Below, one piece after another: positions 1 through 64,000 of a DNA stretch of 64,000 nucleotides; position 1 is the stretch's first letter; the number at the start of each line of letters is the position of its first letter. Source of the stretch: a virus. The notes under the pieces were generated by a model. That model searched no databases. It was not told the DNA's origin and saw only the letters and a program-made list of their open reading frames with translations. Where the stretch lies: UHGV virus genome UHGV-0326994; one strand, given 5' to 3'. A program made the position numbers and the translations under genes.

Positions 1-8388: not shown

Positions 8389-8637
8389 TGCTATGCCTCT
8401 TATAAGACCTCTTAAAAGGCTTTTAAGATAAAAGATAGATATCCAGAAAGATATCTGTTTAAATAGCCTTTTTAGAGGAACCTTTTAAGTAATCTTCTAA
8501 GTATTTATAAGCCTACACCTTGTCAAGTACTTTGTCAACAACTTTTTTAACTTGCAATAGTTCTTGACTTGTTGTATGGATTACTGTACCATCTTACTTA
8601 AAGCTGTAGGTCTGCCTTGTTCTACAAAGGAGACTTA

Positions 8638-8799
8638 ATGAGAAAATCAAACAACCCGAAGAAAGGTAAGAATACCAATCACTGTAAGGAATCAAAAAGG
8701 GTAGAATTAATCTACTATTCATCCTCTGAAATTGGTCTGTACCTGTTCTTTCAAAATTACAGAAGACAAGAGGATTATCTATGTGTAGTTCCCAATTAG
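8638..8799 (+). CDS. hypothetical small protein
   Basis: ATG at 8638 preceded by AAGGAGA; first plus-strand gene after divergent intergenic region. Confidence 0.3.
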   Translation: MRKSNNPKKGKNTNHCKESKRVELIYYSSSEIGLYLFFQNYRRQEDYLCVVPN

Positions 8800-9014
8800 A
8801 AATCGCAGATATTATAGATTTATATCAAACTGCAAAGAGTCATGGCTATATAACCTCAATTGGAAAGAATAGTCACTATGATGCTTTGACTGGAATGTAT
8901 TTCAGGGCAATGGCTCAATCTAGTGAACAGCACTTGATGGTTTCTTCCAGTGAGTTTACTTCGTTTCTCTATTGCAGCAAAATTATAAATCGCAGGAGAA
9001 CTGAAAAATGCTAA
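8781..9014 (+). CDS. hypothetical protein (77 aa)
   Basis: ORF track; AGAGGA RBS. Confidence 0.4.
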   Translation: MCSSQLEIADIIDLYQTAKSHGYITSIGKNSHYDALTGMYFRAMAQSSEQHLMVSSSEFTSFLYCSKIINRRRTEKC

Positions 9015-9598
9015 CAGTAAGTTTTAATTATAATAGTGACGGCTCTGTATCAATTAATTCACCATATGCAAATGACCTACTTAAAGAGCTAGTTAATCAG
9101 TGTGATAGAGGTCTTCACTATGTCCCAAATTCTTTCAAACAGAAGACTATTGCTAATAACTTAATGCGTGTGACGGTTACAACATCAAACCCAGACTATG
9201 ACATTGGTAGTGAAAGCCCTTACTCTTTAGTGGCTCTTGGGGAATGCAGTCAATTCAAGCTCGTATGTCATGACTCAGAAACATTTCTTAAGGTATTTTC
9301 CAGCCTTATTCACAATAATAAGTATGGGTACGTTGACGGTAGTGTAAACTTCTATCCAGCAAACTATACATGCCTATTGATTGATAATATGAGAAGTAAC
9401 AAACATGAACCTACAGAAATTTCATTTGATGTGAACTCTAGTCCAGACGCAGAAACAAGTAACAACTTTGATATGAGTTACGCACTATCACTTAGTAAAA
9501 AATCCGAGTTCATTGATTATGTCAATGGATTTGGTTTTAAGTTTGACGAGAGTATGAATCTCAAAAAGCTTAAGAACCTACTTAAGACTAAAGCTTAA
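9008..9598 (+). CDS. hypothetical protein (196 aa)
   Basis: ORF track; GGAG RBS; hairpin terminator follows at 9607-9630. Confidence 0.55.
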   Translation: MLTVSFNYNSDGSVSINSPYANDLLKELVNQCDRGLHYVPNSFKQKTIANNLMRVTVTTSNPDYDIGSESPYSLVALGECSQFKLVCHDSETFLKVFSSLIHNNKYGYVDGSVNFYPANYTCLLIDNMRSNKHEPTEISFDVNSSPDAETSNNFDMSYALSLSKKSEFIDYVNGFGFKFDESMNLKKLKNLLKTKA

Positions 9599-9606
9599 GT
9601 GTAAAT

Positions 9607-9630
9607 AGGGGCTAGTGCCCCTTTATCTAT
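9607..9630 (+). terminator. intrinsic terminator
   Basis: Hairpin AGGGGCTAGTGCCCCT followed by T-rich run. Confidence 0.5.
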
Positions 9631-9645
9631 TTATAAGGATATTTA

Positions 9646-10017
9646 ATGAAGGCTAAGAGTGCAAAAGACTTTTATTGCTTCCTACAATCCTATATCCGCT
9701 CCGTGGAGAATGGTGAAAGATATAATCTTAATGATGTTATTGCATCACCTTTAACATGGAGACTAAGTAGATGGCCTGAAGAAGATATCACACCAACTAG
9801 CGAACAACCTACCTACAACCCAGATATTAATCTCCCAGATTCAGATAAGTTACTGTACCCAATGTTCCACATTGTCGGACTTGGCACGTTTCTTATGGAT
9901 ATTCAGTATGTAATTGGTAAAGGTTATAAGGTCGAAGGTATCGTTGTTGGTGATGTATCTCCACAACATAAAGGCTATTTTAGATTAAACGCACGTTTAG
10001 AGGCTAAAAAGAAATGA
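9646..10017 (+). CDS. hypothetical protein, paralog of the N-terminal domain of the downstream Ig-like protein
   Basis: About 120 aa align with the first 120 aa of ORF 10014-11396 (shared W-PE-DI, DLLY, FMDLQY-I-GK motifs). Confidence 0.55.
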   Translation: MKAKSAKDFYCFLQSYIRSVENGERYNLNDVIASPLTWRLSRWPEEDITPTSEQPTYNPDINLPDSDKLLYPMFHIVGLGTFLMDIQYVIGKGYKVEGIVVGDVSPQHKGYFRLNARLEAKKK

Positions 10018-11396
10018 TTAAAGCAAAGACTTACCCAGACTTCAAAGAGTTCGTAAAGGGTTTCGTTGCAAATGTAAAGGCTGGTAAGAGGTATGATTTT
10101 AGAACATATCAAGAGGCTATTTTGCCACTTACTTATAGTTCGTATTGGCCTGAAGCTGATATTGCAGAAGTTGAGAAGTTTGACTACAAACCAGACTACA
10201 AAGTCCCATTTAGAGATGATTTGCTTTACAGCATCGGTGCTCAAATGAGAACTTCTGATTTCTTCATGGATTTGCAATACGCAATTATCAATGGTAAAGA
10301 CGTTGATACTGTTTATTGTGAATGGCTGGCAAGAGTTAAACCATTCTCAATGTTAAATGCTAAGCTGAAAGATGCCATTAAACCACCAGCAATCACTCAG
10401 CAACCAACAAATCAAACAGTCAATGAGGGTGGTAAACTTACCCTTAGTGTTGTTGCATCTAATGCCACTGGCTATCAGTGGAAGAAGGATGGTGAGGACA
10501 TCTCCAGTGCCACCTCTGCAACTTACACAAAACAGTCAGTGGTTCCTTCTGATGCTGGTTCATACACTTGTGTTGTATCTGGAGAGGGTGGAACAAGTGT
10601 CACATCAGATGCAGCAACAGTTACTGTGAATGCCTTACCAGTGATTACTAAGCAACCTTCTAACCAGACTATCAATGAAGGTGGAAACATCAGCTTAGCA
10701 GTTACTGCAACAGGTGCAACTGGTTACCAGTGGAAGAAAGATGGTTCTGACATCCCTTCAGCTACAAAGGCCACATATAGCAAATCTGGTGCACTTCCAG
10801 CAGATGCTGGTTCCTATACTTGCGTTGTAACAGGTGCTGGAGGTTCTGTCACTTCTAACCCTGCAACCGTTACTGTAAAAGCTTTACCAGTTATCACTCA
10901 ACAGCCAACTGCAAAAACGGTTAACGAGGGTGGTACGCTAACCCTTAATATCGCTGCAACTGGTGCAACAGGCTACCAGTGGAGCAAAGATAACGTAAAT
11001 ATTGAGGGAGCAAAATCTGCAACCTTTACCAAAGCTAGTGTAACACCTGCTGATGCTGGGTCTTACAAATGTACGGTAACTGGCGCAGGTGGAAATGTAG
11101 TCTCTAACGCTGCTGTAGTCACTGTTAATGCGCTTCCTGTAATCACTCAACAACCAGCCAATCAGGAAATCACTGAAGGTGAGACCTTAACTCTGAATGT
11201 TGTGGCAACAGGTGCAACAGGTTATCAGTGGAAGAAGGGTGGCACGAACATTCCTAGTGCAACTGCTGCAACTTACACCAAAGAGAGTGCAACCACTGAT
11301 GATGCAGGAAGCTACACTTGTGTAGTTACTGGCGCAGGTGGCTCTGTAACATCTAGTGCGGCAACAGTTACAGTTAACCCAGCAGGGGAGGCATAA
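10014..11396 (+). CDS. Ig-like (BIG-type) repeat protein with five tandem domains
   Basis: Five 84-aa repeats (PVITQQP-NQT-NEGG...ATGATGYQWKKDG...DAGSYTCVVTGAGGSVTS) after a 120-aa N-domain. Confidence 0.7.
   Translation: MIKAKTYPDFKEFVKGFVANVKAGKRYDFRTYQEAILPLTYSSYWPEADIAEVEKFDYKPDYKVPFRDDLLYSIGAQMRTSDFFMDLQYAIINGKDVDTVYCEWLARVKPFSMLNAKLKDAIKPPAITQQPTNQTVNEGGKLTLSVVASNATGYQWKKDGEDISSATSATYTKQSVVPSDAGSYTCVVSGEGGTSVTSDAATVTVNALPVITKQPSNQTINEGGNISLAVTATGATGYQWKKDGSDIPSATKATYSKSGALPADAGSYTCVVTGAGGSVTSNPATVTVKALPVITQQPTAKTVNEGGTLTLNIAATGATGYQWSKDNVNIEGAKSATFTKASVTPADAGSYKCTVTGAGGNVVSNAAVVTVNALPVITQQPANQEITEGETLTLNVVATGATGYQWKKGGTNIPSATAATYTKESATTDDAGSYTCVVTGAGGSVTSSAATVTVNPAGEA
10378..11390 (+). 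repeat. five tandem copies of a 252-bp coding repeat (Ig-like domains)
   Basis: Periodic recurrence of ...ggttaccagtggaagaa...gatgctggttc...tacacttg... visible in DNA and protein. Confidence 0.7.
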
Positions 11397-11860
11397 TGCA
11401 ACTCTCAAGAAAAGGTTTAGACGCTATTAAGTTCTTCGAAGGTCTGAAGTTAGAAGCTTACGAAGACTCTGCCGGAATCCCAACAATTGGGTATGGGACA
11501 ATCCGTATTAACGGAAAACCTGTTAAGATGGGAATGAAAATTACTGCTGAACAAGCTGAACAGTATCTTCTCGCGGATGTTGAGAAGTTTGTTGCAGCAG
11601 TGAACAAAGCTATCAAGGTTCCAACTACTCAGAACGAGTTCGATGCACTTGTAAGTGAAACATACAACATCGGTATCACAGCTATGCAGGATTCTACATT
11701 TATCAAGCGCCACAACGCTGGTAATAAGGTAGGTTGTGCAGAAGCTATGCAGTGGTGGAACAAGGTTACAGTCAAAGGTCAGAAGGTCACTTCAAATGGA
11801 CTGAAAAACAGACGCAGAATGGAAGCTGACATTTATCTTGACAGTGTATACCCAAAGTAA
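11396..11860 (+). CDS. endolysin, GH24 phage lysozyme family
   Basis: N-terminal EGLKLEAYEDSAGIPTIGYG catalytic motif typical of T4/lambda-type lysozymes; GGAGG RBS; terminator downstream. Confidence 0.8.
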   Translation: MQLSRKGLDAIKFFEGLKLEAYEDSAGIPTIGYGTIRINGKPVKMGMKITAEQAEQYLLADVEKFVAAVNKAIKVPTTQNEFDALVSETYNIGITAMQDSTFIKRHNAGNKVGCAEAMQWWNKVTVKGQKVTSNGLKNRRRMEADIYLDSVYPK

Positions 11861-11870
11861 TATCTTCATA

Positions 11871-11894
11871 GGCTCCTTCGGGAGCCTTTTTTAT
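11871..11894 (+). terminator. intrinsic terminator
   Basis: Hairpin GGCTCCTTCGGGAGCC followed by TTTTTT. Confidence 0.6.
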
Positions 11895-11911
11895 TTTCTA
11901 AGGAGAAAACT

Positions 11912-12310
11912 ATGAAGCTTTGGGCTAGTGACTTTGGGACTTTTAAGTACACCCGTAATGGTTCAATGGTGAGAATCATTGGCAGCCAGATTGTAGTAAA
12001 TGGTGATGAGGTTTCTACAAAGTTCACTGTAGAGTTAGCTGAGCTATCACCTATTACCCGTGCTAAAGATGGGCTTTTCAGGTTCGAGATTTACAAAGTA
12101 GATGAGTATGGTCGTTTCAACCCTCTTGGAGAAAGTGGATTAGATATTATTTCTGAACACCCATTGACAGCAGAGCAATTGTCAGGTTACTATAAAACCA
12201 TCCTTGAAAGAGAGTTAGCAACTCATGAGTGTGAAGCAAGATACCATATTGAACGTTGCGAAACACTCAAAGAAAAGATAAAACTAGCAGAGAGAGGTTT
12301 TTATGAATAA
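11912..12310 (+). CDS. hypothetical protein (132 aa)
   Basis: ORF track; AAGGAGA RBS. Confidence 0.55.
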   Translation: MKLWASDFGTFKYTRNGSMVRIIGSQIVVNGDEVSTKFTVELAELSPITRAKDGLFRFEIYKVDEYGRFNPLGESGLDIISEHPLTAEQLSGYYKTILERELATHECEARYHIERCETLKEKIKLAERGFYE

Positions 12311-12698
12311 TAACAGTCATATCCATGTTAAAGTTGATGCCAGTCGTTACAGCGAAAATGAAGAATTAGACCTGAAAGATGCTATTCTTTTTGAGAAGAA
12401 TGGTAACCTTCATTTGCATTTTGAAGGTACAAACACATATCTCCACAGATGCCGAGATGATGCCGATGGTTGTCCTGTTTTTGCTTGGTACAATTTAGAG
12501 TTCCCTCTTTATGCAATCCACTACCCAGATGGTGGAGAGGACTGGACTACTCAATCAATCTTTGATGAGCTTAATGGTGTTCCAGTTGAGCAAGAAGAGC
12601 AAGAACCTGTTGAACTAACCTTCACCTTCATCAAAGAAGAGAAGGTAGGTGATTTGTCTGTAACTGAAGCAATTCAAGTCTCACAGGTTATTCGTTAA
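12303..12698 (+). CDS. hypothetical protein (131 aa)
   Basis: ORF track; start overlaps stop of upstream gene. Confidence 0.5.
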   Translation: MNNNSHIHVKVDASRYSENEELDLKDAILFEKNGNLHLHFEGTNTYLHRCRDDADGCPVFAWYNLEFPLYAIHYPDGGEDWTTQSIFDELNGVPVEQEEQEPVELTFTFIKEEKVGDLSVTEAIQVSQVIR

Positions 12699-12991
12699 TG
12701 AGTAAAGTACAGGTTATTTTCCCTATTTGTGACTTCTCACTAGAGCGTGAACTTGACCTGTACGAAGAAATTACTGACGAAATCATCTGGTCTGTTGTAG
12801 AAGAGGCTATCAAGAAACTGTATGGTGGCCTCTTAAATCCATCAAGTAAAAAGCTCAACACCAAACAAGTAGCTGATACGTACACTTCATATGATGCCTA
12901 CAACAAACCTTTTGAAAATACCTGCTTTGACCTTATGGTAGGTAATAATAAAGTCAACTATTTCTTCGTCAGAGAGTTTAACGATGAGTAA
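12698..12991 (+). CDS. hypothetical protein (97 aa)
   Basis: ORF track; overlapping start/stop arrangement. Confidence 0.45.
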   Translation: MSKVQVIFPICDFSLERELDLYEEITDEIIWSVVEEAIKKLYGGLLNPSSKKLNTKQVADTYTSYDAYNKPFENTCFDLMVGNNKVNYFFVREFNDE

Positions 12992-13328
12992 GCTCCATGT
13001 CACAGTGTACAAAAACTTCTCAGATATCAAAGAGTCTTTAACCAACAAGCTTGACTTACAACGGAAAAGACTCTTTTTAATGTATGACATCGACAACTAC
13101 AACCATCCTAAAGAGTTTAACTACAAAGATGGTACAAAGGTCGTTGAATTTGAAGATTCTGTAACGGTGTATGTTAAACACGACTTACCAGCAAAGTACA
13201 TAGGCATGTTAGAGTACTATATATTCAAACATACTGGTATGCGTGGTGAATCTGTCAAGATATCTTCTATAGAAGTTTTTGAGAAACCAAACACACAACT
13301 TAAAAAATATTTAATGAGGAAACTGTAA
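12984..13328 (+). CDS. hypothetical protein (114 aa)
   Basis: ORF track. Confidence 0.45.
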   Translation: MSKLHVTVYKNFSDIKESLTNKLDLQRKRLFLMYDIDNYNHPKEFNYKDGTKVVEFEDSVTVYVKHDLPAKYIGMLEYYIFKHTGMRGESVKISSIEVFEKPNTQLKKYLMRKL

Positions 13329-13909
13329 TGTCCGAAGAGCAACAAAGTATCACTCCACAAGTGACATTAGTACAACATTTTGGAAACATTGAAGGGTGTA
13401 TTGCACTTTTTCAACCAAACATCAATTCTCCTGCAAAAGTCTGTAAGTTGACTATGAATGTCAACAATATCAGTGTTTGTCTTGTTGATGAAGTCCAATA
13501 CTTCAAATTCAATGACAGAGAGGTTGATGCTGCACTATTGAAGTATCGAGCAAGCCTCGAAAAAGACATTGACCATAAAGAACTTGTAACACTGTTTGGT
13601 GACCTACACAAGCTTCTTGAAAAGGTTATGAAGCGCACATACTACATGAACAATGGTTCAATTATCACCACTTTGATTTCACCATGTATCTCAGAACCTA
13701 TCCTGACTGATGATGGTGGGTATTACGTGGTAGCATCAGCAGATTCTGATTGGTGGATGAAAAATACAGCACTGAAGACGGTTATTGAGGCTATTCGTGA
13801 ACACATCCCTTCATTTAGCCCGTGGAAAGGTAAAGGTGACGAGTTTATCGCACTATTGAGTGAAGAGAGCAACAAACGCAGTGCATTACTGCCTAAAAAA
13901 TACTCTTGA
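13328..13909 (+). CDS. hypothetical protein (193 aa)
   Basis: ORF track; start overlaps upstream stop. Confidence 0.5.
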   Translation: MSEEQQSITPQVTLVQHFGNIEGCIALFQPNINSPAKVCKLTMNVNNISVCLVDEVQYFKFNDREVDAALLKYRASLEKDIDHKELVTLFGDLHKLLEKVMKRTYYMNNGSIITTLISPCISEPILTDDGGYYVVASADSDWWMKNTALKTVIEAIREHIPSFSPWKGKGDEFIALLSEESNKRSALLPKKYS

Positions 13910-13992
13910 CCGAGTATACAGTACTGATTATGATGGGAGCTATTGAGAGGTAGTTCCCTTTTTAGTTTCTAGAGAAACACTACGGTGAAAGA

Positions 13993-14211
13993 ATGAAAAA
14001 ACTAACTACAGTTGAAGATTACTACAAACTGTCTCTATTAGAACAGTATCGTAGAAGCCAGAACATAAGAAAGTGCTATGGTAAACACGCTGAAGGTGAC
14101 TTCTACCATTGCTACGATGCAGATTTAAAAGGTGTAACACCTAGAGGGAAAGTCCTGCAAAGGCTTGTTGACCTTGAGTGGAATAAACGATTGAGAGGGA
14201 TTGGGAAATGA
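13993..14211 (+). CDS. hypothetical protein (72 aa)
   Basis: ORF track. Confidence 0.4.
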   Translation: MKKLTTVEDYYKLSLLEQYRRSQNIRKCYGKHAEGDFYHCYDADLKGVTPRGKVLQRLVDLEWNKRLRGIGK

Positions 14212-14711
14212 TTTACGAAGAAAGATACAAAATAGATTACCAGAAGACTGGTCATCATACTTCTCTTAGAGTAACCAAACCAAATGGAGATACTGGTATC
14301 ATAGCACATTTTGGTGGTGATTATTGGTACGGTACAGGTTGCTTTGAAGGCTACACTCAAGAATACTTGAAAGCTTTTTACAGGGACTTTACAAACGACT
14401 ACAACAGAGTTGTTGAAGAGAAGAATAAGTGTATTAAGCATGAACACTATGCCAAAGGTTGTCTAAGTACGGTGATGGTTCTGGCATTCTTCTTAGCAAT
14501 GTTATTAGTAGTGTCAGCAATCAGTTCCATAGCTCAAGACTTGACCATTGCACAGATTACTTCAAAGCTGCATGATATTTGGTACTTGTACGCTGTTCCT
14601 TTAGCTGGTATCATCATCTCACTAATGAGATTCAGAGTTCATAAGAAGCGACTTAAGGACTCGGAGATTAAACTTGAAGAGGTAAGTAAAGAATGCAACC
14701 TACAATTATAG
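14208..14711 (+). CDS. hypothetical membrane protein (two C-terminal TM segments)
   Basis: Hydrophobic stretches VMVLAFFLAMLLVVSAISSI and YLYAVPLAGIIISL. Confidence 0.5.
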   Translation: MIYEERYKIDYQKTGHHTSLRVTKPNGDTGIIAHFGGDYWYGTGCFEGYTQEYLKAFYRDFTNDYNRVVEEKNKCIKHEHYAKGCLSTVMVLAFFLAMLLVVSAISSIAQDLTIAQITSKLHDIWYLYAVPLAGIIISLMRFRVHKKRLKDSEIKLEEVSKECNLQL

Positions 14712-14787
14712 CTGTATGTGTTCGTTTTGCAATCGCTGAAATGATTAACAAGGCAATCTTAAAAGATGCCTATGGAGAGACTAAGTA

Positions 14788-15012
14788 ATGATTAAGACAC
14801 CTGTACCAATTTTTGGATTTCCTTCTATAGAAGAGTTCAAAGTTTATCTTGACAAAAACTTCTACAATGAGCAGCCTGTTACTTTACTGAAGAGTGACTT
14901 ATCAGAACTTCTTGATATGGTTATCAAGGCAACTTCTGAGAAGGAACCTGAACAGAAAGCTGAGAAGAAGACTAGTAAGAAATCCGATAAGAAGACTGAA
15001 AAGTCTGAGTAA
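14788..15012 (+). CDS. hypothetical protein (74 aa), Lys/Glu-rich C-terminus
   Basis: ORF track; GGAGAG RBS. Confidence 0.45.
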   Translation: MIKTPVPIFGFPSIEEFKVYLDKNFYNEQPVTLLKSDLSELLDMVIKATSEKEPEQKAEKKTSKKSDKKTEKSE

Positions 15013-15064
15013 CGGTTTAGGGGGTTACTTGATAGCCCCTTTGTAGAACTTAGAAGGTAGCGAA

Positions 15065-15529
15065 ATGAAAATTAAAGAAGTAGTCCAAAAAGCAATGCTT
15101 AATAATTCAACTAAAGATGAAATGTACAAAGAGATTTGTGATAAGTTGAATTGTTCAAGACATGCTGCTAAGGCTCTTGTACATTGTTTTATCTGGGAAT
15201 GCTCAGAAGCTTATATGCAATATGTAGCATTTGAAAGTTCTCACTTACTAGGTGATGTAGAAGCTGGTGAGAAGCTAAAAGAATCTGAAGTGAAAACAGT
15301 TCCTAGAGTTGGTAATACATACCATCTTAAAGATTTCAAGACTGGAAAGATTGTTGCAAAGGGTGTAGTAGAGTTTGTCTATCATGACGGTAAATACTTA
15401 CTTAAAATATTTGAGTATGATAGCCACTACACACACTTGTGTGGTCTTACACTCTTAGTGACAGAAGAAGACCTCATCAAAAACAATGACAACAAGTTTG
15501 CAGTCCCAGATTACCAAGTTTTACGATAA
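15065..15529 (+). CDS. hypothetical protein (154 aa)
   Basis: ORF track. Confidence 0.45.
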   Translation: MKIKEVVQKAMLNNSTKDEMYKEICDKLNCSRHAAKALVHCFIWECSEAYMQYVAFESSHLLGDVEAGEKLKESEVKTVPRVGNTYHLKDFKTGKIVAKGVVEFVYHDGKYLLKIFEYDSHYTHLCGLTLLVTEEDLIKNNDNKFAVPDYQVLR

Positions 15530-15542
15530 TGGTGTGATAGTT

Positions 15543-16091
15543 ATGGAAAAAGATAACTTAAAAGAAGTTGAAGGTAACTACCTAGTACTTGACTGGAGTG
15601 ATGTTAGAGAAGCACTTTCTAAAGAAAGTCTTGGCATACTAGAACAGCTTGTCTTCTCGGTACGACATATCAGAGAAGTGAAGAATGGTAAAGAGCCACT
15701 TGAAGGAATCTTTGTAGAAAAGTCTTATCCATTCTATGAAGACACTTTACAGAAAGTTAAAATGTACTTTAAACAGAAGAACCGTAAAGTGGTCACTATG
15801 GTATCTCTTGGTGGACAGAATATGTCTGTGATGGAAGATATCAACCCTAAGAGACCGAGTAAAGGTGTTTGTATAAAAATCACAGGTCATGAAGAGTATA
15901 TCTCAGTGGATGACTTTAGTGCATTCTGTAATGGCTCTTGTGTCTTTAATGGTTTTCACTATGATATCCGAGTGTACCCAATCAAGGGAGATGATATCAT
16001 GATGCAGGTATTCGATAACAACAATGGATTCACTCATTTTTATCAGACCACCAAGTCATCACTAAAGACAGTTCTGGAAACACTGACTTAA
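15543..16091 (+). CDS. hypothetical protein
   Basis: ORF 15486-16091; start moved to MEKDNLK to avoid a 44-nt overlap; last plus-strand gene before the ORF-free region. Confidence 0.45.
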   Translation: MEKDNLKEVEGNYLVLDWSDVREALSKESLGILEQLVFSVRHIREVKNGKEPLEGIFVEKSYPFYEDTLQKVKMYFKQKNRKVVTMVSLGGQNMSVMEDINPKRPSKGVCIKITGHEEYISVDDFSAFCNGSCVFNGFHYDIRVYPIKGDDIMMQVFDNNNGFTHFYQTTKSSLKTVLETLT

Positions 16092-16639
16092 AATATCTTA
16101 AGAGCCTCCTTAATTGGGGGCTTTTTAATTTTTATAAAATTTTATCGGTTGTCCCAACCTCTGGGTCACCATCATATGTGAACAAAATATCTACCCTTCT
16201 TAACAACCTTCTTAATCTTACTCTCTATATAGTTATATAGTACTATATAGTATCTTAGTATCTATCTAGTGGTCTTAATAGCCATCTGTATAACCCTTCT
16301 AACTAGCCCTCTAAACACTCTTCTAACAAGCCTTCTTAACAACCTATACAATCACCTTAACCACCTCTCTATACCCTCTTAGAAGCTCCTATACACCTCT
16401 TAATCTCTATGTCAGCTATGATACCCTCTATAGGTGTTCACTAGGTATTACTAAGCCTCTATATAGACTGTTTTAACAAACTTAACAGGAATATCTTTAC
16501 AGACCTTATCTCACAAGGTCTAACACGGTACTAACAAGGTATCTTATAAGCCTGTTTCCACCTGTATTTTTAAAAGACTGTCTAGGTAATTATTCAGAAT
16601 TTTAAAATTTTTATAAAATAGGACTATCAAGTCATTTTT

Positions 16640-17300
16640 TAGGGTCTTTGAAGGAACTGAAAAATATCTGTAGAAGATGTATATCTGCTTGGTAGCCCTT
16701 AACATCCCTGTAACATCCCCTTTGCAGAATTTTAAAATATCCTTAACAATCTCTTAACAGCTCTTACACCTTCTTAACATCTCTTCAGAGGTCTTAACAG
16801 TTTCTTAACAGGACTAACAAGGGTGTAACAAGTTCTTAACAAGTGCTGAATAGTCTTTACAGAGGCTTAACAGATGACTAACAAGAGCTAACAAGTTAAT
16901 TTTTAAGAGTTATTTTGTTAAGAAAATTAACAAGTTCCTAACAAGTGTTTAATCTTTTTAACAAGCTATTAACATGGTCACTATCTCTTTCTTATCGTTC
17001 CCTTCCCCTTCTCAGTGATTCTCTAAACATACCTCTTAAAAGCTCTCTATAGCTCTTTATAAGCCCTTTTAAGCCTCTTCCTAGTATCTACACCCCAACT
17101 GTACAGATACCTTTTTATAGAGCTTTACAGGAGCTTTAAAGGCTATGTCAAAGACTCTTACAAGGCTTTTACGTGGTCTTAACAGAGATTTAACAAGGGG
17201 CTAACAAGTTGCTAACAAGTGCCTTGAAAGAATAACTATGTAGGGATTGTTAAGAAATTGTTAAGAAAATGTTAAGGGGGCTAGCATTTACGTAACTTTT
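16640..17300. repeat. dense array of short degenerate repeats ((C)TTAACA(A/G), CTAACAAG, TTGTTAAG) in an ORF-free region
   Basis: More than a dozen copies by eye within about 650 bp; no ORF of 60 aa or more between 16092 and 17570. Confidence 0.6.
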
Positions 17301-17693
17301 AAGCTACTTCAAAGTAACTTTATAGCCCCTATAACATACTTTTTAGTGACTATCAAGGGGATTGTTTAACTATTCACAAGATACTAACGAGATAATAAAG
17401 CTTATAACCTTATAAGATTCTTTTAAGCCTCTATAAAGCCCTGTAAAGAGCTTTTTAGGGTGAGTTAATGCAATCCCTTAAGTTAGGTTGATAAGGCTGT
17501 TATAGCGCTTTATAGAGCGTTTAAGGGATTGGTAACAATACCAATTAGTGGGCCATCCCCTTTCTGGGGTTATTGGCTTGTATTTAAGTTGATTTGATAA
17601 AAGGCTATAGAGTAGACTATAGAGTTATTGCTTTTAAGGTCTGATAAGATTCTGAAAAGGTGAGGAAAGGGATTGTATAAGGATTGGATAGAT

Positions 17694-17720
17694 GTAAAAA
17701 AGCCCCTGTGAGGGGCTGTA
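17694..17720 (-). terminator. intrinsic terminator closing the minus-strand block
   Basis: Hairpin GCCCCTGTGAGGGGC with T-run on minus strand; second hairpin GGGGCTAAATAGCCCC at 17732-17747. Confidence 0.55.
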
Positions 17721-17757
17721 TAAAGGTATCTGGGGCTAAATAGCCCCGTTGCGTCGA

Positions 17758-18006
17758 TTAGTTGCAACCTTGCTTATTGTAGTACAGGGAGACAATCAAA
17801 TCACCCCAATAATGGTAATGATACTCATCGTTCAACGCCTCTTTTACTGCATCTTTCCAGAAGTCATCAGTGGGGTTATAGTCTGGGATAACTTGCTTGA
17901 TAACTGTCTTCACTAATGAAAAGCATTCATCAGTTCCACCAATATCAAATTTAACGTCCAGAGTGTAGCAGCCATAAGAATTTACAATTGCGCGGATAGT
18001 TGCCAT
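17758..18006 (-). CDS. hypothetical small protein (82 aa)
   Basis: ORF track; conserved leader ...ctggagattctaaaATG upstream. Confidence 0.5.
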   Translation of the reverse strand: MATIRAIVNSYGCYTLDVKFDIGGTDECFSLVKTVIKQVIPDYNPTDDFWKDAVKEALNDEYHYHYWGDLIVSLYYNKQGCN

Positions 18007-18072
18007 TTTAGAATCTCCAGTTTAGGATTTTATTTAGTGGGGAAGGTCATTCCCTCCCCGTTGATTAGTAAT
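18007..18072 (-). repeat. conserved intergenic element, type A (hairpin GGGGAGGGAATGACCTTCCCC plus RBS leader)
   Basis: Near-identical copies at 18337, 18933, 19495, 21055, 21921. Confidence 0.65.
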
Positions 18073-18336
18073 TTACTGCATATTGGCGTATGTTGCAAGC
18101 CTTTTTTCGTTGTATTTTGTCAGAATCTCACAAGATAAAACATCATATTTTGTAACTGCTTTACCTTTGTCGAGGTCAAAGAATCCGAACGCTTTACCGT
18201 CTTTGAATCCGACAACTTCGTAAGATTCTTTAACGATTTCACCATTGAACAAATCGCTTTCGATGCGGTGAAACAGTGCTACGTCTTCTTTGTCAGTTGC
18301 AATTTGTAAAAGTGTGGTCAGTTCGACGTGTTCCAT
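18073..18336 (-). CDS. hypothetical small protein (87 aa)
   Basis: ORF track; preceded by type A element. Confidence 0.5.
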   Translation of the reverse strand: MEHVELTTLLQIATDKEDVALFHRIESDLFNGEIVKESYEVVGFKDGKAFGFFDLDKGKAVTKYDVLSCEILTKYNEKRLATYANMQ

Positions 18337-18401
18337 TTCGAATCTCCAGTTTAGGATTTTATTTAGTGGGGAAGGTCATTCCCTCCCCGTTGATTGACAA
18401 T
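18337..18401 (-). repeat. conserved intergenic element, type A
   Basis: Same 60-bp sequence as 18007-18072. Confidence 0.65.
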
Positions 18402-18932
18402 TTACAGATTTTTGATTGTCTCGTCAATATCTTTTTCAATATCTTTTAAAGTTTTTTCTAAGTTCTTGATATTGAACGTTAAACCTTCACCGAGAGTCTT
18501 AGAGTAACCGCTAGGGCGTAAATCATGCAGCTTGATTTCTTCCACATTAGATAAGTTTACCATCTCACCATTTGCAGCATAGGCTATAGATACAGTGTTT
18601 TCAGGCGCGTTGTAAAATTTGTTCAAGGACTTGATAGAACGTTCATAAGCCATTTTATAACCGTTTAAAAGGCTTTTAACGTGGTTGTGAACGTTTTTAC
18701 ACTCATCCAAGTAAATTTCTAAGAATAACGGTAATAATTCCGCGACAGCTTGCATAAAGTGAGAGACTACAACGGTTGCAACATTACGACGATGAACGTA
18801 ATAAGCCCCTTTTTCTGATTTGGTAATGGTTGCGAAATGTACACCATTACAACGAAATTCATAGGTATCTTTAACAGGCTTTGACATTACAGCATTTGAA
18901 CGAATGAAGTTGATAGCTTGAAATTTGTTCAT
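18402..18932 (-). CDS. hypothetical protein (176 aa)
   Basis: ORF track; preceded by type A element. Confidence 0.55.
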   Translation of the reverse strand: MNKFQAINFIRSNAVMSKPVKDTYEFRCNGVHFATITKSEKGAYYVHRRNVATVVVSHFMQAVAELLPLFLEIYLDECKNVHNHVKSLLNGYKMAYERSIKSLNKFYNAPENTVSIAYAANGEMVNLSNVEEIKLHDLRPSGYSKTLGEGLTFNIKNLEKTLKDIEKDIDETIKNL

Positions 18933-19000
18933 TTTAGAATCTCCAGTTTAGGACTTTATTTAGTGGGGAGGTTATTGCCTTCCCGTTGATTAGTAATTTA
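18933..19000 (-). repeat. conserved intergenic element, type A variant
   Basis: Variant hairpin GGGAAGGCAATAACCTCCCC with same leader. Confidence 0.6.
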
Positions 19001-19152
19001 CTTGTTTTGATAGTCGATTGCAAGTAATTTTTTGAGCTTATCTATAAAGAATCTTTTAAGTTAATCCCTTTTAGATAAACCCCCTCGAACAAATGTACTA
19101 TTGTCAAGGGGTATCGTCAAGTGATTTTTTAAAGTTTTTTGTAAGTTATTGA

Positions 19153-19494
19153 TTAACTGATGAATATTTTTTCAGGCTTTACATAGCTGATACGCTGACT
19201 TTTTAGCAGGTCATTCCAGATTAGCGCGGCAATATGAGAATAGCCGGATTCACGTAAAAGTTTCATTGTTTTACTTCTCGTCTCAAAGCGGCTTGCGTAG
19301 TATTCACTGTTCAAGGTTGTTTTGTTCCCTTCGTTATCTGTATGGATGATTTGCATCACTTGAAAGGGGCTTACATCCTCACCTTTATTCCACTGCTCAA
19401 AGTATTTTAGGCACTGCATAGGCGATATCTTATCACTTACTTGAGTTGACCAAGATGAACCCTCTTTATCAGTAATTACAGTTACATAAGCCAT
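19153..19494 (-). CDS. hypothetical protein (113 aa)
   Basis: ORF track; preceded by type A element. Confidence 0.5.
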   Translation of the reverse strand: MAYVTVITDKEGSSWSTQVSDKISPMQCLKYFEQWNKGEDVSPFQVMQIIHTDNEGNKTTLNSEYYASRFETRSKTMKLLRESGYSHIAALIWNDLLKSQRISYVKPEKIFIS

Positions 19495-19583
19495 TTTAGA
19501 ATCTCCAGTTTAGGACTTTATTTAGTGGGGAAGGTCATTCCCTCCCCGTTGATTGACAATTTACAGATTTTTATCAGGATTGT
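19495..19583 (-). repeat. conserved intergenic element, type A
   Basis: Same sequence as 18337-18401. Confidence 0.65.
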
Positions 19584-19817
19584 CTAGTCTTTTTCAATGA
19601 TAATTTCATACTGACCATCTACGCTGTCAAAATAGACACCATCTTCATCTTCTGTCTTGAAGTAGCATTGTATGTCATCACTGGCGGGGTAGTCTTGTCT
19701 TGCTATCTGACAGACCTGAACGGCATTTTCTTTACTCCCCGTAAACTCCTCAAGCCCTTTAAAATCACATGAATGACCATTACAAATAGAAAGGATAAGA
19801 TAAACGGTTGTAAGCAT
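19584..19817 (-). CDS. hypothetical small protein (77 aa) with hydrophobic N-terminus
   Basis: ORF track; N-terminus MLTTVYLILSICNG may be a signal peptide. Confidence 0.45.
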   Translation of the reverse strand: MLTTVYLILSICNGHSCDFKGLEEFTGSKENAVQVCQIARQDYPASDDIQCYFKTEDEDGVYFDSVDGQYEIIIEKD

Positions 19818-19883
19818 GATTTAAGCCTCTTAAAAGCCCCTGTGAGGGGCTAATCAGTGTTTATAAGGTAATTGCATAGGTTT

Positions 19884-20426
19884 TTAGAAAAAACTCTTTA
19901 AATCCTCTTCTGCGATGTTTCCCGTTAGTGTGTCCATGATGTCACAAAAAACCTGAATACTGTCCGACTGTTGAACACTTTTAGCAAGTAGTTCTAATGT
20001 CTCATCAAGATAGTTCATATTTTGGTTATCCAGTGAAGGAAGACAAAAAGGTGAATACATAGCGTTAAACTCTGTTGTATAGACCTTTTTAATCCAGTTT
20101 ACATCAAAGTACTCTGTAAAACTCGCTACACTCGACATATTATCACAAGAATAATCATCATTTAGCTCATCCTCTGGAATATCGAGTTCTAAGATAACAA
20201 TATTTTGAGTCTTCATCTGAAAAGCTGCGGTGATAGTGGCATTGCCTAGAGCTTGCTGGATACCTTCAGAGATTATTTCTTCCTCATCATCGCCATAGAT
20301 TTTATTTTCTGGATACACGTAAAAATTGCCGTCCATATCCGAACAATTCCATGCGCCTGATGGTTTATCACCGTTATTAATAAGGTTGAGGAAATTTTCT
20401 TGAGTAGTACCGTGAAAACATTTCAT
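19884..20426 (-). CDS. hypothetical protein (180 aa, acidic)
   Basis: ORF track; preceded by type B element. Confidence 0.5.
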   Translation of the reverse strand: MKCFHGTTQENFLNLINNGDKPSGAWNCSDMDGNFYVYPENKIYGDDEEEIISEGIQQALGNATITAAFQMKTQNIVILELDIPEDELNDDYSCDNMSSVASFTEYFDVNWIKKVYTTEFNAMYSPFCLPSLDNQNMNYLDETLELLAKSVQQSDSIQVFCDIMDTLTGNIAEEDLKSFF

Positions 20427-20513
20427 TTTAGAATCTCCTAGTTTAAGGATTGAGTGGTAAAGCTCTTTATCTGGGGCTTACTTTATCGAACTATAAGCCC
20501 CCTGTAAAGTACT
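20427..20513 (-). repeat. conserved intergenic element, type B (promoter-like -35 TTTACA / -10 TAAAGT overlapping hairpin GGGGCTTA...TAAGCCCC)
   Basis: Minus strand reads TTTACA-17nt-TAAAGT with the 8-bp stem hairpin between; repeated at 20763, 21562, 22635, 23240, 23619, 24086. Confidence 0.6.
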
Positions 20514-20762
20514 TTATTTAACTTTCTTTGAGAAAATTAGTTTAACTGCAACCGTAGGAATCTCGTCAGCGCTTGTAACTAGCATTACTTTTTGAGTAAC
20601 CAACTTATAACCGTTCTTTGCAGCGTATGCGGTAAAACGGTTAACGTTGTAACTATAAGTTTTTGGTGTGCTATCTGGCATGTGGTAAAGAAAAGGTTTA
20701 CCCAAATTTTCTTCTTGTGTCAACAGTCGGCAGGTATCAGGTATATTGAAATAGTTCATCAT
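20514..20762 (-). CDS. hypothetical small protein (82 aa)
   Basis: ORF track. Confidence 0.45.
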   Translation of the reverse strand: MMNYFNIPDTCRLLTQEENLGKPFLYHMPDSTPKTYSYNVNRFTAYAAKNGYKLVTQKVMLVTSADEIPTVAVKLIFSKKVK

Positions 20763-20856
20763 TTTTGAATCTCCTAGTTTAAGGATTGAGTGGTAAAGCT
20801 CTTTATCTGGGGCTTAAGATATCAACTTTTAAGCCCCCTGTAAAGTACTTTATCAG
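20763..20856 (-). repeat. conserved intergenic element, type B
   Basis: Near-identical to 20427-20513. Confidence 0.6.
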
Positions 20857-21054
20857 TTATTTTTTGACAACTTTTAAAACTGCAAGATAACCTAAGCAAT
20901 AAGAATCACCGAAGAGAGTTCTCCCCATGAAAGAATCCTCTTTGATATCCTTTGCAGTGACAGTTTTTTCTACGCCGTGGGAAAGGACTACATCACCAAC
21001 TTTGATGTCTTTGATGTGTGTTGTTTCAATGGTTAAGCCGTTAATAATAGCCAT
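20857..21054 (-). CDS. hypothetical small protein (65 aa)
   Basis: ORF track. Confidence 0.4.
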   Translation of the reverse strand: MAIINGLTIETTHIKDIKVGDVVLSHGVEKTVTAKDIKEDSFMGRTLFGDSYCLGYLAVLKVVKK

Positions 21055-21156
21055 TTTAGAATCTCCTAGTTTAAGGACTTTATTTAGTGGGGAAGGTCAT
21101 TCCCTCCCCGTTGATGTGCAATTTAGCCTATCTAAAAATCAGTGTCAATAATTTTT
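21055..21156 (-). repeat. conserved intergenic element, type A
   Basis: Hairpin GGGGAGGGAATGACCTTCCCC plus leader. Confidence 0.6.
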
Positions 21157-21561
21157 TTAGAGTTCTGCGTAAATTGCATCGCAGATATTACGGAAGTCAT
21201 GATTTGACAAATTACGTTGTAACCAAGTGGCGAAGAAATCAGCGATTGCAAAATTAGCATCATACTCGACAGATAACCACACTTTAACAGCAAATCGGAA
21301 CATTTTCAAGTCTAACTCTTTATTCATTACCTTAGATTTGCCTAACATGTCGGACATCTCATATTGTGCACCGTCTAGCGTGATACCTGCTGCAACGTCA
21401 GACAATGAGTTTTTTACGTTTTCAACGTCTAAGATAACACTTTGAATCTTCCCGATAATGTTGTGCAATGTTTCATCCGGTGCTGATGATGTGATAACAT
21501 TAATCCGGTTAACGGTCAAACGTGCTTTTAAAATTGATAACTCACGGTTATTAATAGCCAT
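21157..21561 (-). CDS. hypothetical protein (134 aa)
   Basis: ORF track; start moved to MAINN because the track start is a TTG inside the conserved leader. Confidence 0.5.
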   Translation of the reverse strand: MAINNRELSILKARLTVNRINVITSSAPDETLHNIIGKIQSVILDVENVKNSLSDVAAGITLDGAQYEMSDMLGKSKVMNKELDLKMFRFAVKVWLSVEYDANFAIADFFATWLQRNLSNHDFRNICDAIYAEL

Positions 21562-21647
21562 TTTTAAGTTCTCCAATTTAGGATTGAGTGGTAAAGTTCT
21601 TTATCTGGGGCTTACTTTATCGAACTATAAGCCCCTTGTAAAGTACT
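21562..21647 (-). repeat. conserved intergenic element, type B
   Basis: Hairpin GGGGCTTA...TAAGCCCC with promoter-like hexamers. Confidence 0.6.
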
Positions 21648-21920
21648 TTATACTAAATGCAGCTTTTTACCTTTTACTATGATGTAACTAGATGCGCTAT
21701 TGCTGCATACATCTTGGTAAATTCTGCGCAAACGTCCTTCATAGTGTACTTTCCAACTGGTTGGAATCTTTTTCCCGTATCCTGTAGCAGTTTTTTGGAG
21801 TCCTGCAACTTGCCAATTTAAGATGTGTTGCTCAGCCCGTAAATCTTCAAAGCACATCACACCATCTACATAGTGACGCAAGGTGACATTTAAGGTGCGA
21901 CCGTTGTTAGTAGTATACAT
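21648..21920 (-). CDS. hypothetical small protein (90 aa)
   Basis: ORF track. Confidence 0.45.
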   Translation of the reverse strand: MYTTNNGRTLNVTLRHYVDGVMCFEDLRAEQHILNWQVAGLQKTATGYGKKIPTSWKVHYEGRLRRIYQDVCSNSASSYIIVKGKKLHLV

Positions 21921-22011
21921 TTTCAGAATCTCCTAGTTTAAGGACTTTATTTAGTGGGGAAGGTCATTCCCTCCCCGTTGATGTGTAATTTAACCCATCT
22001 AAAAATCAGTG
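21921..22011 (-). repeat. conserved intergenic element, type A
   Basis: Same as 21055-21156. Confidence 0.6.
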
Positions 22012-22344
22012 TCAACAGTTATGTTTTCGTTTGCTCAATTCTTGAACAATTACAGCATAGTAGTCTTTTAAGTCACTGATATTTAAAGCATTTATCAGAG
22101 AATTATAATCATCCACCAACTGAAAATCATCTTTGAAGATGTCACTTATCTGATAGGTTTTCGCTTTATATCTGAAGCTCATCTCTAGCCGCTTTATTTG
22201 CTCATCGCTTAAACGCTCCAGAAAGCTCCCTACAAGGTTATTGCTAACCTGTTGTGTGATTGCCTTATTTGCTAGATTATAGGCTTTATATGCCTTATAG
22301 AGCGCGAAAATGGCAATGATTGCAGTGATACCAGTCATTAACAT
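22012..22344 (-). CDS. hypothetical protein (110 aa) with N-terminal TM segment
   Basis: N-terminus MLMTGITAIIAIFALYKAY is hydrophobic. Confidence 0.45.
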   Translation of the reverse strand: MLMTGITAIIAIFALYKAYKAYNLANKAITQQVSNNLVGSFLERLSDEQIKRLEMSFRYKAKTYQISDIFKDDFQLVDDYNSLINALNISDLKDYYAVIVQELSKRKHNC

Positions 22345-22634
22345 GGTGTTTCCTCTTTACGTGATACTTTACCATTTACAGTTATCTCATAGGATTCTAA
22401 TAAATCGCTTTTAGACTTTACAGGACTTTTAAAAGTATCATCATAGATATTAACTTGCAATACAGGTTTTTTATATTCCCTGCAACTATTCCATAAGCAA
22501 ATCACTACACGACGGCCTTTTATTTTGCCGTGTAACCATTCCATAACATCATGACTATTCCTTGATGTTTCAATGAAATCAATTTTGTTAAGTAGCTTGC
22601 TTAGATTTTCCCTAACTTTATTTGATAATTTCAT
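22338..22634 (-). CDS. hypothetical protein (98 aa)
   Basis: ORF track. Confidence 0.45.
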   Translation of the reverse strand: MKLSNKVRENLSKLLNKIDFIETSRNSHDVMEWLHGKIKGRRVVICLWNSCREYKKPVLQVNIYDDTFKSPVKSKSDLLESYEITVNGKVSRKEETPC

Positions 22635-22726
22635 TTTTGAGTCTCCTAGTTTAAGGGCTTTATTTGATAAATCTCTTTATCTGGGGCTATCCTACCAGCT
22701 TGATAACCCCGTGTAAAGAAATCTAT
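22635..22726 (-). repeat. conserved intergenic element, type B variant
   Basis: Divergent copy with same leader. Confidence 0.5.
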
Positions 22727-23239
22727 TTAGTTCTTAAAGATATTCATCACTGAATCTTTCAACGATTCCAAACGTTCTAATACTTCAGTTTCTGCGTCTG
22801 AATTGCTCACCTCTTCTTTTAGTCTATCCTCTAAATCATCACCGTCACGATAGCACCAATCGAAAGCATAACCAAGATAAAAACTTTCTAAAACCGTGTT
22901 ACCGTTTGCATCCACAACTTTCGCGGCAAGGTTGTACTCTGAAGCCTCTAAATCTCTTTCGAGTTCTTTCTGTAAGCTGGTGTAAGCCTCTTTTGATGGA
23001 TTTTCCCGACCTTGTTTTGCATAGTCACTTGAAAGCTGTTTCAGGCTGTAATGTAAAGGGATTGCATATTTAAATCCATTACGCTGATAAATAGGATTTT
23101 TAACAGTAACACCGCCTTGATGGTTGTCTGTAAATTCCCAATTATCAAGGTTATGGCTTGCTTCGTAGCAATTAACAGCTTCGTAAATGATGGAAAATTT
23201 TTCTTTTACAACTTCAAAGGTAGCGTCTACAGTTTTCAT
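22727..23239 (-). CDS. hypothetical protein (170 aa)
   Basis: ORF track. Confidence 0.5.
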   Translation of the reverse strand: MKTVDATFEVVKEKFSIIYEAVNCYEASHNLDNWEFTDNHQGGVTVKNPIYQRNGFKYAIPLHYSLKQLSSDYAKQGRENPSKEAYTSLQKELERDLEASEYNLAAKVVDANGNTVLESFYLGYAFDWCYRDGDDLEDRLKEEVSNSDAETEVLERLESLKDSVMNIFKN

Positions 23240-23324
23240 TTTTGAATCTCCAGTTTAGGATTTAGTGGTAAAGCTCTTTATCTGGGGCTTAAGATATCAA
23301 CTTTTAAGCCCCTTGTAAAGTACT
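23240..23324 (-). repeat. conserved intergenic element, type B
   Basis: Near-identical to 20763-20856. Confidence 0.6.
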
Positions 23325-23618
23325 TTATTTGTTAATTTTCAGCTTTGCATAACCTCTCATTGTACGGATGGGCGATGTTAAGGCCATGCGTCTGATATAT
23401 GCCTTTTTCGTGTATACGCTTGTCTTCCCGATAGTGTTTACACATGTAAAAAGGTTTACCGGTGAATTTTTTAACTTCAACTGCTTATCAGCCTTCACGC
23501 CCCACCTTACAGCGGATTGTTTCCCGTTGTCAATCACTTTCCCGCATAACTTTTTAGCTATGTTGCGAGCGTCATCACGAGTCTTTGCAGTAATTACAAC
23601 GTTTTTGATAATAGCCAT
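23325..23618 (-). CDS. hypothetical protein (97 aa)
   Basis: ORF track start trimmed to MAIIKN; shares MAI- N-terminus with ORF 21157-21561. Confidence 0.45.
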   Translation of the reverse strand: MAIIKNVVITAKTRDDARNIAKKLCGKVIDNGKQSAVRWGVKADKQLKLKNSPVNLFTCVNTIGKTSVYTKKAYIRRMALTSPIRTMRGYAKLKINK

Positions 23619-23704
23619 TTTTAAGTTCTCCAATTTAGGATTGAGTGGTAAAGCTCTTTATCTGGGGCTTACTTTATCGAACTATAAGCCCCTTGTAAAG
23701 TACT
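23619..23704 (-). repeat. conserved intergenic element, type B
   Basis: Near-identical to 21562-21647. Confidence 0.6.
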
Positions 23705-24085
23705 TTATTTAATTTTGAAAATTGTTACATAACCATCACTACCGATTATTTGAGACACTCCAGCTTTTTCTACTTGATAGCCCATATTTTCAAGATGATA
23801 AACAGCATCATCATAACCATATGCGCCGCCTTGATAACGTCTCTTATCGCATCTTACTAATACCTTTCCACGTCCAGCAAGTGCATTCAGTACAGCTTTT
23901 TCACTTGAGAGTGTGCCATCTAACATGGTTGCCGTGTAATGGTTGATTCTATTCCCGTTTACATCATACTTAAAATTGTATGCGTGAACAACAATAACGT
24001 TGCCTTTGAAATTTTCATCAAGTGACTTCTCCAGTACTTTGCGAAAGTTGTCTTTGTTGATGAATTTCGGTGCACGATAAGCCAT
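23705..24085 (-). CDS. hypothetical protein (126 aa)
   Basis: ORF track. Confidence 0.5.
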   Translation of the reverse strand: MAYRAPKFINKDNFRKVLEKSLDENFKGNVIVVHAYNFKYDVNGNRINHYTATMLDGTLSSEKAVLNALAGRGKVLVRCDKRRYQGGAYGYDDAVYHLENMGYQVEKAGVSQIIGSDGYVTIFKIK

Positions 24086-24174
24086 TTTTGAATCTCCTAG
24101 TTTAAGGTTAGTTAGTAAAGCTCTTTATCTGGGGCTTACTTTATCGAACTATAAGCCCCTTGTAAAGTACTTTA
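24086..24174 (-). repeat. conserved intergenic element, type B
   Basis: Same repeat family. Confidence 0.6.
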
Positions 24175-24381
24175 TTAGATATTGTAGTAATAAACTGCTG
24201 TCTGTCTTATGTACTTTCTTGTATTTCTTGTAAGGTAGCAATTAGAGTTTATAGCTGTTTCTACATAGTTGCAATAGTCAGCTTCTGATATTCTGGACCA
24301 TACGTCACAGATTTTCATGTAAAAACGTTTTACCTTTGTGTTAACGTTAGTTGTAACCATCAATTCGCGACTGTACAGCAT
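24175..24381 (-). CDS. hypothetical small protein (68 aa)
   Basis: ORF track; first gene downstream of the 24.4-24.9 kb regulatory intergenic region. Confidence 0.4.
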   Translation of the reverse strand: MLYSRELMVTTNVNTKVKRFYMKICDVWSRISEADYCNYVETAINSNCYLTRNTRKYIRQTAVYYYNI

Positions 24382-24639
24382 TTTTAGATTCTCCAGTTTA
24401 GGAAGTGGGCTTGATTGCCCGTCTGATGCAAATATTAGATAACCATACTCAAAGAGTCAATAGGAATTTTAAAAATATTTTTGGCAAAAATGTAATGAAA
24501 CGGGTGCGCGCGAATACCACAAAACAGAACACAAATCAAGAATTATTTTCCAATCCGCTACAAATTTTTCTGTTGACTTTTCTTTTCGGATGTGGTAGCC
24601 TTGTGAGAAATGGCGACATTCCCACCTGCACCCACCTAC

Positions 24640-24815
24640 CTGCACAATTCTAAAATGATTTTTCTTGCCCGACCTGAGCGGGGTCTGCACGTTTTGAAAA
24701 TAAAAAAGCTCTTTGGAGATTATCTGCACAGTTTGAAAATGAATTTTCTCTTTGGAGTTCAAAATTTTCTCTACAGATTTCTCTAGAGAAATACACCTGC
24801 ACAATCCTGAAATAA
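24640..24815. repeat. four direct repeats of a 19-bp motif CTGCAC[AG]NT[TC][CT]TGAAAAT
   Basis: Copies near 24641, 24688, 24725, 24797 within the 500-bp intergenic region. Confidence 0.5.
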
Positions 24816-24888
24816 AAAAGCCCTCCTTACCTGAAAAATTTACCAGATAAGAAAGGCTTAGTCTATTGTGAATATCCTACAGAGTTTC

Positions 24889-25674
24889 TTAGTTCTTTGC
24901 GTCTAAGAAGGTAACTTCCGGTGAAGAGAAAATTTCCTCAACATCCTCATCAGTTCTTGCATAGATATATGTATCTGCATCACTGCCAAATGTTACTGCA
25001 ATCCTGTGATTGTTCTTTGACAGGTGGGTAACTAGAGCGTTACTTAGAGACATCTTTTCAACCGGAGGGTTACTTTGATGTATCTTGCCTTTTCTTCGTC
25101 TGAAGAGGGTAACTGCATCATTAGTGAACACTACTACACCTGCAAAGTATTCTGGTTCACAGTAGTTCTTCCAACCTGAGCGTAACTTGTGGTACATCTC
25201 TCCTTCGTAGACATACAGATACACATCTACACTCTTCATCACCTGATTGATAATAACTGTGACAGCTTGAGGGTCAAGTCCACCGATTCCTGCGCCAATC
25301 ATAGGTAAACCAACTTTCTTTAACTGGTTCACTTCACAGTATCTGTTGAGCTGGTTCAAAGATGACTCTAAAGCACTGTATCGGGCATCTTTACCAGTCT
25401 TAAGCTGAGTGTAAAGGTTAGCTATACGACCTTGTTTTAAACGTGCTACAGAGAAATTACCTAGCAAATTTTCACAGGGTTTGTGGCCTATACCACCTGC
25501 ATACAGATAAACTTCTGTATCAGTCTCATATGCTTTTGGGTAAAGTTTAGAAATCTTGTCAGCGATACCTGCACCCATTAAGTTCATACAGTTGCAACCG
25601 TGACCGATGACGTCAAACTTACCTTTATCAAATGCTGCAAAGATATCACCATTGATGATTTTTACAATACCCAT
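24889..25674 (-). CDS. macro domain (ADP-ribose binding/hydrolase-like) protein with C-terminal extension
   Basis: N-terminal motifs IINGDIF, VIGHGCNCMNLMGAGIA and LPMIGAGIGGLD match macro-domain signature blocks. Confidence 0.65.
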   Translation of the reverse strand: MGIVKIINGDIFAAFDKGKFDVIGHGCNCMNLMGAGIADKISKLYPKAYETDTEVYLYAGGIGHKPCENLLGNFSVARLKQGRIANLYTQLKTGKDARYSALESSLNQLNRYCEVNQLKKVGLPMIGAGIGGLDPQAVTVIINQVMKSVDVYLYVYEGEMYHKLRSGWKNYCEPEYFAGVVVFTNDAVTLFRRRKGKIHQSNPPVEKMSLSNALVTHLSKNNHRIAVTFGSDADTYIYARTDEDVEEIFSSPEVTFLDAKN

Positions 25675-25875
25675 TTAACATCTCTCCCAAGATTCTTTAT
25701 CTTCTGAAGGTTTTACACGTTGTCCTTCGTGGTCTACCCAGATACACCCGCAGCCTTCACAGATTACTGGCATTGCATAACCAGCTTTAAAGTCATCTTC
25801 AGTGATAAGACCTTTTAAGTCTCCTGTATCACGTCCGAACATTTCGATAGAACAGTCTTTGCAGAAGTCAGCCAC
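25675..25875 (-). CDS. hypothetical Cys-rich small protein (66 aa)
   Basis: CKDC...CEGCGC pattern suggests zinc binding. Confidence 0.45.
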   Translation of the reverse strand: MADFCKDCSIEMFGRDTGDLKGLITEDDFKAGYAMPVICEGCGCIWVDHEGQRVKPSEDKESWERC

Positions 25876-26101
25876 GAATAATTACCTCTTGAGTGATAAT
25901 ACCTTTACCACAACGACTTTTAAAATCTTCTAATGGTTCAGAGAAGAAGTCACGGAAATGGTTACTATACTCACGTTTCAGCACCTTCTTGTAAGTTAAC
26001 ACATCTTTTTCTGCAAACGGGATGACTTCATTTCTCCCTATGAATACTGCTGAACTTACAATCTTACGAGTCTTTTTATTTCTGGCTAGTATTACTTTCA
26101 T
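25868..26101 (-). CDS. hypothetical protein (77 aa)
   Basis: ORF track. Confidence 0.4.
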   Translation of the reverse strand: MKVILARNKKTRKIVSSAVFIGRNEVIPFAEKDVLTYKKVLKREYSNHFRDFFSEPLEDFKSRCGKGIITQEVIIRG

Positions 26102-26402
26102 AGTTTACCTTCTCAGTTAGCTCATATAAATCAACATGCTCAATACTGTCAATGTTGATATTAATCTTTTTGAAACGTTCTATCACTTCGTTGTCAGTCA
26201 TCCATATTAGACACCAATGATTCTGAATGGATTCTTCAAGAAGGTCAACACAATCTTTAAAAGTTTTTGTATCACTTCTTGTTCCGACTACTGCGATTGT
26301 TCCATATAACCACTTACCATTACCATAGGTTACTTGTGCTACACCAACTTCTTTATCGTTCTCATAGTAAACGGCTACAAAGTCTCTCCCATTAATCTTC
26401 AT
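26076..26402 (-). CDS. hypothetical protein (108 aa)
   Basis: ORF track. Confidence 0.45.
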   Translation of the reverse strand: MKINGRDFVAVYYENDKEVGVAQVTYGNGKWLYGTIAVVGTRSDTKTFKDCVDLLEESIQNHWCLIWMTDNEVIERFKKININIDSIEHVDLYELTEKVNYESNTSQK

Positions 26403-26404
26403 AG

Positions 26405-26674
26405 TTACTTCCTCGTTTTAAGAACTGCTAAGATTTCTTTAGAGTCTGGTAAGAACCATGTGTAGTGATTCTCTTTGATTTCTGGATGAGTGTCAACCTT
26501 TATTTTGCAGTCTTTACCAACATGCTTAAGCTGTGCTGTGACACCCTGCATAAAGATATGACACATCACATTATCCATAATGGTTGGTATGAAGTCAATT
26601 CGCATATAAGTTTCTTTTGGTCGTGGTAACAGTAAGTACCCTTCTACGTAAAAAGTATCTTCATTCTCTGTCAT
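26405..26674 (-). CDS. hypothetical protein (89 aa)
   Basis: ORF track. Confidence 0.45.
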   Translation of the reverse strand: MTENEDTFYVEGYLLLPRPKETYMRIDFIPTIMDNVMCHIFMQGVTAQLKHVGKDCKIKVDTHPEIKENHYTWFLPDSKEILAVLKTRK

Positions 26675-26940
26675 TACTGTTTATTTCCTAATAAAATCAT
26701 ATCAATAAGGTTGTTAGCTTTGATTGTACACTGGTAGAATCCATCACGATAAAACTCTAGGGCTGCTGCCACATCACTACCAGTATTACCTTTGATAGTG
26801 AATCTTGAGTCTTCTTGAGTGTACTTATCACTCTCACTTACTTGGGAGTTTTTGAATGTACTGCTCACTTTGTTCGTTGAACACCCTGACATAATTATCA
26901 GTAACACAAACATTATAAAACTCTGGCTTAGTTTTTTCAT
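26674..26940 (-). CDS. putative outer-membrane lipoprotein (o-spanin-like)
   Basis: Signal peptide with lipobox (LLIIMSGC); start lies inside the 3' end of the upstream TM-protein gene in another frame. Confidence 0.4.
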   Translation of the reverse strand: MKKLSQSFIMFVLLIIMSGCSTNKVSSTFKNSQVSESDKYTQEDSRFTIKGNTGSDVAAALEFYRDGFYQCTIKANNLIDMILLGNKQ

Positions 26941-27181
26941 ATGTTAGTACCTCTTTTGTATGCTTGTTCTTAGCAAGCACGTCTTTCAAATCATTTTTGT
27001 AATTGGTGCTCAGTGTAGCTAATCCTTCCTGATAAGCGTCTTTAGCAACACTTATTAGCCTCTCATTGCTTAACTCAGCTTCAGCAACTTGGTAGTCTCT
27101 GTAAGAGTATCCTCCCCAGACACCTGCCCCAACTAAGAAAACAATTATGAAAGTAGCTTGACAAAACTCTTTAAATGTCAT
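26834..27181 (-). CDS. putative inner-membrane spanin component (i-spanin-like)
   Basis: N-terminal TM helix (ATFIIVFLVGAGVWGG) then charged, likely helical periplasmic region; overlaps lipoprotein gene. Confidence 0.4.
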   Translation of the reverse strand: MTFKEFCQATFIIVFLVGAGVWGGYSYRDYQVAEAELSNERLISVAKDAYQEGLATLSTNYKNDLKDVLAKNKHTKEVLTYEKTKPEFYNVCVTDNYVRVFNEQSEQYIQKLPSK

Positions 27182-27199
27182 TTAACAATCTCCTGAAAT

Positions 27200-27222
27200 G
27201 AAAAAGGCTCCCGAAGGAGCCT
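27200..27222 (-). terminator. intrinsic terminator
   Basis: Hairpin GGCTCCTTCGGGAGCC followed by T-run on minus strand. Confidence 0.55.
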
Positions 27223-27233
27223 GTATCTTAACC

Positions 27234-27698
27234 TTAACCGAGGACTTTAGCAAGGACATTTGCAGCCATCGAAGAAGCTTTTGCAGCAGCAGCTACCCCA
27301 GCTTTGACGGTGCTATCCTTGATAGCAGATACCGTTGCAGCATCAGTAAAGAGATAAGTAGTTGTTTTAGAACCACTTGTAAAGGAAAGCATAAGAGCAG
27401 TTTCCAGATTGAAAGAGCGATACGGAGCACCTTCTTTAACGATACCTTCAGCACCTAACTCTGAAGCCATACCCATATCATAGATAGTCATCAGGTTTTC
27501 TTTGTGTGCAGTCGTTGAACCAGCACCTTTGACGTGTTTCTTAACATTCAGAAGAGCACGATACTCTCGGATGTTACCATCTGCTTTTACATTGACAGCA
27601 CGGAAGATTTTACCCTCAAAGTTGCTTTTGATAATGTTACGAACTACTTCAGATTTGTTTGCCGTAACATCCAGTGCTACCGTAATGATATTGTTCAT
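27234..27698 (-). CDS. hypothetical protein (154 aa, Ala/Thr/Gly-rich)
   Basis: ORF track; terminator downstream. Confidence 0.5.
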   Translation of the reverse strand: MNNIITVALDVTANKSEVVRNIIKSNFEGKIFRAVNVKADGNIREYRALLNVKKHVKGAGSTTAHKENLMTIYDMGMASELGAEGIVKEGAPYRSFNLETALMLSFTSGSKTTTYLFTDAATVSAIKDSTVKAGVAAAAKASSMAANVLAKVLG

Positions 27699-27708
27699 AA
27701 GTTTTCTC

Positions 27709-28404
27709 TCAATGTTTAACTAACATGGTTTTAATGTGTGGAAGGATTCTGTTTACCTTCTGAACATTCTTCTCTGTATCTTCTATAAAACATACTATAT
27801 CAAAGTAAGGCAGAATGCAAGACTGAATCATCCGTACTTTTAAACTTTCTGCACTTATAGAGTTAGTTCCAAAACCACGCATAAAAAGCATGTAGTCATG
27901 CTCTGTGTTATGCCTTAAAAACATCTCAGTAGGTATTCTCTGAGATTCACCCCTTGCTGTCAAGAGTCCAATGGCAGCATGATTAGCAATTGCATCAATA
28001 ATATTGAAAACATACGTTGGTTTTGCTCTTACAGAGTCAAGAAGGTTAGTATACTGTGAAAATGACCCATCAGTCAATTCCGTTGAGCAATCTTCGTGAT
28101 TAAAATTTGTAAGAACACCATCAATATCTGCCAAGATAAGGTTGCCTTTCTCCACAAGGTCTTTATTGACTATGACTAAACTATCACGCCTTACACCTAT
28201 AGTTTGTCCAGTCTCTTTGTCCATAACGTTCACAATTGGTTCTGATGTGTGGAACTCTTCAAGTGAACATACAACCTCTCTTGCAGTGTCTTCAAAGTCT
28301 CTACACTGCTCTGTAGTCCATATGCCAGAATCAATACCTAATTCATGAGGATGCAAGTCATAAGCATGGCACAGTACTTCATCAGACTTTCTTAATTTTT
28401 TCAT
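27709..28404 (-). CDS. HAD-superfamily hydrolase, possible 5'(3')-deoxyribonucleotidase
   Basis: DxDGV motif (ILADIDGVLTNF) typical of HAD phosphatases; N-terminal 60 aa may be an extension or mis-start. Confidence 0.45.
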   Translation of the reverse strand: MKKLRKSDEVLCHAYDLHPHELGIDSGIWTTEQCRDFEDTAREVVCSLEEFHTSEPIVNVMDKETGQTIGVRRDSLVIVNKDLVEKGNLILADIDGVLTNFNHEDCSTELTDGSFSQYTNLLDSVRAKPTYVFNIIDAIANHAAIGLLTARGESQRIPTEMFLRHNTEHDYMLFMRGFGTNSISAESLKVRMIQSCILPYFDIVCFIEDTEKNVQKVNRILPHIKTMLVKH

Positions 28405-28930
28405 GGTTTACCTTAGAAATGTTTGTTGCAAATTCACATTGAGCAATAACTTTCATATTGTTATAGACATCTTGAGAGTATTTCTTAGCTTTAGGAATTT
28501 TGTATGAATACCCAGCATTATAAGATGCTAAAACTTTTTGTAAAGTCTTCTTTGACTTTGGCTGACCATGTACCTTCGTCCAAAACTCAAGCTCTTTGTG
28601 TGTTTCTTTTGCGGCATAATCAAAATCTTTTAAAAGTTTCTTTTTAGCCACATTAGGACTAATTTTGTTACGCTTTACAACAGTCTTCAAGTGATTCTGG
28701 AAAATACCATAGTCATGTGTCTTTTTATTCTCTACCTTCAGACCTAACTCTGACTCTTGTAAGGCTATAGCAGCTAGAGTGATACCCCAACCTTTACCCA
28801 TATTATTCTCACCATACTGGTAAGCTTTTAACATGTTTACTTTTTGGCTAATTGATAGCTCTGGGCAGTCAACTGCATAAGATAAGTGTGCTGTAAACAT
28901 TAAGCACAAACCTAGAATCAATTTCTTCAT
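28382..28930 (-). CDS. secreted lytic transglycosylase (SLT domain)
   Basis: N-terminal signal peptide; SLT-like catalytic block AIALQESELG...HDYGIFQ. Confidence 0.6.
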   Translation of the reverse strand: MKKLILGLCLMFTAHLSYAVDCPELSISQKVNMLKAYQYGENNMGKGWGITLAAIALQESELGLKVENKKTHDYGIFQNHLKTVVKRNKISPNVAKKKLLKDFDYAAKETHKELEFWTKVHGQPKSKKTLQKVLASYNAGYSYKIPKAKKYSQDVYNNMKVIAQCEFATNISKVNHEKIKKV

Positions 28931-29030
28931 TGGTTCTCCTGTTTAGTTTATCGTGACAACAATTATACAGTACTCTGCACAAAATACAAATAAAAAAGGC
29001 CGCCGAAGCAGCCTTTTAAGAAATTACTTA

Positions 29031-30140
29031 TTAGATTTCACGTTTACGTTGAGAGATGAGTTCACCAGCAGTGCCAACGATGACATGCAAAGCTTCAGTC
29101 TTACCATCCCATGCTTTCAGCACTTTACGTTGGTTATCAACGATTGCTGCAACTTCATAACGAGAGGAACGCATCTTCATATCGTTGTAATCAGTTGGGA
29201 CAGATACAACATCTCGTGGATGGACACGAACCTTCAGAATTGTATCACCTGAGAAGCAACGAACATAATCCCAAGCACCAACATGAAGACCCTGAGAGCA
29301 AGTCACATTACGGTTATTATCAACCATCCAACGTGGCATTTCTACAATGTTACCCAAGTCATTAGGTACTCTGTAGGTGTGGGAGTCAACCAGCTTGCCT
29401 TCACGAGTAGAGACTTTCTTCCAACCAATGATGTAGCCTTCTTCATCAATTTCAACATCAAGGTGAGATACGAAGCCCCAAAGTTGTTCTACAGAATCTT
29501 TAGATGGGTTTTCCATCAGTTTTTCGAAGAACATTACAAGTCGTTCAAAGCCTTTATCACCAGTCTTCATCATGTGAAGAATACGGTCAACCAGAGTAGA
29601 ACGCATCTCAACAGCACCGTAGAATAACTTGTCACCTTTGATTGTGATAGCACCCTGAGTGAAGTTTTCGATAGACTTACGAATGTTCATCAGTTCAAAG
29701 GCTTTCTTGAACTCACCTTTCACAACATGAACTACAATCTCTTGATAGTTCGGATGAGTAGACTCAACAATTTCAGATTCTGAACCGTAAGTCATAATTA
29801 CAGAGTCACCAGTAATCATGTACTCAATCTTGTCATCTTTCTGCATAGCTTCATGCAGTTTATTTACCGGAGCTTTCTGTACAGAATCTTTAACAACCTT
29901 TTCAACTGGCTTGTCAGCTTTCTTTTTAAAGGTCTTAGCAACTTGTTTCAAAGTCTTTGTAGCTGGTGTAGAAGTTGCCTTCTTCTTCCCTTTTAAGGTT
30001 GCTTCATGACGCTCTACAGCACGACCGACTGAACGGGTTGAAGTATTGAATTTCTGTGCAATAGCTGTTTTGGTCAGCTTACCTTCTTTAACCAGTTTGT
30101 AAATTTCTGCGTCAATCTGTGCTTTAGTTTTAGTAGTCAT
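29031..30140 (-). CDS. rIIB: rIIB-like protein
   Basis: C-terminal half aligns by eye with T4 rIIB (LVDRIL, ENPSKD, TCSQGLHV, VHPRDVVSVPTDYNDMKMR); adjacent to rIIA. Confidence 0.75.
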   Translation of the reverse strand: MTTKTKAQIDAEIYKLVKEGKLTKTAIAQKFNTSTRSVGRAVERHEATLKGKKKATSTPATKTLKQVAKTFKKKADKPVEKVVKDSVQKAPVNKLHEAMQKDDKIEYMITGDSVIMTYGSESEIVESTHPNYQEIVVHVVKGEFKKAFELMNIRKSIENFTQGAITIKGDKLFYGAVEMRSTLVDRILHMMKTGDKGFERLVMFFEKLMENPSKDSVEQLWGFVSHLDVEIDEEGYIIGWKKVSTREGKLVDSHTYRVPNDLGNIVEMPRWMVDNNRNVTCSQGLHVGAWDYVRCFSGDTILKVRVHPRDVVSVPTDYNDMKMRSSRYEVAAIVDNQRKVLKAWDGKTEALHVIVGTAGELISQRKREI

Positions 30141-30219
30141 CTTATTACTCTCTCTTGTCAGTTAATAAATCATTTTGTGAGGCTATTCTAAGGGGCTTCA
30201 AAGCCCCTTGTCAAACATT

Positions 30220-32586
30220 TTAATCGTAAATTGTAGTCCCTTCTGGAACACACTTCACATCAAAGCCTAAGAACTTACTCACTTCGATAGGTGACACTTT
30301 ATTCCAATCTAAATGAGAAAGCAAGAAGTTTTCTTGTTTTCTTTTTGAAAGATAGTTTGTCACCTTAATGACCATACGGTCACCAGCTTTCTTAATTTTC
30401 TTGTACAGCTTTGTGTCGTTGTCAAGGCATTCTTTCAAAGTTTGCAATCTACTAACAGTGTAAGTGTATGCAAACGGTGCAGCAACGTATTGGATTTTAC
30501 CGAACATTGCCTCTACAGCCTCTTCATTACCTTCTAGGAAGATAGTTTTGTTTGTATCCCGTGAATAGCAATAACCACGAGAAATCTTCCTGTTATTGAA
30601 TGTAAAGTTTCTGGCAATAATCCAGCTACTTGTAAGGTCAAGAACACCATTCATGTAGATGCGTGTCATATACCTGTTATGATTAATCCAATGAACATCA
30701 GTTAAGCTGTCGTTCAAGAGCTTCTCATCTACTTCAATCCAGTCTTCTGGTATCTTTTTCCAATTTGCTTTTCGGAAAACATAGACTGTCTTTCCAATAA
30801 CATTTGCAACTGACTTAGCTACATCTTCTGGAGATGAGCAAAAACACTCACCATCAACTGTGTCACCAACTGCCTTAATGTAAAGCTGAGGTTCTTCAAT
30901 TGTGTCTAAGTCTTCTGATACCTCTTTGTAGGAGGCTACACCTTCTGCTGGGACAGCTTTCCAGAGTTTTACAACACCTCTTACAGCTTCTTTACGCTGG
31001 TAATGGTGTTCCTTATCAGACATTTTCACAATCTTTAACAAGCTTTTATCAAGTCTGTGCAGATTGATTAAGTCATCTAACTCTTTTTCAGTAGAGAATA
31101 CAAAGACAATACCATTGTATCTGTGAAACAGACCTGACTCACTGGCATAGTCTCGACATGCACCACGCAAGATTTGGTTGCGTCCTACAGTCTTCTCAGT
31201 ACCATTTTTATTGCGACGGTCATTAATAACAAACAAAAACTGTTCAATTTGGCTTTTACGCATTGCGCCAAAGATATTGAACATACTTGCCTCTTGAGTG
31301 TAGGAAAGTGCTGTTGCACGAATCTTACTCTCTAAAGAGTTGAACTTGACATAAGCAACCGGATTGTACAGGAAGTCAACTTTAGGGATATTGTTTCCTT
31401 TGCTGTCAACCTTAATATTGCCTTTACCATCACGTTCATAAATAACTGAGCCGTCTTCTGCGTAAATAATCCCCCGACGAATGTTTAGTAATTCTTCTTC
31501 CAGAGACTCAAGTTTAACACCACCCCACTCTAGCTTTGGACACACAGCATTAAACATCTCTCGTGAGTTCAAACGTAACTCAGCATAAGCCTGTGCAGCG
31601 TCCATGAGTGTAGGTTGATTATTAACCCCCTTAATAACATCCCTTGTAATCGCTTCAGTTATCTTTTTAGTAGCCTCAATGATAACATTTTTTGTCGTAT
31701 CATTCATCTGCAATGCTTCACGAGAAGCTGCAATAGCAACTGAACCAATAGGCATGTAAATGTTTACAAGGTCTACACTCCTACGGAAAAATTCTGGCAA
31801 GACTTTGAAGAAATCATCTCCAAGTAGCGCTTCCATGTTAACTGGATAGGCAATATTACCCATCACCACATTAAACTCTGTCCTGTTACCACTAGAACGC
31901 CAGCTTTGCTTATGAATCATGGCATCATAGACACCCTCTTCACGGGCAATGACGTTCATATCTGCTAATACATCGTCGTACACAATATTACTTTCTGGTT
32001 TTACAGCAAAGTATGAGTATACATTACCAGCTTCTTCAAAGAACTTTGAGATACGATGGTCAGCAACTGCTACACGTACAGCTAAACCATTAGGCTCTTT
32101 TGTTGGGTTAGTGGTTAGCTTGGTTACTTGAGGAATACCATTCTCAAGATAAACAGAGTATTTATTAACAACACCATCAACGTAGCTCGATACTGTGAAT
32201 GACTGAGCAATTGCAAACGGTGACTTTGAACCGATACCCATTGCACCAATGTAGTCATTAGAGTCATTCTTTGTAGAAGCCCCGTAGTTTAGATACAAAC
32301 TCATAACTTTATCATGAGTCAATCCAGTTCCAAAATCACGAACTTCAAAGTAAGGCTCAAAACGAGTAGGCAAATGCACATGGAATGGGATGTTCTCTTT
32401 TCCAGCTTCTTTCTGAGCATCTACTGCGTTACATGACAGTTCACGAATAACTGCCCTTTCTTTAAATGTATATACACCAGAACTCAAAAGGCTGAACATT
32501 TCAGGTGTCATTGTAATCTGTGCTTGAGACGTCTCTAAAGAAGTTGAACTTTTAATCACTTCTGCGTGGTCGTTTACCATGCGCAT
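30220..32586 (-). CDS. rIIA: rIIA-like protein with GHKL-type ATPase fold motifs
   Basis: N-box ELSCNAVDA, G1 VRDFGTGL, G2 GAMGIGSKS; 788 aa; upstream of rIIB as in T4. Confidence 0.75.
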   Translation of the reverse strand: MRMVNDHAEVIKSSTSLETSQAQITMTPEMFSLLSSGVYTFKERAVIRELSCNAVDAQKEAGKENIPFHVHLPTRFEPYFEVRDFGTGLTHDKVMSLYLNYGASTKNDSNDYIGAMGIGSKSPFAIAQSFTVSSYVDGVVNKYSVYLENGIPQVTKLTTNPTKEPNGLAVRVAVADHRISKFFEEAGNVYSYFAVKPESNIVYDDVLADMNVIAREEGVYDAMIHKQSWRSSGNRTEFNVVMGNIAYPVNMEALLGDDFFKVLPEFFRRSVDLVNIYMPIGSVAIAASREALQMNDTTKNVIIEATKKITEAITRDVIKGVNNQPTLMDAAQAYAELRLNSREMFNAVCPKLEWGGVKLESLEEELLNIRRGIIYAEDGSVIYERDGKGNIKVDSKGNNIPKVDFLYNPVAYVKFNSLESKIRATALSYTQEASMFNIFGAMRKSQIEQFLFVINDRRNKNGTEKTVGRNQILRGACRDYASESGLFHRYNGIVFVFSTEKELDDLINLHRLDKSLLKIVKMSDKEHHYQRKEAVRGVVKLWKAVPAEGVASYKEVSEDLDTIEEPQLYIKAVGDTVDGECFCSSPEDVAKSVANVIGKTVYVFRKANWKKIPEDWIEVDEKLLNDSLTDVHWINHNRYMTRIYMNGVLDLTSSWIIARNFTFNNRKISRGYCYSRDTNKTIFLEGNEEAVEAMFGKIQYVAAPFAYTYTVSRLQTLKECLDNDTKLYKKIKKAGDRMVIKVTNYLSKRKQENFLLSHLDWNKVSPIEVSKFLGFDVKCVPEGTTIYD

Positions 32587-32614
32587 AATACTTTCCTCTT
32601 AGTTTACTGTTAAA

Positions 32615-32791
32615 TTACTTATTAAACATTTTACCAGAACCACCACACATAGGGCAACAACCTGCTCTTGTATACCCTTCTCCGCTACAGTAGTCACACT
32701 TTTTGTGTTCTGCAAAGTACTTACAAAGAAGGCAAACAAATATTGCTACACTACCAAGTGACAGTAAAATTTCTATCCAATATGCTTGCAT
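32615..32791 (-). CDS. small membrane-anchored zinc-ribbon protein (58 aa), absent from ORF track
   Basis: Minus-strand ORF MQAYWIEILLSLGSVAIFVCLLCKYF...CDYCSGEG...CCPMCGGSG: TM helix plus two CxxC pairs. Confidence 0.3.
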   Translation of the reverse strand: MQAYWIEILLSLGSVAIFVCLLCKYFAEHKKCDYCSGEGYTRAGCCPMCGGSGKMFNK

Positions 32792-33120
32792 GACTCACCT
32801 CTCATGTTTTTGTAAAGGATAAAGCTTCTGTCATGAACGATACTTGTAGATACTGCAAAGTTACTTTCAAGCATCTGTTTGTTTGGATTGTAGAAGCTTT
32901 CTTTAAACTCGTCAAGTGCAAATTGGTGATGTTGTGGAAGACCTTTTACACAAACCTTTATTGTGATTGCTGCTGCAACCTTTCCAGTCAGTTCTTCTTT
33001 AGCTGCTACTAAAATTTTGTTGAGGAACTTATGACCATCTTCAGGCTTTTTGATGTTCTCCCAACGTTCTTCTAAGACAATGTTGATGTTCATTTCTTTG
33101 ATTTTCATATCTTTTACCAA
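32773..33120 (-). CDS. hypothetical protein (115 aa)
   Basis: ORF track. Confidence 0.45.
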   Translation of the reverse strand: MVKDMKIKEMNINIVLEERWENIKKPEDGHKFLNKILVAAKEELTGKVAAAITIKVCVKGLPQHHQFALDEFKESFYNPNKQMLESNFAVSTSIVHDRSFILYKNMRGESCKHIG

Positions 33121-33458
33121 GTCCAGTTAACAAGTATGCCATCAAAACCTTTTGCTAAAGGTACACCCTCGTGTTCATAAAATTCAGGATTAACTTCGAA
33201 TCCACGATTTTCAATATACTCTATCATGTATTTCATTACAAAGCTAATCTCTTCATAGTCATCTGGGTCTCTGCCAAAGAACTGTTCTATGACAAACATA
33301 CCTTCTTTTGTAGCAAATTGACAGTGGTGATTGTAGATACCTTCACAGAACTTTTCAAACTTTTCTTTACCGAGAACTTCAAGGATGTCTGTATAGGCAA
33401 CTTGCAAATACTTAGGTTGTACAGGCTTCTTATTAAACCATATAGAAAGATTATCCAT
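33114..33458 (-). CDS. hypothetical protein (114 aa)
   Basis: ORF track; terminator upstream at 33474-33497. Confidence 0.45.
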   Translation of the reverse strand: MDNLSIWFNKKPVQPKYLQVAYTDILEVLGKEKFEKFCEGIYNHHCQFATKEGMFVIEQFFGRDPDDYEEISFVMKYMIEYIENRGFEVNPEFYEHEGVPLAKGFDGILVNWTW

Positions 33459-33473
33459 AGCATTCTCCAGAAA

Positions 33474-33497
33474 TTAAAAAGGCTCCCGTAGGAGCCT
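33474..33497 (-). terminator. intrinsic terminator
   Basis: Hairpin GGCTCCTACGGGAGCC with T-run on minus strand. Confidence 0.55.
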
Positions 33498-33511
33498 CTT
33501 ATCATATACTT

Positions 33512-35293
33512 TTAAAGCTGCTTGTCAATATTATTTCGAATATCACCAAGAGATGTGTAGCCATACTGCTCAGAATCACTAAAGACTAAGCGTAGAGCAC
33601 AAGCTGGATGTTCAAGTGCATCTGCAAAGCTCTGGAATCCATAACCATCTACAGCTTTCAGTTTATCACCATCCCACATAGGTGCTACACCACCAAAAGC
33701 AGACTTCTTAACACCGCTATCTGTTTTAGGGTCTTTTGCAAGCATAATCTCTTTACCACCAATGCTTGCAAGAGTCGCTTTAACAGCAAATGCAAAGGTG
33801 TCACGAGTCATGTACTGGTAAGTGTAAGAGCCTACGCCAAACACTACGTTAGAGCTTGCAAAACCCATTTCATACAGACGCTTCAGGATTTCGTTTGCAC
33901 GTTCCAGTGTGATAGAGTCACCATAGATAAGGCCAATGTGTTCATCCAGTACCTTAAAACCTTTGGAGTTGATAGTCCCTCCGAAGATGTTATACAGGGT
34001 CTTAATAGCCCCATCAATCTCTGCTACAGGGCGTGTTACAACGTTTGCAGAACCAACCATATAAGCGTTCTTCAACAGCACTGTATCAGCAACTTCAAAG
34101 TCTTCTCTGTCAACAACCATTTCGTAGCCTTCTGACAGTAGCCATCCAGCAATACCATAGCTGATGTTTTCAAGCTTCATATTCAGAACAGCATTCAACA
34201 TTGTGTCGCTGGCTTCCAACTTACTAAGGTGCTCATAATAAGCCTTTTTAGCGCACTCTAAGTGGATTGCTTTATAACCTGTGACAATATGTACAGGGTC
34301 TCCAGAGTCAGGACGAATTACCAGTTTACCGTCACGTTCCATAATCTCTTTGCGAAGTGCTGGTAAGATTTCTGACACAGTTCTCCAGAAGTTATAAGTA
34401 TCTGAAACAACACTTGCAATACCAGTCGGGTAAGTCTTTGTTAAGAAACGACGGAAGGTCTGCAACTCACCTTTAAAGCGTCTTTCCTCTTCAATCAATT
34501 CATTACCACCTTCCCAAGCAATGTTTGCACACATTACAGAGTGTTCAGTGGCTGGTACAGAACCACCAATATCAGAGACTGGGTAAGACTGTCCGTAGAT
34601 GCGTTTAGCTGTATATACAGCAGGGAAGCTATCAGTCCCTTTAAAGCTGGTCAAGTGACCTACAGCATTAAATGCGTCATCAGTAAAGCCGGACATACCA
34701 CGCATAGCAAAGTCATGGCACTGATAAGGTAAATGTAAGTCATTGTCACAAGTAAGGTCAGCCCACTTCTTACAGATGCGTTTGTAGTGCAATGCAATAG
34801 TTGCAATGGTACAAGCCTTCCAAATCTCAGCAGAGAAAGCATCTTCCAGATAACCTGCTACCCAATGAAAACCTGAAACAGTGTTCTGGAAGACAATCAT
34901 TGGTACACGCATCGGAACAACTGTACCTTCTTCTACAGCGTATACCTCAACTGGCAGATAGCCTAAGTCGTGAAGTGCTTCCCAATGTTCTCGACCAATA
35001 GCATCTTTACCAAGAACACCGTTCATGACTTCTAAGATTTCGTCAATTGCTTCTTTTTTATCACGTTCAAAGAAAGTGGCGTTCCAATGGTCTATCAAGT
35101 AATCTTTAACAAAACGTTGAATACCAAAAGCTACTACACCGTCAATTGCTAAGGGGCTGTTAAACCATTTGTCGCTACGTGGTGTCAGGTTGAACATCAA
35201 GTACTCTGTTGCGCTAGGATACTGGTAAACATGACCAGATTTGTAAGCATCTGCATTTAAACCTGCTGGTACTGCGTAAAGTGATTTAGTCAT
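33512..35293 (-). CDS. nicotinamide phosphoribosyltransferase family protein (NadV/Nampt-like; candidate Namat of a NAD+ reconstitution pathway)
   Basis: 593-aa ORF, Nampt-like by eye; immediately downstream of a PRPP-synthetase-family gene. Confidence 0.7.
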   Translation of the reverse strand: MTKSLYAVPAGLNADAYKSGHVYQYPSATEYLMFNLTPRSDKWFNSPLAIDGVVAFGIQRFVKDYLIDHWNATFFERDKKEAIDEILEVMNGVLGKDAIGREHWEALHDLGYLPVEVYAVEEGTVVPMRVPMIVFQNTVSGFHWVAGYLEDAFSAEIWKACTIATIALHYKRICKKWADLTCDNDLHLPYQCHDFAMRGMSGFTDDAFNAVGHLTSFKGTDSFPAVYTAKRIYGQSYPVSDIGGSVPATEHSVMCANIAWEGGNELIEEERRFKGELQTFRRFLTKTYPTGIASVVSDTYNFWRTVSEILPALRKEIMERDGKLVIRPDSGDPVHIVTGYKAIHLECAKKAYYEHLSKLEASDTMLNAVLNMKLENISYGIAGWLLSEGYEMVVDREDFEVADTVLLKNAYMVGSANVVTRPVAEIDGAIKTLYNIFGGTINSKGFKVLDEHIGLIYGDSITLERANEILKRLYEMGFASSNVVFGVGSYTYQYMTRDTFAFAVKATLASIGGKEIMLAKDPKTDSGVKKSAFGGVAPMWDGDKLKAVDGYGFQSFADALEHPACALRLVFSDSEQYGYTSLGDIRNNIDKQL

Positions 35294-35338
35294 CTTTTAG
35301 TCTCTCTCAAAATGGGGCTATGAAGCCCCTATAAAGTT

Positions 35339-36235
35339 TTAATCAAGGTTTGCTACAGTAACTTGACCATAATGTGTTAACCCACGGTCTTTAGCTTCCC
35401 CTAAAGAGTTTGTAGTGTAGATATGGTCAATACCATTGTCAAGTAAGTTTTCAACACCTTTAGAGAAGATACCATGTGTTACATAGAGTTCCACACGTTT
35501 TGCACCTGCTTCACGTAGGTGTTTCGCTGCCTCTATGAAGGTTCGTCCTCCATCACAAATATCATCCAGAATCATGACTGTTTTATCTGTCAAATCAACA
35601 TCATCAAGGATTCGCATACCAGTGATTTCACCAGTCTTGAGGTTACGTACTTTAGACATTGTGATGTATGGCTTATCCACTTCTTTAGCAGTCTCTGCAA
35701 TCTTCTTAGCAGCACCTGCATCTGGGGCTACTAAGTAATCAACCAGTGGGTCATTTGCATAGTGGACTGCAATTTCCTTTTGAGGAATACTCTGGAAGCA
35801 GTTAAACAGGTTATCTGGTACATAGCTGTGAGGGTCAACTGCACAGACTGCATCAAAACCCATTGCATTAACCTGTTGTGCAAACACTTTCAAAGCTGCT
35901 GCATCGCCTTTAAACATGTGACGGTCATAACGTGCATTTGGCAAATAGTAAAAGATAATGGTCTTCATAGCAAACTTATGGGGTACTAAATCATCAATTG
36001 CTTCTTTAGCAAGTGCCACAGCAAACAATGTGTCTTTATCATAACCTTTTACAATCATAATCACATTGTTGATGGATGATGCTGCATAAGCAGTGAAATC
36101 AACAAACTCTGGTGAAAAGTGTCCACCAATCTCACCAGAAGGGAATTGGATGATGTTAAACTCTTCTTCGTGAGTCCCTTTAGTGGGTGAATGGACTGTA
36201 ACACGGATAGATGTTTTCATAGTTTTCTCTCTCAA
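35339..36235 (-). CDS. ribose-phosphate pyrophosphokinase family protein (Prs-like; candidate Adps)
   Basis: Prs blocks FPSGEIGG, YLPNARYDR, VDPHS, VAPDAGAAKK, VMILDDICDGGRT, GAKRVELYVTHGIFS align with E. coli Prs motifs. Confidence 0.75.
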   Translation of the reverse strand: MREKTMKTSIRVTVHSPTKGTHEEEFNIIQFPSGEIGGHFSPEFVDFTAYAASSINNVIMIVKGYDKDTLFAVALAKEAIDDLVPHKFAMKTIIFYYLPNARYDRHMFKGDAAALKVFAQQVNAMGFDAVCAVDPHSYVPDNLFNCFQSIPQKEIAVHYANDPLVDYLVAPDAGAAKKIAETAKEVDKPYITMSKVRNLKTGEITGMRILDDVDLTDKTVMILDDICDGGRTFIEAAKHLREAGAKRVELYVTHGIFSKGVENLLDNGIDHIYTTNSLGEAKDRGLTHYGQVTVANLD

Positions 36236-36510
36236 TCAAAAGTTACGTTTGTTACTGCCATTGCAGATTTGCATTTTGCAGGGTCTACAATGTGATAAAG
36301 TACACTACAGTTGCCTGTGCTGTCTGGTACAGGCTTTACCCATTGTTGCTTGACAGTTGGTTCTCCTAAATCTTTGTATGAACCATCTGTAAAATTGTTT
36401 AACATCTCAAGTGCAATTGGTTCTGGAACATGACCTCGTATCATGTACATCTCACAACCATTACCACCTTCGCTAACTAATGGTAAAATCTCCCACTTTT
36501 CTTTAGCCAT
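36232..36510 (-). CDS. hypothetical protein (92 aa)
   Basis: ORF track; start overlaps stop of upstream gene. Confidence 0.45.
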   Translation of the reverse strand: MAKEKWEILPLVSEGGNGCEMYMIRGHVPEPIALEMLNNFTDGSYKDLGEPTVKQQWVKPVPDSTGNCSVLYHIVDPAKCKSAMAVTNVTFD

Positions 36511-37018
36511 TGTAAGTTGCCCTATAAACTGTCTCGAACTTCAACAGGAGAGATATTGCCAAATCTGTATAGTTGTTGTCAAGAACATCTGGCATATTAT
36601 TTTTGATATATTTCTCTTGTTCTTCATAGGTCATCTTAGGGGTGCTTAGAAGGTTATTTCCTTGCTTCTGGTTGTCAAGTTTAGTCTGGATAAACCAGTT
36701 TGCACAGTGATGCTCACCACCCTTTGTAACAGGTTTGTGGTGGCCTAATGTGAAGGATTGACTACCTGTGTATCTGCAAAGTTTATTGAGCACTGTAATG
36801 GTGTTCTTCACAACAAACAATTCATACAGATTATCTATAGTGTAGTGTGGGTAATAACGGAATAGTGCTCTTTCACGAGTACTTTCACGATTCCAGAGAA
36901 TCATGTGATTGGAGTTTGAGGGGTCGTATTGATGGGAGTCAATGAACTCTTGACGTTCCTCAAAGCTGAGTCTTAACACTGACATTGCAGCAGAACGTTT
37001 CAGGTTTGACAGATACAT
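36503..37018 (-). CDS. hypothetical protein, possible HNH-like nuclease
   Basis: Weak HNH-like stretch LGHHKPVTKGGEHHCANW; not conclusive. Confidence 0.4.
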   Translation of the reverse strand: MYLSNLKRSAAMSVLRLSFEERQEFIDSHQYDPSNSNHMILWNRESTRERALFRYYPHYTIDNLYELFVVKNTITVLNKLCRYTGSQSFTLGHHKPVTKGGEHHCANWFIQTKLDNQKQGNNLLSTPKMTYEEQEKYIKNNMPDVLDNNYTDLAISLLLKFETVYRATYNG

Positions 37019-37069
37019 TTTATCTCCAAAATAAAAAGGGAACCTTTACAGTCCCCTTATAGTATCTGT

Positions 37070-37390
37070 TTACTGAGCTACTTTCAAGATGCTTGTGAAT
37101 GAGATTTCACTCTCATCCATAAACTCTTTTGCTTCTCCAGTAACTTTTACAAAGTTATCTAGGCAGATAATCTTCTTATCTTTCTTGCTGTAGGTTAGCT
37201 TAACCTTTTCAATATCTTTCTTAGAGCTTTTCTCTTCATTGAAGAGTTTTACAGCTTCTTTGAATGGTAGATATGAACCATCATTGTCACTAATGAACCC
37301 TGTACCACAATAGTAGTAGTTATACTCTTTAGCCATAAATTGGCACAGTACGAAAATCTGTAATTTACGAGTGTTATAAACTTTGCTCAT
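37070..37390 (-). CDS. hypothetical protein (106 aa)
   Basis: ORF track. Confidence 0.45.
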   Translation of the reverse strand: MSKVYNTRKLQIFVLCQFMAKEYNYYYCGTGFISDNDGSYLPFKEAVKLFNEEKSSKKDIEKVKLTYSKKDKKIICLDNFVKVTGEAKEFMDESEISFTSILKVAQ

Positions 37391-37392
37391 GA

Positions 37393-37725
37393 TTATTTAG
37401 CCTTCTTGTTACGTTTACGGTTACGAGCTTTTTTAGCTGCACGTTTAATTGCTGCTGCACCAGTTGGTCGATGTGCTTGTTTCTTACCACCTTTACCACG
37501 ACCTACGTAGATGCTTTTCATAATCTCATTAGCCAGATTCTCATCCATCTTGAAGTTTTGCATAAGATGGGTCACATCAACACCAGTGAGCATACCTAAT
37601 GATGCCAATGCTGCTTTTACTTTTGATTTAAAACTGTTCCAGATTCCCATTTCACTATCTCTCAAACTTTTATACAGAAGTTGATTAACTCTTCTGGAGT
37701 AATACCGACTCTCCACATTCCACAA
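37393..37725 (-). CDS. hypothetical protein with highly basic C-terminus
   Basis: ORF track; C-terminal KRAAKKARNRKRNKKAK tail; start uncertain. Confidence 0.4.
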   Translation of the reverse strand: MWNVESRYYSRRVNQLLYKSLRDSEMGIWNSFKSKVKAALASLGMLTGVDVTHLMQNFKMDENLANEIMKSIYVGRGKGGKKQAHRPTGAAAIKRAAKKARNRKRNKKAK

Positions 37726-37893
37726 AAGAGGTTTGTTTTGTAGTACTCTCCAAACTTTTCATCTAAGACTAGAAATACACCTGCTCCAACTATACAAGCA
37801 AGAGATTCTAAACCATCCTTCCCGTGGTTATCAGATGTAAACTTAGTCCACTCATCTAATAACTCACTGTTGTATGTGTATAGCCCTGCTATA

Positions 37894-38379
37894 CTACTCT
37901 GCTCGCCATTGACAGTCGCCTTGCCACCCATACTCTTTTCTCCAGAGGTTTTGGTTATCAGAACCACGATATGGTTTAACTGTTGGTTTAGAAGAATCAT
38001 ACTTACCATCAATCACCACGTCAACATATTTCATCACATCTAAGTGGATTTTTTCGTGCAGTTGAAAACCAGTCCAAAGCCATATAGACTTTTCTGGATA
38101 AACAGTTTTAATACGCTTACATATGTTGGTGACTTCTTGAATGTTTCTGTCATCAAGAGGCTCTCCACCAAGTATTGACAACCCACTGATGGCCTCATCA
38201 TCCATTAATTTAATGATGCCGTAAAGGTTTGCATAAGTAAACACTTTACCAGCATTAAACTTCCAAGACTCCCTGTTAAAGCAGCCTTCACAGTGATGTT
38301 TGCAGCCAGCTACGAAGAGGCTCACACGAACCCCTTCACCATTAGCTGTGTCAAATGGTCGAATCTCCATGTAATTCAT
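37894..38379 (-). CDS. nrdG: anaerobic ribonucleotide reductase activating protein (radical SAM)
   Basis: Radical-SAM cluster motif CKHHCEGC near N-terminus, size 161 aa, near nrdD. Confidence 0.75.
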   Translation of the reverse strand: MNYMEIRPFDTANGEGVRVSLFVAGCKHHCEGCFNRESWKFNAGKVFTYANLYGIIKLMDDEAISGLSILGGEPLDDRNIQEVTNICKRIKTVYPEKSIWLWTGFQLHEKIHLDVMKYVDVVIDGKYDSSKPTVKPYRGSDNQNLWRKEYGWQGDCQWRAE

Positions 38380-38388
38380 CTAGTTACC

Positions 38389-38688
38389 TCACCAATACAT
38401 ATAAGTGCTCTGAGCAGCTTTCTTTGGAGACTTGCTGTCAATGTCAAAATCTTCATCTAAGAAGGATGTCTTAGAAAGCTGACTGATTTGTGTTCTTGTA
38501 AGACGTTTAGTAGCCTTCTTAATCTCTCTACAAGGCTGACTTGTAAAGTCATAAGAGCCACCTTTTCTGGACATCATATCAGAATGGAAGTAGACATCTG
38601 AAGCATTTTCTCTGTTACGTACTTCATTCCTCCACTCATAGAGTCCGTTAACGTTCTTTAAACCTTTTCTTCGAATTGTTTTACTCAT
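38389..38688 (-). CDS. hypothetical protein (99 aa)
   Basis: ORF track. Confidence 0.45.
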   Translation of the reverse strand: MSKTIRRKGLKNVNGLYEWRNEVRNRENASDVYFHSDMMSRKGGSYDFTSQPCREIKKATKRLTRTQISQLSKTSFLDEDFDIDSKSPKKAAQSTYMYW

Positions 38689-39080
38689 TCAAATACCACC
38701 TGACAAGGAACTTGTTTAGTAATAAATTCTTCACAGTGTTCTTTAATGAAGTTTTGTAATGGCACACAGTCTTGTGCACACGTCATTAGCATAATGTACT
38801 CTGGATTCATAATATTTTCAATGGTGTAGAAGACAACATTGTCAAATAATTCATGACCGTCTTCTTCAGACCAAGTTCCAGTGACTATAGCTAATTTGTC
38901 AAGCAATTCATTAGGCAAAGCTACACCATCTTCTGCGGAATCACTTAGAACGTTGTCACCCATGTACAATGTGAAGACCGTATGGAATGTTGAGTATCTT
39001 ACGTGATTCTTTTCGCAAGAGCCACACTCTGAGGCGTAATCTTTAATCCACTCTAACTGTTTTTTGTTCAACTTAATCAT
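38685..39080 (-). CDS. hypothetical protein (131 aa)
   Basis: ORF track. Confidence 0.45.
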   Translation of the reverse strand: MIKLNKKQLEWIKDYASECGSCEKNHVRYSTFHTVFTLYMGDNVLSDSAEDGVALPNELLDKLAIVTGTWSEEDGHELFDNVVFYTIENIMNPEYIMLMTCAQDCVPLQNFIKEHCEEFITKQVPCQVVFE

Positions 39081-39277
39081 AATTTCACCTTAGTTGGTAA
39101 TGCACTGAATGCTATAGCTAACCCTAAAAATGGTTTGAAGCATGACCATAAATCCATCTGACCATGATATGCGAAACTCCATTGTGGGTCTGAAAAACCC
39201 CATACCATAACACTAACTCCAAAAAAGAAGATTAGAATGTGAAGTATGTATATCAATGTTTTTGATATTTTAAACAT
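39077..39277 (-). CDS. hypothetical small membrane protein (66 aa)
   Basis: Two hydrophobic stretches (LIYILHILIFFFGVSVMVWGF; LGLAIAFSAL). Confidence 0.4.
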   Translation of the reverse strand: MFKISKTLIYILHILIFFFGVSVMVWGFSDPQWSFAYHGQMDLWSCFKPFLGLAIAFSALPTKVKL

Positions 39278-39431
39278 TTTAACTTATCTCTCAACTCACA
39301 ATAAGAGAGTCCTAAAAAGAACCCCAGCAAGACAGAACCTATGAACAGGCCAATGATGCTCTCTGCCATATCTAACATCCAATAAAAAAGGTGATGTAAG
39401 CCTATCAAGACTCACACCACCTTGTCAAGTT

Positions 39432-41576
39432 TTACATAGAAACCCTGTCACGAATCTCAGCAATTTTTGCATCATTCATTCGGGATTCACCTTTAATCTT
39501 AGTCCACCCAAGATAACCGCACACCCTGTTAATCACAGAGATATCGTGTGAATGGCAAACCTCACATTCTTCAACGTCAGCCTTTGGTCTGTTACCACAA
39601 TGCTCACAGATTGCTAAGTCAAAGTTAAGTCCCTGATAAAAACCTTTCAACATCCCTCTTGTAATACAACTTTTAAGTGCTATTAAGTTTTCTGGGTTAG
39701 CTACCCTGACATACTGGATTCTCCCACCTCTACAGATATGGAAGAATGGCTCTTCTAAGTCCTGCTTCTCAAATGGTGAGATGTCTGCTGCGACATTCAT
39801 ATGGAAACTGTTTGTAAAGTATTCCTTATCAGAAACACCTTTGATAACACCAAACATATCCCTGAACTGTTTTAGCTGAGTTCCACAAAGTGATTCTGCT
39901 GGAGTGCCATATACGGCATATAAGAAGCCATCTTCATCTTTAAACTCTTCAGTTTTCATGTTGATGTATGCCAGAACATCATATGCAAAACTGTAGCTTC
40001 CAACTTCATGAAGTCGTTTACCTTCAGCAAGAACAGACAACTCATCAAGCGCAGTAACCCCAAAAGAAGCTGTGAAAGATTTCACGATATCCCATCCAAC
40101 CTTGTCAGTAGATTTCTTAGTCCCTTTGTACAGACCACCTTGTGTGAATGCAAGAGGGTTAGAACTTGCTGGCATATTAGCAATCATTTCGTAGCGTTTC
40201 TTGTGGAAGCTACGAATCATCTCTAGGTACTTATCAAGCTCTTTCCAGAAATCTAAACCATTCTCTTTAGAGTACTGGTAAATCATTGGCAAGTTCAAAG
40301 ATACAGCACCAATGTTAGCGCGACCAACGTAAAACTCTTCCCCATCCTCATTAAGATATGGTGATAAGAAGGCTCTGCAACCCATCGGTGAAATTACCTT
40401 ACCAGAACGCTCAAAAGCCTCTGCTACAGCACCATGACCAGACACACTTAAGAAATCTGGATACATTGCTTTAGAGCAACACTCAATAGCTTTACTGTAC
40501 AGGTGACCTTGACAGATATTTTCATCATGTCTCTTCTGGTCGTAGATATAAACAAGTTTAGGGAATACAACAGGTTTTTTGCTCTTACCTTGTCCATTCA
40601 TACGAACATCTAGGAGAGTACTTGCAATCATGTATTGTAGTCGGTTGTCTTCATTAGACATATCTGAGTCAAGTAAACCAAATGTTAAAGTTGTGAATGC
40701 GAAATCACCACGGCTGCAAGGTACAGTGTTCAGTTTCATTTCAAGTGACTGAAAACCTTGAGTTAATTCAATCTGTAGCTGCTCCATGACATAGTTATGG
40801 TAATGTTCTTTAGGAATACCATAAGATGCTGCTTTCTCAGCATGGTAACGTAGAGACTTCTTAGCATACGGTACAAGTACCTTATCAATCTCTGCTAAAG
40901 TAAAACCACCAAATTGCTGTGCAGTTGCCGAAAGAACTACGTCACCAATAACCTGCAACGCTGACAGTACAGATTTAGGTTCACAGTACTCAATGCCGGA
41001 CATTTCAAAGCCACCTTTCAGGACTTTACCAATGTCAAACAGGCAACAGTTGATACCACCAAAAATCAGGTCTCTTAAATCGTGGATATAGATAAAGCCT
41101 TTTTCAATGGCTTCAAGTTCCTCTGGTGTTAGGTGATACTGCTTAAAGATTTCTTTAGTCAGGTAACCACGGATAATTGAACCTTTTGTAGAAATTAAAC
41201 TGCTGTCAAAGTTAGCATTTTCACGGTCACCTAAGAAGAGTGTATCTCTAGTCTTTTGGTAAAGCTCATCCCAATTTTGAGCAACCTCTTTACGGTAATT
41301 TCTATATGTTGAGTAAGACTCATAAATCTCGTGATTGACTTCTGCCAAAGCACCCTCAACAATACTGTGAATATCATTTACCGAGATTAGCAAATTATTC
41401 TGCTTAGTGGACTTTACCAGAATCCTCATAAATGCTGACTCAAGAGCTTGGGTAACATCTGGTGGAAGTTCTTTATACCCAACCCTGTTAGCTGACTTAG
41501 TTACTGCTGCTAAAACTTTTTTGATATCAGGTTCTTCAAGTGAGCCATTCTTTTTAATAATCTGTACTTTGTTCAT
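39432..41576 (-). CDS. nrdD: anaerobic ribonucleoside-triphosphate reductase (class III)
   Basis: C-terminal zinc-ribbon CEHCGN...CEVCHSHD and glycyl-radical motif RVCGYLG; 714 aa. Confidence 0.9.
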   Translation of the reverse strand: MNKVQIIKKNGSLEEPDIKKVLAAVTKSANRVGYKELPPDVTQALESAFMRILVKSTKQNNLLISVNDIHSIVEGALAEVNHEIYESYSTYRNYRKEVAQNWDELYQKTRDTLFLGDRENANFDSSLISTKGSIIRGYLTKEIFKQYHLTPEELEAIEKGFIYIHDLRDLIFGGINCCLFDIGKVLKGGFEMSGIEYCEPKSVLSALQVIGDVVLSATAQQFGGFTLAEIDKVLVPYAKKSLRYHAEKAASYGIPKEHYHNYVMEQLQIELTQGFQSLEMKLNTVPCSRGDFAFTTLTFGLLDSDMSNEDNRLQYMIASTLLDVRMNGQGKSKKPVVFPKLVYIYDQKRHDENICQGHLYSKAIECCSKAMYPDFLSVSGHGAVAEAFERSGKVISPMGCRAFLSPYLNEDGEEFYVGRANIGAVSLNLPMIYQYSKENGLDFWKELDKYLEMIRSFHKKRYEMIANMPASSNPLAFTQGGLYKGTKKSTDKVGWDIVKSFTASFGVTALDELSVLAEGKRLHEVGSYSFAYDVLAYINMKTEEFKDEDGFLYAVYGTPAESLCGTQLKQFRDMFGVIKGVSDKEYFTNSFHMNVAADISPFEKQDLEEPFFHICRGGRIQYVRVANPENLIALKSCITRGMLKGFYQGLNFDLAICEHCGNRPKADVEECEVCHSHDISVINRVCGYLGWTKIKGESRMNDAKIAEIRDRVSM

Positions 41577-41594
41577 TATTGCCCCTTTACATGC

Positions 41595-41617
41595 TAAAAA
41601 GGTCTCCGAAGAGACCC
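41595..41617 (-). terminator. intrinsic terminator
   Basis: Hairpin GGTCTCTTCGGAGACC with T-run on minus strand. Confidence 0.5.
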
Positions 41618-41624
41618 TTTCATT

Positions 41625-41831
41625 TTAAATCTTTTTAGAAAACTTTGAAACGAGTTTTCTTAGCTTTTCAGTGATGCCTAGCTGTATCTCTAATATTTCA
41701 AAGATAACCCATAGTAACATGGCTCCAAATAATGAACCTTGTTCAAAATCAGTAAATAGGTTAACAACAAGCATACCAATCACAATGGCTGGTGCATCAA
41801 CAACCAAGCCTTCCCAAATGCGTTTAAGCAT
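41625..41831 (-). CDS. hypothetical small membrane protein (68 aa)
   Basis: Hydrophobic core AIVIGMLVVNLF...LLWVIFEIL. Confidence 0.4.
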   Translation of the reverse strand: MLKRIWEGLVVDAPAIVIGMLVVNLFTDFEQGSLFGAMLLWVIFEILEIQLGITEKLRKLVSKFSKKI

Positions 41832-42066
41832 TATTCACCTCTGCCATAAAATTCTGTAGCGTTCCAACAGGTTTTAGGTTTTGTCCATCAGTTTTCATGA
41901 TGAATGGCATCTGGCGAACTGGCATCTGTGCAATATCCATCAGGTCTGATAGCTCATAGTCCTGTCCTAACATTCTCACAACATGGTCAATACCACGAGC
42001 TTTTGCAAAATTCTTTGCAGTCTCACACTGAGGGCATCCAGTTTTGGAGTAAATTATATAAGTCAT
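41824..42066 (-). CDS. glutaredoxin/NrdH-like redoxin
   Basis: CPQC active-site motif near N-terminus (SKTGCPQCETAK), 80 aa, between nrdB and nrdD. Confidence 0.7.
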   Translation of the reverse strand: MTYIIYSKTGCPQCETAKNFAKARGIDHVVRMLGQDYELSDLMDIAQMPVRQMPFIMKTDGQNLKPVGTLQNFMAEVNNA

Positions 42067-43139
42067 TAAGGAACCTCTAAAAATCCACTATTCAAATCAT
42101 CTACAACAGTATTCAATAGGTACGCACCGTTCTGTTGCTCCTGATTAGCATTCTGCTCTTTGTCAATTTCCATCTTCTTAATCATATACTTCAAAGGTGG
42201 TTCTTTAGGAGCTACAAAATCTCTGGTAATGCCAAACATATCATACAGCGGGGCAGCATTATAGTAAACCCACTCATGAAGAAGCTTTGTATTTAAACCA
42301 ACTACAGCACGTCCTTCGGAGAAGATATAATACGACCATTTTTCTTCACTTTCAACTACTTCATCTAGGATTACTTTAATCTCTGGAAGAATTTGTTGGA
42401 AAGCTTTTTGCCACTCATCATCTCTTAAAGTTTCTTTTAAAACTTCAATATCAATTTTAGTGTGAAGGATTTCATCAAGCATAATCTTCTGTACAGCTTG
42501 AGCAATACCCTGAAATTTATCCTGAGCATCAAGTGCAAAGGTACATGCAAAAGATGCCATGAAGGAAATACCTTCAAGTGCAGTTACTGCAAATAGACCT
42601 TTTAGAATCACTTTATGGAAGTGTAAAGGGTCTTTGTCAAGAAGTGAGTCACGAACATAACTCAGTCGGTAGTTTATGCCTTCATCCAGCAATTCTTCAA
42701 GAACACGATTCACAGTTTTTAATCGGTCTTGTACAGCAACGTTCTGGTTAATCTCATCTAAGATTGTTTCAGGATTTTTAATACATTGTCTTACAATCTC
42801 CGAGTAAGTAAGAGCATGTAGGTTTTCAATCTCAGACTGCTTCATAATTGCAGTTGCATAAATGTCATCAGAGATGAATGGTGCAAAGGCGAATGCCAAA
42901 CTCTTAGCAACTTGGGTATCTGCTTCCCACTGCCACTTAAGAATCTCAAGCATTACACCTGACATTGATGCTGGCACACTCTCAAAATCAAGACGTGATT
43001 GTTCAAAAGGGAACTCATCCTCTGACCAGTCTTGCGCTTTTTGTTGTTTATATAGCTCAAAGATTTTTGGGTAGTGTTTATTAAGTGAGTCAAATGTCTT
43101 TCTCTCACCACCTAAAAAGATTGGGTGTTGGTTAATCAT
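42066..43139 (-). CDS. nrdB: ribonucleotide reductase small subunit (class Ia beta)
   Basis: Size and position next to nrdA; start placed at MINQHPIF rather than the upstream in-frame ATG. Confidence 0.75.
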   Translation of the reverse strand: MINQHPIFLGGERKTFDSLNKHYPKIFELYKQQKAQDWSEDEFPFEQSRLDFESVPASMSGVMLEILKWQWEADTQVAKSLAFAFAPFISDDIYATAIMKQSEIENLHALTYSEIVRQCIKNPETILDEINQNVAVQDRLKTVNRVLEELLDEGINYRLSYVRDSLLDKDPLHFHKVILKGLFAVTALEGISFMASFACTFALDAQDKFQGIAQAVQKIMLDEILHTKIDIEVLKETLRDDEWQKAFQQILPEIKVILDEVVESEEKWSYYIFSEGRAVVGLNTKLLHEWVYYNAAPLYDMFGITRDFVAPKEPPLKYMIKKMEIDKEQNANQEQQNGAYLLNTVVDDLNSGFLEVP

Positions 43140-43393
43140 AGTGTGATTTCTCCTTTCTTTATCATTTCTAAGGCTTGTTTTCGGTCTAGGACTTCCCAAT
43201 TTTCTTTGTTAAACATGTCATAAGGTCTTGCATAGATTTTACCATCTGCTGCGGAGATGTAAGAGGCTCCAGTAACCCATAAGTCATTATTCTGCTTTAT
43301 CATGATGCCTGTGCTGCTTACATAGTACAATGCTTTGCGGGGTTTGTAGAGCAAGTATATCGGTCGCTCATGTTTTTCTATTAAGTCTTTCAT
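43136..43393 (-). CDS. hypothetical small protein between nrdA and nrdB
   Basis: ORF track trimmed to MKDLIEKHE to avoid overlap with nrdA stop. Confidence 0.35.
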   Translation of the reverse strand: MKDLIEKHERPIYLLYKPRKALYYVSSTGIMIKQNNDLWVTGASYISAADGKIYARPYDMFNKENWEVLDRKQALEMIKKGEITL

Positions 43394-43448
43394 AGTCTCT
43401 CCAAAGTTATTTTTAGAGGGTCTTTTACGACCCTCATAGTTATTAAAA

Positions 43449-45683
43449 CTAAACACCACAACCCTCGCAATAAGCATCTTGCAGTGCAGACTTACCTACA
43501 CCAATGCGACTGTTAAGGTAGTACATGGTTTTCATACCTACCGAGTTGGCATAAATCATGTACTTCAAAGCTTGAGCTAATGATACCTTCTTAGACTTTG
43601 CATAGTCAACATAGAAGTCTGAAGAGATAGCTTGACCAGTGAACTTTTGAACAATTGCATAACAATCAATCAGGTCAAATGTGTCGATACCCCAAGCAAT
43701 TTCATAGACATACTTCAACTCTTCATAATCTGGAACAATAAACAGTACGTTACCAGTTGCAGACTTTTTAGTTAAAATAAAGTCACGAATTGGGTACAAG
43801 CCATTAGTTGTATTAGTTGCCAGTGAAGAACTCTCATTAGGCATATAAGCCTCAAGTACAGAGTTTCGGATTCCACCATTTTCTTTGATACGTTGTGCTA
43901 AGTCATCCCAATCATATCTTAGTTTTGCATCATGCTTCTCATCAATCTTCTTGTTAGCTGTCTTTGGAGGAACCCAGCCTTCAGGGTACTTAGTGAACTT
44001 CATATACTCAGGTACACCACGTTCTTTAGCAAGTCTTAAAGAAGCTTCGTGTAAGTAGTAAGAGTGCATTTCAGCAAGCTCATGAAGTTTTGTCTTACCT
44101 GCTCTTGAAGAGTAGTTCACGTAGTTTTTCGCAAGGTAATGAGCCACATTTGTAAGGCCAATTCCAACAGAACGACGCTTCTGAACATGGTTACGCATCG
44201 ACGGATACGGATAATCCATAAGGTCAATAACGGAGTCAACCATTGCAAGAGCATAATAAGCAACGTCAGCGTATTCATCTTCTGAAATTCTCCCTGCAAC
44301 CAAACTAGCTAGGAAGCAAAGAGCTACCTCACCATCCTCTTTCACAGCATCATCTCTGTAGAGGTCTGTCTCTTTCTCAAACCCATACACTGGCAATACG
44401 ATTTCCATACAAAGGTTTGACATCTTCAAAGGCTCTTTGAATGGTGTATGTGTATTTGCATTATTCGTGAAGAATGGATACACACGACCTGTTGCATAAC
44501 GCTGTTGAATAAACAGTTTAGCAATTTCACGAGCCTTTACTCTTCTGTGCTTAACACCTGAATGAACTGCGTGACCGACAGCCATAGCAAACTCATCAGC
44601 AGATGCTGTGTAGAACATGTCATAGAGCTTTGGTGCATCCTTGTAAGAGAATAGCAACCAGTCTGTATCGTACTGGACACACTGCCAGAAGTAATCGTTT
44701 GTACCGAATGAGTAGTCCATCTCGTTAATACGCTTAGAAGGAACCGTTGTAGGGTGCTTCAAACGCAGTAAATCTTCAATCTGCGGGTCTAGAGCAGTGT
44801 AGAAGTTGTTAGCTGAACCACCACGACTCTTCTGTTTGTTTGCCTCTACAGATGAACGTACAAGCTTGTAATAAGGTAACTTACCCATATGCTCAATAGT
44901 ATTTTGACGGATACCATCACCAATAGTGCGAGTCTCCATCAGCATACCAATACCAGCTTGCTTTGTAGTCATATCATAAGCAACCTTTGCAGCAATACCA
45001 AGTGACTCAGCAGTATCATTTGCCTTAATCAAACAACATGACGCATAGCCTGATTTAGTGGCTCTTAAACCATTCAGATAAGGTGTAGGAGCGTTAATCT
45101 TCAGGTCAGATAGATAAGTGTACAGCTTGATAACATCTTGCAGTCTACGGTGCTTTGGTTGCTTCTCAAAAGCTTTCATAGCCATACCCATAAACATAAA
45201 CTGTGGTGACTCAAAAAGTCTTCCCGTTTTAATGTCACGGATTCCATACTTGTCTCTGAACTGTTTCAAAACTGCATAACCGTAAGAGATATCTTTTGAG
45301 TGCACGATGTAACCTTGCAGGTATTCAAGCTCTTCCTGAGAATAGTCCATCTTCTCCCAAAGTCCTGCTCTCTCCATATTTTTAACGAAGGTAACCAGCG
45401 TAGGAACCTTAGTAAAGCCTCCAAAGGCTTCTTTGTAGATAATCCCTAGAAGTAGCCGTCCAGCCATGTCTGAGTACTCTTGAGTTTGTTTATCAACACA
45501 AACATCAATCATGGCTTGGTGCATCTCTTTTGTAGTGCAACCTTCATAGACACGTTTCATGGCTTCCATAGTGACTTCTGACCAGATAATTCCACGCTTA
45601 TCTGCCCATGATGCCCACTTGTTCAGTCTTTCTGGGTCAAAACTTACTACTGTACCGTTTGATTTTTTAATTGTCTTAATCAT
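43449..45683 (-). CDS. nrdA: ribonucleotide reductase large subunit (class Ia alpha)
   Basis: 744 aa, N-terminal ATP-cone-like region and C-terminal CEGCGV tail. Confidence 0.85.
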   Translation of the reverse strand: MIKTIKKSNGTVVSFDPERLNKWASWADKRGIIWSEVTMEAMKRVYEGCTTKEMHQAMIDVCVDKQTQEYSDMAGRLLLGIIYKEAFGGFTKVPTLVTFVKNMERAGLWEKMDYSQEELEYLQGYIVHSKDISYGYAVLKQFRDKYGIRDIKTGRLFESPQFMFMGMAMKAFEKQPKHRRLQDVIKLYTYLSDLKINAPTPYLNGLRATKSGYASCCLIKANDTAESLGIAAKVAYDMTTKQAGIGMLMETRTIGDGIRQNTIEHMGKLPYYKLVRSSVEANKQKSRGGSANNFYTALDPQIEDLLRLKHPTTVPSKRINEMDYSFGTNDYFWQCVQYDTDWLLFSYKDAPKLYDMFYTASADEFAMAVGHAVHSGVKHRRVKAREIAKLFIQQRYATGRVYPFFTNNANTHTPFKEPLKMSNLCMEIVLPVYGFEKETDLYRDDAVKEDGEVALCFLASLVAGRISEDEYADVAYYALAMVDSVIDLMDYPYPSMRNHVQKRRSVGIGLTNVAHYLAKNYVNYSSRAGKTKLHELAEMHSYYLHEASLRLAKERGVPEYMKFTKYPEGWVPPKTANKKIDEKHDAKLRYDWDDLAQRIKENGGIRNSVLEAYMPNESSSLATNTTNGLYPIRDFILTKKSATGNVLFIVPDYEELKYVYEIAWGIDTFDLIDCYAIVQKFTGQAISSDFYVDYAKSKKVSLAQALKYMIYANSVGMKTMYYLNSRIGVGKSALQDAYCEGCGV

Positions 45684-45729
45684 TTTTGAATCCTACAGAT
45701 GAAAAGAGCCTCCGAAGAGGCTCCCTAGT

Positions 45730-46065
45730 TTAAATCTTGAAAATTTGCTCATTCTGCCACATATCGTAAAACTTATCACTTACCTTTGTGACTGAAGAGG
45801 TGTGCATACAGTTCAGGAACCATGATGGCGCACTAGCATCCATAATTGTTTCAAGTTTTTGTGTAACGTTCACATCCATGTCTGCAACAACGTAATTACC
45901 TCTCATCTTGCAAACAATTCTTCCAAACAAGATTGCACTTCTACCTCTTCGGTCATCACAGTACATAACTGTGTCGCCGTGCTTAACATCTTGTCCGATG
46001 CTATCAACACCTAATTTAGCACCTGAGATAATGTCATCATAAGATAGCTTTTTTGCTTTAGACAC
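45730..46065 (-). CDS. hypothetical protein (111 aa)
   Basis: ORF track. Confidence 0.45.
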   Translation of the reverse strand: MSKAKKLSYDDIISGAKLGVDSIGQDVKHGDTVMYCDDRRGRSAILFGRIVCKMRGNYVVADMDVNVTQKLETIMDASAPSWFLNCMHTSSVTKVSDKFYDMWQNEQIFKI

Positions 46066-46390
46066 GGTATTTCTCCAAGTTTCTTTTTAGATATAACCAA
46101 CCATAGTCAGTTCTTTCTACACCCATGAAGAGTGGAGCCATCACAACTTTACCAAAAGTATTCCTGTGTTGACAGATTTCAAAAGAATACTCTTTATCAA
46201 TATCAATCCCGTATTTGTACAGGACTGCTTTTAAAACTTGTTCATTGTCCAGAAGTGTATCTGGAGTCTCACCATACTTCTCAAGTAACGGGTCATTCAT
46301 AAACACCGTCATAGAGATATTGTAGTTTGAGAAGTGGCTCTTCTGAGCCACACCTTCTTTATTAATGTTCTGTGAATCCATTATAACCAA
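46058..46390 (-). CDS. hypothetical protein (110 aa)
   Basis: ORF track. Confidence 0.45.
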   Translation of the reverse strand: MVIMDSQNINKEGVAQKSHFSNYNISMTVFMNDPLLEKYGETPDTLLDNEQVLKAVLYKYGIDIDKEYSFEICQHRNTFGKVVMAPLFMGVERTDYGWLYLKRNLEKYRV

Positions 46391-47117
46391 CCCCTTTTAA
46401 CCAGCACTTCAGGTTATTAGCATCATAATTCAGTTTCGGGTATGAGGTTACATGGAACTGCTCACCATCATAGTAGACAATATCTGCAATCCATAGTCCG
46501 TTCTCTTTACAGAAGTCTTTATCTGCTTTAGAGGTAATTGGATTAACTTCTACAAAACCATCTACACCCAAATCCTTTAAGCTACCTACAATACCTTTGC
46601 AGATAACGCATGTCTCAGATACTACCACAAAAAGTTCTTGGCTTTCAAGTTCTACAATGTATTCACCAAGCTGTACTTTAGGGAGATTCGATTGCTTCAT
46701 AATCTTCCCATCGGATGCACGCACAATTGCATACCATTCTTTACCATCAACCACTGACATTCTGACAATACAATCTTGACCAGTACGCTTCTCAATATCT
46801 GCAAGACGTTTTAAAGCTTCTTCATAGTCATCTGTGTACTTCAGGTCATTATTATGGCAAACAGCTTCCATAGCACCATTATGGTCATGTTGTGACAGGT
46901 AAATCAAACCGTCGAGAACATATTGCAAATCTGCCTGAGCATCCAGTGTCTCAATGGGGTCTTTCTCTTCAATTGCTTTTACAAGCTCTTTTGCTTCTTC
47001 AAGCATACACAGAGATTGAGATTTCAAAGACTCCCAATACTCATCACTGTAGGGTTGCTTTTGAGTGTTTCCACAACGAAGATTCCAGTTTTTTACTGAT
47101 TCTCTTGAGTTAAACAT
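46362..47117 (-). CDS. hypothetical protein, possible MazG-like N-terminal domain
   Basis: Acidic helical block LEEAKELVKAIEE...LDAQADLQYVLDGL resembles MazG/HisE pyrophosphohydrolase motifs; weak. Confidence 0.4.
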   Translation of the reverse strand: MFNSRESVKNWNLRCGNTQKQPYSDEYWESLKSQSLCMLEEAKELVKAIEEKDPIETLDAQADLQYVLDGLIYLSQHDHNGAMEAVCHNNDLKYTDDYEEALKRLADIEKRTGQDCIVRMSVVDGKEWYAIVRASDGKIMKQSNLPKVQLGEYIVELESQELFVVVSETCVICKGIVGSLKDLGVDGFVEVNPITSKADKDFCKENGLWIADIVYYDGEQFHVTSYPKLNYDANNLKCWLKGVGYNGFTEH

Positions 47118-47356
47118 TCGGACTCCTTAAAATATCTGTTAACCTTTAGCTCTCGTGTTTCAATATATTCCAGATGCTCACGTAGCTCTTGACGTTTAAG
47201 CATTAGGTGCTGCATTTGGGATTCAACAGCTTCAACTTCTTTAATTATTGACTCTCTAGCATTTGCAAGAATGCGCTCAAGTTCTTCAATCTTACTGTCA
47301 ACTTTTGCTACATGGCTCACAGCTTTGCTTTTGTTAAACATTTTATTCTCTCTCAA
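47093..47356 (-). CDS. hypothetical coiled-coil protein (87 aa)
   Basis: ORF track; charged helical sequence. Confidence 0.4.
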   Translation of the reverse strand: MRENKMFNKSKAVSHVAKVDSKIEELERILANARESIIKEVEAVESQMQHLMLKRQELREHLEYIETRELKVNRYFKESECLTQENQ

Positions 47357-47362
47357 TAGTTA

Positions 47363-47860
47363 TCAAGCACAGTTTGCTTTCATTACCTTATGGATTCTTT
47401 TTTCAGCATCTTCATAAGTTTCTTTGGTAATAAACTTAATTGCTGCAATATTGGCATTGTAGAAGAGTCTGAGCTTAGAGTCAATCCTTTTTGTCATTAC
47501 ATCGAATTTATGTTGGAGGTTTGCTTCACCATAAACTAGACCACCTTTTGTGTAGTAGGTCTGAATAATGTAAAAGTCAAAAAATTCTTTTCCAAAACTC
47601 TCAATATCTTTTTTAATATACTCAGAAGAAGTCTCATAAGTCATCCAATCACTCTCCTTAGTGACTACCTTCTTCCGAGTCTTGCCAGCAACCTTTCTTT
47701 TAGTCACACTATTAAGCTGTTTCTTTCCAATATAATATTGTCCGGTTTTCTTACAGTGTACTAAATAGACAAAGCCAAAATGTTTAGTGGGGTCAACTTC
47801 CCCACATAAAGATACCCAATGACCATAGGTAGGGCAATTGCCAAATCCTTTAATCTTCAT
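47363..47860 (-). CDS. GIY-YIG homing endonuclease-like protein
   Basis: GIY-YIG core FVYLVHCKKTGQYYIGKK near N-terminus; sits inside the replication module. Confidence 0.55.
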   Translation of the reverse strand: MKIKGFGNCPTYGHWVSLCGEVDPTKHFGFVYLVHCKKTGQYYIGKKQLNSVTKRKVAGKTRKKVVTKESDWMTYETSSEYIKKDIESFGKEFFDFYIIQTYYTKGGLVYGEANLQHKFDVMTKRIDSKLRLFYNANIAAIKFITKETYEDAEKRIHKVMKANCA

Positions 47861-48890
47861 TCATACACGGCTCCCAATTATATTTCTTAAAAGAGAAATT
47901 ATCTTTTGGATTTCTCTCTTGATATGCTATCCAGAAATGCTGTTCCATTAGTTCTAACGGTGTCTTTGTAACAGTCTGTCCATCCCATGACACATAGGTG
48001 TAAGAGTCTTTTTTAGCATAGAGTTCATAGATAGCATCAAGACATTCTTTGTAGGTCTCTTTACCATCTAAAGCATTCATCACAGCTACTTTTCCAGCAC
48101 CTTTAAGGCCGAAGTAGTTGTCTGCATTATCCCCAGCAACAGCCTGATAACACAAGAATTTAAAACCTACACCGACTGTTTTTGCAGCTTTTGGTTTTGA
48201 TTTGATAGGACAATCCCAGATATGACCAACATTATTATCAGCAATAAAAATCAGTGGTGACTTTTCATAAGTCATATCAATACAATAAGTCCCTTCAGCT
48301 TGTCGAAGGTCTTTATCAATACTCATAAGAGCAGCCTTCTTACCCATCTTTTCAGCTTTGGCAATTACGATTGAATCGGCTTCGAAGCCTCCCTTTAAGA
48401 GTTTGAACTCTGGTCTGGATAAAAGATATTCCCGACAAGCAACTAAGTGTGTTGGTGTGACAGCATCTTTACGGTTACCTTGATATTGGTGCTCAAGACC
48501 TTTAATGTCTTTGTGTTTATGCACACCCTTCTCTGTTAAATAACCTACCCAAGTTCTTTCTTTACCAACAACTTTAAGCCATTCCTGAAGAACCTGTTGA
48601 GTAGCCATGATAGCTTCTTTTTCACTCTTAGCTTCTTTCCAAGTCTGTCTTTCCCATTCATCTTCATCAAATGTCAGGCCAAGTTCTTCCACAAGGATTC
48701 TCTGGTCTGCTAACCATCTTGCGGCATCTTTTGCATTATCAAATGGCTCAGATTCTTCTGCTGTAAGTTTATTCACATACTTATACTTTGCCTTTTCAAC
48801 TACACAAGCACCTTTATAGGCAATACTGTCAGAGTCAATAAAGACATGTGTAACTGAATCAGGAAGTTTTGTTAGTGTATACTGCTCCAT
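47850..48890 (-). CDS. rnh: RNase H / 5'-3' flap endonuclease (FEN family)
   Basis: Blocks VTHVFIDSDSIAYKG and FEADSIVIAKAEKMGKKAALMSIDKDLRQ parallel T4 RNase H metal-binding regions. Confidence 0.7.
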   Translation of the reverse strand: MEQYTLTKLPDSVTHVFIDSDSIAYKGACVVEKAKYKYVNKLTAEESEPFDNAKDAARWLADQRILVEELGLTFDEDEWERQTWKEAKSEKEAIMATQQVLQEWLKVVGKERTWVGYLTEKGVHKHKDIKGLEHQYQGNRKDAVTPTHLVACREYLLSRPEFKLLKGGFEADSIVIAKAEKMGKKAALMSIDKDLRQAEGTYCIDMTYEKSPLIFIADNNVGHIWDCPIKSKPKAAKTVGVGFKFLCYQAVAGDNADNYFGLKGAGKVAVMNALDGKETYKECLDAIYELYAKKDSYTYVSWDGQTVTKTPLELMEQHFWIAYQERNPKDNFSFKKYNWEPCMNED

Positions 48891-48952
48891 TATGACTCTC
48901 CATATGAAAAAGCCCCATACTAAGTACAGGGCTTTAAAGTAACTTTTAGAGA

Positions 48953-49807
48953 TTAGTCTTCTGTATCGAAGTCTTCATCTTCTTCGTCATCTGGGTCTGG
49001 CAAGTCTTCATCATCGCCATCAGAATCATTCGAAGGTTTGTGGTCAGTTGCGTCTTCTTCAGTGATTTCACCGTTATCTTCAACACCATCAAGACCAAGC
49101 ATAGCCAGTTCATCTTCATCCAGTTCAGGTTCGCCATTAGCACCGTTGCCACCAGTGTAAGGTACAAGAGTATCAATGATGAACTGTTCCTGAATAGGTT
49201 TTGTCAGAACGTTATTCTCAAAAGTGTAGAAGTGAGTAGAAAGAATCACACTACCAAAAGAACCGTTACCGACTGCAATATCTGGATGAATTACATCATA
49301 GTTCTTATCATCTTCATGTTTGTCAGATGCTTGAGCTTTGATTTTCTTCATCGGCTGTTTAACAGCTACACGCTTACCATTTACTTCTTCAATCAGCATT
49401 ACAGGGAATGACTGTTTAGCTGTCCACACAGCACCATCTTTATAAGCTGCTGCACGACTTACTTTCAAGATGTAGTAAGTATCTGCTTCAAATGGTGGTT
49501 TGCAACCAAACTTCTCTTCGAAGTCATCTGCATCAACTGCTTCAGTAGTAACTTTATCCCAACCTTCTGGGTTTTTCTTAGACTTAGTAAACTCTTTAAA
49601 CAGCTTGTTACCATCTTCTGCCAGAATTGAAACGCTGTAGTTGCAGTCTTTGCCTGGGAATTTCTTATCAATGGATTTACCTTTTCCCGGACGTGGTGAA
49701 GTGTTCAGGTAATAAAACCAAACATCTTTCAGCAGGTAACGCAGAGTTTGACGTTCAGTACCGTTGTACTTCTCTACCGGAGCTTTCATTTTAACAACTT
49801 TAGACAT
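48953..49807 (-). CDS. putative single-stranded DNA-binding protein with acidic C-terminal tail
   Basis: 284 aa ending in a long Asp/Glu-rich tail; between RNase H and primase-helicase; inferred from context. Confidence 0.4.
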   Translation of the reverse strand: MSKVVKMKAPVEKYNGTERQTLRYLLKDVWFYYLNTSPRPGKGKSIDKKFPGKDCNYSVSILAEDGNKLFKEFTKSKKNPEGWDKVTTEAVDADDFEEKFGCKPPFEADTYYILKVSRAAAYKDGAVWTAKQSFPVMLIEEVNGKRVAVKQPMKKIKAQASDKHEDDKNYDVIHPDIAVGNGSFGSVILSTHFYTFENNVLTKPIQEQFIIDTLVPYTGGNGANGEPELDEDELAMLGLDGVEDNGEITEEDATDHKPSNDSDGDDEDLPDPDDEEDEDFDTED

Positions 49808-50281
49808 TATTTAAACCTCTATCTCAATTTATGAAGAGTACCAATTCTAATTTGTTGATACTCTATTGTCAAACATTAATTACTGGAAGTTGTGCTTATC
49901 TTTAGAAGCTGCTTTACGTGCGGTTTTTCCAGTTCTTACACGCTTCTCTTCATAGTACTTTGCTGGTTTTCCAGCAGTGGCTTTTAAGGAATCCCCAAAA
50001 ACTTTTTCAAATGCTTTAGAGTGTTTCATGATATTCTCCGATATACTTGATATTCAAACACATTTTCTTTAATTATAAACAGCCAACTAATATTATGCTG
50101 AGGCAGCGAAATTATGACTGTAATCGTGCTTTGGTAGAAATCTTCTTTTATCTCAACTTCCCCATTGCATTTCATGTAGAGCATTCTATAGAACCTATCA
50201 ATCTTTGTCAAACACTCTTCCTGAAATTCATTTAAACTTTTTTCTTCAAAGAAGGGTGTGAACCCCTCTCTTTTATAACTA

Positions 50282-52273
50282 TCACTCAGTTTCGAATGGG
50301 CAGTCATCTGCATCCTCACTTAATACAGGTGGAATAGTTGAGCTTTGACGCTGCTCTTCAGTATAAACTTCACCAGTCTCACGGTCAAACACTTCATCCT
50401 CATAATGTGGTAAAGAGTCATCGTAATGGTCTTCAGCTTCACCAATACCAAACTGTTGACGGATATTTTCTGCTGCACCATCAATGTCAACTCCACAACC
50501 AGATGCTTTAATGAGACGCCCTGTATCTGGATTGTACCAAGTGTGACCAGCAATACCAGTTGACTTACCGTGACGGCGACATTTAGTTAACTTGATTTTT
50601 GTCAAGTTTTTCTTAACAGGGTCTGGGTCAACCTTGTTACGCATTAACAGGATGTTGTTCATAGAAATCTGGAAGTATGCACCAGAACCCTTAATATCCT
50701 CTTCAGAGATGTCTCCACCTTCAGAGTTAGCTTTCTGACCACCTGCACTCTTACGAACGTGGCAGACGTTAACCTGTGCATACTGGTAGCGTTTACAACG
50801 ACGCAATAGCTCAGACAAAACTTCCTCTTCATCCGTATCAGAGCGTGACAGAGCTAACGTAATAGGGTCAAGAATGATAATCTTACAATCTAAGCTGTTA
50901 ACAAGATAGTCAACAAACTCCAGTAGGTTATCTTGGTCAATTGCCCCTTGATGGTCAACGATATGGATACGACGACCTTTAGACAGTTCTGCGTGTGCTC
51001 CTTTCAATTCGTCCCAATCACGTTCATCATAAGGAATCTCTGAAATCTGTTTACTCAGATGGATTGCACAGAGCATTTCCATAAGTTCTTCGTAAGTGTC
51101 TTCTACAGGAATTACACCGATATTGTAGTCAGTCTCTTTCCAAGCTGAATAAATCATCTCACGAGTGTAAGCTGACTTACCTACTGAAGATGGTGCTGCA
51201 ATAGTTGTAATCTCACCTAAACCATAACCACCATAAGTTAGTCTGTTCAAATCTCCGAAAGATTCTGGGAAAGGAATCAATGGAATCTGACCACGATTCT
51301 TCATTGCCTCAAAACCATCTGCAAAGTTCTTGATACCAGCAGGGCAGTAACGAGGTGCATTGTAGATACGCTGCTTGAATCCTTCCAGAACTGTATCTTT
51401 CTCTTTATAGAACTTTGTCCACCATTCGTTAAGGTCTTTTACACCCTCTGGGTACTGGAATAAACGAACCTTCTCAATGGGTAGGATACCAGCAGCCTCT
51501 TTGGTAGCTTTAGCACCTGCTTCATCATTATCAAAGCACAAGTAAATCTCATCAAATGATGTGATGTACTGATAGTTGTCTTTGATAGACTTGATGTTTG
51601 CACCTGATGGAACAGATACGTGACAGTAATTCTTACGACGAGACTTATCTTTAATTGCTAAAGAAGTCATGTAGATTGCTGTAGCACATTCCATCTCACC
51701 TTCCCAGATGAACAGGCGGTTGCCACCTTCTGGAGCAATCCATGAACCGAACATTGCCAGTTCACCTTTAATGTCTCCAACACCACCTGAAAAGTCTTTT
51801 AACTTCCCACGTAGGTGCTCTTTTGGATGGTCTTCTGGGTAACGGTGACGAACACGATAACCAACATGCTCTAACTTACCATCTTCATTACGTTTGTAAG
51901 TTGGGTAGAAATGTGCGTCAATTTCACCGTCACTGTCAATGTCAACCTTGATACCTAAACGCTCAAGGACTTTTGCAGGAATCTTCCTGTCTTTCAAGTC
52001 CATTGCTTCTAGGTTTTCTTTTACATCATCTAAATCCATTCCACGGAAGGTACGGTTTTTATTATCTGAACCAGTAGAATAAGTGCTCACGATTTGTCCT
52101 TTATCAAAATCCCACTCTGGGAAACCTTTATTACAGCTAAAGCAAGTCATCGAATAAGAATCATCGTCATGATGGTAGATTGAACCAGCATCTGATGAAC
52201 CACAACGTGGACATGCACAATGACCAACAAACTGACCAGCCTCTTTCAATTTACGACCTTTAGACATTAGCAC
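50282..52273 (-). CDS. bifunctional primase-helicase (T7 gp4-like)
   Basis: N-terminal zinc finger (CPRCGS...CFSCNKG), TOPRIM acidic motifs, DnaB-type Walker A APSSVGKS and Walker B IIILD. Confidence 0.8.
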   Translation of the reverse strand: MLMSKGRKLKEAGQFVGHCACPRCGSSDAGSIYHHDDDSYSMTCFSCNKGFPEWDFDKGQIVSTYSTGSDNKNRTFRGMDLDDVKENLEAMDLKDRKIPAKVLERLGIKVDIDSDGEIDAHFYPTYKRNEDGKLEHVGYRVRHRYPEDHPKEHLRGKLKDFSGGVGDIKGELAMFGSWIAPEGGNRLFIWEGEMECATAIYMTSLAIKDKSRRKNYCHVSVPSGANIKSIKDNYQYITSFDEIYLCFDNDEAGAKATKEAAGILPIEKVRLFQYPEGVKDLNEWWTKFYKEKDTVLEGFKQRIYNAPRYCPAGIKNFADGFEAMKNRGQIPLIPFPESFGDLNRLTYGGYGLGEITTIAAPSSVGKSAYTREMIYSAWKETDYNIGVIPVEDTYEELMEMLCAIHLSKQISEIPYDERDWDELKGAHAELSKGRRIHIVDHQGAIDQDNLLEFVDYLVNSLDCKIIILDPITLALSRSDTDEEEVLSELLRRCKRYQYAQVNVCHVRKSAGGQKANSEGGDISEEDIKGSGAYFQISMNNILLMRNKVDPDPVKKNLTKIKLTKCRRHGKSTGIAGHTWYNPDTGRLIKASGCGVDIDGAAENIRQQFGIGEAEDHYDDSLPHYEDEVFDRETGEVYTEEQRQSSTIPPVLSEDADDCPFETE

Positions 52274-52460
52274 CTCTTCGTTGTAGTTCTGCCTTCAATC
52301 CATTTTCAATCTTGTCCAGTTCATGAATCTCATCTGCAATCTCTTTCCTTCGTGATTCAACTCTCTTAAGACGTTCAATCATTACCTCATTGGAAAGAGA
52401 TGAGAGTTCCACTAAACGATGGTCAATAACTTTGAAATTGTCTTTTACTCTCATCTTCAT
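52260..52460 (-). CDS. hypothetical small protein (66 aa)
   Basis: ORF track. Confidence 0.4.
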   Translation of the reverse strand: MKMRVKDNFKVIDHRLVELSSLSNEVMIERLKRVESRRKEIADEIHELDKIENGLKAELQRRGANV

Positions 52461-52468
52461 TCTCTCTT

Positions 52469-53212
52469 TTAAACTTTAATGATGGCTCTTAGCTTGTTCT
52501 CAAGGTCTGCAAGAGTACCATTATTATGAATAATGTCACGCTCATATTTTGTAGAAATCCCATTTTCTGAAACATGTGATGAAACTTTGTCCACATTGTC
52601 TCTTTTTACTTCAATAGTTTGGTGTGCAAATCTGCTCAGCCATTCAGCTTCAGAGTCAAATCTTAAATCACTGATTAAGACAAAACCATATTGATTTCTA
52701 AGTGAGCACATTTCATGGAATCTAACCATTCTTTTTTCAAGGTCTTTAGACCAGAACTTGTCGCCCATTACTTTACGGACAACTTCAGTGCCCCAAATCT
52801 GTTGAATTTGTCTTGATGAGAATTTATACTTTTTGCTAAACCCCAGACGTGTCAATAGAGTCGGTTTAGCAACCTTCTTAAGCTCCATGGTTAATCGTCC
52901 GGTTAACTCTGACATAAGCTTGAAGTCCATATGGTAACGTTCATCTCTGAAGGTGAACTCCATAGCTTCCGTAACTTTAAACATCAGTTCAGGATATGAT
53001 AAGTCAAATACCTGTGGAGTCTCTTTAGTTTCACCATACAGGTCATTCCAAGTCAGGTCAAATATCTTTGATGCAGACAGTTTAAGGTTGTCTGCAAAGG
53101 CCATTACAGCAACATTGTAGCCGTACTCATCCTCTAAGATGTTCTTCACAATAGAACATGAGGTGTCTTTTCCAGAACGTGCCTTTCCAGTAAATGCGAT
53201 AATATTACTCAT
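52469..53212 (-). CDS. deoxynucleoside monophosphate kinase
   Basis: N-terminus IIAFTGKARSGKDT parallels T4 gp1 dNMP kinase P-loop (GVKRSGKDT); 247 aa. Confidence 0.65.
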   Translation of the reverse strand: MSNIIAFTGKARSGKDTSCSIVKNILEDEYGYNVAVMAFADNLKLSASKIFDLTWNDLYGETKETPQVFDLSYPELMFKVTEAMEFTFRDERYHMDFKLMSELTGRLTMELKKVAKPTLLTRLGFSKKYKFSSRQIQQIWGTEVVRKVMGDKFWSKDLEKRMVRFHEMCSLRNQYGFVLISDLRFDSEAEWLSRFAHQTIEVKRDNVDKVSSHVSENGISTKYERDIIHNNGTLADLENKLRAIIKV

Positions 53213-53273
53213 TTTATCTCCCTTAATTACTAAAAAGCCCCCAACTAAGGAGGCTTTTAAGATTTATAAAAAC

Positions 53274-54074
53274 TTAGTGCAGTTGGTCAGCATACTCTTT
53301 TTCAGCCATAGCTGAGATTTGCTTCACAAAATCATCACCGAAGTTAATGCGCAGTTTCTCTTCAATGATTGAAGCTCCAATGCTCACCAAAACATCATTG
53401 ATTGCTTGCATACTGACACCACCAGTCATACTCTCAATGAACTCGATGGTCGTACCCATCATCTGTGAAAGCTGGATTAGTGCAACGATATTCATCATCG
53501 TAGAGATGGCTGGAATCATCAATGCAACTTTCACCTGTAGTGGTTCTATGTCAGCTACAGAATCATTTTTCACAGCTTCTTCCAAAGAATCTTTGGTTTG
53601 CTGGATAATCTCTTTGATTCGTGGGTTTAATTCTTCTACACCCCAATCAAATTTTTCATACCGTGATAACTTCTCATTCATACGCTTCTCAAGAGCAGCC
53701 ATAACAGCACTCGTTGAAGAAATTAACAGGTCAACGAGCGCATTATTATCTAAGAGCAGTAGCAATTCTTTTTCTTCAGATGTCATGGCAATATAGTCAT
53801 TTTTCTGCATCTCCTTAAAGATGAACTCTGCAAGAGCATCGACACCTGCAACGATAGATGCTAAAGCAAGTGTTTTGTCACACAGCATCATATTAACCTG
53901 TTCTGCAAAAGCACCGTTATCGGACTTATCTTCAGGCAAGTTGTAGCTTGCAGGCATAAACTGTTCTGTGTAGTTATTTCCACGAAGAATCATAGCCATG
54001 CTTTCTACGGCATTGATTAAGAATGCTTCATCAACACCTTTCTCTTCAAGCATCTGTTCAACATTGATATTCAT
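53274..54074 (-). CDS. hypothetical protein (266 aa)
   Basis: ORF track. Confidence 0.5.
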   Translation of the reverse strand: MNINVEQMLEEKGVDEAFLINAVESMAMILRGNNYTEQFMPASYNLPEDKSDNGAFAEQVNMMLCDKTLALASIVAGVDALAEFIFKEMQKNDYIAMTSEEKELLLLLDNNALVDLLISSTSAVMAALEKRMNEKLSRYEKFDWGVEELNPRIKEIIQQTKDSLEEAVKNDSVADIEPLQVKVALMIPAISTMMNIVALIQLSQMMGTTIEFIESMTGGVSMQAINDVLVSIGASIIEEKLRINFGDDFVKQISAMAEKEYADQLH

Positions 54075-54075
54075 A

Positions 54076-54498
54076 TTATTTCTCTCTCAGTTGGTTAAGT
54101 TTCTTTCTAGAACATTTTAAGTTTTCTGATGAAGAAAAGTCAAGTGTCTTTTCAGAACGTGGATAGTAATGTCTATCCCAAGAAGTTTCAACATCATTAA
54201 TCAGTGACGCTAGATTACACAGGTCTGTACCACTTTGCAACCTCTTTTTAAGAGAATCTAGTAAAGCAACTGTGTCTTTAGCTTTACGTCTAGCTGTAGC
54301 AACATCTTTCATATGCTCAAATACAGAGCATTTTAAGTCATCTTCGTAGTTTTCAGATAACTCTATTTCATGTTGGATATCAACCATTCTCCTGTGATGG
54401 TGAGCATATTCCCGTTGAGCAGCAATGTCAAGTTCTTCCAACTTCTGCAAAGCCCTAACAAAGTCAGCTACGTCTGGGTGAACAAACATTTTCTGCAT
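54076..54498 (-). CDS. hypothetical protein (140 aa); first gene of the minus-strand block
   Basis: ORF track; divergent promoter region upstream. Confidence 0.5.
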   Translation of the reverse strand: MQKMFVHPDVADFVRALQKLEELDIAAQREYAHHHRRMVDIQHEIELSENYEDDLKCSVFEHMKDVATARRKAKDTVALLDSLKKRLQSGTDLCNLASLINDVETSWDRHYYPRSEKTLDFSSSENLKCSRKKLNQLREK

Positions 54499-54755
54499 GT
54501 AAGCCTCTTTTAAATAACTATTAAGTTTTAATCTTTTATCTTAACGTATTCTATACGTTATACTTTAAAGCTTTTTAAAAGCTATTAAATAATCTTTTAA
54601 GAGTTTTAAAGTATCTGTATAGTTAAACTGTTAAGTAACCTTTTAAGTAAAAACCCACTTCGCAAAGATTAACACCTTGTCAAGTACATTGTCAACTTGC
54701 TTTTTATAATTTTTTGCAGTAATGTATGAGGTTAATGATTTTAGAGGGAGTAAAA

Positions 54756-57455
54756 ATGGAAAACGTAGATTTTAAAAACTTACATTTAGTTGGTGATACA
54801 GAAACTGATGGTTTACTCCTTGAGTTCACTAAAGTGCACGTAATGGCTTTCGCAGACTATAAATCTGACGATGAAGAGCCACCTGTATGGGTCTTTACAG
54901 ATGAGCCTATCCTCGGTCACAAATACACCAAGTATATCAAGGGTGGGTTACGCGAAGGTATTGAGTTTGCGTTAAAGGCAAAACGTCTTTGCATCCATAA
55001 CGGTCTCGGTTATGACTGGTGGGTTTTCAATCACATTGCACCCGATTTGTGGAACTTTGATAATCCAAAGTGTAAGCCGTGGAGTAATTTCTTTCAGGAT
55101 TCTCTTATCCAGTCTCGTGTTCAGTGGATGGATAGGCCAACCCCAAAGGGCTATAAAGGTGCTCATGGCTTGGCTGCATGGGGTGCTCGTGTTGGTGTCC
55201 GTAAACCAGAGATTGAACATTGGGGTGTGTGGAATGCAGAAATCTTCACTCGTGTTGTAGAAGATATCCGTATTAACGCCAAAACTAAACGTGCACTGGA
55301 TAATGAATATCTCAAGCTTAAGAAGTGTGGTATAGACACTTATGAAACCTATATGAGAGCTAAAGAAACATCTTTCTGGATGAGTCAACAAGCTATCAAT
55401 GGTTGGAAAGCTGATAAAGAGCTTATGGAGTTCCATGTAAAGGAACTTGACAAGTTGACTAATGAGCTTGCTTCAGAAGTTGAACCACATCTTCCTCCAA
55501 CTATTAAGACCAAAGGTAAAGTCACTGGAGAAGAGTTTGCAAAAGCTTGGAATGAGTATGTTGAAGCGTTCGGTCATGCAGATGGACTGAAGAGAATTAC
55601 CAAGTACCCTAAGACAAAGTATCGTCAACAGGTACGTAACGGTGAGATGCAGACATATGAAATCAAACCATTTGGTAAGCCAACTACAAAGATTTTTAAC
55701 ATTGAAAAGAGAAATTACTACACCCCAACCAACTCCGTAACTGGTGAAGAGTATAAGGAGGGTTTTGTAGCAATGAAGGATGCTCGTGCAATTTGCAATG
55801 AGTTGAATGCGAAGATTGGTAAGAAATGCAAAGACTGGAAGCCAGTAAAAACTGTCAAGACTGTGAAGTATTATAACAGCCACGTTGTTAACCATTTTGA
55901 ACTTGAGTCAAGTCGCTACACAGGATTGATTGATGCACCATATACACCAATTGAGTTTGAAGTTTCTCGTATGACTCAGGTGGCAGTTGTTAAAGACTAT
56001 TTGAAATCAGTTGGTTGGATTCCAGATGACTGGAACTATAAGAAAGACTCAGACGGTCGCCCTGTCAAAGTTTGTCGTTTCAAAGACAATAAAAAGATGA
56101 TTACAAAGCATCCTAAGTGGCAGGAGATGGTAGAGCGGTGTGGTTTGAGTTATGTTGAACATGAAGGTGTCCAGTACATTGAGCATAACTGGTCTGTGAA
56201 GAAGTACACTGATTTGCTTGAGCCTTGCTTAATCCGTACTTCACCAAAACTTACTGAATCATCTTATGATACGATTGAAGGTGAACTTGGACAGAAGATT
56301 GCTAAGTACTATACTTTGATGCACCGACGCAGGACTATTGAGAACTCAAAGGATGATGAAAAAGGTTGGCTGAACCAGATTCGTCCTGATGGTCGCCTTA
56401 GTGCTGGTGCAATGGTGTTTGGTACTTCAACTGGACGTATGACACAATATGGTATTGTAAACGTACCGTCTGGTGCTGCTGTCTATGGGGAACCAATGAG
56501 GGCAGTGTGGGTTTGTGAAGAAGGTACTAACGTTGTCTCTGTAGACATGAACTCAGCCCAGCTAGTTCTTCTTTGTAACTTTATGGGTGACAAAGACTTC
56601 ACCAAAGCGGTAACGCAAGGTAAAGAAGAGATTGAGTTTATTCGTCAAGAAGATGGACGCTATTACTGCAAACACTTTGATGAGTACCTCAATCCAGAGA
56701 TTGATAAGTACCTACGCTATGACTCTGAGAATGACCTTTACGTTGTCTATTCAGGGACTGATGCACACACACTGAACAGTATTTACTTTAGCTTGAATGA
56801 TGAGCAGGATATCTTGACTTGCCGAGCTACTCAGGATGAGAATCTTCTTCATGAGATTAGTAAGGGTCGTAAGAAAGCTAAGAATGGTATCTATGCACTA
56901 CTGTTCGGTGCAGGTGATGAGAAGTTTGCTAAGACTATTAAAGCTGCAACCACTCAGGAAGGTGCACTGACTAAACAGACTTACTTTATTCGTTTGCCTA
57001 AAATTAAGAAGCTGCTAGATGACTTGGAAGCTGACTACAAAGCGACTAAAAAGGCACTTGAAGAGGTATTTGGTAAGACTGCTGCAATCTCTAAAGGTGG
57101 TTTTGTAAAGGTTGCTGGAGCTTGGTTGTGGTGTAAATCTCCACACAAACTGTTGAACTATCTTTTGATGGGTTCAGAGGCTCAAATTCAGAATGAGGCG
57201 ATTAACCTTGCTTGTCGTCGTATGATTGACGAAGGCTTGATGAAGTTGAATGGTCGCAAACCAGCTATTGGTGCTCGTTTACTCTGCGCATATCACGATG
57301 AGACGAGTTGGGAATGCCCAGAAAGTATGACGGCAGATGTGAAAGCAGTTACTGACTGGTATTATGGACAAGCTTCTAAAAACTTAGGTCTTAAGAAAGA
57401 AACACTTGTTACAGGTACTGGTAAGGTTGGTAAAAGCTGGCTTGAGGTACACTAA
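54756..57455 (+). CDS. DNA polymerase, family A, with 3'-5' exonuclease domain
   Basis: Exo I motif GDTETDG, motif B RKKAKNGIYALLFGAG, motif C YHDE; start at MENVDFK with GAGGGA RBS. Confidence 0.85.
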   Translation: MENVDFKNLHLVGDTETDGLLLEFTKVHVMAFADYKSDDEEPPVWVFTDEPILGHKYTKYIKGGLREGIEFALKAKRLCIHNGLGYDWWVFNHIAPDLWNFDNPKCKPWSNFFQDSLIQSRVQWMDRPTPKGYKGAHGLAAWGARVGVRKPEIEHWGVWNAEIFTRVVEDIRINAKTKRALDNEYLKLKKCGIDTYETYMRAKETSFWMSQQAINGWKADKELMEFHVKELDKLTNELASEVEPHLPPTIKTKGKVTGEEFAKAWNEYVEAFGHADGLKRITKYPKTKYRQQVRNGEMQTYEIKPFGKPTTKIFNIEKRNYYTPTNSVTGEEYKEGFVAMKDARAICNELNAKIGKKCKDWKPVKTVKTVKYYNSHVVNHFELESSRYTGLIDAPYTPIEFEVSRMTQVAVVKDYLKSVGWIPDDWNYKKDSDGRPVKVCRFKDNKKMITKHPKWQEMVERCGLSYVEHEGVQYIEHNWSVKKYTDLLEPCLIRTSPKLTESSYDTIEGELGQKIAKYYTLMHRRRTIENSKDDEKGWLNQIRPDGRLSAGAMVFGTSTGRMTQYGIVNVPSGAAVYGEPMRAVWVCEEGTNVVSVDMNSAQLVLLCNFMGDKDFTKAVTQGKEEIEFIRQEDGRYYCKHFDEYLNPEIDKYLRYDSENDLYVVYSGTDAHTLNSIYFSLNDEQDILTCRATQDENLLHEISKGRKKAKNGIYALLFGAGDEKFAKTIKAATTQEGALTKQTYFIRLPKIKKLLDDLEADYKATKKALEEVFGKTAAISKGGFVKVAGAWLWCKSPHKLLNYLLMGSEAQIQNEAINLACRRMIDEGLMKLNGRKPAIGARLLCAYHDETSWECPESMTADVKAVTDWYYGQASKNLGLKKETLVTGTGKVGKSWLEVH

Positions 57456-57516
57456 TTAGTATTGACAAGGTGCTCATGGAAGAGTACCTTATACAATATC
57501 TTATATAGGAGGTTAT

Positions 57517-57729
57517 ATGACACTTTCAGACGTTATTCAGCAACTTCACAACAACTGCTACACTCCAGAGTTGATTCAGGAGATGTCTATTGTGGTAATG
57601 CCTTGTAAGTTCGTAAAAGCTTTTAATCGGGATACCTTAATGTCTGCGCATATCCTTATTGTTGATGGTAAGATTGCAAGGGACCGTACTGGAGTCCTTA
57701 AGGGCGAACGTATTAGTATTGACTTCTGA
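57517..57729 (+). CDS. hypothetical protein (70 aa)
   Basis: ORF track; AGGAGG RBS. Confidence 0.45.
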   Translation: MTLSDVIQQLHNNCYTPELIQEMSIVVMPCKFVKAFNRDTLMSAHILIVDGKIARDRTGVLKGERISIDF

Positions 57730-57916
57730 ATATTGGGGATACCGAAAATGAAACGCAAAGTTAAGTTTTTTAATTTGTATGGAAGAGTTGGTAAAGGTTT
57801 TGACTGGCAACTGTTACGGTCAAATGTTAAAAGCAATGAATTAGCACCACTTATAATTCATTATCGACGCACATACAGAGAAGTAGAGCATCGTGAACAG
57901 TAAACAGGGGTGTATT

Positions 57917-58153
57917 ATGTGGAAATCAGTAATTGTGCTTGGTGTTATTTTTCTATCTGGCTGCAAACCTTCTTATGAAGATAAAAATGCTTCTTACAGC
58001 CTCCCGCCAGAGATGCAAGATTGCAGAGTATACAAGTTACATGGTGATGCTATAAGTAGGGATATTGTTGTGGTCAGATGTCCAAACTCTCAAACAACAA
58101 CATCTTATAGCTATGGTAAAAATGGTCAATCACACACTACGGTTATTGAGTGA
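57917..58153 (+). CDS. putative lipoprotein (78 aa)
   Basis: Signal peptide with lipobox (VIFLSGC); ATG at 57917 preferred over upstream GTG. Confidence 0.45.
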   Translation: MWKSVIVLGVIFLSGCKPSYEDKNASYSLPPEMQDCRVYKLHGDAISRDIVVVRCPNSQTTTSYSYGKNGQSHTTVIE

Positions 58154-58163
58154 GGTTTTCACG

Positions 58164-58370
58164 ATGCAAGTCCTAGTAAACTATGTCTACTGTTATGATG
58201 TTGTTCACTCCACTACAACCGTAGCTCAACGTAATCCAATCGTCCCACGAGAGGGGGAGTTGGTTCGTATTGAGGGTTGGACTTACACTGTGGAAAGCAT
58301 CATTCATAAGTTTGATGTTGCTGGCGATGTTCAAGTTATCGACGTAGAGATTGGTGGTAAGAGAAAATGA
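58164..58370 (+). CDS. hypothetical protein (68 aa)
   Basis: ORF track trimmed to MQVLVNY. Confidence 0.4.
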   Translation: MQVLVNYVYCYDVVHSTTTVAQRNPIVPREGELVRIEGWTYTVESIIHKFDVAGDVQVIDVEIGGKRK

Positions 58371-58585
58371 CCGTAGAAGATAAATTTAAGAACGCAGTTC
58401 TTACAGAAGATGGTGAGCTTGAAACATTCATTCTTCGTGTTGATGGTAAGTTATTTCGGTGTCGTTGTGGGTCAAACTGTTTCCATAAACCAGATAAAAA
58501 TGACTTAGAGCTTTACGCATGTAATGCTTGCGACACTTGGTATCACTCAGAGGTTAAAAATGACAGTTCTATACAAACAAAATAA
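58367..58585 (+). CDS. hypothetical zinc-finger protein (72 aa)
   Basis: CRCGSNC...CNAC pattern. Confidence 0.4.
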   Translation: MTVEDKFKNAVLTEDGELETFILRVDGKLFRCRCGSNCFHKPDKNDLELYACNACDTWYHSEVKNDSSIQTK

Positions 58586-59663
58586 AGATGGCTCTTTCAA
58601 CGTCTGGTCATGCGTTGCTGTAGGTGACAAAGTTATTACAACCTACGGTAAAGAAAATGGCAAGATGATGTTTGAAGAGTATACAGCAGAACCTAAAAAC
58701 ATCGGTAAAAAGAATGAGCGTAATGCTGAACAGCAAGCTCTCTTGGAAGTTACTGCTAAGTACAAGAAGCAGGTAGACCGTAAAGGGTACGCTTACACAA
58801 AATCAGAAGCAGCAAACGCTGAGAAAGTTGGTGTGCAACTTGCACATGATGCTGCAAAGGTTAGTCACCAGAAATATCTCAAGTTCCCTGCTGATGCTCA
58901 ACCGAAGCTTGATGGTGTACGTTGCAGGATTACACGGGATACTATAGCTTTTCAAGGCTTCATAGCATACTCCAGAGAAAACACAGAGTATCATATACCT
59001 CGTGAACTAATCGGTGACATTAACAAGATGTTGCTACTTCACCCAAAAGTTAAACACTTTGATGGAGAGATTTATGCTCATGGGTGGGACTTAGAAGATA
59101 TCGTCTCCATGATTAAAAATGAAGATAATCCTGACAGACACTTGCTCAAGTTTTACTGGTACGATATCTGTGACAGTACTAAGACGTGGCCTGAGCGTAG
59201 AGATATTATTGAGACTTCACCATTGAATGACTTCAGAGACGGCTGTAAAGTTGTACCTGTTAAGTCTCGTCGTGTGAACTCTTGGGAAGAGTTTGATGAA
59301 GCTCATGATAAGTGGGTTGAAGCTAAGTTTGAAGGTGCAATGTACCGTTCAATCTCTGAAGACTCCTTCTATGAGTGTTGTCACCGTTCATACTTCTTGA
59401 TTAAGCACAAGAAGATGCACACTGAAGAGTTTAAAGTGACTGGTGTAAAGACTGATAAACGTGGTCATGGCAAGTTTGTTGTAGAGACTCTCCCTAACGT
59501 CTTTGTAGATGTCTCATGGAAGACTACTCATGAGAAGAAACAGTATCTTGCTGAGCATCCTGAAGAGTTTATCGGGAAACCTTTAACGGTTCAGTTCCAG
59601 AAGATGACTCGTAAGGGTTCTTTACAGTTCCCTGTTGGGCTAGTTATTAGGGATTATGAATAG
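58560..59663 (+). CDS. ATP-dependent DNA ligase
   Basis: Adenylation motif I KLDGVRC; size near T7-type ligases; start at MTVLYKQ with GAGGT RBS. Confidence 0.7.
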   Translation: MTVLYKQNKDGSFNVWSCVAVGDKVITTYGKENGKMMFEEYTAEPKNIGKKNERNAEQQALLEVTAKYKKQVDRKGYAYTKSEAANAEKVGVQLAHDAAKVSHQKYLKFPADAQPKLDGVRCRITRDTIAFQGFIAYSRENTEYHIPRELIGDINKMLLLHPKVKHFDGEIYAHGWDLEDIVSMIKNEDNPDRHLLKFYWYDICDSTKTWPERRDIIETSPLNDFRDGCKVVPVKSRRVNSWEEFDEAHDKWVEAKFEGAMYRSISEDSFYECCHRSYFLIKHKKMHTEEFKVTGVKTDKRGHGKFVVETLPNVFVDVSWKTTHEKKQYLAEHPEEFIGKPLTVQFQKMTRKGSLQFPVGLVIRDYE

Positions 59664-59851
59664 TGAAAAGAGAGATTATCAAGTTTACAAATCCGGGTAG
59701 CTGTTGTCCGGTTCATGATAAGTATCCTAGTAATACTTACAAGAATAGGCGCTCTGTCAAGAAGAGGTCACTCTTTATTAAGAAAGAGCACAGGCATGTG
59801 AGGCGGGTCGTTAAGCAAAATCTTCATAAAACTTTATTAGAAAGTTGTTGA
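59663..59851 (+). CDS. hypothetical basic small protein (62 aa)
   Basis: ORF track. Confidence 0.35.
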   Translation: MKREIIKFTNPGSCCPVHDKYPSNTYKNRRSVKKRSLFIKKEHRHVRRVVKQNLHKTLLESC

Positions 59852-59875
59852 CATAGAAAATTTGGTGAGTATACT
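59848..59875 (+). promoter_or_regulatory. sigma70-like promoter (TTGACA, 16-nt spacer, TATACT)
   Basis: Hexamers read directly; sits just upstream of the GGT-rich repeat unit. Confidence 0.45.
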
Positions 59876-59879
59876 GAGC

Positions 59880-60240
59880 AGCATAAACCAACGGGTACTC
59901 ACCAGCATCACTTAAGAGTCTTTCTAAGAGGGTTTTTAAGTGATGTCCGGTCGGGTGAGGTAGGGTTAAGTATTGTCCGGTACGGTCGGGTAAAGTACGG
60001 TACGGTAAGGTAAAGCAGGGTATGGGTAGTTAATCGGAGCTACATTAAAATTCGATTACATCACTTAAGAGTCTTTAAATTATACTCAATAAAGTATCTC
60101 ATAGGGTTTTTAAGTGATGTTTGGCAAGGCAAGGCGCGGCCAGGTGAGGTATGGTCTGGTGAGGTATGGTAAAGTCTGGGTGGATGGTAGTAGCCACGTT
60201 AAAAATCTACCAAGTTTCTAAAGAGTCTTCTGTTGAGGGT
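59880..60240 (+). repeat. two tandem copies of a composite element: inverted repeat CATCACTTAA...TTAAGTGATG, 90-nt GGT-periodic tract, hairpin ending ...CTACATTAAAAT
   Basis: GGTNNGGT periodicity (tccggtcgggtgaggtagggt...; ggccaggtgaggtatggtctggtgaggtatggt...); related pair at 61355-61690. Confidence 0.6.
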
Positions 60241-60269
60241 TCTTTACAAACAACTTAACAATCAACTAA

Positions 60270-60875
<606 letters not shown>

Positions 60876-60877
60876 TT

Positions 60878-61318
60878 ATGAATACAAAAGCATTAGCAGC
60901 AAAGTTTAGTTACGGTGACACTGTATCACATTCTGAGATGGATACCTTCTTAGGTATTGTGAAGCCAACTTATCAAGGTGACATTGTTAAGTACGAAGAT
61001 GAAATGAAGGCTTATGCACTTACACGTCTAAACCGACTTGAGAAGTTTATTGAGAAGCTTCTTAAAGAAGAGAAGATTTATCTGGTTGCTTCAATGGGTG
61101 TTGGTTATCGTGTGGTTGAACCTAAGCATCAAGCAACTATTGCAAAACGTAAAATGTCTGGTAAGATTGGTCGAGCTTTAAAGCAAGCCACTCAAGCAAT
61201 TGAGAATGTGAATACTATGGCACTTAGCCACCAAGAACGTTCACGACTAATTGAACAGCAAAACCATTTAGCTGCTATGAAAGCTAACATTAACAAGCAA
61301 CGTAGAAAACCTTTCTAA
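60878..61318 (+). CDS. hypothetical protein (146 aa)
   Basis: ORF track; terminator immediately downstream. Confidence 0.5.
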   Translation: MNTKALAAKFSYGDTVSHSEMDTFLGIVKPTYQGDIVKYEDEMKAYALTRLNRLEKFIEKLLKEEKIYLVASMGVGYRVVEPKHQATIAKRKMSGKIGRALKQATQAIENVNTMALSHQERSRLIEQQNHLAAMKANINKQRRKPF

Positions 61319-61328
61319 GTTGACTAGG

Positions 61329-61353
61329 TAGCCTCTTCGGAGGCTCCTTTTTA
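61329..61353 (+). terminator. intrinsic terminator
   Basis: Hairpin GCCTCTTCGGAGGC followed by TTTTT. Confidence 0.6.
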
Positions 61354-61354
61354 A

Positions 61355-61690
61355 AAGGTCTTTAAGAGGGTCTTTTAATGAGGTTTGGTCTGGCATGGTG
61401 ATGTTTGGTAGGGTTTGGCAGGGTTCAGTCAGGTAAAGTGTGGTTTAGTAAGGTAAGGTATGGGTAGTTAGTCTCAGCTACATTAAAATGAGACTTACCT
61501 TTTTAAAAGGTCTTTAAACAGGGTCTTTTAATAAGGCTGTGCTCGGTACGGTTCGGTTGGGTCGGGTGAGGTAGGGTCGGGTTCAGTAGGGTGATGTTCG
61601 GTAAAGTATGGAAGGACGGCAGTAGCCTTATAAAAAATCTGCCAAATAAGCTATAAAATCTGTTGACAAGTCAGGTGTTATAGCTTATTT
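61355..61690 (+). repeat. second pair of GGT-rich composite elements
   Basis: ggtttggtctggcatggtgatgtttggtagggtttggcagggtt... and cggtacggttcggttgggtcgggtgaggtagggtcgggtt..., each ending in a hairpin with TAAAA. Confidence 0.6.
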
Positions 61691-61735
61691 TTATACTCAA
61701 TGTAATACAAAATTTAATATAACTTTGAGGTCATT

Positions 61736-62119
61736 ATGAAAAAGATTTTATTAGCTGCTGCAATGGTTATGGCAATGAGTTTACCAGTTAATGCAACAGA
61801 ACTTCCAAATGTGGACTTATCAGGTGTTCCAGAAGACACTTGCCAGATTGTTAAAGGTGTTGCTCTAGCTAATGGTGAGTTACTTAAACCAATCTCTGAA
61901 GAGTCTTTAACAGAGATGACTGATAAGGTTACTGACTATCAATATCGCGTTCTTGCAGAGTATTTCCTGCAATCTGCAAATATTAAAGAGAAACACCATG
62001 ATGATATTGATGTACAGGCGATGCTAAACCACCGTATCCAGTTTAAAGAAGATTTGATGCAAAAAGCTATGTATGGTGTTGAGTATTTCTTAGAAAACAG
62101 AAGCTGCACAGGTATTTGA
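61736..62119 (+). CDS. hypothetical secreted protein (127 aa)
   Basis: N-terminal signal peptide MKKILLAAAMVMAMSLPVNA. Confidence 0.5.
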   Translation: MKKILLAAAMVMAMSLPVNATELPNVDLSGVPEDTCQIVKGVALANGELLKPISEESLTEMTDKVTDYQYRVLAEYFLQSANIKEKHHDDIDVQAMLNHRIQFKEDLMQKAMYGVEYFLENRSCTGI

Positions 62120-62120
62120 T

Positions 62121-62333
62121 ATGGCTCTTAAAAAGTTACATCCCAGAAGCGGTTATGGTAAGATAGTCGATGATACAGACGGCTTTACAGTCTTTACAGT
62201 CATCTGTCAAGATGATTCACAGATTGAAAAGGCTCTTGATGATTATCTTAACGATGAACGTGAAAAGGTTAGAGCTACAAACATAGATTCATTGATTGAC
62301 ACTTCACGTAAACGGAAGAAGAAAGATGAATGA
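62121..62333 (+). CDS. hypothetical protein (70 aa)
   Basis: ORF track. Confidence 0.4.
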   Translation: MALKKLHPRSGYGKIVDDTDGFTVFTVICQDDSQIEKALDDYLNDEREKVRATNIDSLIDTSRKRKKKDE

Positions 62334-62625
62334 AGTTTTTGACCCTTATGCTCCACAAGATGATTGGGAGGCTGACAGAGAGGCTGAAATGGAGAGTTAT
62401 GTTTGCCCAATGGATGTAGACGAAATGAGAGACTTCGTTGCACATCGTTTTAAGAGAGAGATTAAATCCAGAGGTCTTTCTCAGGAGCAAGTTGCTAAAA
62501 TTTGTGGTATCTCTCAGGCTCGCGTCTCCAACATAATCAATCTCACTGGTAATGTCTCTCTTGAGTTTATGTTGGAAGTATGCGAAAAATTTGGTGTTAA
62601 TTTTAATTTAAGGTTGGCAGATTAA
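62326..62625 (+). CDS. putative HTH DNA-binding protein
   Basis: Helix-turn-helix-like segment LSQEQVAKICGISQARVSNIIN; start at MNEVFDPY. Confidence 0.45.
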   Translation: MNEVFDPYAPQDDWEADREAEMESYVCPMDVDEMRDFVAHRFKREIKSRGLSQEQVAKICGISQARVSNIINLTGNVSLEFMLEVCEKFGVNFNLRLAD

Positions 62626-62626
62626 T

Positions 62627-62986
62627 ATGAAACGTGAAAACATTATCCACTCTGAAAACTTCGCATTAGGTTTTTATGGTGTACCTACTCACCTTGAAAA
62701 GTATTATGGTGTGAAGATTCTTTCAAACCTCATTATGGCTTACAAAGATGGTAAGATTAAGCATACTGAGAAGAAACGTGTCATGGGCTATATGGCTGTA
62801 GGTTCAGCAATCTCAAACATTAAGCTGGAGACAACTAGCAGCCAGATTGTGAAAGACCACTTCATCAAAGAGCTTTACCACAATCTTGATAGTGTAGATA
62901 TTCAAGCTGTTTGGCTAGATGTTGATGGTCACAACTACACAAGTTTCGTTTTCAAAAACGATGACATTAAGTGTCTGTTCCCATAA
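62627..62986 (+). CDS. hypothetical protein (119 aa)
   Basis: ORF track. Confidence 0.45.
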   Translation: MKRENIIHSENFALGFYGVPTHLEKYYGVKILSNLIMAYKDGKIKHTEKKRVMGYMAVGSAISNIKLETTSSQIVKDHFIKELYHNLDSVDIQAVWLDVDGHNYTSFVFKNDDIKCLFP

Positions 62987-62999
62987 TAGGTGATTAACT

Positions 63000-63515
63000 A
63001 TGATTGATATCTACTTACAAGATGCTCATGCAGATTTTCTTAAAGAGATGCTTAAAAAGTTTATGGCTTCACAGTATGAGAATGAAGCATCTTTTAAAAT
63101 AGTTACATGTGGCGATGAAGCTGGTTTTGTTGAGATTGAACATGAAGGTACTGGAAAGACTGTTTGTAAGCTACCTGATAGTATGTTCTCTAATACATTC
63201 TTAACAAAGACTAGTATAAATGTTAAGCTTGTTCCCCAGATTGAAACATACTCTGGTACAGATTACCCTAAAGGGTTTAAGTCACTGATGAAGTACTTCT
63301 TGGATGACTTTGTGGGTAATCTTCTGAGGGAGGTAAAAGAAAGTCGTACAGTGTTGACTGTAGAGAATATGGGAGGAACTATCAAGGTCACTTCTGACTG
63401 TTTTGTTATGAGCCTCTTCGACTTTGTACCTAAGAACTTTGATGGTATTCTGGACGAAGAAGATGACTGTGTAGACTTTATATTGGTTCTTGAACCAGTT
63501 TTTGAGGTTAAATAA
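63000..63515 (+). CDS. hypothetical protein (171 aa)
   Basis: ORF track. Confidence 0.45.
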   Translation: MIDIYLQDAHADFLKEMLKKFMASQYENEASFKIVTCGDEAGFVEIEHEGTGKTVCKLPDSMFSNTFLTKTSINVKLVPQIETYSGTDYPKGFKSLMKYFLDDFVGNLLREVKESRTVLTVENMGGTIKVTSDCFVMSLFDFVPKNFDGILDEEDDCVDFILVLEPVFEVK

Positions 63516-63776
63516 ATGAAAATTGAACACTGCTATGAGTCTGATGGAACACCTATCCGTTGTCCACATTGTGGGTGTACAGACTTACAAGGTGAGGTAA
63601 GTGAAATAGTCAACGGTCATATTGCTGAAGAAAGTACCCGATGCACAGGGTGTAATGAAATTATCGCTTTCTGGGCTTATGGTTCATACCAACCCTCTCC
63701 ACATTTTATCTACCATCGTAGTAAAGTTGTGAAGAGTGTCATCAACTGGTTCATTAAGAAAGGGTTTACAAAATGA
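63516..63776 (+). CDS. hypothetical zinc-ribbon protein (86 aa)
   Basis: CPHCGC...CTGCNE pattern. Confidence 0.45.
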   Translation: MKIEHCYESDGTPIRCPHCGCTDLQGEVSEIVNGHIAEESTRCTGCNEIIAFWAYGSYQPSPHFIYHRSKVVKSVINWFIKKGFTK

Positions 63777-64000
63777 TTAAACTAATATTTGCAAGTGGTG
63801 AAAACGGTGAATTTGGTACTCCAACTGGTATGCCGTGGCCTCGACATAAGCAAGATATGCAAGAGTTTAAGAGACTCACTAAAAACAACTTAGTCGTGAT
63901 GGGTAACGAGACTTTCAAGACTCTGGGGAGTAAACCTTTACCAGAACGTGCAAACCTTATCTTAACAAACTCTGTACCATATTTAGGCATAGACTTTGAC
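63773..64000 (+). CDS. frd: dihydrofolate reductase, N-terminal part (runs off window end)
   Basis: Translation MIKLIFASGENGEFGTPTGMPWPRHKQDMQEFKRLTKNNLVVMGNETFKTLGSKPLPERANLILTN matches DHFR N-terminal signature; not in ORF track because it has no stop. Confidence 0.65.
   Translation, partial: MIKLIFASGENGEFGTPTGMPWPRHKQDMQEFKRLTKNNLVVMGNETFKTLGSKPLPERANLILTNSVPYLGIDFD

Follow-up and report, generated by a model that had tools for sequence, protein, structure and literature searches.

The 64,000-nt stretch of viral DNA analysed here (UHGV virus genome UHGV-0326994; hereafter the window) carries a complete gene for a two-domain protein of 261 amino acids plus stop codon (24889–25674, minus strand), in which a macrodomain of a recently characterised phage counter-defence family is fused to a second, C-terminal domain. 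The macrodomain itself is not new, as orthologues are already named 'macro domain-containing protein', 'putative phosphatase' or 'O-acetyl-ADP-ribose deacetylase' in GenBank. New in this analysis are the fused C-terminal domain and a possible link in trans between the macro gene and the NAD+ module NARP1, both undescribed in the literature searched. From homology and gene context we infer an early counter-defence gene, whose product would hydrolyse the group on C1'' of the distal ribose of ADP-ribose. Its main substrate would be thymidine-linked ADP-ribose placed on single-stranded phage DNA by host DarT2-type toxins, a reading that we favour without giving it quite an even chance. Acting like T4 Tk.4/AdfM, the protein would erase the mark so that replication proceeds, and the C-terminal domain would serve as an adaptor that lies packed on the macrodomain and whose binding partner varies, such as the toxin, DNA or some other protein of the phage.

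The window comes from a Felixounavirus. Over the 3 kb around the gene, its nucleotide identity to about 200 phages of E. coli, Salmonella and Shigella is 93–95%, and the protein is the orthologue of bas63_0095 of phage JohannRWettstein (Bas63), with 96.2% identity. Translation would start at an ATG preceded, 7 nt upstream, by the ribosome-binding site GGGAGAG. Directly upstream lies an ORF for a 66-aa protein with a zinc-ribbon-like CxxC...CxxC pattern (25675–25875, minus strand). Since the TAA that ends it directly adjoins the ATG of the macro gene (TAAATG), the two genes are probably translationally coupled, and the small protein may be a coupled partner of the macro protein. It has no match in Pfam. 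The 66-aa protein is 100% identical in the metagenomic contig L003, and a different 63-aa CxxC...CxxC ORF occupies the same position ahead of the macro gene in the more distant contig L004; no such ORF was found at this position in contig L005 or in Erwinia phage Tian. On the other side, 30 nt past the macro stop codon, an intrinsic-terminator-like hairpin of 17 pairs followed by a T-run (24818–24859, minus strand) is conserved in pEP20 and Bas63 and, judged by its sequence, marks the end of the transcription unit. The macro gene is thus the last gene of its own terminator-bounded block. A 231-aa ORF (27709–28404, minus strand) has relatives annotated as 'polynucleotide kinase'; it has no Pfam match at E≤0.01, its counterparts in L004 and L005 give only weak or faint HAD_PNKP matches, and with its DxDG HAD-type motif (DIDGVLT) it looks like a phosphatase-only protein.

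The earlier note had placed the gene next to a regulatory repeat region. This region consists of four intergenic copies of ATTT-N7-GTGCAG downstream of the macro gene (24640–24813, minus strand), which sit between the macro terminator and the next sigma70-like promoter (TTGACT-17-TAATAT, 24460–24432). The motif occurs five times in the window against an expectation of 0.30. The fifth copy (28975–28991, minus strand) directly follows the terminator of rIIB and opens the block whose last gene is the macro gene. Both pEP20 and Bas63 have retained the copies, and of the four intergenic ones, three are kept in the divergent contig L003. The repeat region had no match in Rfam. The Bas63 annotation places two small plus-strand coding sequences, bas63_0096 and bas63_0097, over this intergenic region (window 24405–24786, plus strand); they run across the repeats and the terminator and are unlikely to be genuine genes.

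Residues 1–156 (25207–25674, minus strand) form the macrodomain, which Pfam, profile comparison with PDB sequences, fold searches and a predicted structure assign to the Tk.4/Adpp phage family within the ALC1-like (TARG1/DarG/SCO6735/Poa1p-like) class. Pfam PF01661 matches residues 25–141 with 30.9 bits against a gathering cut-off of 22 (E=2.8e-7), and the three-layer alpha/beta/alpha macro fold is present in the alignment-based AlphaFold model as well as in the fold searches. Searched against PDB sequences, the family profile retrieved TARG1 (4e-11), Mtb DarG (3.6e-9), Taq DarG (1.7e-7) and Poa1p (6.5e-5). With a single-sequence query, the PDB matches also included coronavirus Mac1 (E about 1e-3), which would fit a general de-MARylase or O-acetyl-ADP-ribose deacetylase of the MacroD/YmdB or viral Mac1 type, acting on protein- or RNA-linked ADP-ribose placed by other host transferases, or on sirtuin products. 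Some GenBank records of orthologues carry the deacetylase name, and SCO6735 and TARG1 act on Glu/Asp-linked protein ADP-ribose too. The Mac1 matches vanish with the family profile. We regard this reading as improbable. The other annotation, 'phosphatase', taken as clearance of a by-product of RNA repair, was rejected as a legacy of the A1pp motif name.

The earlier note had named a prediction without a macro fold, or a lack of the ADP-ribose-binding Gly-rich loops, as evidence against its macro-domain reading. The macro fold is predicted, and both Gly-rich loops are intact in the family alignments and in the comparison with DarG and TARG1. Phosphate-binding loop 1 is M33-G-A-G-I-A38 (25561–25578, minus strand), and loop 2 is P124-M-I-G-A-G-I-G-G-L-D134 (25273–25305, minus strand); the ADP-ribose moiety would be held between them. 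Ahead of loop 1 stands H25-G-C-N28-C, the counterpart of the H23 motif of Poa1p; it contains the Asn equivalent to N23 of PhiKZ AdfM, for which the effect of an N23A substitution has been reported (PMC13309987). The loops and N28 align to those of DarG, TARG1 and Poa1p. Between the loops lies N86-L-Y-T-Q90 (25405–25419, minus strand), invariant in the family and aligned to DarG, TARG1 and Bt_1257. Q90 aligns to K80 of DarG, K84 of TARG1 and Q85 of SCO6735, whose Q85A variant is inactive (PMC9411070); it thus occupies the catalytic Lys site of DarG and TARG1 in the manner of the Lys-less SCO6735. MGAGIA (33–38), IGAGIGGLD (126–134), H25 and N28 are invariant among the 19–30 family members aligned.

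The same residues bear on whether the protein is an enzyme at all. A non-catalytic macrodomain could bind ADP-ribose ligands or signals, which the C-terminal domain would transmit or sequester, so that the protein acts as a sponge or a sensor. Invariance of N28, Q90 and the loop residues, which matter for catalysis in PhiKZ AdfM and SCO6735, argues against it, as do the close family members, which are enzymes. The dN/dS of the macro part, 0.03–0.04 in comparisons with pEP20 and Bas63, is also compatible with an enzyme. A pure binder therefore seems very improbable.

We placed the macrodomain among its relatives in a bootstrapped neighbour-joining tree. In it, the two-domain proteins of Ounavirinae group together as a single clade (99%), and 100% bootstrap sets the Tk.4/Adpp sequences apart from DarG and PhiKZ gp104, which also bears the name AdfM and is a true DarG-like 'FPTK' enzyme. 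T4-type macro proteins and those linked to NARP1 are interleaved, with 1–28% bootstrap at the deep nodes, and Tk.4 of Acinetobacter phage 133 (Acj133) groups at 87% with a NARP1-adjacent macro protein of an Acinetobacter phage. T4 AdfM and NARP1-associated Adpp proteins, reported by separate groups (the T4, Acj133, Cilsick and PaZq-1 members), are 31–41% identical to each other, with 35% between T4 Tk.4 and Cilsick gp173. Because of this interleaving we take AdfM of T4 and Adpp as one sequence family as far as the tree resolves, and this family may be bifunctional.

Its distribution is wide in phages. More than 2,000 phage records carry a Tk.4/Adpp-family macro gene (2,790 with a match), compared with 1,005 that carry a homologue of Adps, one of the two NARP1 enzymes; T4 itself has no NARP1. 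As most of the 2,790 records are without Adps, the main role of the family is independent of NARP1. Among 185,579 GTDB species genomes we found seven matches, all macro-only, and the neighbours of these bacterial relatives were uninformative, giving no guilt-by-association with a toxin.

The closest characterised relative in pairwise comparison is Tk.4 of T4, the single T4 gene required on a DarTG2 host in a transposon screen (HIDEN-SEQ); a clean knockout sensitises T4 to DarTG2, and the gene was renamed adfM, for anti-DarT factor Macrodomain, in 2025 (bioRxiv 10.1101/2025.11.20.689424). The T4 evidence is genetic. Tk.4 is 35% identical to residues 3–157 of the window protein (82 bits, E=4e-24), and the two share the HGCNC, NLYTQ and IGAGIG motifs and a short loop after the Gln. 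Both are encoded by early phage genes with no toxin gene adjacent. Unlike the window protein with its additional 105-aa domain, in a phage that encodes NARP1, Tk.4 is a single domain of 155 aa. The suggestion in the earlier note that the gene may counter ADP-ribosylating host toxins matches this published role of a homologue. In the literature searched, Bas63 was not found paired with DarTG.

We rank the DarT2-type substrate first because T4 Tk.4 is the best pairwise match, DarG models match the macro part, the loop is short, the gene lies in a block of its own, most family carriers are without Adps, and the expected activity is class-wide. Reversal of thymidine-ADP-ribosylation has been called the unifying activity of the ALC1-like class, and it is proven for the Gln variant (PMC9411070); the best solved relatives of the window protein, Bt_1257, DarG and TARG1, all belong to this class. 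Several observations speak against this ranking. The tree leaves the AdfM and Adpp types unsplit, and the H-x-C-N-C motif is common to Poa1p, a phosphatase. The phage encodes NARP1 without an in-operon Adpp, and macro gene and Adps co-occur in Ounavirinae. Furthermore, the catalytic Lys of DarG and TARG1 is absent, and the charges of both domains give no hint of DNA binding: neither charge nor pI is consistently basic, as for DNA binding, or acidic, as for a DNA mimic.

The earlier note had also pointed to an NAD+ module 8 kb away and proposed that the macro protein is connected to it. The module is NARP1, an ADPR-consuming pathway that was established experimentally in the near-identical Bas63; it was first found there as gp79/gp80 and shown to overcome SIR2-HerA. 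In the window it comprises Adps, a Prs-like ADPR pyrophosphokinase (35339–36235, minus strand; Pfam Pribosyltran and Pribosyl_synth; 80.5% identity to Bas63 gp79), and Namat, a Nampt-like nicotinamide ADPR-transferase (33512–35293, minus strand; Pfam NAPRTase and NAMPT_N; 98% identity to Bas63 gp80). The difference between 80.5% and 98% in adjoining genes reveals that the NARP1 operon is mosaic. For Adps, the TTG listed as start codon is probably an error; starting at the ATG five codons further in would give 293 aa, as in Bas63.

The connection has a precedent in Adpp, a Poa1p-like macro protein present in 15% of NARP1 operons (Osterman et al., bioRxiv 10.64898/2026.01.28.702374). Adpp of Vibrio phage Gary (KNV71_gp137) turns ADPR-1''P, which the RES-domain defence aRES produces, into ADPR, from which NARP1 rebuilds NAD+, and it is needed to overcome aRES (10.64898/2026.01.28.702374). 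The connection proposed in the note corresponds to this published role of macro proteins from the same family. The window protein could be an Adpp in trans, dephosphorylating ADPR-1''P made by RES-type NAD+ phosphorylases, with the phage's own NARP1 returning the ADPR to NAD+ and Adps as a possible downstream user of the ADPR released. Under this alternative, Felixounaviruses would be natural 'NARP1-AP' phages missed by the published survey. It is compatible with the main explanation, as the enzyme could do both.

We consider an Adpp role in trans possible, though rather unlikely. Same-family macro genes lie inside or beside NARP1 operons, with Cilsick gp173 between Adps and Namat and the macro gene of PaZq-1 (Pakpunavirus) two genes after Namat, and the window protein is 29–31% identical to the Cilsick and Pakpunavirus proteins, whose sequences appear in Table S1 of the Adpp study (10.64898/2026.01.28.702374). 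It shares with Adpp the Gln at the catalytic position and the conserved Poa1p-type motif, H-x-(C/A)-N-C in Adpp and H-x-C-N-C here, and its phage encodes both Adps and Namat, the latter nearly identical to that of the phage in which NARP1 was discovered. The sole biochemistry for a phage member of the family, that of the Gary protein, is a phosphatase activity. In the phage collection the C-terminal domain is present in 258 records and a close Adps (at least 60% identity) in 253, so that the two are found together across the Felixouna-, Moogle- and Suspvirus-like phages. The published survey covered ±2 genes of NARP1 (10.64898/2026.01.28.702374) and would therefore have missed a macro gene 15 genes away; in the four supplementary tables of that study, including Table S1, no Escherichia or Salmonella phage name occurs. 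Yet the window gene lies outside the NARP1 operon, 7.8 kb and 15 genes off and behind terminators, whereas Adpp genes, which encode single-domain proteins of about 150–168 aa, lie at most two genes from NARP1. The long, aromatic-rich loop that follows the Gln in in-operon Adpp (QYNYG or QYHW) is missing in the window protein, as in T4 Tk.4. Pairwise scores are lower than for T4 Tk.4 (76 bits for the Pakpunavirus protein and 56 for Cilsick, against 82), and most family carriers are without NARP1.

The earlier note had set the C-terminal part apart as an extra domain, and residues 157–261 (105 aa; 24892–25206, minus strand) are indeed modelled as a folded one. An alignment-based AlphaFold run predicts a linker helix (158–167), six beta-strands and a C-terminal helix at pLDDT 81–92, and a pTM of 0.88 suggests that the orientation of this domain on the macrodomain is fixed. 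A dN/dS of 0.18–0.26 in comparisons with pEP20 and Bas63 marks it as a genuine domain kept by purifying selection. Its divergence far outpaces that of the macro part: going to ever more remote relatives, its identity is 55% compared with 81% for the macro part, then 20% compared with 53%, and finally 14–20% compared with 40–47%. Only P174, G179 and nearly Y236 are conserved. So few conserved residues argue against a second active site, and we therefore read the domain as non-catalytic.

In sequence the C-terminal domain is an orphan confined to Ounavirinae-like phages. An exhaustive phmmer search gave two matches among 1.84 billion representatives, both of Ounavirinae type, and the 258 phage records found by tblastn are all Ounavirinae. 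Two-domain relatives down to 33% overall identity occur in metagenomic contigs with the same synteny (rIIA, rIIB, an SLT-like gene, a HAD-PNKP-like gene, a small ORF and the macro gene), and hhalign identified the C-terminal domains of the Felix type and of the 252-aa type as homologous (96.8%, E=2e-10). A word-indexed protein search with the domain, as single sequence and as profile, returned nothing, its profile found nothing significant among PDB sequences, and Pfam gave only scattered matches at E>0.02 for 15 C-terminal domain sequences. A PH domain identity, seen in a single member at E 0.057 in Pfam, was not accepted. With hhalign, no significant similarity was detected to the extra C-terminal stretches of Tk.4 from Acinetobacter phage 133 and of the Erwinia phage Tian protein, or to small ORFs beside Adpp genes and in the window; tblastn found no paralogue of the domain within the window, and scans of viral contigs with the C-terminal domain alignment or with P0013 returned nothing. 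Weak tblastn matches in Salmonella phage BPS17L1 (5674–5931) and Escherichia phage finno (25400–25657), with E 0.2–0.3 and 26% identity over 84 aa, hit a different small ORF that has no counterpart in the window and are probably due to chance. Foldseek against BFVD aligned the full-length model to Erwinia phage MM7 gp101, Acinetobacter phage 133 Tk.4 and proteins of Vibrio phages YC and VP-1, all of 244–260 aa and without detectable sequence relationship to the C-terminal domain; full-length searches are saturated by macrodomains, and these alignments have a large rmsd that makes structural equivalence uncertain. They hint that C-terminal extensions recur in the Tk.4-like family.

The C-terminal domain is probably a non-catalytic adaptor. 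Its net charge ranges from -5 to +4 across relatives, and it is neither a clear nucleic-acid binder nor a clear DNA mimic. Over 6.6 kb of flanking DNA, the Felixounavirus-like metagenomic contig L003 (Logan SRR18206799) has 94.4% identity to the window, and yet its two-domain protein is only 41% identical to that of the window (L003 6567–7936 compared with window 24701–26095), with no nucleotide similarity from inside the macro gene to beyond the terminator. Such allele replacement is as expected for arms-race or counter-defence genes.

A further alternative assigns the second domain a more specific role. In it, the protein would be a phage 'complete antitoxin', in which the macrodomain erases both the DarT2 mark on DNA and aRES-made ADPR-1''P, and the C-terminal domain directly binds and inhibits an effector of the host, either DarT2 or a RES NADase, or else attaches the enzyme to NARP1. 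The precedent is DarG, in which a macro domain is followed by a C-terminal domain that blocks DarT by ssDNA mimicry, and by analogy a partner-binding role is attractive. DarG models match the macro part only (PADLOC DarG, 3.8e-13, model positions 14–146 of 329; NCBIfam DarG NF048014, 2.6e-12, model positions 12–153 of 338), so the likeness of the C-terminal domain to DarG stays an analogy, and as a whole the 'complete antitoxin' is doubtful.

Among the phages used for therapy and typing of E. coli and Salmonella, Felixounaviruses of the Bas63 type are common. A conserved macro gene, overlooked at a distance of 15 genes from NARP1, could give them natural resistance to aRES, DarTG2 or both. With AdfM and Adpp unsplit, one type of enzyme may serve two counter-defence roles. 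The Ounavirinae version has gained a well-folded, fast-evolving extra domain, whose partner, once identified, could reveal a new mode of targeting or neutralising effectors.

Beyond T4 Tk.4 and Adpp, other known systems can be compared with the window protein. TARG1/OARD1 is its best sequence match in the PDB, but the K84/D125 dyad is absent here, with Q90 and G131 at the aligned positions. Yeast Poa1p has the H-S-C-N-C motif in common with it; both Poa1p and TARG1/OARD1 are eukaryotic, single-domain housekeeping enzymes. SCO6735 and Bt_1257, with about 23% identity, are Lys-less bacterial thymidine-ADP-ribose DNA hydrolases without a C-terminal domain (PMC9411070). They share the Gln within N-x-x-x-Q (ANLYTQ in the window protein aligns to ANMIGQ in Bt_1257), but their mobile loop is five residues longer than in DarG and TARG1, whereas in the window protein and T4 Tk.4 this loop is short. 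We rejected a place in the DarG equivalog family, as the NF048014 match scores 46.7 bits against a cut-off of 250 and the catalytic Lys is missing: DarG and PhiKZ gp104 AdfM have an 'FPTK' Lys (K80 in DarG) where the window protein has the invariant Gln90. No sequence similarity to the DarG C-terminal domain was found in the protein, and no DarT or other toxin gene among its neighbours. If the protein did act as a 'complete antitoxin', its layout would have converged on the macro-plus-toxin-binding arrangement of DarG, and AdfM of T4 and Adpp of Gary would be one bifunctional family.

Follow-up and report, generated by a model that had tools for sequence, protein, structure and literature searches.

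Organization of the locus

The window, that is, the whole stretch of 64,000 nucleotides analysed here, belongs to a Felixounavirus genome with 92-95% nucleotide identity to many records. What lies beyond the window in this genome has its counterpart in the structural module of Bas63 (Escherichia phage JohannRWettstein). On the minus strand, a Prs-like open reading frame (35339-36235) and a Nampt-like one (33512-35293, 593 amino acids) are found side by side, the Prs-like gene being upstream and separated from its neighbour by a spacer of 45 nt. A sequence-only reading of this DNA had described a Prs-family gene directly upstream of a Nampt-family gene. The reading frames, the common strand and the Pfam domains (see below) bear this out, but the start given for the upstream gene does not hold: position 36235 marks only where the open frame has its first TTG, which overlaps the stop codon of the preceding gene. 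Translation likely begins with the ATG at 36220, downstream of a GAGAGAGA ribosome-binding site; the resulting protein of 293 amino acids is as long as its Bas63 orthologue is annotated to be. The two genes are designated here adps (35339-36220), for a predicted Prs-like ADP-ribose pyrophosphokinase, and namat (33512-35293), for a predicted Nampt-like nicotinamide ADP-ribose transferase. In public records the two are listed as a ribose-phosphate pyrophosphokinase and a nicotinamide phosphoribosyltransferase.

Two further genes precede the pair on the same strand. The g78 orthologue (36232-36510, 92 amino acids), directly upstream of adps, is 97% identical to Bas63_0078; it matches phrog_4726, a family of unknown function, and has no Pfam match. 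The g77 orthologue (36503-37018, 171 amino acids) is 98% identical to Bas63_0077, and its sole PHROG match is weak and HNH-like. It is not part of the NARP1 chemistry discussed below; Bas63 gp77 has been reported to counter the Ec67 retron (PhageMaP preprint). In the wider surroundings are genes for NrdA, NrdB, NrdD and NrdG, a dNMP kinase and a MazG-like protein.

Two terminator-like hairpins, both on the minus strand and both conserved in Bas63, bracket four genes, the orthologues of g77 to g80. One, found in a scan as a 10-bp stem followed by a T run, lies at 33477-33500, 12 nt past the namat stop codon (-16.6 kcal/mol in Bas63). The other, detected in the same way at 37036-37058, upstream of the g77 orthologue, probably bounds the transcription unit on that side. 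The adps-namat spacer itself contains a 6-bp GC hairpin on the same strand (GGGGCT-TCAT-AGCCCC, 35314-35329; -12.2 kcal/mol by RNAfold), followed by ATTTTG. The stem of this hairpin is kept in Bas63 while the loop is different. It possibly serves in partial termination or in transcript stabilization.

The Prs-like protein

The adps product matches the Pfam families Pribosyltran (E = 1.2e-11) and Pribosyl_synth (E = 3e-9). It is 35% identical to the Adps of SPbetaL1, 42% to that of VPG01 and 30% to E. coli Prs (b1207). BLASTP scores are 100-120 bits against the SPbetaL1 and VPG01 proteins, which are proven or operon-linked Adps, versus 64 bits against E. coli Prs. Residue K190 aligns with the catalytic loop lysine K162 of SPbetaL1 Adps, itself the equivalent of K197 in B. 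subtilis Prs and a residue for which mutation data have been published.

The literature offers no sequence signature by which Adps can be told from Prs. On the NCBIfam models, the window Adps falls far under all the Prs equivalog cut-offs, scoring 93 bits on NF002320 (cut-off 297) and 106 on NF002095 (cut-off 296), and passes only the broad model TIGR01251 (123 versus 113). E. coli Prs reaches 533 bits on the Prs model whose cut-off is 297. SPbetaL1 Adps, an enzyme that does not use ribose-5-phosphate, likewise fails all the NCBIfam Prs equivalog cut-offs.

The Nampt-like protein

The namat product matches Pfam NAPRTase (E = 1.2e-34) and also NAMPT_N. Its best sequence match is Namat of PDB entries 9W5W/9W5X (E = 1e-127), with the NadV of H. 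ducreyi at E = 5.5e-104, a modest gap that leaves overall similarity not decisive. In a Foldseek search run on whole models, where neither the Namat insertion nor the C-terminal domain of the Macro protein (both described below) is separately identifiable, the best fold match is again 9W5W/9W5X (E = 6.5e-54, TM 0.95). The NCBIfam model NF006629 is passed by Namat and NadV alike; among the NCBIfam profiles, only the contrast between Adps and Prs is informative.

The residues that distinguish Namat are found in two clamp elements. A Namat-specific clamp motif, SCH, has been defined (PMC12774641) that true NadV and Nampt proteins do not have. The window Namat carries it as GSYTYQYMTRD at residues 488-498, and the clamp aromatics are missing from the controls, H. 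ducreyi NadV (GAQTYQRNTRD) and the Nampt of Xanthomonas (Xcc; GGALLQKVDRD). The second element, the clamp loop SCL, is characterized by Arg, Lys or Tyr as third residue together with an adenine-stacking residue, and Bas63 Namat has been modelled as the type in which Lys acts with the residue next to it (PMC12774641). The loop of the window protein, S40-D41-K42-W43, is identical to that of Bas63 Namat.

All 21 residues that contact the ligand in the crystal structure of SPbetaL1 Namat are identical or conservatively replaced in the window protein. The catalytic core is conserved as well: H251, R327, D221, D329, F195 and Y17 are found for the reference residues phospho-His, Arg306, Asp215, Asp308, Phe189 and Tyr15 (SPbetaL1 numbering). 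Compared with SPbetaL1, the window Namat bears a folded subdomain of ~88 amino acids inserted at residues 340-427 and an 11-residue insert at 267-277.

Relationship to Bas63 and other systems

In the sequence-only reading the pairing was likened to the NARP1 architecture, and this likeness proves to be one of descent: the two genes are syntenic orthologues of the founding Bas63 operon. The Prs-like protein is 81% identical in amino acid sequence to Bas63_0079 and the Nampt-like protein 98% to Bas63_0080, and the genes on either side run in the same order in the two phages, at 93-99% identity. Genes 79-80 of Bas63 form the operon where NARP1 was discovered (Osterman et al., bioRxiv 10.1101/2024.02.11.579819). 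In that work, deletion of the operon renders Bas63 sensitive to SIR2-HerA, ADPR-PP is seen in infected cells only when operon and defence are present together, and the effect of the operon survives in a pncC nadR double-mutant host. In an independent study, deletion of either g79 or g80 lowers the plating of Bas63 by a factor of 1e4-1e6. Action of the operon against SIR2-HerA has been shown through deletions in both studies.

The window and Bas63 share genus, gene order, neighbours, the stem of the spacer hairpin and the flanking terminators. They differ in the 5' third of adps, which is 59-69% identical at the nucleotide level, whereas namat is 94% identical. Because of this divergence, the N-terminal domain of the window Adps is not the one that has been tested genetically. 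The window carries the adps allele that is common in the genus, and the 5' third of the Bas63 gene represents the other allele.

NARP1 of the Bacillus phage SPbetaL1 (structures 9W5W/9W5X; PMC12774641) has in common with the window the adjacent adps and namat genes, the Adps catalytic lysine, the clamp motif, the Namat ligand residues and the fold (TM 0.95). However, identity is limited to 35% for Adps and 47% for Namat, the clamp loop has K42-W43 in the window and R40 in SPbetaL1, and the window Namat has the two inserts described above. The NARP1-AP systems of the Vibrio phages Gary and VPG01 (bioRxiv 10.64898/2026.01.28.702374) are also phage-encoded, with identities of 42% for Adps, 39% for Namat and 27-29% for the Macro protein. 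Their operon has the order Adps-Adpp-Namat, whereas the Macro gene of the window lies outside the operon and its product has an extra C-terminal domain of ~100 amino acids.

More distant is NARP2 of Vibrio phage KVP40, which consists of NadV/Nampt and the NMNAT-Nudix protein NatV. Here too a phage enzyme of the Nampt family restores NAD+, but NARP2 uses PRPP and needs an NMNAT; in the window an NMNAT was not found (see below) and the Namat clamp is present. With housekeeping Prs (E. coli b1207) and NadV (H. ducreyi, PDB 9KE8) the window proteins share superfamilies and folds, yet the window Adps has just 30% identity with E. coli Prs, and the aromatic clamp residues are absent from NadV.

Probable NAD+ reconstitution from ADP-ribose

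The pair at 33512-36220 very probably encodes NARP1 in a Felix O1-like phage, the pathway by which NAD+ is rebuilt from ADP-ribose and nicotinamide. We make this assignment because of orthology and the clamp residues, and not on account of overall similarity; fold, gene order and the lack of an NMNAT among the window ORFs scanned complete its basis. The choice between true Adps/Namat and ordinary Prs/NadV, which motifs had left open, is settled for the former by orthology, the clamp motif and the HMM and BLAST results. NARP1 is an already known system, published in the same phage genus, to which the pair adds one more member.

According to the scheme drawn from the homologues, host NADases (SIR2, TIR, SEFIR and similar) would split NAD+ into ADP-ribose and nicotinamide. 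Adps would then pyrophosphorylate ADP-ribose at C1'' at the expense of ATP, giving ADPR-PP. In the Namat reaction, nicotinamide would displace the pyrophosphate of ADPR-PP to form NAD+ directly, without NMN or an NMN adenylyltransferase. The chemistry of the homologues and the deletion phenotypes of Bas63 suggest the same activity for the proteins encoded here. The conversion of ADPR to ADPR-PP and on to NAD+ has been demonstrated in vitro only with the enzymes of SPbetaL1, P. foliorum and DyoEdafos. As for SPbetaL1, this biochemistry concerns homologues just 35% (Adps) and 47% (Namat) identical to the window proteins.

Classical salvage is a very unlikely alternative. It would have the Prs-like enzyme make PRPP, the Nampt-like enzyme make NMN and an NMNAT of host or phage complete NAD+, as in NARP2 or as the annotation of the pair as Prs and NadV implies. 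The public annotation as ribose-phosphate pyrophosphokinase and nicotinamide phosphoribosyltransferase agrees with it, and so does the match of Namat to NF006629. Moreover, Namat keeps PRPP-dependent NMN synthesis in vitro (PMC12774641), and therefore a minor classical contribution is possible. However, a Pfam search of 40 other window ORFs (58-471 amino acids; ORFs under ~120 amino acids and genes of known function were left out) revealed no cytidylyltransferase/NMNAT (CTP_transf_like, NadR), Nudix or RyR domain, and no NMNAT is annotated in the complete Bas63 genome. The earlier remark that no NMNAT is visible near the pair thus extends to these wider sets. In addition, Bas63 overcomes the defence in a pncC nadR host, SPbetaL1 Adps makes no use of ribose-5-phosphate, homologous enzymes favour ADPR and ADPR-PP over ribose-5-phosphate and PRPP in vitro, the aromatic clamp specific to Namat is present, and the window Adps is far under the Prs equivalog cut-offs.

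It is less credible still that the pair just raises the supply of PRPP or nucleotides for phage DNA replication within a nucleotide-metabolism block (RNR, dNMP kinase, thymidylate synthase), a role that the surrounding NrdA/B/D/G, dNMP kinase and MazG-like genes would suit but that leaves the obligatory pairing with a Namat-type enzyme unexplained and conflicts with the defence specificity of the Bas63 phenotype and with the accumulation of ADPR-PP there, which depends on the defence.

The main value of recognizing the pair as NARP1 lies in correct annotation: public records give Prs and NadV/nicotinate phosphoribosyltransferase, and NCBIfam cannot split Namat from NadV. The assignment is also relevant to phage therapy, since Felixounaviruses that carry the pair should escape NAD+ depletion of the SIR2, TIR and SEFIR types.

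A distal Macro-domain protein

Neither a Macro domain (Adpp) nor a RyDEP-type RyR domain (PF02026) was detected with Pfam in the immediate neighbours of the NARP1 pair, and PF02026 was also absent from the other window ORFs scanned. A single Macro gene is found downstream on the minus strand, at 24889-25674, with about a dozen genes (7.8 kb) separating it from the pair. Its product of 261 amino acids belongs to the Adpp/Poa1p-like family (Pfam Macro, E = 2.8e-7, above the cut-off) and has an extra beta-rich domain at its C-terminus. The AF2 model (pLDDT 89) resembles the folds of TARG1, DarG and Poa1p, and in a profile search Poa1p is matched with E = 2e-11. The protein is 27-37% identical to Macro proteins of NARP1 operons, including the verified Adpp of Gary, and shares all of their invariant residues, but it lacks the Trp that is almost invariant in the GGDW motif.

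In other phages, Adpp is an ADPR-1''-phosphate phosphatase encoded within NARP1 operons (bioRxiv 10.64898/2026.01.28.702374). The window Macro protein is a candidate distal accessory of NARP1. This would extend rather than replace the assignment of the pair: RES-type NAD+ phosphorylases such as aRES yield ADPR-1''-phosphate, from which the Macro protein would remove the phosphate, and the resulting ADP-ribose would feed Adps and Namat. We regard such a split NARP1-AP as possible, though on the whole doubtful. In its favour are the identity to the operon-embedded Macro proteins with their family-invariant residues, the fold match to Poa1p (TM 0.77) and the loss of the catalytic Lys and Asp of TARG1 and DarG. 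Furthermore, the Macro and NARP1 genes are kept at similar spacing in Kolesnikvirus, a second genus of Ounavirinae. Such an arrangement may have gone unrecognized because the published survey covered two genes on each side of NARP1 only; no Escherichia or Salmonella phage figures in it.

On the other hand, the Macro family is not tied to NARP1 and is found in phages that lack the pair, since it occurs in ~2,850 phage records, 999 of them from Escherichia phages, whereas a Namat/Nampt homologue is present in only 177 Escherichia phage records. The absence of the GGDW Trp also speaks against the idea, as does the extra C-terminal domain of ~100 amino acids. With a polynucleotide kinase encoded in the vicinity, a role in dealing with a by-product of RNA repair is just as possible.

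Were the split arrangement real, the phosphatase-assisted pathway would be far commoner than the 15% obtained by counting genes within operons, and Felix O1-like phages, or Ounavirinae generally, should resist aRES. If the Macro protein is an ADPR-1''-phosphate phosphatase, the arms race leading from NADase to NARP1, aRES and NARP1-AP would reach a large group of phages infecting E. coli and Salmonella, and it would follow that the pathway can have accessory genes outside its operon.

A glycohydrolase function of the TARG1/DarG type was also considered for the Macro protein. It is unlikely because both catalytic residues are replaced, K84 and D125 of TARG1 corresponding to Q90 and G131. DarG is the best NCBIfam match of the protein, with a score far under the cut-off of that model.

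Orthology to the Bas63 NARP1 operon

The adps-namat pair very probably encodes true Adps and Namat, the enzymes of the NARP1 pathway that rebuild NAD+ from ADP-ribose (ADPR) and nicotinamide, rather than an ordinary Prs and NadV. The sequence-only reading had proposed NARP1 while leaving that choice undecided; the proposal is borne out by orthology to phage Bas63, by the Namat motif and ligand residues, by the scores of Adps against Prs models and by the failure to find an NMNAT in the window ORFs scanned. The locus is 94-96% identical in nucleotide sequence to many Felixounavirus phages of E. coli, Salmonella and Shigella (257 matching records), and the window's first 25 kb point to the same genus. 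Public records label the pair as ribose-phosphate pyrophosphokinase and nicotinamide or nicotinate phosphoribosyltransferase. NARP1 was first found as "genes 79-80" of the BASEL phage Bas63 (JohannRWettstein), a Felixounavirus (Osterman et al., bioRxiv 10.1101/2024.02.11.579819). The window pair is thus an already published system in the genus of its discovery, and is therefore already known. Compared with the Bas63 genome (MZ501086), Adps is 81% identical to Bas63_0079 and Namat 98% identical to Bas63_0080, with ten flanking genes collinear at 83-99% identity.

Deletion of the Bas63 operon sensitizes the phage to SIR2-HerA; ADPR-PP builds up only in the combined presence of operon and defence; and Bas63 still defeats the defence when the host is a pncC nadR double mutant (Osterman et al., bioRxiv 10.1101/2024.02.11.579819). 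In an independent genome-wide knockout study, deletion of g79 or g80 caused a plating defect of 1e4-1e6 on Sir2-HerA, with weaker effects on the Ec86 retron and hhe. The purified homologues of the Bacillus phage SPbetaL1 convert ADPR and ATP to ADPR-PP, and this, with nicotinamide, to NAD+.

Namat and Adps compared with housekeeping enzymes

Set against housekeeping Prs and NadV by profile and structure, Adps ranks with proven Adps proteins, and the fold of Namat is closest to Namat itself. The namat gene (33512-35293, minus strand) is a 593-aa ORF matching Pfam NAPRTase (E 1.2e-34) and also NAMPT_N. Residues 488-498 of its product (GSYTYQYMTRD) and the loop S40-D41-K42-W43 are identical to those of Bas63. 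At the same clamp-motif site the negative controls read GAQTYQRNTRD (H. ducreyi NadV) and GGALLQKVDRD (Xanthomonas Nampt), and the Namat-type motif occurs in 120/120 of the best database homologues. Each of the 21 residues that contact ligand in SPbetaL1 Namat is either identical in the window protein (D15, Y17, F195, R198, D221, A248, H251, R327, D329, G458, D459, G488, S489, Y494, T496, R497 and D498) or conservatively replaced (K42, A196, S460 and Y490). A PDB sequence search ranks Namat first (9W5W/9W5X, E 1e-127), ahead of HdNadV (5.5e-104) and human NAMPT (1e-40). The AF2 model is confident (pLDDT 93, pTM 0.91) and matches Namat best (E 6.5e-54, TM 0.95).

Unlike SPbetaL1 Namat, the window protein carries an insertion of ~88 aa (aa 340-427; window 34013-34276, minus strand), modelled by AF2 as a high-confidence folded alpha/beta subdomain. 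The structure paper (PMC12774641) does not discuss this insertion. Across the Namat family its site is a hot spot of length variation (19-101 aa); long inserts of the window's type are found in Ounavirinae-like phages, and those of other lineages look unrelated.

Because no published motif tells Adps from Prs, the two were judged by comparisons. The adps product matches Pfam Pribosyltran and Pribosyl_synth, and its K190 is aligned with K162, the catalytic lysine of SPbetaL1 Adps. In BLASTP it scores 120 bits with VPG01 Adps and 100 bits with SPbetaL1 Adps, against 64 bits with E. coli Prs. Among NCBIfam models it exceeds the cut-off of the broad TIGR01251 only (123 bits versus 113) and falls far under that of every Prs equivalog or subfamily model, for example 93 versus 297, where E. 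coli Prs reaches 533 bits. SPbetaL1 Adps, biochemically not a Prs, likewise falls under these cut-offs.

Anatomy of the locus

Both minus-strand ORFs lie where the sequence-only reading placed them, except for the adps start. The open frame extends to 36235, but this is merely its first TTG, overlapping the upstream gene's stop codon. The ATG at 36220 is preceded by a ribosome-binding site, GAGAGAGA, and yields a product of 293 aa, the length of the annotated orthologue; adps probably spans 35339-36220 (minus strand). The 45 nt between adps and namat hold a 6-bp GC hairpin followed by ATTTTG (35314-35329, minus strand), its stem kept and its loop different in Bas63, which may be an attenuator or a transcript-stability element. 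Terminator-like hairpins on the minus strand, one upstream of the gene-77 orthologue (37058-37036) and a strong one 3' of namat (33500-33477), enclose a four-gene unit of the g77, g78, adps and namat orthologues.

The 5' third of adps (35950-36220, minus strand) is only 59-69% identical to Bas63 in nucleotide sequence, versus ~94% for namat and its neighbours on either side. Felixounavirus therefore harbours two N-terminal Adps alleles, of which the window has the common one, and the pattern suggests recombination within the gene. A single 547-position profile, PHROG phrog_12872, matches Adps with its first half and Namat with its second, which suggests fused Adps-Namat proteins in some phages.

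The distal Macro-domain protein

NARP1 variants with an operon-embedded Macro gene (NARP1-AP) or a RyR-domain accessory (RyDEP) are reported in 2026 preprints; neither is present within the window adps-namat operon. A Macro-domain protein of 261 aa (24889-25674, minus strand; Pfam Macro E 2.8e-7, above cut-off; Adpp/Poa1p-like family) is encoded 7.8 kb downstream on the same strand. Its Bas63 orthologue is Bas63_0095, which carries the annotation "putative phosphatase". We consider it possible, if rather doubtful, that this is a split NARP1-AP whose distal Macro protein, a putative ADPR-1''-phosphate phosphatase, was missed by operon-based surveys. Its first ~157 aa are 27-37% identical to the NARP1-operon Macro proteins of Vibrio, Pseudomonas and Acinetobacter phages, a set that includes Gary Adpp, a verified ADPR-1''-phosphate phosphatase (bioRxiv 10.64898/2026.01.28.702374), and it shares every family-invariant residue. 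In place of the catalytic K84 and D125 of TARG1/DarG it has Q90 and G131. One Kolesnikvirus likewise carries NARP1 and, some distance after it, a Macro gene, and the published survey covered two genes either side of NARP1, its table listing no Escherichia or Salmonella phage (bioRxiv 10.64898/2026.01.28.702374). However, the Macro family is not specific to NARP1: it numbers ~2,850 phage records, 999 of them from Escherichia phages, whereas a Namat/Nampt homologue occurs in just 177 records of Escherichia phages. The confident model (pLDDT 89) matches TARG1, DarG and Poa1p. The protein also has an additional beta-rich domain at its C-terminus, confined to Ounavirinae-like phages.

NARP2 (Nampt with NMNAT) is excluded, since Pfam scans of 40 further window ORFs revealed no cytidylyltransferase/NMNAT, NadR, Nudix or RyR domain, in keeping with the earlier impression that no NMNAT lies nearby, and the rest of the genome, beyond the window, matches the structural module of Bas63.

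Bacterial relatives and NrtR

Only two leads appear to deserve pursuit, the distant Macro gene and the bacterial operons linked to NrtR. Outside phages, the closest homologues are chromosomal. In Klebsiella michiganensis (L010 4211-7491) a Prs-like protein of 289 aa, sharing 49% identity with the window Adps and 28% with E. coli Prs, forms an operon with a 496-aa Namat-motif protein, divergent from an NrtR regulator gene across a spacer with two palindromes. Rodionov et al. (2008) described NrtR-controlled "prs-nadV" operons, for which ADPR was the best anti-repressor, and left their dedicated second Prs paralogue unexplained. The Klebsiella locus fits these ADPR-induced operons, which may themselves be bacterial NARP1. 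If they are, the pathway is induced by its own substrate, and the second Prs is no longer a puzzle. We found no paper in the literature searched that names both NrtR and NARP1; the discussion of Osterman et al. (bioRxiv 10.1101/2024.02.11.579819) merely hints at such a link.

Neighbouring genes

Bas63 gp77 is reported to counter the Ec67 retron, and rIIA/rIIB to counter QatABCD (PhageMaP preprint). Since their orthologues (36503-37018 and 30220-32586/29031-30140, respectively, minus strand) flank NARP1, the region at ~29-37 kb has the appearance of a counter-defence cluster. At 52469-53212 (minus strand) lies a gene for a deoxynucleotide monophosphate kinase (Pfam DNMK); such kinases from phages are reported to trigger Kongming, an NAD+-depleting system that NARP1 counters. 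NrdD, the anaerobic ribonucleotide reductase (39432-41576, minus strand), is encoded by a single intact ORF of 714 aa, whereas the Bas63 annotation splits the gene into two parts with a homing-endonuclease gene between them. The replication/nucleotide-metabolism block includes a protein of 251 aa bearing a MazG/PRA-PH-like pyrophosphohydrolase domain (46362-47117, minus strand; Pfam E 6e-6), and a cluster of 25 tRNA genes (588-6354, minus strand) is typical for Felix O1-like phages.
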